Origin: Desulfocapsa sulfexigens DSM 10523 | Lineage (GTDB): Bacteria; Desulfobacterota; Desulfobulbia; Desulfobulbales; Desulfocapsaceae | Length of the DNA stretch: 32,000 nucleotides | Direction of reading: 5' to 3' | NCBI RefSeq assembly: GCF_000341395.1 | Contig: NC_020304.1 | Coordinates: 1,200,001 to 1,232,000 of the forward strand | Part shown: positions 1 through 32,000 of the stretch, one piece after another | How positions within the stretch are numbered: the first letter of the stretch is position 1 | Layout: each line of letters begins with the position of its first letter | Notes under the pieces: generated by a model | What the model was told of the DNA's origin: nothing | Databases searched by the model: none | The model's input: only the letters and a program-made list of their open reading frames with translations | Program-made: the position numbers and the translations under genes

Positions 1-1
1 G

Positions 2-610
2 TTTAAGCCCATTCTCAACTGGTCACGTGAGGTCAAGAACGCACGTCTTATTCCCCTGCCCTCCATTCATCCAGATGATCCACACTGCCTAGAACATGTT
101 TATACCGTAAAACAGGAAGGCTTTATCGGAATAAAGATGCATCCCTTTTATCAGGACTATTTTTTAAATGAGAAAAAACTGGATCCCCTCTACGAAGCCT
201 TAAGTAACACAGGCCTGCTCCTTGTTGTTCACTGTGGGTACGACATCGCCTTTCCCCGTATCCGCCGTGTAGACCCCGCAGCAATAGAAAAGCTTCAGCA
301 GCGTTTTCCGCACTTGCGTCTTATAACTACTCACTTTGGAGGATGGGATATCTGGGATGAAGTTGAGGATATCCTTATTGGTAAAAATATTTATATGGAA
401 ATCTCCTTTGCCCTCCACTATCTTAAGAAGGAACAAGTAATTCGAATGCTGAACAACCACCCTCAGGAATATCTGCTTTTTGGCAGCGACTCGCCGTGGA
501 TTGATCAGACAGAATCTATTCACCACTTAAAAGCATTGGCACTGAATGACAAACTACTCACCGGGATTCTCGGTGGGAATGCACTGAGACTTATACAGGA
601 AGCCGTATGA
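2..610 (+). CDS. Amidohydrolase-2 family (TIM-barrel, metal-dependent) hydrolase, 5' end cut by the window edge
   Basis: The frame of the listed ORF 137..610 stays open back to nt 2 (FKPILNWSREVKNARLIPLPSIHPDDP...). Motifs GIKMHP, VVHCG, THFGGW and FGSDSPW resemble PF04909-type amidohydrolases. Confidence 0.75.
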   Translation, partial: FKPILNWSREVKNARLIPLPSIHPDDPHCLEHVYTVKQEGFIGIKMHPFYQDYFLNEKKLDPLYEALSNTGLLLVVHCGYDIAFPRIRRVDPAAIEKLQQRFPHLRLITTHFGGWDIWDEVEDILIGKNIYMEISFALHYLKKEQVIRMLNNHPQEYLLFGSDSPWIDQTESIHHLKALALNDKLLTGILGGNALRLIQEAV

Positions 611-981
611 CAGACATCCCCCATATATCGAAAAGAGACTGTGATTGCTGCGGAAAACCTCTTCCGGACGGTGAATTATTTTATCACTGCCGCACGGAAC
701 TTATTGCTGCCAAGGATGAGACCATCCCCGAACTGAAACACCCGGACAAACTTATTGCCATGGCCCTCTCTGAGATAGCCGGAAAGGACGAGAATGAGCT
801 TCTAGATGATATCTACCAGGAGATTATCCTCCAACTCTGTCCAAACTGTCGTCTAATACTGTTGAAACATATCCACAGTATGTTGAATAAAGGCTGTAAA
901 AATTGTCCCAAATGCGGGCCACAGCCGGTAAGGAAAAAAGGGAAACTGCTAAAATTTCCTTCCAGTGATAACGTGAAATAG
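607..981 (+). CDS. Hypothetical Cys-rich (zinc-ribbon-like) protein, 124 aa
   Basis: The ATGA start/stop overlap with the upstream amidohydrolase suggests translational coupling. It has paired Cys motifs CDCC, CPNC and CKNCPKC. I do not recognise a family. Confidence 0.55.
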   Translation: MTDIPHISKRDCDCCGKPLPDGELFYHCRTELIAAKDETIPELKHPDKLIAMALSEIAGKDENELLDDIYQEIILQLCPNCRLILLKHIHSMLNKGCKNCPKCGPQPVRKKGKLLKFPSSDNVK

Positions 982-1029
982 GTGGCTCAAACACACCTTG
1001 TTGTCTTTACTGGACCCCTGCCCCTCTGA

Positions 1030-1389
1030 CTACAACACCTGTTGCAGAAATTCATCAGCCAGCATTGACAGGGCAAGGGCATCCATAACTTCCACCCGTG
1101 AATCCACCATAACTCCGTTTGCAATCAAAACCGTGCGCGGATAGCCATGACCGCCAAAGGCATCGGTGAGTGATTGGTGTTCATCTGAGATAAAAATCAG
1201 CTTTTCAGTCTGCACACAGCACTGATAGACTGGAATTCCAGCTGTTTCCATTTTCTGTGCAAACCCTGGAAAATGAGGTTGCTGGCGTACCATGCAATCC
1301 GGACACCAGGCCGCTATCACGTTGAGTACAAAGGTTTCCTTCTGATTCATTTGCTCCTGCACTTCGGCAGGACTGAGTTCTCGTATCAT
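1030..1389 (-). CDS. Thioredoxin-family protein (WCPDC active-site motif)
   Basis: 119 aa with AAWCPDC in the position of the thioredoxin CxxC motif. It lies 7 nt downstream of rlmL on the same strand. Confidence 0.75.
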   Translation of the reverse strand: MIRELSPAEVQEQMNQKETFVLNVIAAWCPDCMVRQQPHFPGFAQKMETAGIPVYQCCVQTEKLIFISDEHQSLTDAFGGHGYPRTVLIANGVMVDSRVEVMDALALSMLADEFLQQVL

Positions 1390-1395
1390 AATTAT

Positions 1396-3546
1396 TTATT
1401 TCCTCCGTATCTCCCAGCAATGATGAATTCTACTGTTTCTGGCAAAATCAAGGGGAATGGAGTCCCTGCTGATATTACGGATTGCGTAATACTTGTCAAT
1501 GGATTCATCCATCTGAAAGCGTCTGAAATTGGTTGAAAAAATGAGCACCCCACCCTCTGCCAGACGGGCAACGGATTTTTCAATCAGGAGGCGGTGATCG
1601 CGTTGCACATCAAAGACCCGGCTTTCTTTTTTGGTATTGGAGAAGGTGGGAGGATCAACAAAGATCAGATCGTACTCCTTTCTATCCTCCGCCAACCATT
1701 TAAGGCAATCGGCCTGTATCGTTTCATGAGCCAAGCCGCCAAAACCATTCAGAGCAAGATTCATCCGAGCCCAGTTAAGATAGGTTGGTGAAAGATCCAC
1801 GGTGGTTGTGGATTCCGCTCCACCTACAGCTGCGTGAACGGTAGCCGTTCCCGTGTAGGCAAAAAGATTGAGGAAACGTTTCCCCTTAGCTTCCCTCGCA
1901 ATTTTCATACGAATATTGCGATGATCAAGAAATATTCCGGTATCCAGATAATCGGTGAAATTCACCAGTAGAAAGCAGTCCCCTTCCCGGACGGTGTACA
2001 TTTTTTTATGGGTTGCCTGTTTTTGATATTGGGCCTTCCCCTTCTGTTTGCGCCTGGTTTTTAAAAATACCCGGTCTCTGCGTACCCCAAAGAGGTGCCG
2101 AACCTGATGCAACACCTGCTGAAAACGTCTCTGTGCTATTTTTTCATCTACCGTATCGGGTGCAGCATACTCCTGAACCTGAATCCACTTTTCATAGAGA
2201 TCCACCGAAACATTAAATTCCGGAAGGTCTTTATCATACACCCGGAAACAGTGTACCCCATCACGTTCTGCCCACTTAAGAAACTTTTTGGCATTTTTAC
2301 GAAGCCTGTTACCAAACTCTATTCCTTCCTCGGGGCCATTATCCACAGCAAGCTGCCATTGAAACGCCGGTGTATCCTCTTCATGCACTGTGCCACAAAA
2401 CAATCGGCAGTTAATGGAGCCATTATACATGCGGTGAGTCCTTTCCCACTTGATCCCCATCCTGTCACCGAAATCGGGATTGGAGGTAAAGACTCCTATC
2501 TGCCAGTCGTACAGTTCCTGTTTACTTATACGCCCCAAAGCCCTGTGAAGCTGTTCCGCCTGATCTGTTTCGGAAAGCCGCTCGCCATAGGGTGGATTGA
2601 CCACCATGATCCCCCTGGCAGCAGGACGCCGCAGATTAGCAAGTTGTCCCTGTTTAATAACGATCTTGTCATCATAACAGGCATTTTCGACATTGCTCCT
2701 TGCCACGGCCACGGCACGGGGATCGGCATCATAACCAAGCATTAGAGGCCACTCCCGTTCAAGTCCGGCTTCCTCCCGCTCGATGGCCTCATCCACCAGT
2801 CTGTCCCAAAGAGTCCGATCGTGCATCTTCCAGCCACTAAAGCCAAAATAACTGCGGGACAGTCCGGGTGCTGCATCACCAAAAATCAAGGCTGCCTCGA
2901 TAAGGATGGTTCCCGAGCCACACATCGGGTCAAGAAACATGACATCCTTTGATATCCCAGGTTTCCATCCGGCAAGTGCAACAATGGCTGCCGCCAGACT
3001 CTCCTTCAATGGAGCAAGACTTCCACCCTCCTTCCGATATCCGCGTCGATGCAGACTCTCGCCACTTAAGTCGAGGGCGATTGTGGCCTGATCCTTGTAA
3101 ATGGAGACTCGAATCCTGATCCCAGGACGTACCACCGATACATTTGGTCGCTCATTATGAGTCTTACGAAACTGATCCACCACAGCATCCTTTACCCGGA
3201 GCGCCGCAAATCCACTATGCTGTATGGCCGACAGATGAAGAGTGCAATCCACGGCAAAGGTCGTCTCAATATCCATGTGCTGGCCCCAGTCAACCTTCAA
3301 TGCCCCCTCATACAGAGCATCTTCATCGGGGGCTGGAAATTCGGCAAGCGTGAGAAACACCCGGGAAGCATAGCGTGACCAGAGACAGGCCCGGTAGGCA
3401 GCTTCAAGATCACCCTTCCAGCTCACCAACCCCCTTGCCTGGTCCACATCAATTCCGCCAAGATCCTTTGCTTCCTGGCACACCAAATCTTCAAGGCCAG
3501 CTGCACAACTTATTGCAAGACTATATATTTTTTTATTTTCCATCAT
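1396..3546 (-). CDS. rlmL: Bifunctional 23S rRNA m2G2445 / m7G2069 methyltransferase RlmKL (THUMP plus two SAM-methyltransferase domains)
   Basis: 716 aa, collinear with E. coli RlmL as I recall it. Shared motifs are DPMCGSGT, NPPYGERL, FTDYLDTGIFLDHR, DPPTFSN, FDVQRDH and FARN..IHHCW. Confidence 0.92.
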   Translation of the reverse strand: MMENKKIYSLAISCAAGLEDLVCQEAKDLGGIDVDQARGLVSWKGDLEAAYRACLWSRYASRVFLTLAEFPAPDEDALYEGALKVDWGQHMDIETTFAVDCTLHLSAIQHSGFAALRVKDAVVDQFRKTHNERPNVSVVRPGIRIRVSIYKDQATIALDLSGESLHRRGYRKEGGSLAPLKESLAAAIVALAGWKPGISKDVMFLDPMCGSGTILIEAALIFGDAAPGLSRSYFGFSGWKMHDRTLWDRLVDEAIEREEAGLEREWPLMLGYDADPRAVAVARSNVENACYDDKIVIKQGQLANLRRPAARGIMVVNPPYGERLSETDQAEQLHRALGRISKQELYDWQIGVFTSNPDFGDRMGIKWERTHRMYNGSINCRLFCGTVHEEDTPAFQWQLAVDNGPEEGIEFGNRLRKNAKKFLKWAERDGVHCFRVYDKDLPEFNVSVDLYEKWIQVQEYAAPDTVDEKIAQRRFQQVLHQVRHLFGVRRDRVFLKTRRKQKGKAQYQKQATHKKMYTVREGDCFLLVNFTDYLDTGIFLDHRNIRMKIAREAKGKRFLNLFAYTGTATVHAAVGGAESTTTVDLSPTYLNWARMNLALNGFGGLAHETIQADCLKWLAEDRKEYDLIFVDPPTFSNTKKESRVFDVQRDHRLLIEKSVARLAEGGVLIFSTNFRRFQMDESIDKYYAIRNISRDSIPLDFARNSRIHHCWEIRRK

Positions 3547-3556
3547 AGGGGTAAGG

Positions 3557-3841
3557 CTACTGTTGTTTGAAAAAATTCACAATAGTGATAGACGGGCGAT
3601 CTCACAAAACATCCAATCCAAATAAAGTCCTCTTCCCCGCCTTTTTTAAGGTCTCGTTCACCACCCGGCGAACATCTACAAGACATCAGCGCCCTTGAGG
3701 ATTGTTCGTTTCACAGTTGCAGTTACCGGCCTTTGACTCAGCAATAATCTGCTCCAAAATGGTTGATTTCCCGTGTACAAGTACATCTTTTTCCAAAGCA
3801 TCTGCCGTATGATTATGGCAATAACAAATTAATCCATCCAT
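3557..3841 (-). CDS. Candidate selenoprotein: small BFD-like / CopZ-N-terminal-like Cys-rich (putative Fe-S or metal-binding) protein, 94 aa with Sec at codon 52
   Basis: Not in the ORF track. ATG at 3841-3839 follows AAGGGTG (possible SD). The first 51 codons read MDGLICYCHNHTADALEKDVLVHGKSTILEQIIAESKAGNCNCETNNPQGR, then TGA at 3688-3686. The same frame stays open for 42 more codons (CLVDVRRVVNETLKKAGKRTFIWIGCFVDRPSITIVNFFKQQ) to TAG at 3559-3557, 10 nt before the rlmL start. A SECIS-like hairpin begins 12 nt after the TGA. If the TGA is a true stop, the product is a 51-aa protein (3686..3841). Confidence 0.55.
3656..3673 (-). promoter_or_regulatory. SECIS-like stem-loop downstream of the in-frame UGA
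   Basis: The mRNA reads UGA-UGUCUUGUAGAU-GUUCGCC-GGGU-GGUGAAC. That is a 7-bp stem (one G.U pair) and a 4-nt G/U loop. Counting from the U of UGA, the loop occupies nt 23-26, the position of the conserved G23/U24 loop bases in the E. coli fdhF SECIS. Confidence 0.5.
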
Positions 3842-4411
3842 TTTCAACACCCTTTCAGTTCTATTTATCCATTGAAAACATATTCTTTGATTATACTCTA
3901 GCCTTGTCCGAGAATACAGGAGATTGCATTCCCCCTTCGTATTTCTGGGAGTTTTCTTTTAGCAAACCAACATCGGCTCCTGAATTCATACGTCAGAGGT
4001 GAGGCAAAAAGAGACCTCCTGTAGTAAAATGTACTATAGCATAGGAAGCTGGCATGAAGATAAACTCACAGAATCTTAGGCCACATTGCCCCCCCCAGCT
4101 GAAAGGAGAATCCCTGAAAAAAAAGAAAGCAAACTTGACATGAATTATACCAACAAGGTAGAAAGATAATAATAGCGTCGCTTCACTCCGACACGTGTGG
4201 CCGGAATCTCCAGACTGGAAGGCCGATTTCGTCTGGAATAAATAGCCGGATTCAGTGGAATACGAACCAGCGCCTAAGGACAAAACCAACCTGCTCTCAA
4301 GGATAATTTGTCGATTATTCAGTCATTTACCTTGGCAACCTCCCCTTACTCTGCTATCCTTAACTGCGACCTAAGTTTTTTTTTGGACTGTTTTTATAGG
4401 TAATATTTCTT

Positions 4412-5143
4412 ATGGACGCATTAAGTAACAAGGAATTAACGACGTTATTGGAAATTATATCAGACTGCATTACTTGTGATTCTATTGAGACATTTTTTAC
4501 AATTATATCGAAAGTTGAAAACCTACTGCAGTATGGTCACATTGTTTTTCTTTCATCCCAAAAAGATTTTCCCAGCAGTCTACCCTCGATACAAGAAATC
4601 AATGTGTCCTATCCAATTGAATGGACAAATATATACCGAACTCAAAATTATACCGCTGTAGATCCTATAATAAGTTCAGGAGAAACAGGTTTACTGTTCT
4701 GGAAAGACATCTATGACAGAACACCTCCTGATCAAGACTTTTATTCCCAAGCTCAATCCTTTGGATTAACGAATGGATTTTCTCATATAATTTCTACACC
4801 CAAAATATTCGGATTAATGTCTGTAGCAGGAAATGAGCTTGTTGACTCATCCCGCAGTAGAACTATTATCAATTACCTTGCCCCACATTTTCATCAACTG
4901 GTACAACACCTAATAAAAAAACAGGCAAGAGAGAGCATGCCTAAAATAACACCACGTGAACGAGAAGTATTAATTTGGGCAATGGAAGGCAAATCAAATT
5001 GGGAAATATCTGTCATATTGGGAATTAGCCAGGAAAGCATAAAGGGGCATATTTCAAAAATCCTGAATAAATTAGATGCGAGCAATCGTGCTCATGCGGT
5101 GGCTATTGCTATGCAGGCCAATCTTTTATTTCCATATGGGTGA
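4412..5143 (+). CDS. LuxR-family quorum-sensing regulator (N-terminal autoinducer-binding domain plus C-terminal GerE/LuxR HTH)
   Basis: EWTNIYRTQNYTAVDP....FW places W, Y, D, P and W with the spacing of TraR W57/Y61/D70/P71/W85. FGLTNGFS supplies the conserved Gly. The C-terminus ITPREREVLIWAMEGKSNWEISVILGISQESIKGHISKILNKLDASNRAHAV is a typical LuxR HTH. Confidence 0.85.
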   Translation: MDALSNKELTTLLEIISDCITCDSIETFFTIISKVENLLQYGHIVFLSSQKDFPSSLPSIQEINVSYPIEWTNIYRTQNYTAVDPIISSGETGLLFWKDIYDRTPPDQDFYSQAQSFGLTNGFSHIISTPKIFGLMSVAGNELVDSSRSRTIINYLAPHFHQLVQHLIKKQARESMPKITPREREVLIWAMEGKSNWEISVILGISQESIKGHISKILNKLDASNRAHAVAIAMQANLLFPYG

Positions 5144-5304
5144 ATTTCTGAAAACCCTTTCTTTTGGAATATACGACTTATAAGAGTTGAATAGTAAACA
5201 TCCACCCTCTCGGTCAAATCATATCCTCTTCTTCATTAAACATGTATAAAATCGATTTTTAAGCAGGTCATTCTGGATTGAAAAAAATAAGAGAGATACA
5301 CAAA

Positions 5305-5544
5305 TCAATCACCTACAGGACGTTGACTTCCGATACTCTCAATTGAAAACCCAGGTGCACATTCTGCCAATAAGATGTTGAGGATTTCGGGATGATCTTC
5401 TTGTGAGTCTTCCAGGGCCGTCAGTATTGAATCAATCACTTGGTCAGGAATATAATTCTGAGCCTGCCATAAAATTGGAATAACATTAGATGGAACCTCA
5501 ATATTTGAATTGCTGAGAGCAATAATTAAATCATTTATTGGCAT
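5305..5544 (-). CDS. Hypothetical small acidic protein (79 aa) between luxR and luxI homologues
   Basis: A good SD (AGGAGA) sits 6 nt upstream of the ATG. The composition is acidic and leucine-rich. I recognise no family. Confidence 0.5.
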   Translation of the reverse strand: MPINDLIIALSNSNIEVPSNVIPILWQAQNYIPDQVIDSILTALEDSQEDHPEILNILLAECAPGFSIESIGSQRPVGD

Positions 5545-5662
5545 TTCTTCTCCTGTTAGTGAGTCACCTTGAGCCCTGATTATAACAACGGCAATATAAT
5601 AAAAACAAGAGAGATATGAGCTTGGTAACTAACTGTAAAATGAGATTAATGGTGGCATTTGC

Positions 5663-5747
5663 AAAGGTCATATTGCAATTGTCCTGAGTAAAGTAAATAC
5701 TCAAAAACTCCCTCCTGCCGGTGTTATCATATTGCAATATGACCTTT
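5663..5747. repeat. Perfect 17-bp inverted repeat (AAAGGTCATATTGCAAT ... ATTGCAATATGACCTTT) separated by 51 bp; the right arm contains a perfect 16-bp palindrome TCATATTGCAATATGA (5727-5742)
   Basis: Read directly from the sequence. It lies between the luxI stop (5794) and the start of the 79-aa ORF (5544). It could be operators or an RNA hairpin. Confidence 0.6.
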
Positions 5748-5793
5748 TACTTTCTCTAAGCTTAATGTCTACCCCCCCTAACGGGTTGTGCTA

Positions 5794-6447
5794 CTAAATT
5801 ACCATTTGTTCGATATTTAACTGCTCCAAATCTTGAAACCATGCCAAAAGAGCTGGCTTCTTGGTTGCTGTAAATTTCTCAAATGCTGTCCAGGTTGATA
5901 TCGCAGCTATGGCAACAACGCCATCGGGCATAGTCACCGCTGGAGCCACAGCAGTGCAAGGCATACCCAGTAAGTTCAATAACCGAAAAAAGTGATTTGA
6001 GACAACCATATAGACAGTATCTTTATCGTTACTTCTACACCAATTATAAAAGGCTTTTTCCAAAGCCATCACAATTGGAAACATCCCATACTTCGTTGAA
6101 ACTTGACTTTTTCTGAGGTCATTTGCAATACAGAATCGTGTTACTTCAATCGTTTGTGGTGTCTTCTGGATTTTGTGATTTCCAATAATTTCTTTGAATT
6201 CATTTTCAATCATGAATCGGTCGGTAGGGAAATGGATTCGCAAGCATGCGATCAAGCGATTTTTTGCAAAAACTCCGACCTGTAGACATTTGCTGTCATA
6301 AGAATCAATTTCCTTTTTATTTTCATTACCAGAAACCCATTTAAGTTCTTCAGCAAAGACTTGATAGCGCAATCGAAAGGCCGCGTTTTTCTCTTCTTTC
6401 GTGGTTAAAGTTTGCATGCGTAAATCTTCTTCAAAAAAGTATCCCAT
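5794..6447 (-). CDS. LuxI-family acyl-homoserine-lactone synthase (autoinducer synthase-type GNAT)
   Basis: FRLRYQVFAEELKW...KEIDSYD...RI...EVTRF reproduces the LuxI signature R-x3-F-x5-W, E-x-D-x2-D, R and E-x-(S/T)-R. SD GGAGAT precedes the ATG. It lies convergent to a LuxR with an intact AHL-binding signature. Confidence 0.72.
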   Translation of the reverse strand: MGYFFEEDLRMQTLTTKEEKNAAFRLRYQVFAEELKWVSGNENKKEIDSYDSKCLQVGVFAKNRLIACLRIHFPTDRFMIENEFKEIIGNHKIQKTPQTIEVTRFCIANDLRKSQVSTKYGMFPIVMALEKAFYNWCRSNDKDTVYMVVSNHFFRLLNLLGMPCTAVAPAVTMPDGVVAIAAISTWTAFEKFTATKKPALLAWFQDLEQLNIEQMVI

Positions 6448-6561
6448 AATCCATCTCCTGATAATAATGAGAGTTCAACACCTTCTTTACCTAGAAGGAT
6501 TGTTGGATATCTCAGAAAGAAATTAGGAGTGATTCTGTAAAGAAGGGATTTGAAAATATAG

Positions 6562-6578
6562 CCCCCCGAATGGGGGGG
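6562..6578. repeat. GC-clamp hairpin CCCCCC-GAAT-GGGGGG(G) in the luxI upstream / divergent intergenic region
   Basis: Read directly. The G7-containing 21-mer 6565-6585 has an inverted, 16/21-matching copy at 5765-5785, just downstream of luxI. Confidence 0.55.
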
Positions 6579-6729
6579 TATGCATAGATGTGATTATTCA
6601 GTATCTTAGTTAAGCTTATTATCTCAAAATACATTGAGAATAAAAATCAGTAACATATCAGCATTCCAAAATAGCATTCAAGAAAATTACCTTTGTTATA
6701 TTTACGATTCATTACCCAAGGGGTCGATT

Positions 6730-7650
6730 ATGAATAATGAAGTAGAAACAGGTAATATTCCTCAAAATGAAGACGGACTTCTAATGTTACACATAAGTCA
6801 GGTCCCCGAAAATATTGGCCTTATTCGAGTAGTAAAAAACTTGGCAAATCCTAACGGGGAAATTGAGACTGACGGTTCCTGGTCACGGGCGGAAATCCAA
6901 CGTCTCAGCATAGAGTACCCGCAGCTAGTTGTTGAGTTACATGTAAATCCAGAAGAAAAACTGAATCTGCTTGTGGATCAATTAACGAGTATTACAGAAA
7001 AAAAACTTACCCTGAAGAGAATGTTTGAAGATGTAAATAGTGTCAAAGAGCATTTGAAAGAGAGGGTAAAAAAGGTTTTTGATGAACAGATAATCTCTTT
7101 CAGGAACCGAATGACCATCTTTTCTTATGGCGTTAGTGATAGCACCTTAACTGAAAATGCTGGCTCATATAGTAAACTCATTTCCTATTCAACCCAATGT
7201 TTTGTCATTGGAATGCTTTTTACCAAATATCTCAACGAATTGAGTGATCAACAGAGAACCACTTTGGGGAAAAGTCTTATTCTTCATAAAATTGGGTACA
7301 TAGAGACCATGGAGGACTCAAAAAGCCTCATGGAAAGAACGATTGCAATTTTAGAAAATGCTGAATATGAAAGAGAAATTATCAGGTTTGCCATGAATCA
7401 GGGAGCAACCCGATTTAAAAAGAATAAGCTTAAGAACTTACCCCGATCCACAGAAATTGGCAAAATTGTAACACATTATTGCAACTGCACGGTGAACCAT
7501 CCAAGATCCACTCCTCCATATAAAACCATCGAAAATTTCGAGAGTGTTCTGGAGGCTTCGGGCAGGCGGCGAGAAATAATGTTTGACCCAACGTTATTAA
7601 CTAAATTTGTCGAAATGATACGTAAAGGCCTGGAAATGCCAGCCAAATAA
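6730..7650 (+). CDS. Hypothetical protein with a degenerate HD-GYP-like C-terminal domain (catalytic motifs lost)
   Basis: I prefer ATG 6730 (SD AAGGGG 7 nt upstream) over the TTG at 6634. LILHKIGY sits where HD-GYP proteins carry LLHDIGK. IGKIVTHYCNCTVNHPRSTPPYK...MFDPTLLTKFVEM resembles the ...DVYDAL...R.Y...FDP.LV..F tail. No HHE..GYP motif is present. Confidence 0.55.
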   Translation: MNNEVETGNIPQNEDGLLMLHISQVPENIGLIRVVKNLANPNGEIETDGSWSRAEIQRLSIEYPQLVVELHVNPEEKLNLLVDQLTSITEKKLTLKRMFEDVNSVKEHLKERVKKVFDEQIISFRNRMTIFSYGVSDSTLTENAGSYSKLISYSTQCFVIGMLFTKYLNELSDQQRTTLGKSLILHKIGYIETMEDSKSLMERTIAILENAEYEREIIRFAMNQGATRFKKNKLKNLPRSTEIGKIVTHYCNCTVNHPRSTPPYKTIENFESVLEASGRRREIMFDPTLLTKFVEMIRKGLEMPAK

Positions 7651-7705
7651 ACAACGGTCAATTATATAATAAGTAACGGTTAGATCAAAGGAGAAGCAAG
7701 CAGGG

Positions 7706-8887
7706 ATGAATCAACAACCCGTAATTCTTTGTGTTGATAACGAGCCCATCAATCTTTCACTAATGGAGGCGGTGCTGGCGCCTCAAGGTTTTCTGATCGT
7801 GCTCGCTCAGGATGGGAAGACGGCTTTGGACAGATTGCACAGCGAACGGGTCGATCTGGTGCTGATGGATGTGATGATGCCGGAGATGGATGGTTTTGAG
7901 GTCTGCCGCCGGATCAAAGCCGACAGTGCGACTTGGGCTATTCCTGTACTCTTTGTGTCATCTCTAAATGACTCATCCTTTGAAATCATGGGGCTCGAGC
8001 TGGGGGCAGCTGATTATCTGGTGAAACCCTTTAGTCCTGCCGTGCTTCAGGCACGGGTTAAAACCCAATTGGAGATCAAGGCACACAGTGATCTCTTGGA
8101 GGAACTGGCCGCAGAGCGTGCCCGGCAATTGATCCACGCCGAACGTCTATCCACCCTCGGTACCCTGGCAGCGGGCATTGCCCACGAGATAAACAACCCG
8201 CTTTCCTACATCTTCAGCTATGCCCAGATGTTGCTTACTGATATGCAGAAACTAAAGAGCCTGATGACTTCTCATGGGGTCTCTGAAACTGCGTTGCGGA
8301 GAGCTTGGCAGGATTTTTTGGAACAGGATGCGGAGGCCCCTGTCAACATAGCCGAGGGTGCCAATCGTATCCTGGTCATCATGGAATCCATACGCAAATT
8401 TTCCTGCCAGGGACAGAGGGAAAAGGTTCCGGTCTCCATGGTTGTCTGTATCGAAAACGCCCTTTCCCTCTGTAACAATGCCCTGAAATACCATGTGACC
8501 GTCGACAAGAAGTTGGCGCCTGGCCTGGATCCGGTCATAGCCAATGGCCAGCAATTAGAGCAGGTCTTTGTCAATCTCTTTAAAAATGCCGCTGATGCCA
8601 TGGACGCTAAGAAAAAAGGGACGCTGTCCATTACTCTGGACCAGGCCAACGGGTTTATCCGCTGCACCGTGGAAGACAACGGACCCGGGATTGAGCCGCA
8701 GCAGTTGGAAGCGATCTGGCAACCCTTTTTCACCACTAAAGATGCACAAACGGGAACCGGCCTGGGACTTTCGATCAGCCGGGGTATAATCGAGGAACAT
8801 CAGGGGCGAATCCTGGCTGAGAACCGGGAAGATGTACAAGGGGCACGCTTTGTGGTGGAACTCCCGGTGAGATCGACTAAACAATAA
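7706..8887 (+). CDS. Hybrid response-regulator receiver / histidine kinase (REC-HisKA-HATPase_c), no transmembrane or sensor domain
   Basis: REC motifs are LVLMDVMMPEMDG and YLVKPF. The H-box is AHEINNPL, the N-box is NLFKNAADA, and the G-boxes are DNGPGI and GTGLGLSISRGIIEEHQG. Confidence 0.88.
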   Translation: MNQQPVILCVDNEPINLSLMEAVLAPQGFLIVLAQDGKTALDRLHSERVDLVLMDVMMPEMDGFEVCRRIKADSATWAIPVLFVSSLNDSSFEIMGLELGAADYLVKPFSPAVLQARVKTQLEIKAHSDLLEELAAERARQLIHAERLSTLGTLAAGIAHEINNPLSYIFSYAQMLLTDMQKLKSLMTSHGVSETALRRAWQDFLEQDAEAPVNIAEGANRILVIMESIRKFSCQGQREKVPVSMVVCIENALSLCNNALKYHVTVDKKLAPGLDPVIANGQQLEQVFVNLFKNAADAMDAKKKGTLSITLDQANGFIRCTVEDNGPGIEPQQLEAIWQPFFTTKDAQTGTGLGLSISRGIIEEHQGRILAENREDVQGARFVVELPVRSTKQ

Positions 8888-9146
8888 TAAATCTTGAATA
8901 ATGGTGTTCATGAATTTCTTTGGCGGATTTACCCAGGAATCAACACTCTCCAAAGCAAAACTCACACTGCGGGAATACGACCTGTCAAACCTCGTATATG
9001 ACGCGGTCAGGGCATAAAGTAAAATTTCACAATCCATCCATCATAAGATAATTTATGACTTCATCACGATGCCGCCGCGCTCCAACTTCACGTTCCTGTG
9101 ATATCTGACTGCAATCAAGTTATTATGCCATCAGAAAATATCTGTT

Positions 9147-12100
9147 TTAAACCGCTTCAATCTGCTTTTCATGTGAGTGCTTTTTCAGCATGTAATAGAG
9201 TACAGGCACCGCCATTCGACTCACCAGCAAGGATGCTATCTCACCAAACATAAGCGAAATGGCCAGACCCTGAAAAATTGGATCGGCAAGGATAACCGAG
9301 GCACCAACCATAACAGCAAGAGCGGTCAGTAACATGGGACGAAAACGCACAGCCCCAGCCTCTACAACTGCCTCGGCAAGGGGAAGACCGTGACTGATAC
9401 GAAGCTCAATAAAATCAACCAGAATAATAGAATTTCGCACTACAATTCCGGCACCAGCCATAAAACCTATCATCGATGTGGCGGTAAAGAACGCCCCAAA
9501 GGCCCAGTGAGCTGGTAGAACGCCAATAAGTGAAAAGGGGATGGCAGCCATAACAACAAGGGGCGTATAATAATCCTTAAACCATCCCACCATAAGCATA
9601 TAGATAAGAACCATCACCACACAGAAAGCAAGCCCGAGATCACGAAACACCTCCAGGGTGATATGCCACTCACCATCCCACTTCATGGATGGCTCGACAT
9701 TTGTGAACGGTTGATTCAGGTTATAGACTTCAACTCTGTCACCACTGCCACCAAAGTCGGCGGGGTTGAGCTCGGCAAGCCGTTTGTTCATATCAAGGAT
9801 TGCATAGACCGGACTCTCCACCGTTCCAGCAACATCGCCGGTCACATAAATAACCGGCTTCAAATTCTTACGGTAAATGGGTTGTTCCACCTGCACTTCA
9901 TCAACTCTCACCAGTTCACGCATAGGAACAAGTGGTGCGGAAGGATCCATAGCGGAACGGAGACCGATATTCAACAAGGCCTCGGTGGAGACTCGCATGG
10001 CTCGCGGAAGTTCAAGCACAATACTGATATCCTCCTTGTCGCGGGGCTGATGGAAAATATCAATAGACATCCCCTGCATCCCAATCTGCACTGCACGGGT
10101 GATCTCTCCCGCAGAGATCTGATTTAGGGCTGCCTTTTCCTTGTCAACGGTGAGCACCAGACGACTGCGATCAGCCTCCTGATACCAGTCCACATCAACC
10201 ACTCCTTCCGTGGATTCATAAATATCTTTCACTGCGGCAGCAAGATTTACCCGGTCACTTTCAGTAGGACCATAGATTTCAGACACCAGGGTCTGAAGAA
10301 CCGGAGGACCGGGAGGAACTTCAGCAACAGCCACGGCAGCACCATACTGCTTTGCAATTTCAGCAATTGCCGGGCGCACCCGTACCGCTATATCGTGGCT
10401 CTTCAAGTTTCGTTCATTTTTAGGCAGAAGATTAACCTGAATATCAGCAACCGTTGGCCCCTGACGCATAAAATAATGTCTGACAAGGCCATTAAAATTA
10501 TAGGGAGAAGCCACTCCTGCATACACCTGATAGTTAACCACGGCAGGATCGTGCTTGACCACTTCCGCCATCTCAAGTGCAACCCTGCTTGTCTGCTCAA
10601 GGGTTGAGCCCTCCGGCATATCAAGGATCACCTGAAATTCACTTTTGTTATCAAAAGGCAGCATCTTCACCTTCACCATTCCGAGATACACCATAGAACA
10701 GGCGCCAAGGAGCATGGCTGTAATGATAACAAAAAATACCAACCGAGAAAAACCGCTCGCCAGCAGTGGATCCATCATTCTGTGATAGAACCTGGTGAAG
10801 AAGTCATCTGGAGCATGATCCTCATCAATACCATTTTCCTCAGTTGCACACTCAAGAGAACTGCATTTTTTCCGCAATATACGTATGGAAGCCCAGGGAG
10901 TAACAGTGAATGCAATGATTACCGAGAAAAGCATGGCAGCGGATGCACCAATTGGAATGGGACGCATATAAGGCCCCATAAGCCCACCAACAAAGGCCAT
11001 CGGAAGAATTGCTGCAATAACCGCAAGAGTCGCGAGAATGGTGGGATTTCCAACTTCTATCACCGCTTCCACGGCAATGGTTGTCATTGATTTATCCTTA
11101 CTGCCAGGTAATCGTATGTGACGCACAATATTTTCCACCACCACGATGGCATCATCCACCAGAATACCTATGGAGAAAATCAGAGCAAAAAGAGTAATGC
11201 GATTGAGTGTATAGCCATAGAGATAGAACACCATCAAGGTGAGGGCCAGAGTTGAAGGGATGGCCAACATGACCACCGTGGACTCTCGCCAGCCAAGAAA
11301 AAAGAGGATGAGAACGGCCACACCAAAGACAGCAATTCCCATATGAAGGAGAAGCTCATTGGATTTTTCAGCAGCCGTTTCACCGTAATTCCTGGTCACA
11401 GCAACTGAGATATCAGCTGGAATTAATGTGCCCTTAAGGCTATCCACCTTCTCAAGGACTTCATCCACCACACTCACGGCATTCGACCCGGGTCGTTTGG
11501 CAATGGAGAGGGTGACAGCTGCCTCCTCGGTATGACCATCAGCCGTTCCAAAAAGAACGTAATTATCAGGCTCTTCCGGCCCGTCAAGGATGGTAGCAAC
11601 CTCATCAAGATACACAGGGCTGCCGCCATATACTCCAACAACAATCCGGCCAATCTCCTGACTGTCCTTTAAAAACACCCCTGTCTGCAGGAGTATCTCC
11701 TGATTCATCACAGCCACCTTACCACTGTGACTCTGACGATTGGCCTGCTGCAGAGCGGGGATCAGTTGTGATACCGTGAGATTGCGGGAGGCTAGAAGCA
11801 GTGGGTCAAACTGAACACGAACCTCTCTTCTAGTGCCGCCAATCAAGGTTGTCTCCGCTACGTTATGGATGCTTTTTACAGCATCATCCACTTCCGCAGC
11901 AAGACGACGCAGGGCAAAATGATCATAGGTTTGGGAGTGGAAGGTGAGCGCCAGTATGGGAACATCATCAATAATATGTGGCTTCACAATCGGCGTGGAA
12001 ACACCATGGGGAATGCGATCAAAGTTGGTAGCCAGTTTCTGATTCAGACGAACAATGGAGCTCTCCAGATTTTCACCTACATAAAAACGCACCACCAACA

Positions 12101-12401
12101 GACTCTGGCCAGCCATAGAGGTGGAGTAAATGTACTCCACACCAGGGAGTTCGTAGAGAAGCTTTTCCATGGGAATAGAAACACGCTGTTCCACTTCCTT
12201 GGGGGTGGCCCCCTCCATGGAAACCATGACATCAATCATGGGTACCTTGATCTGCGGTTCCTCTTCACGTGGCAACAGCACCAAAGCCATAAGTCCAAGC
12301 AGCATGGAAGCTAGAATGCCAACAGCCGTCAGTTTGGAATCAACAAAGGCGGCTGCCATTTTTCCGGCAAAACCCGGATGTTCGAATTCCTGGCTTTTCA
12401 T
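9147..12401 (-). CDS. RND-family efflux transporter permease (AcrB/CzcA superfamily)
   Basis: 1084 aa with a large-periplasmic-loop / 12-TM-like architecture. It has the conserved TM4 motif [14 protein letters not shown]. There is a 4-nt overlap with the upstream adaptor gene. Confidence 0.9.
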
Positions 12402-13447
12402 TTGTTCGTAATATCCAAAGGTTGCCCATCCTGCAACTTATCGTTATTTCCAACAACAACCAGATCACCTGGTTCAAGTCCGGATATAATTTCAACCGCA
12501 CCATCATAGACAGCACCGGTTCTTACCAATCGCATACGGGCAATTTTTTCTTTTTTATCAACCACAAAAACAACTTCCATCTGTCCCCTTTGCAAAACAG
12601 CAGATTCAGTGATCATTACAGTTGTTTCCCCGCTTCCCTCAAGACCGATGCGGGCAAACTGCCCCACCCGAAGATCAGGACCGGATGGTATATTAATTTT
12701 CACCGGAGCTGTACGAGACATGGGGTCGGCAGCTGGGGCAACTTCAGCCACCTCACCAATCAGGATAAGATTGGCGGCCGGAATATCAACGGAGAGGCTG
12801 TCCCCCACGGAAACCTTAAGCAGAAGCGCCTCAGGAACCTGTGCTAGAACTTGCAAATCTTCACCATTTTCTATTTGCAGCAACAGTTTTCCCGGAGCTG
12901 CCAGGTCTCCGATGTTTGCTATCTTGTTGGTGATGGTTCCAGAAAAAGGAGCTGTAATTGTAGTATAATCCAACATGGTCCGAGCCTCTTTATAAGCAGC
13001 CTCTGCAATACGGGTAACATCCGTCAGAGTCTTCACCGTTTCCTCGGTGGACGCTCCCTGTTTCTGGAGATTTTTCTCTCGTGCAAGATTACGACGGGCC
13101 TGAGATAGTTGTGCCTCCGCCTGCAGGAGCTTGGCTGAAATTTCACCAGCACTGATTTTAACCAGAATATCTCCCTGCTCTACCCTGGAACCGAGAACAA
13201 CGGGTAGTTCAATGATCTGCCCGGAAATTCGTGATGAAATTGAGGCTCTCTCAACAGCCTCCAGAGTCCCCACAACTTCGATACGGGATCGAACAAGCTC
13301 CTCCCTAACCAGATCCACTTCCACAGCCAGAGTTGCCAGGGGGATAGCCTCTGATTTTGGGTGTTCTTCCTGCCCCTTACACCCGGGAAAAACGAAAATA
13401 CCACAGAGGAGCAGTGCTCCAAACACCGTATTATTCCAGCTCATCAC
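12398..13447 (-). CDS. RND efflux periplasmic adaptor (membrane-fusion protein, HlyD family)
   Basis: 349 aa with an N-terminal signal/lipobox-like FPGC. It has a coiled-coil region and [12 protein letters not shown] typical of MFPs. It overlaps both neighbouring genes. Confidence 0.88.
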
Positions 13448-14796
13448 CTGCTCTCTCCTTCCATTGTCATTTCTTCAAACTGCGGTAAACCCATTGCCCT
13501 TCGTAGGTCCGCACTTGCCACTTTGATGTTTCCACGAGCCATGCTCTGCCTGACAAGTGCATCGGTGAGTCGCATCTCGACATCTATAAGATCAGAAGAG
13601 AGAATTACTCCCTCCTTGAATCTACTTCTACTGAGACGTGCACTTTCCTCGGCCTGTTCAACCATTTTTCGCGTTACTTCCAGGCGCTGCACAGCTTGAC
13701 GATAATTGAGATCCGCCTGTTTTATTTCAAGATCCATACTAAGTTCAAGTTTTGTACGTTGCAGGCGAATACTTGAAAGCGCAGCCATGGCTTTTGCCAC
13801 ATCTGCAGAGGTGCGATTACCCTCAAAAAGACGGTAGTTAAGCTTTACCCCTGCCATCCAGGAATCGCCACTTCCATCGATGACATACCCCTTATCGTAC
13901 TGGTAGGATGCAAAACCATCCACAGTGGGAAGATTCCCACCACGAGCAGCCTCCAGACTTGCTATGGCGGCCTCCTCTGCATACTCAAGAATCCGGAGTT
14001 CTGGACGCAGCCTGTAGGAGCGTTCCTTCGGGATTGATTGATTATCCCCCTGGGTTGGATCAATGTTCACGGCACCATCTTTGAGACCCAGCAAGTTGAG
14101 AAATACCTTCTGAGAAAGCTCCAGACCATGTCTTGCAAGAATAAGATCTTCACTGGCACTGGACTCCTGCACTTCGAGATTGAGCAAATCAGCCTTTAAA
14201 AGGTCACCCGCGGCATAACGTGCCCGGGCAACGGCCACAGAGGCACGGATAGCTGCAAGAGATGCATTCCTTGCCGCAAGCGTCTCCTCCGCCTGAGCTA
14301 TGGATTGGAAACTCCGGACCACTTCAAAGGCAAGGCGGGAATGGACTTTTTCGAGCTCTGCACGGGACTGGGCAACTCCAGCCTCAGCCACCTCAACACC
14401 AGCCTGATCACGACCGCCGTTATACAAACGATACTCAAGACCGGCTCTCAGATTCAGATCATCGGTACGTCCAGGATCATTGAAGTCAATGGAAGGGCTG
14501 AATGTGCCCTGATTGAGAATATTACCAAAAGAATACATGGGGTTGTTAGTCTGCCCGTACTGACCCGATATATCCGCACTTGGGTAATAGGCAACCCTTG
14601 CCTGATCGACCACAGCATTGGCCATATTTATCCGCTCCAGTGCGACACGGCTGTCCGGACTGTTGGCAAGCGAAAACGCAACACTGTTTCTGGCAGTCCA
14701 GAGGTCAGGGACAACGGGAGTATCTCCTGAAGCTACCGAAATAACAGGACCCGCAAGGAATAAAAACAACAAGATAGCACTTCCCGGTTTGTTCAT
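13444..14796 (-). CDS. TolC-family outer-membrane efflux protein
   Basis: It has a two-repeat OEP-type sequence and the signal peptide MNKPGSAILLFLFLAGPVISVASG. ATG 14796 is preferred over the TTG at 14844 that opens the listed ORF. Confidence 0.85.
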   Translation of the reverse strand: MNKPGSAILLFLFLAGPVISVASGDTPVVPDLWTARNSVAFSLANSPDSRVALERINMANAVVDQARVAYYPSADISGQYGQTNNPMYSFGNILNQGTFSPSIDFNDPGRTDDLNLRAGLEYRLYNGGRDQAGVEVAEAGVAQSRAELEKVHSRLAFEVVRSFQSIAQAEETLAARNASLAAIRASVAVARARYAAGDLLKADLLNLEVQESSASEDLILARHGLELSQKVFLNLLGLKDGAVNIDPTQGDNQSIPKERSYRLRPELRILEYAEEAAIASLEAARGGNLPTVDGFASYQYDKGYVIDGSGDSWMAGVKLNYRLFEGNRTSADVAKAMAALSSIRLQRTKLELSMDLEIKQADLNYRQAVQRLEVTRKMVEQAEESARLSRSRFKEGVILSSDLIDVEMRLTDALVRQSMARGNIKVASADLRRAMGLPQFEEMTMEGESR

Positions 14797-14986
14797 AAAA
14801 AAGACTCTCTTATTATAGAAGGATTGAAATCTCTTCAGGTGCAAAAAGAACGCATCTATTTAACGAAAAACTTAAAGTCTACCCCATGTCACGCCGTAAC
14901 ACAAGAAAGAAAGCGAGAACCTTTCTCCAGTAAAACTACATTTTAGCGGATACGCGATGAAATTTGAAGAGAAAAGAAAGGTGAAC

Positions 14987-15727
14987 TTAAAGGATCTGTT
15001 CCAGGAATTTTTTTGTCCGATCATTTTCGGGAGCATCAAAAAAGTGATCCGGAGCGGCAATTTCAATAATTCTGCCCTCATCCATAAAGACCACCTTATC
15101 TGCGACCTCACGGGCAAACCCCATTTCATGAGTAACCACCACCATGGTCATGCCCTCACGAGCAAGGGTTACCATAACCTCCAACACCTCACCAATCATT
15201 TCAGGGTCCAGTGCCGATGTCGGTTCGTCAAAGAGCATAATTTTAGGGTTCATGGCCAGCGCCCGGGCGATAGCGACACGCTGCTGCTGACCACCTGAGA
15301 GCTGAACTGGATAACTGGCAGCTTTATCAACAAGACCAACCTTATCGAGAAGCTCCATTGCCCTTTTTTCCGCCTGTGGTTTAGGTTCCTTTTTGAGTTT
15401 TATAGGGGCAAGAGTCAGATTATCAAGAACAGTTTTATGACGGAAAAGATTAAAACTCTGGAAAACCATACCAACCTCTTCCCGAATACGATTGATATCA
15501 TTTTGAGGATCACAAAGATCCCGACCATCAACGACGATGGAACCAGAACTAATCTCCTCCAGCTGATTGATGGTTCGCAGGAGAGTGGATTTGCCGGAAC
15601 CGGATGGACCCAGAACCACGACTTTTTGCCCGGTTTCAACTGTAAGGGATACATCAGCAAGAGCCTGAAATGTACCAAAAAACTTATTAACGTTCCGGAT
15701 CGAAATAATGGGATTAGCGGCGTTCAT
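14987..15727 (-). CDS. Polar amino-acid ABC transporter ATP-binding protein (GlnQ/HisP-like)
   Basis: Walker A is GPSGSGKST, the signature is [15 protein letters not shown], and Walker B is [11 protein letters not shown]. Confidence 0.92.
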
Positions 15728-16499
15728 AATGGCTCAATCGGTTTTCCATATTACTGAGAAGTTTAGAAAGCACCAGGGTAATAAGAAGATAGACCAGGGC
15801 AATCATTGTATAGGTCTCGAAGTATAAAAAGGACTCGGAGGCGAACTCACGGCCACGGCGCAGGATATCAGAAACGGCGAGAATGGATACGAGAGAGGTA
15901 TCCTTTAAAAGGGCGATAAACTCGTTACCGACAGGCGGGAGAATTGTTCGCCACGCCTGGGGCAAAATGACATAGCGCATGGTTTGTGAGCGGTTAAAAC
16001 CCAAAGAGAGGGAGGCTTCTGTCTGTCCATCATCAATAGAATTAATACCTGCCCTGAACACCTCCCCCATGTATGCACCATAACAAAATCCCATGGCAAT
16101 AATCGCCGCCACCAGGTCCGGAACCCGGACCAGATGACCAAGGGCAAAGTAAATATAGAAGAGCTGAACAAGGAGTGGAATGCCACGCACTACTTCAATA
16201 TAAGTGGAAGCTGCGAGATTAAAAAACCTGTTTTTTGATATGCGGCCAAGTCCTGCAATAAGCCCGAGAACAAGGGCAAGTGCGATTGAGGCACAGGTTA
16301 CCTTGAAGGTTATCACAATACCATCCGGCAGGTATTTCAGGATAGCAAGATAAGGATCTGGTTTGGTTATCACAAGGAAGGCCATAATGGCCAAAGTCCC
16401 GAAAAACGATATCCGCCAGGCCGTAAACAGGCCAATGTCTTCGGGGTCAGGAATAGCAGCTCCATCACCAACATCAATAACTACTTTTTTTTCTCTCAT
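15714..16499 (-). CDS. Polar amino-acid ABC transporter permease (His/Glu/Gln/Arg/opine family)
   Basis: It has multiple TM segments and the EAA-loop-like sequence [23 protein letters not shown]. It overlaps the ATPase gene by 14 nt. Confidence 0.9.
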
Positions 16500-16538
16500 C
16501 GCACTTTCTATTCAACGGATACTCTTAAAATGAAAAAT

Positions 16539-16570
16539 CCGAGCTATTCTTCATAAGAAGAACAGCTCGG
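16539..16570 (-). terminator. Intercistronic terminator/attenuator-like hairpin between the binding-protein and permease genes
   Basis: The inverted repeat is CCGAGCT..TTCTTC-ATAA-GAAGAA..AGCTCGG. On the minus strand it is followed by a U-rich run (ATTTTTCATTTT). Confidence 0.45.
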
Positions 16571-16630
16571 ATAAAAAAAACAAATCAGATGGTTTCAGAG
16601 AGCACAAGAGCCACCTGAAACAATTCTAAA

Positions 16631-17365
16631 TTATTGACCTATCCATTTTTGCTGTAATTCCTGGACATAGGGAGTTTTAGCAACATCCTCAATCCCCTTA
16701 CTTACAAGATCAAGAACCTCTTTATTTCCTTTTTTCACGGCAATTCCGTAAAACTCAACCTCTCCGGTCTCGATTGTAGAAGCAATTTTCAAACTTCCCT
16801 TGTACTTGTCCATTGCGTAATTTGCAGCAACAGGATCATCACAGACAACGGCAGATATACGACCCACATTCAGATCTTCCATGGCAAGGCCAACCTCATC
16901 GTATGATTTTGCCTCAACACCATCGGCTGCCTTAATGGCAAAATACCCGGTGGTACCAATCTGGGCACCAACTTTTTGTCCTTTGAGATCCTCAAAGCTT
17001 TTTGCGTTAGAGTCTGCTGGAACAATCAGAGCCTGGCGCACCTTAAAGTAGGGAGTGGAAAAATCCATGGTCTCTTGACGTTTCTCGGTGATGGAAACAG
17101 AAGAACAGATCGCGTCATACTTTCCAGTGGCAAGGCCCGCAAAAATCCCATCCCATGCAACATTTTTAAATACTGGAGTAAACCCAGCCGCCTTTGCTGC
17201 TGCTGTCATATAGTCTATAGAGTATCCGACAATCTGTTTGTCACTATCCATGAATTCCATCGGAGGCCAGGTTGCATCAACTGCAAAAATAATGGTTTTC
17301 TGTGCCATTGCCGTGCTGGCTACACACAAAAACAAAGCCAGAGTCAGTATTATTTTTTTTGCCAT
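16631..17365 (-). CDS. Amino-acid ABC transporter periplasmic substrate-binding protein (SBP_bac_3 type)
   Basis: 244 aa with the signal peptide MAKKIILTLALFLCVASTAMA. The family-3 SBP-like sequence is DATWPPMEF...GYSIDY. It shares an operon context with the permease and ATPase. Confidence 0.88.
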   Translation of the reverse strand: MAKKIILTLALFLCVASTAMAQKTIIFAVDATWPPMEFMDSDKQIVGYSIDYMTAAAKAAGFTPVFKNVAWDGIFAGLATGKYDAICSSVSITEKRQETMDFSTPYFKVRQALIVPADSNAKSFEDLKGQKVGAQIGTTGYFAIKAADGVEAKSYDEVGLAMEDLNVGRISAVVCDDPVAANYAMDKYKGSLKIASTIETGEVEFYGIAVKKGNKEVLDLVSKGIEDVAKTPYVQELQQKWIGQ

Positions 17366-17507
17366 TTTCTTCTCCCTGTAAAATTAAATAACATGTGGCA
17401 GAAATCCTCCGCCTAATTCGGACTTAGACTGAAATAAAAATCGATACCACGATCATTCTCCAGTGGCAAGACAATTATCTGTAAGTTGTGGCAGAGGTGG
17501 AAATTTC

Positions 17508-17535
17508 TTGACCTCTTTTCTTTTACGACTAGAAT
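17508..17535 (+). promoter_or_regulatory. Sigma-70-like promoter for the pal-like gene
   Basis: TTGACC (17508-17513), a 16-nt spacer, then TAGAAT (17530-17535), about 65 nt upstream of the start codon. Confidence 0.4.
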
Positions 17536-17602
17536 GTAAGCCAGTAGAGACACAACTATTTTCTCCATCCAAAATCTTTATTTTTTCGAAATGAGGCATT
17601 TT

Positions 17603-18220
17603 ATGAATCCAATGGCTAAATCAGCTTTTATCACCACCGCCCTTTTCTGTTCGATTGTGATGCTGAGCTCGTGCAGTAAAAAAAGCGTTATCCCACCAGA
17701 AGGATCGCCGGCTGATGGAACTGCGATGTCCGGCGGAACCAATATTGACTATCCTGCTGCTGACCAATATGCAGAAACTGGCCTGGCCGGGGAAGAACCA
17801 ATAAACTCAACAGGAAGCGGAGGACTATCTTTCAACGATGGCTCTGACCAGCAATCAGAAGAATACCGCAGAACCTATGGTCGTTCTTCAACAGTATTCA
17901 GCCCTATCTATTTTGATTTTGATCAGGCTGGAATTAACACAAAAATGGCCCCCATTCTCAACGCTAACGCAAATTACATGAAGGACAACCCCGGTATTAT
18001 TATCGTTATTGAAGGAAATTCTGACGAACGAGGAACCAATGAATACAACCTGGCACTTGCTGAGCGCCGCGCCATTAACGCTAAAGAATATATGGTAAAC
18101 CTTGGTGTTAATCCAGCTCGTATCCGTACAGTAAGCTATGGTGAAGAGCGTCAGCTTTTCCTAGGCCAAAACGAACAGGACTGGGCTCAAAACAGACGTG
18201 CTGATTTTATTGTAGAATAA
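17603..18220 (+). CDS. OmpA-family peptidoglycan-associated lipoprotein (Pal-like)
   Basis: It has the lipobox LSSC after a hydrophobic signal. The C-terminal OmpA domain reads EGNSDERGTNEYNLALAERRA...RRADF. The start is ambiguous (17591, 17603 or 17612); 17603 has GAGG 6 nt upstream. Confidence 0.85.
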   Translation: MNPMAKSAFITTALFCSIVMLSSCSKKSVIPPEGSPADGTAMSGGTNIDYPAADQYAETGLAGEEPINSTGSGGLSFNDGSDQQSEEYRRTYGRSSTVFSPIYFDFDQAGINTKMAPILNANANYMKDNPGIIIVIEGNSDERGTNEYNLALAERRAINAKEYMVNLGVNPARIRTVSYGEERQLFLGQNEQDWAQNRRADFIVE

Positions 18221-18241
18221 GTACGCAGCGGTACTGAAAAC

Positions 18242-18285
18242 AAAAAAAAGGGATTGGAAAATAAACTTTCCAATCCCTTTTTTTT
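18242..18285. terminator. Bidirectional rho-independent terminator between the convergent pal-like and cmk genes
   Basis: A8, then GGGATTGGAAA, the loop ATAAAC, then TTTCCAATCCC, then T8. The 11-bp stem has an A-run on one side and a T-run on the other. Confidence 0.8.
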
Positions 18286-18304
18286 ATTGTAGTATCGCGC
18301 CCCC

Positions 18305-19003
18305 CTAAACTGAATGACGAGAGATCTCCCTAAGCATGGCTTCCACCACCCCGTCAATAGTCAAAACACCCGTGTCAATGGTGTGCGCGTCCTCCGCCTT
18401 GCACAGGGGAGCAATTGTTCGGTTCTGATCGTCGTGGTCACGTTTCACAATCATCGCTAGCAGTTTTTCCTCATCCACCTGTTTTCCCTGGAGACGAAGC
18501 TGGTCTGCCCGTCTCTGCATTCGTATTTCAGGCGCAGCATCAAGATAAAACTTCCAGGCAGCATTTGGAAAGACGACTGTTCCGATGTCCCGCCCCTCGG
18601 CAACGATCCTCCCCTTTTTACCTATTTCCTGCTGCATAACCGTAAGTTTTTGACGAACAGCTGGTATAGCAGAAACGGCGGAGGCAACCATGGCCATTTC
18701 AGGACTTCGAATTTCCTGACTTACATCATCTCCATCCAGCAACACCCCCACATCTTCACTCCCCTGATTGGCAGGCAACAGTTGCAAAGAAACATTCATC
18801 AGACTCTCACGAACAGCACCCTCATCTCCCAGATCGATGTTATCGTTTTTCAGCTTTAACCCAACAGCCCTATACATGGCGCCAGTATCAAGATAGGTAA
18901 AAGAGAGACTGGAGGCAATCCTGCGACTGATGGTGGACTTCCCCACCCCGGAGGGACCATCAATGGTGACAACTTCCTGTTTGTGACTAGGAAACATAAC
19001 CAA
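18305..19003 (-). CDS. cmk: Cytidylate kinase
   Basis: The P-loop is IDGPSGVGKSTISR, followed by YLDTGAMYRA and the typical Cmk length and layout. Confidence 0.9.
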   Translation of the reverse strand: MVMFPSHKQEVVTIDGPSGVGKSTISRRIASSLSFTYLDTGAMYRAVGLKLKNDNIDLGDEGAVRESLMNVSLQLLPANQGSEDVGVLLDGDDVSQEIRSPEMAMVASAVSAIPAVRQKLTVMQQEIGKKGRIVAEGRDIGTVVFPNAAWKFYLDAAPEIRMQRRADQLRLQGKQVDEEKLLAMIVKRDHDDQNRTIAPLCKAEDAHTIDTGVLTIDGVVEAMLREISRHSV

Positions 19004-20102
19004 GCTCTTGGAGGCAATTTTTTAAACTATGAAAAAAACGGTAATTCTCCTCGGTCGTACCCACGGTCACCCGAATCACATTGGTATACCCATAGGCCTT
19101 CATGGAACGAATGATTACACCCGTCCGGAGCATAGCTTCATAGAGAGCTGTAGCATCCCCCTTGACATCGATGAGAAAAAAATTTGTCTGGGAAGGATAG
19201 CTGGTGCAGCCAAGTGTCTCCACTTTTTTCTGCAGCCACTCCATTCCTGCCCTGGTTCCATCAAGTGTTTTCTGATAAAATTCCGTATCATTCAACGCAG
19301 CAATGGCTGCCACCTGAGCGAGTTGGTTTACGTTAAATGGCTGTCGTACCCGGTGCAGATATCCCGCAATCTCAGCACTCATAAGGCCGTAGCCCACACG
19401 AATGCCAGCAAGTCCATATGCTTTAGAAAACGTCCGCAGAGCGACCACACCACAACGTTCTTTTGAGTTATGGATAAGTGAATACATATCCACCTGCAAC
19501 TCAGGATCCATAAAATCTCTATAGGCCTCGTCAAGAACCACGATAACCGTTTCCGGTACTTTACTGAGAAAGGCGTACAACGCACCAGGATTTATTGCTG
19601 TTGCGGTGGGGTTGTTAGGGTTATCGAGAAATATGAGACGGGTTTTATCGGTGACAGCCTCAAGCATTGCGTCAAGATCGTGGTGCATTCCTTTCAAGGG
19701 AAAAACAATATTCACCCCTCCCCGAACCTGTACTACTTTCTGATACATGAGAAAGGATGGATGGCTGGTTATCACCTCATCTCCGGGTTCAACATAGGCC
19801 TTTACCAGGAATTCTATTATATCGTCTGAACCATTCCCAACAACCACCTCATTTGGCGCAAACCCAACCTTCTCGGCTATAGCCTGTACTAAATAATAAT
19901 TGGAACCATCGGGATAGCGGTGCAGATTTGTCAGAGCTTCACCGATAGCCTCAATAGCCTTCGGTGACGATCCCCAGGCATTTTCATTAGAGGCCAGTTT
20001 TATGGGATTCTTCACCCCGTACTCCCGCTCCAACTCCTCGATAGGCTTACCTGGGGGATAGGGAACAATAGATCTGATATTTTCCGGAACTCTTGCTTTC
20101 AC
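18987..20102 (-). CDS. hisC: Histidinol-phosphate aminotransferase
   Basis: A 371-aa class-II aminotransferase. LASNENAWG and the PLP-lysine motif TFSKAYGLAGIRVGY are present. Confidence 0.88.
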   Translation of the reverse strand: MKARVPENIRSIVPYPPGKPIEELEREYGVKNPIKLASNENAWGSSPKAIEAIGEALTNLHRYPDGSNYYLVQAIAEKVGFAPNEVVVGNGSDDIIEFLVKAYVEPGDEVITSHPSFLMYQKVVQVRGGVNIVFPLKGMHHDLDAMLEAVTDKTRLIFLDNPNNPTATAINPGALYAFLSKVPETVIVVLDEAYRDFMDPELQVDMYSLIHNSKERCGVVALRTFSKAYGLAGIRVGYGLMSAEIAGYLHRVRQPFNVNQLAQVAAIAALNDTEFYQKTLDGTRAGMEWLQKKVETLGCTSYPSQTNFFLIDVKGDATALYEAMLRTGVIIRSMKAYGYTNVIRVTVGTTEENYRFFHSLKNCLQELGYVS

Positions 20103-20118
20103 CGTAACAGCCTCCCAA

Positions 20119-21579
20119 TCAACCTATTTCTGGGCATTTATTGCCCAAATGCGTGGCACGTTCCACATTGTATGCTGCTCGAAACAAAGTATCCTCTCGG
20201 AAATGAGGTCCCTGCAGTTGAATACCAATGGGAAGACCATCACTACTGAAACCACCCGGAACCGATATCCCTGGAATACCCGCAAGGTTTGCAGATATTG
20301 TTAAGATATCGGAGAGATACATGGCAAGAGGGTCGTTGGCATGGGCTCCGCGTTTCCATGCTGGAGTAGGTGTTACCGGGGAAATAAGCAGATCGCAGGA
20401 TTTGTATGCCTTTTGAAAATCACTGAGGATAAGAGTTCGAACCTGGGATGCTTTTTTGTAATAAGCATCATAGTAGCCTGAAGAGAGTGCATACGTTCCA
20501 ATCAAAATACGACGCTTCACCTCATCTCCAAAACCACTGGAACGCGTTTCCCTGTACATATCAGAGAGTGAATCCGCATCCTGATCACGATACCCGTAAA
20601 CCACACCGTCATAACGAGCCAGATTGGAACTGGCCTCGGCAGAGGATATCAGATAATAGACCGCAACACAGTATTCGGTGTGGGGCAGTGAAACATCTAC
20701 TATCTCTGCACCACAACTTTTCAGCGCCTGAATACCACCTTCAACCACCTTTGCAACCTCAGGATCCAGCCCATCACCAAAATATTCCCTTGGAATACCG
20801 ACCCTTACGCCCTTCATCCCCTCGGTAAGAGAGGCTGTGAAATCCGGAAGATCCTGTTTGACAGAGGTTGAATCCCGCCTATCGTAGCCCGCGATTGCGT
20901 TCATTACCATCGCTGAGTCCCTTACATCACGGGTCAAAGGACCGATCTGATCAAGGGATGAAGCAAAGGCCACCAGGCCATAACGGGAAACACGACCATA
21001 GGTTGGCTTCATCCCAACAACACCGCACAGGGAAGCAGGCTGCCTGATGGAACCACCTGTATCGGAACCAAGCGACCCAAGACACTCCATGGCAGCAACA
21101 GAAGAGGCTGACCCCCCAGAGGATCCCCCGGCAACATAGCCGTTTTTCCAGGGGTTTTCTGGAACAGTAAAGGCACAATTCTCAGAAGTTGATCCCATGG
21201 CAAACTCATCCATGGCCACTTTTCCCACAATAACAGCGCCCTGATTTTTCAGTTTTTCTACCACAGTGGCATCGTAGGGAGGGATAAAGTTCTCAAGTAT
21301 TTTTGAGCCACAGGTTGTGGTCATCCCTTGAGTACAAAGAAGATCCTTCAAAGAAAAAGGAATACCACAGAGAGGAGCAGATTTTCCTGTGGCCAGTTCT
21401 TTATCAGCAGCATCAGCCTGTTTCAAAGCCTCCTCTTCTGTCACTCGAATAAAAGAATGGATACTGCCATCAACATCTTTTATTCTTTCCAGACAACTGG
21501 TAGTCAGTTCCCTAGATGACAGTTTACCGTCATCAAGCGCCGTTCGTGCCTGACCAATGGTTAACTCATACGGATTCAT
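20119..21579 (-). CDS. gatA: Glu-tRNA(Gln)/Asp-tRNA(Asn) amidotransferase subunit A
   Basis: The amidase signature GGSSGGSASSVAA is present, with 486 aa and gatC immediately upstream. Confidence 0.93.
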   Translation of the reverse strand: MNPYELTIGQARTALDDGKLSSRELTTSCLERIKDVDGSIHSFIRVTEEEALKQADAADKELATGKSAPLCGIPFSLKDLLCTQGMTTTCGSKILENFIPPYDATVVEKLKNQGAVIVGKVAMDEFAMGSTSENCAFTVPENPWKNGYVAGGSSGGSASSVAAMECLGSLGSDTGGSIRQPASLCGVVGMKPTYGRVSRYGLVAFASSLDQIGPLTRDVRDSAMVMNAIAGYDRRDSTSVKQDLPDFTASLTEGMKGVRVGIPREYFGDGLDPEVAKVVEGGIQALKSCGAEIVDVSLPHTEYCVAVYYLISSAEASSNLARYDGVVYGYRDQDADSLSDMYRETRSSGFGDEVKRRILIGTYALSSGYYDAYYKKASQVRTLILSDFQKAYKSCDLLISPVTPTPAWKRGAHANDPLAMYLSDILTISANLAGIPGISVPGGFSSDGLPIGIQLQGPHFREDTLFRAAYNVERATHLGNKCPEIG

Positions 21580-21656
21580 TACTCAAACACCTCAAAAGAA
21601 AAAAGAACCATAAATGGTTCAAAAAAAAAAGACAGGTTTCCTACTGTTCACCAGTG

Positions 21657-21941
21657 TCAGATAATTTTTGGTACAATAAAGGCGTCCTCATTTACATGGG
21701 GGCCATTGGAGAGCGCCTCATCCACTGAGAGGGATTTCTGTACTTCATCCTCCCGAAAGGCATTGGAAATGGAAAAAGCATGAGTAGTGGGGGGCACACC
21801 TGCAGTATCCAGTTCATCAAGCTTGGCAACATATAACAGAATTGTATCGAGCTGTCCGGTCATTCTGGCCAGTTCTTCTTCACTCATGTTTAACTTGGCC
21901 AATTTCGCAACATGTTCTACTTCTTCGCGTGTGATTTTCAT
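21657..21941 (-). CDS. gatC: Glu-tRNA(Gln)/Asp-tRNA(Asn) amidotransferase subunit C
   Basis: 94 aa beginning MKITREEVEHVAKLAKLNMSEEE, the typical GatC N-terminus. It is adjacent to gatA. Confidence 0.9.
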   Translation of the reverse strand: MKITREEVEHVAKLAKLNMSEEELARMTGQLDTILLYVAKLDELDTAGVPPTTHAFSISNAFREDEVQKSLSVDEALSNGPHVNEDAFIVPKII

Positions 21942-22062
21942 TCAGTTATATCTTTTTTATCTGTTTCAATTCTTAGCACCCTGTATATTTTTAAAAGGGT
22001 CATTTAAAGTGAGTGCCGGCTAGCGACTATTTCACCACCACTGTTAGCCTTCACAGGAAAAA

Positions 22063-23187
22063 CTAATTTTCCTGCTCAATATTAAATTTCTCCAGATACT
22101 CCCTGGAAAATGCATCACCAGTTGAGGTGAAATCAACAATGGCCTCACTGAAAGCCAGGACACACTCTTTATCAAACTGCGATTCAACACAGCTATTCAG
22201 CTCTTCAACAGCCTCCATCATAGTCATATTGCGTCGATAATTCCTTCTGGAGGTCATAGCATCGTAACTGTCCACTACAATCAATATCTTTGTTAACACA
22301 TCAAGATCATCACCTTTAAGCCCATCGGGGTATCCCTTGCCATCCATACGCTCGTGGTGATGACGAATTATAAAATGTTCTCTGTCCATAAATCCCAGAG
22401 GTTTTATAATATTTGCCCCGACGACTGGATGTTTACGTATTAGGGCCCATTCTTCGTCGTTGAGTTTTCCGGGTTTCTGAATACAGGAAAGATCAATAAC
22501 CAGTTTTCCAATATCATGAAACTGTGCTGCACGACGTAAAATAACTAGATCATTTTCCGACACATTCATCGCAACACCCAGGAGAACTGCATACTCAGTT
22601 ACCCGCATGGTGTGTCCTGCTGTATAAAAATCCTTCTCCTCCATGGCGTTTTGGAGACTGGACATCAGTTGAACTGTAGCATTTTCAAGACTATGGCTGT
22701 ATTGCAGTAAAAGCTTGTTCGTTTTCTCCAGTTCAATAGCCTTTGCCCGAACATCATCCTCAAGCTCCTGCTTGTAATGAACCTCGCGGCGAATAAACAT
22801 TCGCTTCTCGATGGCCCGACGAATCTTGACGTTGAAAATATCAAGATCCTCAATGGGTTTTGTAAGAAAATCATAGGCGCCAAGGTTGATCGCCTTGACT
22901 GCATAATCCATGGAGCCAGCCCCGGTGAGGAAAATTACCGGAATATCATAGTCCAGAAGATTTAAAGCTTCGATGGTTTCAAAACCATCCATACCCGGCA
23001 TATTGATATCGAGCAAAATAACATCAAATGAATCATCTACAATTTCAGCAACATACTTCCCATCGTTTACAGAAACAACCTCGTGACCAAACATTTCGAG
23101 AATTTTCGACACAGTGGTACGCACCATCTTGTCATCATCGGCAACCAGAATTTTCGTCCGCACTGTTTCCAATTCCCCTACCCTCAA
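22063..23187 (-). CDS. Response regulator with HD-GYP output domain (RpfG-type c-di-GMP phosphodiesterase)
   Basis: REC motifs are ILLDINMPGMDG and FLTKPI. The intact HD-GYP motifs are FHDIGK and HHERMDGKGYPDGL. Confidence 0.9.
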   Translation of the reverse strand: MRVGELETVRTKILVADDDKMVRTTVSKILEMFGHEVVSVNDGKYVAEIVDDSFDVILLDINMPGMDGFETIEALNLLDYDIPVIFLTGAGSMDYAVKAINLGAYDFLTKPIEDLDIFNVKIRRAIEKRMFIRREVHYKQELEDDVRAKAIELEKTNKLLLQYSHSLENATVQLMSSLQNAMEEKDFYTAGHTMRVTEYAVLLGVAMNVSENDLVILRRAAQFHDIGKLVIDLSCIQKPGKLNDEEWALIRKHPVVGANIIKPLGFMDREHFIIRHHHERMDGKGYPDGLKGDDLDVLTKILIVVDSYDAMTSRRNYRRNMTMMEAVEELNSCVESQFDKECVLAFSEAIVDFTSTGDAFSREYLEKFNIEQEN

Positions 23188-23265
23188 TAAGATTGAGAAA
23201 ACACTCTAATATTACAAATATTCAGTTACAGCTGTCAGGTTTCAAAATTACATGAAAAAAGAATT

Positions 23266-24342
23266 TTACAATTTCCAAAACCTTTTTGCAACATCCCTTG
23301 CCTGAACAATAGCTGGATGAACAGATTTTTTTCCACTTAATAGTTTGCTGGCAGGTTCCTTGAGATTTGTTGGATAACCGGTATCCAGTGGCTCACCCAG
23401 AAGTTCAGACAACACAGCCATGGCCCCGTCACGCTGCCCGTTCAAGTCATAACCACCTTCCAGGGTCACCAGCAACCGCCCCTCGCACACCGTCTCCGCC
23501 AACTGTACCATTGCCCGTGTAAGATAAGCAAACCCTGGGGCCGTAACTTCCATGGCACCTAGAGGGTCGCCTTTATATATATCAAAGCCACAGGATATCA
23601 GGATCAGTTCCGGATTATACTCTTTGCCAATCGGTACGATAATATCATCAAAAATAGTGGCGTAATCAATGTCCCCCTGATACCCGGGAAGAGGAATATT
23701 TATCGTGTAACCATCCCCTTTTCCTTTTCCTGTTTCGGTGACGGCACCAGTACCCGGATAGTAGGGGTACTGATGGGTCGAAACATAGAGCACCATATCT
23801 GAATCATAAAAAGAATTCTGAGTACCGTTACCGTGGTGAAGATCCCAATCCACGATCATTACCCGCTTCATTTTATGATGGGATATTGCATATTTTGCAG
23901 CCACAGCCACATTGTTAAACAGGCAAAACCCCATGGATCTATCCCTTTCAGCATGATGTCCAGGAGGGCGAACAAGGGCAAAACCATTATCAACAGCGCC
24001 CTCTACAAGGAGGTCAACCCCTTTAACCAGTGCGCCTGCAGCAAGAATTGCCGCTGCATAGGAATCAGGTGAAGTTTTTGTGTCAGGGTCAAGTGCATCA
24101 AAAATCTTTCCAGCAGTTTCAGCCACCCTATCAATAAGATCCTTTCCATGATTTAACCCTATAATATCGTGGGATGCGGGTTCAAAATCCGGATAAACAA
24201 AACAATCTTTCACCTCTTCTTTGTCGAGCACCTCATTGATAACCTTCAGCCGCTGAGGGGATTCCGGATGGTCAAAACCGGGATCATGATCCAAAAAAAG
24301 AGAGTCTCTCAATACTGCTGTTTTACGCATACCCTTCTCCAA
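23266..24342 (-). CDS. Histone-deacetylase-family Zn-dependent deacetylase (acetoin utilisation / acetylpolyamine amidohydrolase-like)
   Basis: Motifs are RPPGHHA, DWDLHHGNGTQ and EGGY. Confidence 0.88.
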   Translation of the reverse strand: MEKGMRKTAVLRDSLFLDHDPGFDHPESPQRLKVINEVLDKEEVKDCFVYPDFEPASHDIIGLNHGKDLIDRVAETAGKIFDALDPDTKTSPDSYAAAILAAGALVKGVDLLVEGAVDNGFALVRPPGHHAERDRSMGFCLFNNVAVAAKYAISHHKMKRVMIVDWDLHHGNGTQNSFYDSDMVLYVSTHQYPYYPGTGAVTETGKGKGDGYTINIPLPGYQGDIDYATIFDDIIVPIGKEYNPELILISCGFDIYKGDPLGAMEVTAPGFAYLTRAMVQLAETVCEGRLLVTLEGGYDLNGQRDGAMAVLSELLGEPLDTGYPTNLKEPASKLLSGKKSVHPAIVQARDVAKRFWKL

Positions 24343-24347
24343 CAGTC

Positions 24348-24929
24348 CTATCGGCTTCCTCTAATTGTCCGTTTTTCAGTTATTATATAATCAAGCAACT
24401 CATCATGGTCCTGAAGAGGGGCCTTTTTTACCATCTGCAACTCATAAGAAAGTCCAACCCGTAATGCCTGTGGTGCTTTCTGGGAGACAAATCGATCATA
24501 GTATCCGCCGCCGTAGCCCATTCTCCCACCTCTTTCATCAAAAACGGACCCGGGAAGAAAAATAATATCAATTGTGCCGGGAGAAATCATCTGTTTTTCT
24601 CGAATAGTAACAATCGGCTCTGGAATAGAACAGTACCCTGGAGCAAGGTCAGTGTCTGGATCCTTTATGGAAACAGCTAACAAATCTCTCTCTCTCACAA
24701 GAGTCACAGGAACAAGGACTTTTTTTCCACATTGTAACATGTGCGTAATAAGAGGACGAGTGGAAACCTCTGAACGAAAATCAACGTAAACAAAGACAGT
24801 TGCAGCACCTTTATAAAAGGGCATACCAATAATCCTATTTATGATCATCATGCTACGCCTCCTCTGTTCTTCACGGGAAAGCATATCACGTTGCAATAGA
24901 GTATCTTTTCGTAAAATTTTCAAATCCAT
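24348..24929 (-). CDS. 5-formyltetrahydrofolate cyclo-ligase
   Basis: 193 aa with GYGGGYYDRF and the typical MTHFS-family layout. It lies 5 nt downstream of the deacetylase gene. Confidence 0.85.
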   Translation of the reverse strand: MDLKILRKDTLLQRDMLSREEQRRRSMMIINRIIGMPFYKGAATVFVYVDFRSEVSTRPLITHMLQCGKKVLVPVTLVRERDLLAVSIKDPDTDLAPGYCSIPEPIVTIREKQMISPGTIDIIFLPGSVFDERGGRMGYGGGYYDRFVSQKAPQALRVGLSYELQMVKKAPLQDHDELLDYIITEKRTIRGSR

Positions 24930-24985
24930 GATGTAACCTATAAGACAAAAAGAATAATGTCGATTCGGAAAAAATTATGTTCATA

Positions 24986-25027
24986 AAAAAAAAATCGCAG
25001 TTTCTACTGAGGAGAAACTGCGATTTT
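24986..25027 (-). terminator. Rho-independent terminator after the yeeE/yedE-like gene
   Basis: The 11-bp stem is TCGCAGTTTCT / AGAAACTGCGA (24995-25005 / 25013-25023). An A9 run on the + strand gives a U-run on the minus-strand transcript. Confidence 0.75.
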
Positions 25028-25075
25028 CACCCCCTACACACTGTGTAGAGAAACGAATAACTACAAGACCCAGTA

Positions 25076-26365
25076 TCACATAGGCACAATCAGCTTATTC
25101 GTGTCTTCGTTCCAGGTCACAACCAGATACCAGACCATCATTATAAAAGCGATCATGGCAATTGTTCCGCCATATCCCATAACATCCGGAAGGTAAACAT
25201 AGGATCCAAGAGCACCTGATTTTTCCAGGTTTATTTCGTCTGCTCCAAAATTCTGGAACCATTTAGTCATAAGTGAATTAGATACGGCAAAGAATGGTAC
25301 AACCATTATCAATTTGACCTGACCTTCACCAACACGCCACAGGGTACCTGAACCACAACCACCTGCGAGCATGGCGCCAAGACCAAAAATAAAACCACCA
25401 ACAATTGATCCCCAACCAAAAGTTCCACGCACATAGTTTATAGGAGCCAAAACAGACTCCCCACCATGAGCAACAGGCACAGCATACTTTAATACGGCAC
25501 CACCGATTGCAAGAAGTAGAATAGACAATGCAACGGACTTCGCCAGGGTACAATCACCTGTCATATGAGGCTCACGAAAGCCCTGAACCATACACCAGCG
25601 TCCACGCTGCATAGTGTACCCAAGTCCTGCCGCAATCAGGATTATACCAGAAAGAGATGCAATATATTCCTCACTCTTATCACCTGCCCAACTAAAAGCC
25701 CCTTCCTCAAATCCAGCATACGCATACGCTGCCCATACGAGCGCTGCAAGGGCACCTATTGCAAGTATTGACTGAAGAGCATTTGGAACATTAATAGTTC
25801 CAGATCCACCGTCACCCCAGGAGATGTACTCCATCTCCATATAGAGAAGTTTCAATCCTAATAATACGCCAGCTACCAGGCCTATCCACATGGTAAAACC
25901 ATTTGCTGCAAGGTTTCCAATGGCATTGTACATACCACCCACATTACAACCACCGGCAAGAGTTGCACCTACACCCATGAGAATACCGGCAATAACCGCC
26001 TTTACCATTTCACGATAGGGTGGAATGCGAAGCGCAAAATCCCTTCCAAGACAGGCTGAAATAAAAGCCCCTCCAATAAAACCAATACCAATGACGGATC
26101 CAGTATTCCCCATAAGTGCAGCTGGTGCCTCATCGTACAAACCCAGCAGTCCACTTTCAGCACCTATAATGGTATTTAATCCATAAATGATCCAGTCTCC
26201 CCAGTTACGAATCGCTCCAACAGCACCCCATGGGCGCCACCATGCCATTATCAAAATTGAAAGAAACGCAACAATAACCCCAGCTATGGTGGCATTCCAT
26301 TCTGATTTACAACAGGTTTTGTAAAGATCCTTCACCTTACTCCCAATTACACTTTCCTCACTCAT
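25076..26365 (-). CDS. YeeE/YedE-family inner-membrane sulfur-compound (thiosulfate-type) transporter
   Basis: A 429-aa polytopic membrane protein. The two family-typical Cys motifs are LAGGCNVGG and LAGGCGSGT. A strong SD (GGGGAGGAG) is present, and the gene is divergent from tusA. Confidence 0.85.
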   Translation of the reverse strand: MSEESVIGSKVKDLYKTCCKSEWNATIAGVIVAFLSILIMAWWRPWGAVGAIRNWGDWIIYGLNTIIGAESGLLGLYDEAPAALMGNTGSVIGIGFIGGAFISACLGRDFALRIPPYREMVKAVIAGILMGVGATLAGGCNVGGMYNAIGNLAANGFTMWIGLVAGVLLGLKLLYMEMEYISWGDGGSGTINVPNALQSILAIGALAALVWAAYAYAGFEEGAFSWAGDKSEEYIASLSGIILIAAGLGYTMQRGRWCMVQGFREPHMTGDCTLAKSVALSILLLAIGGAVLKYAVPVAHGGESVLAPINYVRGTFGWGSIVGGFIFGLGAMLAGGCGSGTLWRVGEGQVKLIMVVPFFAVSNSLMTKWFQNFGADEINLEKSGALGSYVYLPDVMGYGGTIAMIAFIMMVWYLVVTWNEDTNKLIVPM

Positions 26366-26565
26366 ACAGCTCCTCCCCTTATAGAATCTTAGTTTTAGTA
26401 AAAGCTTGTTATCTAAATTAGAGTTTTCTTACTCTTGCCCAACACTTTTGTCAAGTATCTATGGACAAACAAGGTCTCCTAATGCCTTTTGAACTCATGC
26501 ATTTATCACATTAAAACAATGTATTAACTGCTTAAGGAGGGCTTGAATAGTCATTCATTTTGCCC

Positions 26566-26594
26566 TTGACATAATCTCATAGCTAAAGTATACG
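26566..26594 (+). promoter_or_regulatory. Sigma-70-like promoter for the tusA-dsrE-like operon
   Basis: TTGACA (26566-26571), a 17-nt spacer, then TATACG (26589-26594). An 8-bp-arm inverted repeat TCAGTGTT-N8-AACACTGA follows at 26611-26634. Confidence 0.4.
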
Positions 26595-26708
26595 TCTGAC
26601 TATTATCTATTCAGTGTTGACCATATAACACTGAGCAAAATTATTTAAGACTAAGAAAACAATTACGTTTATCAGTCTATCGAAACAATATTTCCAGGAG
26701 GAAAACCC

Positions 26709-26966
26709 ATGAGTGACCTTAAAGTTGCCGCAGACGGAATTGCAGTAGCAGCCACACTTGATGCAAAGGGATTGAGTTGTCCCATGCCTCTTCTTCGTAC
26801 AAAAAAAGAAATAGGAAAAATCGCCTCCGGTGAAGTTCTCCAGATAGATGGTACCGACCCAGGTTCCAGAAATGATCTTCCAGGCTGGTGTAGTCGTGCT
26901 GGACATGAGTACCTCGGCGAAAAAGAGCAGTCAGGTTATATTAGCTTTTTTGTAAAAAAAGGTTGA
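26709..26966 (+). CDS. tusA: TusA/SirA-family sulfur-carrier protein
   Basis: 85 aa with the LDAKGLSCPMPLLRTKKEI CPxP active-site motif. SD is AGGAGG. Confidence 0.9.
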   Translation: MSDLKVAADGIAVAATLDAKGLSCPMPLLRTKKEIGKIASGEVLQIDGTDPGSRNDLPGWCSRAGHEYLGEKEQSGYISFFVKKG

Positions 26967-27026
26967 TTGTAACTCGTAACTGTTTCTTGTGTTTACTAAA
27001 AAATAAGCAATTTCCTGGAGGATACT

Positions 27027-27344
27027 ATGTCCAAAAGTCTCGGAATATTCGTGACCAACCCTGACCAGTTCAAACATGTAATGGGTATAACAAAAGCTGC
27101 TAAAGCTAAGGGTTCCAATGTAAAGGTATTTTTTACCTGGGATGCTACTCATAACGCAAAAAAAGAAGCTGGTTTTCCTGAGCTTTGTAAAATAGCTGAT
27201 GATGTTTCTATCTGTGTGGATAGTTACAAAAACATGGGATATGATATTGATGATATTCCTGAGGGTCTTGAAGCCAAAAAAATGGCCACTCAGGCTCAGC
27301 ATGGAATAATCATTGAAGATTACGATTGTTACTTAAGTTTATAG
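27027..27344 (+). CDS. DsrE/DsrF-superfamily small protein (DsrE-like)
   Basis: 105 aa. The N-terminal LGIFVTN...AKAKGSNVKVFF and the Cys in SICVDSY resemble the DsrE fold and active-site arrangement. SD is GGAGGA. Confidence 0.65.
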   Translation: MSKSLGIFVTNPDQFKHVMGITKAAKAKGSNVKVFFTWDATHNAKKEAGFPELCKIADDVSICVDSYKNMGYDIDDIPEGLEAKKMATQAQHGIIIEDYDCYLSL

Positions 27345-27353
27345 GAGTTTCCC

Positions 27354-27665
27354 ATGGAATATAATAAAGTATGTCTGATGTACCGCAACCAGGATTGTAC
27401 CGTTGATGGTATCCGTTCAGCTCTTGGGCTTGCTGTTGAAAACATGTACGCATATGGTTGCGTAATGGATGAGCCTAAAATGGAAAAATTCAATGAGCTC
27501 CAGGCTGAGTCTCTTGAAATGCTCCGTGATATGGAAGGTGATGTTTTTGCAACAACAACCGCAAACTGCGAACTCAATGATCTTGAGCCTATCACTATTG
27601 AAGAATTAGGTGAAAAACTTCGCGACATGACCCATATAATCCCTTACGGCATTATAAAAGCTTAG
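27354..27665 (+). CDS. Conserved-hypothetical small protein (103 aa), weakly DsrE/F-like, part of the tusA operon
   Basis: SD TAGGAG is present and spacing from the upstream gene is tight (9 nt). KVCLMYRN...DGIRSALGLAVEN.YAYGCVMD is reminiscent of the DsrE/F N-terminal beta-alpha-beta unit. Confidence 0.6.
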   Translation: MEYNKVCLMYRNQDCTVDGIRSALGLAVENMYAYGCVMDEPKMEKFNELQAESLEMLRDMEGDVFATTTANCELNDLEPITIEELGEKLRDMTHIIPYGIIKA

Positions 27666-27677
27666 GAGCAACTGATT

Positions 27678-27851
27678 ATGAAAATTCTTAATATTTATCG
27701 TTCAGAACCTGATGATACAACAAAAAAGCTGGTGGAGATTGTAACTAGAGATCGTGATGCAGATTCTTTCGATCTTAATGTTGATGCACCTGATTATTCA
27801 GCTCTGGTTGATAAGATATTCGATGCAGACCAGACTATTTGCTGGTGGTAA
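27678..27851 (+). CDS. Unlisted 57-aa ORF ending in CWW, last gene of the tusA operon
   Basis: Below the ORF-track size threshold. SD AGGAG sits 8 nt before ATG 27678. The product is MKILNIYRSEPDDTTKKLVEIVTRDRDADSFDLNVDAPDYSALVDKIFDADQTICWW, with TAA at 27849-27851. A strong terminator follows directly. Confidence 0.6.
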   Translation: MKILNIYRSEPDDTTKKLVEIVTRDRDADSFDLNVDAPDYSALVDKIFDADQTICWW

Positions 27852-27879
27852 GATATATTCAACTTCGTTTTAAAAAAAG

Positions 27880-27918
27880 CCCCTTACTTGATTATTTAAG
27901 TGAGGGGTTTTTTTTTTA
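27880..27918 (+). terminator. Rho-independent terminator of the tusA operon
   Basis: CCCCTTACTT, a loop, then AAGTGAGGGG, followed by T11. Confidence 0.8.
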
Positions 27919-27970
27919 TTAGTTGAAAGACTAAAAAATTAATTATATTTTTTTCGTTATTCACTATTCC

Positions 27971-29053
27971 TCACCCCATTAATAAGTCATGGAAGGCTGG
28001 TCTGAATTCTTTAATTTTCCAGTTATACTTACCATAATGAACCCGGTTCGTTAAAAGAACCACAATACAATCTTTTTCAGGATCTATCCAAAATGATGTA
28101 CCGGTAAAACCAAGATGACCCACACTCTCCTTTGAAAAAAAGTTTCCACTGCTGGATCCTTTCTCCGATACTGTATCAAACCCCATTGTCCAATTAGAAT
28201 TTTCCACTTTCTTCAAAGTTTCTTTTAGTAAATCGTTTGAATAGGCTGGATGCTGGCATCTATTCTTCCATTGATCGAGAAGTTGCTCACACAGACCTAC
28301 AACCCCTCCAATTGTTCCAAAAAGGCCAGCATGACCTGCCTGCCCCCCTAAAACTCTACAATTATCGTCGTGTACCGTTCCAGAAAGCATTTCTTTGTCC
28401 CATAAACACTTTTCAGTACTCACATAGGCATAACCATCTTTTTTGTAGAAACCAGGAAAAGAAAGATCATTATGCAGCTCTATAGGCTTATATATTAAGT
28501 TATATGCTAACTCACCTATTTTTTTTCCGGTCACATTTTCAATAATAAAACCAAGGAGCATATAACCCAAATCACTGTAACAATATCTGGTTCCATTTTT
28601 ATATTCCATATTTTCATCTAATATTCTCTTTACAAGATTTTTTTTTCTTATCTTTTTCGGAATAATAAGCAGTTCTTTATAGTAGTCTCTGTGCGCCGCA
28701 AAACCTGCACAATGTGACATGAGTTGTTTTATAGTAATATTTTTTTTATCTGTTGGGCAATTTTGAAAAAGAGTTTGAAGTTGCGTTTCAGAATTCAATA
28801 AACCCTTTTCGAACAAAGCGAGTAGTATGAGTACTGTTGCCAACGGTTTTGTGAGTGATGCAAGATCAAAAAAACTATTATTTTTTAGTTTTTCTTTAAA
28901 AGGTGTGAACTGCGCCAATCCATAATATTTTTCAAAACGTTCAAAGCCATTATCCACACGTTTTGAATAGGCCATTGCTGCTCCAGAAAAAACACTTTCA
29001 TTCAAGGCTCTTAAGAACAAATCATTGATTTTATCAATCCTTATTTTTTTCAT
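27971..29053 (-). CDS. Serine hydrolase of the beta-lactamase / PBP4*-like (class C-type) family
   Basis: 360 aa with the SxxK motif ASLTKPL, YSD (YCYSDLGY) in the place of the YxN motif, and HLGFTG in the place of the K/H-T/S-G motif. SD is AGAGGA. It is AT-rich. Confidence 0.8.
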   Translation of the reverse strand: MKKIRIDKINDLFLRALNESVFSGAAMAYSKRVDNGFERFEKYYGLAQFTPFKEKLKNNSFFDLASLTKPLATVLILLALFEKGLLNSETQLQTLFQNCPTDKKNITIKQLMSHCAGFAAHRDYYKELLIIPKKIRKKNLVKRILDENMEYKNGTRYCYSDLGYMLLGFIIENVTGKKIGELAYNLIYKPIELHNDLSFPGFYKKDGYAYVSTEKCLWDKEMLSGTVHDDNCRVLGGQAGHAGLFGTIGGVVGLCEQLLDQWKNRCQHPAYSNDLLKETLKKVENSNWTMGFDTVSEKGSSSGNFFSKESVGHLGFTGTSFWIDPEKDCIVVLLTNRVHYGKYNWKIKEFRPAFHDLLMG

Positions 29054-29415
29054 ATAAATTTTCCTCTATTCCATCCTTATATGGAAACAAGCAAAATGGG
29101 TAAAAAATCTTGTTTTTTTACCCGCTTTGCACTAGAATTGGGCAGAGTAAAGTTTTTAAATATAGTATTGTTTTTACATATAAATATTTATTTATAATTT
29201 ACGTTTTCAACATTCTTTTAACACCCTTTGTTAAGAGTTTATTAACAACTCGGTTAATAAGCTGTTAAAAACGACAAATTAACAAATTTTCCGTTTTTTT
29301 TCACAACATACTTTTTATAAAATAAATCATTATTTTAATATGTTATGTTTTTTTTAAACATATTAACCTCCTTAATAATAATAATAAAAAGATTATTTAA
29401 TAAAGAGATACTCCT
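29054..29415. other. AT-rich intergenic region, candidate replication origin (oriC) / dnaN promoter region
   Basis: This 362-bp non-coding stretch is very AT-rich and sits directly upstream of dnaN. Gene orientation changes here from mostly minus (15 of 20 CDS from 9.1 to 29.0 kb) to plus. It holds one relaxed DnaA box TTTTTCACA (29297-29305) and three TTAACA copies (29218, 29242, 29279). A perfect TTATCCACA lies just outside at 28950-28958. Confidence 0.4.
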
Positions 29416-30546
29416 ATGACACTTAATTGCACAGTATCACGATCCGATTTAATGGAAGGTCTGAACAGTCTTCAAAACATAACCAATAAGCGCGTAACCC
29501 TTGCCATACTCTCAAATATTCTTATTGCAGCAGAAGAAGATGGGATTGTGCTCACAGGAACTGACCTTGAGGTAGGATTACGTATAAAAATTCCTGCTGA
29601 AATTAATGGTCAAGGAATACTCACATTACCTAGTAGAAAAATTTTTGAAATTGTCCGGGAATCCGGATCAGAAAAAATAACTATCCAGGAAACAGAAAAT
29701 AGCTGGGTTGTTATATCAGCAGGATTAAGCACCTATAACCTTGCAGGTTTAGCAAGTGATGAATTTCCAGAATTTCCGAAATTCGATGAAAATAATTTTG
29801 TTTCCTTTGAGGCAGGCATATTTTCAGACCTTATTGATAAAGTTATATTTTCTGTAGCAAACGAAGAGGAGAATGCCTATTCCCTCACCAATGTCCTTTT
29901 TGAGAAAGAAAAAAAGGATGAACGATCTTATTTACGAATGATATCATCAGATGGCCATCGTCTTTCCATAATGGAAAAAGATGTGGTTGCTGATATAGAT
30001 CTTCTTACTATTCAGGAAGGAACATTAATTCCAAAAAAAGGTGTTCAGGAATTAAAAAAATTCTGTGATAGTCGTGATAGTGTTGAAATATCTTTTGAAA
30101 AAGAAAAACTTATAGCGAAAGATAATGAATCTGTAATGGTCATTCGTTTAAAACAGGGTGAATTTCCACAATACAGAGCAATTGTCAACGCAGTTCAACT
30201 TGAAAATAAAATAACCATAGAAAGAAGACCATTTCTTGATTCTCTGAAACGAATTAATCTCTTTACAGAAGATATATTTCATACAATTCAACTTGAAATT
30301 GAAAATGGCAAGATGATTTTGAGTTCGCAGAATGTAGATCTCGGAAACGCTAAAGACATACAGGATATTCAATACGATGGTGAACCTTTGCTTTTGGGCT
30401 TTAATTGTCGTTATTTTATAGAAACTCTTCAGGTTATGGAATGTGATAGTGTGGATGCATACATTAATTCTAATAATAGTCCCTGTCTTATGAAATCAGA
30501 CAGGGATGAAGGATTTTTAAGTATTATAATGCCCATGCAGTTATAG
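29416..30546 (+). CDS. dnaN: DNA polymerase III beta sliding clamp
   Basis: 376 aa with the typical clamp N-terminus (...SRSDLMEGLNSLQNITNKR.TLAILSNILIAAEEDGIVLTGTDLEVG) and the C-terminal MPMQL. Confidence 0.92.
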   Translation: MTLNCTVSRSDLMEGLNSLQNITNKRVTLAILSNILIAAEEDGIVLTGTDLEVGLRIKIPAEINGQGILTLPSRKIFEIVRESGSEKITIQETENSWVVISAGLSTYNLAGLASDEFPEFPKFDENNFVSFEAGIFSDLIDKVIFSVANEEENAYSLTNVLFEKEKKDERSYLRMISSDGHRLSIMEKDVVADIDLLTIQEGTLIPKKGVQELKKFCDSRDSVEISFEKEKLIAKDNESVMVIRLKQGEFPQYRAIVNAVQLENKITIERRPFLDSLKRINLFTEDIFHTIQLEIENGKMILSSQNVDLGNAKDIQDIQYDGEPLLLGFNCRYFIETLQVMECDSVDAYINSNNSPCLMKSDRDEGFLSIIMPMQL

Positions 30547-30605
30547 TTTATATATTTAAATTTTTATATAATTTACAAACAATTATCTATTCTTAGTGTA
30601 TTTGA

Positions 30606-32000
<1,395 letters not shown>

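What the first reader, a model, noticed from the sequence alone, without database searches (positions are those of the whole stretch)
3557..3841. Unannotated candidate selenoprotein (CxC...CxC...NPxG-R-U-C) with a SECIS-like hairpin, directly upstream of rlmL
**ORF.** A minus-strand ORF absent from the track starts at ATG 3841 and encodes MDGLICYCHNHTADALEKDVLVHGKSTILEQIIAESKAGNCNCETNNPQGR. It then reaches TGA at 3688-3686.

**Four features argue for Sec read-through rather than termination:**
1. The frame stays open for 42 more codons and ends at TAG 3559-3557, only 10 nt before the rlmL start. That gives tidy operon packing in place of a 140-nt gap.
2. The codon right after the TGA is Cys, giving U-C. 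As far as I remember, homologous BFD-like / CopZ-N-terminal-type Cys-rich domains carry NPxGxCC, so Sec would replace a conserved Cys.
3. Twelve nt after the UGA there is a hairpin GUUCGCC-GGGU-GGUGAAC (3673-3656). Its G/U loop falls at nt 23-26 from the UGA, the geometry of the E. coli fdhF SECIS.
4. A thioredoxin-like gene sits in the same operon, which gives a redox context.

Standard gene callers would miss or truncate this gene.
Basis: partly seen in the sequence, partly recalled or inferred. Interest (0 to 1): 0.8.

Follow-up and report, generated by a model that had tools for sequence, protein, structure and literature searches.

The report
Small selenocysteine iron-sulfur protein gene
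This is a real but already catalogued kind of bacterial selenoprotein gene: a 79-residue iron-sulfur-type protein whose in-frame TGA is read as selenocysteine, which public annotation of this genome cuts short at 51 residues.

Summary
The window comes from Desulfocapsa sulfexigens DSM 10523. The minus-strand ORF (ATG 3841), the in-frame TGA (3688-3686), the following Cys codon and the hairpin at 3673-3656 are all as described.

One claim is wrong. A second in-frame TGA at 3604-3602 ends the frame 27 codons later, not 42. The product is 79 aa, and a 55-nt gap precedes rlmL.

Comparative evidence for Sec decoding is strong:
- All 26 related genome loci and at least 88 metagenome loci keep TGA at this codon.
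- The downstream peptide C-L-x-D-V-R-Q-V-V-N is conserved, and the real stop codon varies.
- Cys-containing homologues read NPxGxCC, with their first Cys aligned to the TGA.
- Synonymous sites are frozen only across the hairpin.
- The hairpin meets the published bacterial SECIS consensus and shows compensatory changes.
- The organism is listed as a selenocysteine user.

The family is already published as "(2Fe-2S)-binding protein (CopZ family) form 1, GxUC". The find is therefore a correct re-detection plus an annotation fix (UWK_01062 is truncated).

The thioredoxin and rlmL context is not conserved. In half of the related genomes the gene lies in mercury-resistance-type operons. That hints at handling of thiol-binding metals, but this is untested.

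The parts
3602..3841 (-). Full selenoprotein CDS: 79 codons (51 + Sec + 27) plus the stop codon. Product: MDGLICYCHNHTADALEKDVLVHGKSTILEQIIAESKAGNCNCETNNPQGR-U-CLVDVRRVVNETLKKAGKRTLFGLDVL
   Evidence: Translation. Residues 1-51 are 100% identical to UWK_01062. Residues 53-79 are conserved as protein in 26 genome loci.
3686..3688 (-). In-frame TGA, codon 52, read as selenocysteine (motif G50-R51-U52-C53)
   Evidence: TGA in 27/27 sequences and in at least 88 metagenome members. It aligns with the first Cys of CC in Cys homologues.
3655..3674 (-). bSECIS-type hairpin. The stem has 7-8 bp (nt 15/16-22 pairing with nt 27-33/34, counted from the U of UGA). The 7-bp core is at 3656-3673.
   Evidence: MFE is -10.1 kcal/mol. 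Synonymous sites are frozen over codons 56-62. There are 34 compensatory cells in 89 sequences, a value reached by 0/500 shuffles.
3663..3666 (-). Apical loop GGGU (nt 23-26 after the U of UGA); AGGU in most relatives
   Evidence: Loop is GGGU in 35 and AGGU in 34 of 88 metagenome members. G24, G25 and U26 are invariant in 27 close sequences.
3602..3604 (-).
   Evidence: At the equivalent place relatives use TAA, TAG or TGA, and similarity ends there.
3850..3855 (-). Shine-Dalgarno-like AAAGGG, 8 nt upstream of ATG 3841
   Evidence: Read from the sequence. Homologues align from this Met.

Best explanation
**What it is.** The locus encodes a 79-residue selenoprotein. [quoted passage not shown]

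**Mechanism.** This follows the established bacterial Sec pathway and is inferred here, not shown.
1. The ribosome reaches UGA at codon 52.
2. An 8-bp hairpin with a (G/A)GGU loop starts 11-12 nt downstream. It recruits SelB-GTP-Sec-tRNA(Sec).
3. Sec is inserted and translation continues for 27 more codons to the real stop at 3604-3602.

**Protein.** It is a stand-alone copy of the C-terminal, BFD-like [2Fe-2S] subdomain of the CopZ N-terminal domain.
- The four Cys invariant across Sec and Cys forms (C6, C8, C43, C53) are the likely cluster ligands. This is an inference.
- That leaves Sec52 next to a ligand. Together with the subfamily-conserved C41, it is the likely reactive or metal-binding pair.

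**Role.** The role is not shown. The best guess from gene context in relatives is handling of thiol-binding metals or metalloids (Hg, As), or a linked redox step.
For: **Identity**
- The first 51 residues match UWK_01062 of Desulfocapsa sulfexigens DSM 10523 at 100%.

**Recoding**
- All 30 close database homologues stop at ...NPxGR.
- In 26/26 related genome loci the codon is TGA. It is followed by conserved CLxDVRQVVNxxL..GK, then a variable TAA/TAG/TGA.
- At least 88 further members came from a metagenome pattern scan that contained no hairpin bases.
- Of the top 150 cluster representatives, at least 96 end exactly at the TGA, 11 continue with CC, and 5 continue with 'WC'. One W was checked and is a TGA.
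- In an alignment with Cys forms, their first Cys of the CC pair falls on U52.

**RNA element**
- Synonymous entropy is at most 0.24 bits over codons 56-62. It is 0.5-2.1 bits at most other degenerate codons.
- The hairpin is 99.5% paired in close relatives.
- In 89 diverse sequences it is 86.2% paired, against 36-64% in slid controls. There are 34 compensatory cells, reached by 0/500 shuffles.
- It meets all four criteria of the bSECIS consensus quoted in PMC13188914: a 4-nt loop, a 7-8 bp stem, G followed by G in the first loop positions, 19 nt from UGA to loop, and MFE of -10.1 kcal/mol.
- A distant Cys form (L030) lacks the hairpin. The protein sequence alone therefore does not force it.

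**Sec use by the organism**
- D. sulfexigens DSM 10523 is listed among Sec-utilizing organisms with 14 known selenoproteins.

**Family**
- Listed in PMC13188914 and PMC9312934 and in Peng 2016 Table S3.

**Fold**
- Partial hit to NCBIfam CopZ_Nterm_CC.
- 2HU9 aligns at VCYC...C...NPSGRCC.
- The AlphaFold model of a Cys form has pLDDT 95. Its top four Foldseek hits are CopZ-NT and P. aeruginosa Bfd.
Against: - There is no direct evidence of selenium incorporation.
- selA, selB, selC and selD could not be looked for: the window holds no tRNA and no sel genes. Sec use rests on a literature table.
- Rfam finds no SECIS family, even at E up to 10.
- The single-sequence fold is not better than shuffles (z = -0.64).
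- The domain assignments are all below curated thresholds:
  - Pfam Fer2_BFD scores 17-20 bits against a cut-off of 26.
  - NF047645 scores 54 bits against a cut-off of 100.
  - Foldseek E-values are 0.5-1.8.
- [2Fe-2S] binding and the ligand set are inferred from homology and from my recollection of the 2HU9 paper, which could not be read.
- The functional context is absent in this genome. It is seen in only 14 of 88 diverse metagenome loci.
Confidence: 0.92

Rival explanations
1. The TGA is an ordinary stop and the 51-residue peptide is the functional product. The conserved downstream stretch is then a non-coding RNA element, for example a stabilising or regulatory hairpin in the 3' UTR or in the leader of the next gene.
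For: - Public annotation calls a 51-aa protein.
- The truncated peptide alone scores slightly better against Pfam Fer2_BFD (20.3 against 17.3 bits).
- The hairpin is strongly conserved at the nucleotide level.
- Sec insertion is usually inefficient, so some 51-aa product is probably made as well.
Against: - Codons 53-55 and 63-70 vary freely at synonymous sites while the amino acids are kept.
- The frame stays open for 13-35 codons in about 115 sequences and ends in varied stop codons.
- TGA is never replaced by TAA or TAG.
- Cys homologues read straight through with ..CCLGxV...
- The truncated peptide would lack C53, one of four Cys invariant across the family.
Confidence: 0.04
2. The UGA is read through without selenocysteine. 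This could be near-cognate insertion of Trp or Cys, or a reassigned code. The result would be a 79-residue protein with W or C at position 52.
For: - Some automated gene calls translate the codon as W (P0038, P0040, P0061, P0121, P0163).
- Cys at this position is functional in homologues.
Against: - The one W call that was checked lies over a TGA (L031), so it most likely comes from a gene caller using a code in which TGA means Trp.
- The neighbouring genes on that contig also carry in-frame TGA at known Sec positions: a DF family (seleno)protein and a MerP-like CxxU protein.
- Other ORFs of the window end at TGA under the standard code.
- A conserved SECIS-type hairpin with covariation is not needed for near-cognate read-through.
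- The organism is a known Sec user.
Confidence: 0.03
3. The gene is a decaying remnant in this genome. In D. sulfexigens it has lost its original metal-resistance operon and is no longer expressed or useful.
For: - No MerR, MerC, MerA or ArsC gene lies anywhere in the 32-kb window, whereas 13 of 26 relatives have them next to the gene.
- No sigma-70-like promoter was found upstream on the minus strand.
Against: - The ORF, the TGA, the hairpin and all six Cys/Sec positions are intact.
- The closest relatives without mer context (L001, L002, L004, L005, L007, L009, L015) keep the gene intact too.
- The promoter scan is a crude consensus match.
Confidence: 0.01

Closest known systems
[quoted passage not shown] Motif GxUC, CDD cd10141, representative WP_245779778.1. 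[quoted passage not shown] 2016.
   Same: It has the same motif (G50-R51-U52-C53). It has the same domain type (BFD-like / CopZ N-terminal). It is a predicted bacterial selenoprotein with Cys homologues.
   Different: No difference was found. The representative sequence could not be fetched for a direct alignment, so identity with that family rests on motif, domain and description.
Csac_0668 family 2Fe-2S cluster-binding (seleno)protein (NCBIfam NF045877, 'form 2', motif CU)
   Same: It is a related CopZ-N-terminal-type domain, and its Sec lies in the same Cys-Cys pair.
   Different: - Sec is at the second position of the pair (CU), not the first (UC).
- The model is 161 positions long with an N-terminal part that is missing here.
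- The score is 31 bits against a cut-off of 190.
Archaeoglobus fulgidus CopZ N-terminal domain (PDB 2HU9); NCBIfam NF047645 CopZ_Nterm_CC 'putative iron-sulfur cluster-binding metallochaperone'
   Same: It shares the C-terminal subdomain pattern VCYC...C...NPSGRCC. It is the top Foldseek hit for a Cys form of this family.
   Different: - CopZ-NT has an extra N-terminal four-Cys zinc subdomain of about 70-85 residues and is fused to an HMA copper-chaperone domain. Neither is present here.
- It has Cys, not Sec.
- It lacks the equivalent of C41.
- The score is 54 bits against a cut-off of 100, and only model positions 86-137 match.
Bacterioferritin-associated ferredoxin Bfd (Pfam PF04324; PDB 4E6K)
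   Same: It is a small helical [2Fe-2S] fold that begins with C-x-C. Foldseek TM-scores are 0.55-0.71, and there is a weak Pfam hit.
   Different: - Bfd uses C-x-C...C-x2-C. Here the later Cys are arranged as C-x-C-x8-U-C.
- No bacterioferritin gene is nearby.
- The Pfam score is below the gathering threshold.
- No Sec form of Bfd proper is implied.
E. coli fdhF SECIS (the reference bacterial SECIS)
   Same: Both are a stem-loop starting about 11 nt after the UGA, inside the coding region. Unpaired G and U lie in the apical loop around nt 23-26. The fdhF details are from my own knowledge of the literature.
   Different: The sequence is different. No bulged U was seen in the upper stem. The loop is shifted by 1-2 nt. 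The Rfam models did not match.

Membership tests
Bacterial selenoprotein gene (Sec-UGA plus bSECIS) | In-frame UGA kept across orthologues and never swapped for another stop codon | tested here: met
   TGA in 27/27 close sequences and in at least 88 metagenome members. One low-coverage contig has AGA instead.
Bacterial selenoprotein gene (Sec-UGA plus bSECIS) | The reading frame downstream of the UGA is conserved as protein up to a real stop | tested here: met
   CLxDVRQVVN... is conserved, with synonymous variation at codons 53-55 and 63-70. Stops vary among TAA, TAG and TGA.
Bacterial selenoprotein gene (Sec-UGA plus bSECIS) | Cys-containing homologues have Cys aligned to the UGA | tested here: met
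   12 Cys forms read NPxGxCCLGxV, and their first C aligns with U52.
Bacterial selenoprotein gene (Sec-UGA plus bSECIS) | bSECIS consensus: 3-9 nt loop; 4-16 bp stem; G in the first two loop positions followed by G/U; 16-37 nt from UGA to loop; MFE at most -7.5 kcal/mol (PMC13188914) | tested here: met
   Loop GGGU (4 nt), stem 7-8 bp, spacing 19 nt, MFE -10.1 kcal/mol. Covariation was seen.
Bacterial selenoprotein gene (Sec-UGA plus bSECIS) | The genome carries selA, selB, selC (tRNA-Sec) and selD | not testable with these tools
From the literature: D. sulfexigens DSM 10523 is listed among Sec-utilizing organisms with 14 selenoproteins. A genome carrying an orthologue (L026, Ca. Desulfobulbus rimicarensis) has all Sec biosynthesis genes.
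Bacterial selenoprotein gene (Sec-UGA plus bSECIS) | Selenium is shown in the protein (75Se labelling or mass spectrometry) | not testable with these tools
   This is an experiment.
(2Fe-2S)-binding protein (CopZ family) form 1 selenoprotein | GxUC motif | tested here: met
   G50-R51-U52-C53. The family motif is listed.
(2Fe-2S)-binding protein (CopZ family) form 1 selenoprotein | CopZ-like Fer2_BFD-like domain (cd10141) | tested here: inconclusive
   CDD is not available here. The proxies agree in direction but all fall below thresholds:
- NF047645: 54 bits against a cut-off of 100.
- PF04324: 17-20 bits against a cut-off of 26.
- 2HU9 by sequence: E = 0.09.
- Foldseek: the top four hits are 2HU9 and Bfd, with E of 0.5-1.8.
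NF045877 Csac_0668 family (form 2, CU) | Score above the curated cut-off, and Sec/Cys at the second position of the pair | tested here: not met
   31.3 bits against a cut-off of 190. The motif here is UC, not CU.
NF047645 CopZ_Nterm_CC metallochaperone / A. fulgidus CopZ-NT | Two-subdomain architecture with an N-terminal four-Cys zinc subdomain, and a score above the cut-off | tested here: not met
   Only model positions 86-137 of 138 match. The score is 54 bits against a cut-off of 100, and the protein is only 79 aa. Longer homologues (P0170, 133 bits) do meet it.
Bacterioferritin-associated ferredoxin (Bfd) | C-x-C...C-x2-C ligand pattern, the Pfam gathering score, and a link to bacterioferritin | tested here: not met
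   The pattern here is C-x-C...C-x-C-x8-U-C. The score is 17-20 bits, below 26. No bfr gene is in the window.
mer (mercury resistance) operon component | Lies in an operon with merR and merT/C/P/A/B | tested here: not met
   - Window: no mer gene is present.
- Relatives: 12 of 26 genome loci have a MerR-like gene directly upstream, and several have MerC, MerA or MerT downstream.
- Diverse metagenome loci: only 14 of 88 have any mer- or ars-type gene nearby.

The most novel reading that the evidence does not exclude
The short GxUC protein could be a cytosolic carrier for thiol-binding metals or metalloids. Sec52 and Cys41 would form a very high-affinity Hg(II)/As(III) site held against a [2Fe-2S] cluster. 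In Desulfobulbales mer operons it would take over the hand-off role of the missing N-terminal metal-binding domain (NmerA) of mercuric reductase MerA. In some operons (L031) three consecutive genes would be selenoproteins: DF family, GxUC, and MerP-like CxxU. The copy in D. sulfexigens would be an orphan of that system. I found no paper making this link in the library I could search. Two likely sources (Haft and Gwadz 2023; Haft and Tolstoy 2025) could not be read.
Probability: 0.2. Interest if true: 0.55.

Novelty: already known. Interest (0 to 1): 0.3.

Why it matters
**Annotation.** UWK_01062 should be an 79-residue selenoprotein, not a 51-residue hypothetical protein. At least 96 of the 150 best cluster representatives of this family in a 1.8-billion-protein library are cut off at the same TGA. 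The mis-annotation is therefore systematic.

**Biology.** The family itself is already catalogued, so a specialist would not be surprised.

**Modest added value.**
- The SECIS analysis is clean. Synonymous sites are frozen exactly over the hairpin. A Val third base covaries with an Asn/Asp first base.
- Relatives place the gene inside mercury- and arsenic-resistance-type operons. This gives a testable lead to the function of a selenoprotein family with no known role.

Tried and rejected
- **Rfam** (all families, E up to 10) on 3400-4100: no hit. I set this aside as uninformative because Rfam's bacterial SECIS models are narrow.
- **Single-sequence folding**: z = -0.64, not significant. The case rests on comparative data instead.
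- **Exact look-up** of U- or X-containing 79-mers: U was not accepted, and the X version is not in the collection. Whether a corrected RefSeq record exists is therefore unknown.
I replaced it with a degenerate DNA pattern scan.
- **Papers not held**: Sazinsky 2007 (CopZ-NT structure), Haft and Gwadz 2023, Haft and Tolstoy 2025. The GOS paper cited as the family's source does not use the words CopZ, BFD or 2Fe-2S.
- **The thioredoxin 'redox context'** was rejected. The ORF at 1030-1389 scores below thresholds and is absent from all related loci.
- **A functional link to rlmL** was rejected, since it is shared only with L007 and L015.
- **The second TGA (3604-3602) as another Sec codon** was rejected. 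Relatives have TAA or TAG there, and conservation ends.
- **The other hairpin-bearing TGA in the window (12400)** was rejected. Its hairpin is weak (-7.7 kcal/mol), and it sits in an ATGA overlap between two efflux genes.

Full report
**1. What is in the sequence.**
- On the minus strand an ORF starts at ATG 3841. An AAAGGG Shine-Dalgarno-like motif lies 8 nt upstream.
- The ORF encodes MDGLICYCHNHTADALEKDVLVHGKSTILEQIIAESKAGNCNCETNNPQGR and reaches TGA at 3688-3686. The next codon is TGT (Cys).
That is wrong. A second in-frame TGA lies at 3604-3602.
- Read-through therefore adds 27 codons (CLVDVRRVVNETLKKAGKRTLFGLDVL) and gives a 79-residue product.
- A 55-nt gap separates it from the rlmL start at 3546.
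- The hairpin GUUCGCC-GGGU-GGUGAAC is at 3673-3656, exactly as stated. One more pair (U15-G34) can extend it to 3674-3655.

**2. Source and current annotation.**
- The first 51 residues are 100% identical to UWK_01062 of Desulfocapsa sulfexigens DSM 10523 (AGF77634.1 / WP_015403330.1). Those records call it a 51-aa hypothetical protein, and UniRef calls it a BFD-like (2Fe-2S) protein.
- So the gene is annotated, but it is cut off at the TGA.

**3. Is the TGA a selenocysteine codon?**
- All 30 close database homologues end at ...NPxG[RKH].
- I fetched 26 related loci from Desulfocapsa, Desulfobulbus and other Desulfobulbales genomes.
  - Every one has TGA at codon 52.
  - Each then has a conserved C-L-x-D-V-R-Q-V-V-N-x-x-L-x-K-x-G-K stretch.
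  - Each ends about 27 codons later in TAA, TAG or TGA. Similarity ends there.
- A per-codon analysis of the 27 sequences shows two layers of constraint.
  - Codons 53-55 and 63-70 keep their amino acids while synonymous sites vary (0.7-2.1 bits). This indicates coding.
  - Codons 56-62 (DVRQVVN) show almost no synonymous change (at most 0.24 bits). This indicates an added nucleotide-level constraint.
- A profile search of 1.84 billion cluster representatives found 856 relatives. Among the best 150:
  - at least 96 end exactly at the TGA position;
  - 11 continue with 'CC';
  - 5 continue with 'WC';
  - 2 continue with 'RC'.
- One W that I checked (L031) is a TGA in the DNA. It most likely comes from a gene caller using a Trp-for-TGA code.
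- One R (L032) is AGA, on a contig with 1x coverage.
- Aligning the Cys forms (NPSGxCCLGxV) places their first Cys on U52.
At least 88 of these are clear family members with the same downstream peptide and varied real stops.

**4. The RNA element.**
- In the 27 close sequences the hairpin is 99.5% paired. The few changes keep pairing (G.U to A-U, C-G to U.G, and one U-A to C-G double change).
- In 89 diverse sequences:
  - 86.2% of cells are paired, against 36-64% when partners are slid by 1-3 columns;
  - 6 of 8 pairs show changes on both sides;
  - 34 cells are compensatory, a value reached by 0 of 500 shuffles.
- Pair 18-31 alternates between C-G (69 sequences) and U-A (14 sequences).
  - The third base of Val57 thus covaries with the first base of Asn/Asp62.
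  - An RNA constraint is the most likely cause.
- The loop is GGGU or AGGU in 69 of 88 sequences.
- The element meets all four criteria of the bacterial SECIS consensus quoted in PMC13188914:
  - loop of 3-9 nt (here 4);
  - stem of 4-16 bp (here 7-8);
  - G in the first two loop positions followed by G or U;
  - 16-37 nt from UGA to loop (here 19), with MFE at most -7.5 (here -10.1 kcal/mol).
- Under a strict implementation of these criteria, only 0.9% of UGA triplets in the window pass.
- Controls:
  - A distant Cys form (L030) has no such hairpin.
  - A Cys form closely related to Sec forms (P0049/L028) still has a perfect one. This looks like a recent Sec-to-Cys switch.
  - Rfam finds nothing, and the single-sequence fold is not exceptional. 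Neither weighs much against the comparative data.

**5. Sec machinery.**
- The window holds no tRNA and no sel genes. I could not scan the rest of the genome.
- Peng et al. [quoted passage not shown]
- The genome behind L026 (Ca. Desulfobulbus rimicarensis DR15) is reported to have all Sec biosynthesis genes.
- A Desulfocapsaceae genome ranks among the ten richest in selenoproteins.

**6. What the protein is.**
- NCBIfam gives partial, sub-threshold hits:
  - CopZ_Nterm_CC, 'putative iron-sulfur cluster-binding metallochaperone': 54 bits against a cut-off of 100, covering model positions 86-137 only.
  - The Csac_0668 (seleno)protein family: 31 bits against a cut-off of 190.
- Pfam Fer2_BFD scores 17-20 bits, below its threshold of 26.
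- The A. fulgidus CopZ N-terminal domain (2HU9) aligns as VCYC...C...NPSGRCC.
- An AlphaFold model of a natural Cys form has pLDDT 95.
  - Its four best PDB matches are 2HU9 and P. aeruginosa Bfd.
  - TM-scores are 0.55-0.71, although E-values are weak for so small a domain.
- The protein is thus a stand-alone copy of the BFD-like [2Fe-2S] subdomain. It lacks the zinc subdomain and the HMA domain of CopZ.
- Across Sec and Cys forms, C6, C8, C43 and C53 are invariant. C41 is nearly so, but is absent from 2HU9 and P0164.
- I infer that the four invariant Cys bind the cluster. This also fits my unverified recollection of the 2HU9 paper. Sec52, beside ligand C53, would then be the reactive residue, possibly paired with C41.

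**7. Already known.**
[quoted passage not shown] They also list a form 2 (Csac_0668 family, motif CU).
- Peng et al. [quoted passage not shown]
- The window gene fits form 1. I could not confirm that this exact gene is among the 14 counted for D. sulfexigens.

**8. Gene context.**
  - The thioredoxin-like ORF (1030-1389) lies beyond rlmL.
  - It scores below Pfam thresholds.
  - It has no counterpart in any related locus.
- rlmL adjacency is shared only with L007 and L015.
- Instead, 12 of 26 genome loci have a MerR-family regulator directly upstream on the same strand. It has a three-Cys pattern. Its best model is MerR, at 137 bits against a cut-off of 150.85.
- Several loci have more mer genes downstream:
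  - MerC, at 215 bits, above its cut-off of 170;
  - a MerT-like protein;
  - a MerA that lacks the N-terminal metal-binding domain (544 bits, above its cut-off of 454).
- A thirteenth locus (L013) has MerC and MerA, but its upstream flank is missing.
- One Cys form sits just upstream of MerB and a glutaredoxin.
- L031 reads: MerR-like, DF family (seleno)protein with TGA, the GxUC gene with TGA, a MerP-like CxxU gene with TGA, and a SaoL/MerB-like gene.
- In 88 more diverse metagenome loci, only 14 show mer- or ars-type neighbours such as ACR3, ArsC, ArsR, MerR, MerP or MerT.
- The D. sulfexigens window has none.
- The metal-handling idea is therefore a lead, not a finding.

**9. Verdict.**
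- The selenoprotein interpretation is strongly supported (about 0.92).
- The kind is already known.
- The practical outcome is an annotation correction, plus a context-based functional lead.

Noticed in passing
L003, L006, L008, L010-L014, L016-L019, L025 (genome loci); L030: In half of the related genomes the GxUC gene lies in a mercury-resistance-type operon. MerR-like is directly upstream. MerC, MerT-like and an NmerA-less MerA lie downstream. A Cys form precedes MerB. ArsC is nearby in L014, L018 and L020.
   Followed up: partly
L031:3-2138: One metagenome contig carries three consecutive genes with in-frame TGA at Sec-type positions: a DF family (seleno)protein (GFG-U), the GxUC protein, and a MerP-like HMA protein (GMTCNL-U). 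They are flanked by a MerR-like gene and a SaoL/MerB-like gene.
   Followed up: partly
L028:512-721 (P0049): A Cys form (TGT in place of TGA) still has a perfect SECIS-type hairpin at the same distance. Its nearest relatives (L094, L100, L124) are Sec forms. This looks like a recent Sec-to-Cys switch with a leftover SECIS.
   Followed up: partly
L032 (P0071); also P0101: Two representatives have Arg at the Sec position. In L032 the codon is AGA, one base from TGA, and the hairpin is intact. The contig has about 1x coverage, so this may be a sequencing error or a rare real variant.
   Followed up: partly
window 3656-3673 and alignment A6, columns 18 and 31: The third base of Val57 (GUU/GUC) covaries with the first base of residue 62 (AAC Asn / GAC Asp). 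The SECIS stem therefore appears to drive an amino-acid choice in the protein.
   Followed up: yes
P0038, P0040, P0061, P0121, P0163: Some public gene calls show Trp at the Sec position. In L031 the codon is TGA, so these calls probably came from callers using a Trp-for-TGA code. Such entries hide selenoproteins in protein databases.
   Followed up: partly
window 4412-5143 (+) and 5794-6447 (-): A LuxR-type regulator (autoinducer-binding plus GerE domains) and a LuxI-type autoinducer synthase lie just upstream of the selenoprotein gene. Acyl-homoserine-lactone signalling genes are unusual in a sulfur-disproportionating member of the Desulfobulbales.
   Followed up: no
window 3842-4411, including ORF 3993-4289 (-): A 570-nt stretch between the selenoprotein gene and luxR holds only a 98-codon TTG-start ORF. 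That ORF has no family hit and no counterpart in related loci. No minus-strand promoter match was found for the selenoprotein gene.
   Followed up: partly
window 25076-26365 (-) and 26607-27628 (-): A YeeE/YedE-type sulfur transport protein (PF04143, two repeats) lies next to three small ORFs (99, 123 and 99 aa) with no Pfam hit. YeeE/YedE is itself a listed selenoprotein family and is linked to selenium metabolism. No in-frame TGA was looked for here.
   Followed up: no
window 12400 (-): This is the only other TGA in the window with a long open frame on both sides and a hairpin passing the bSECIS filter. It is the ATGA overlap between the HlyD-type and AcrB-type efflux genes. The hairpin is weak (-7.7 kcal/mol), and I judged it a chance match.
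   Followed up: yes
window 3542-3571 (-): A sigma-70-like match (TTCAAA, 18-nt spacer, TATGAT) lies in the gap between the selenoprotein stop and the rlmL start. rlmL may therefore have its own promoter rather than being co-transcribed.
   Followed up: no
window 29416-30546 (+): The DNA polymerase III beta subunit gene (dnaN) is present, so the window may lie near the chromosomal replication origin.
   Followed up: no
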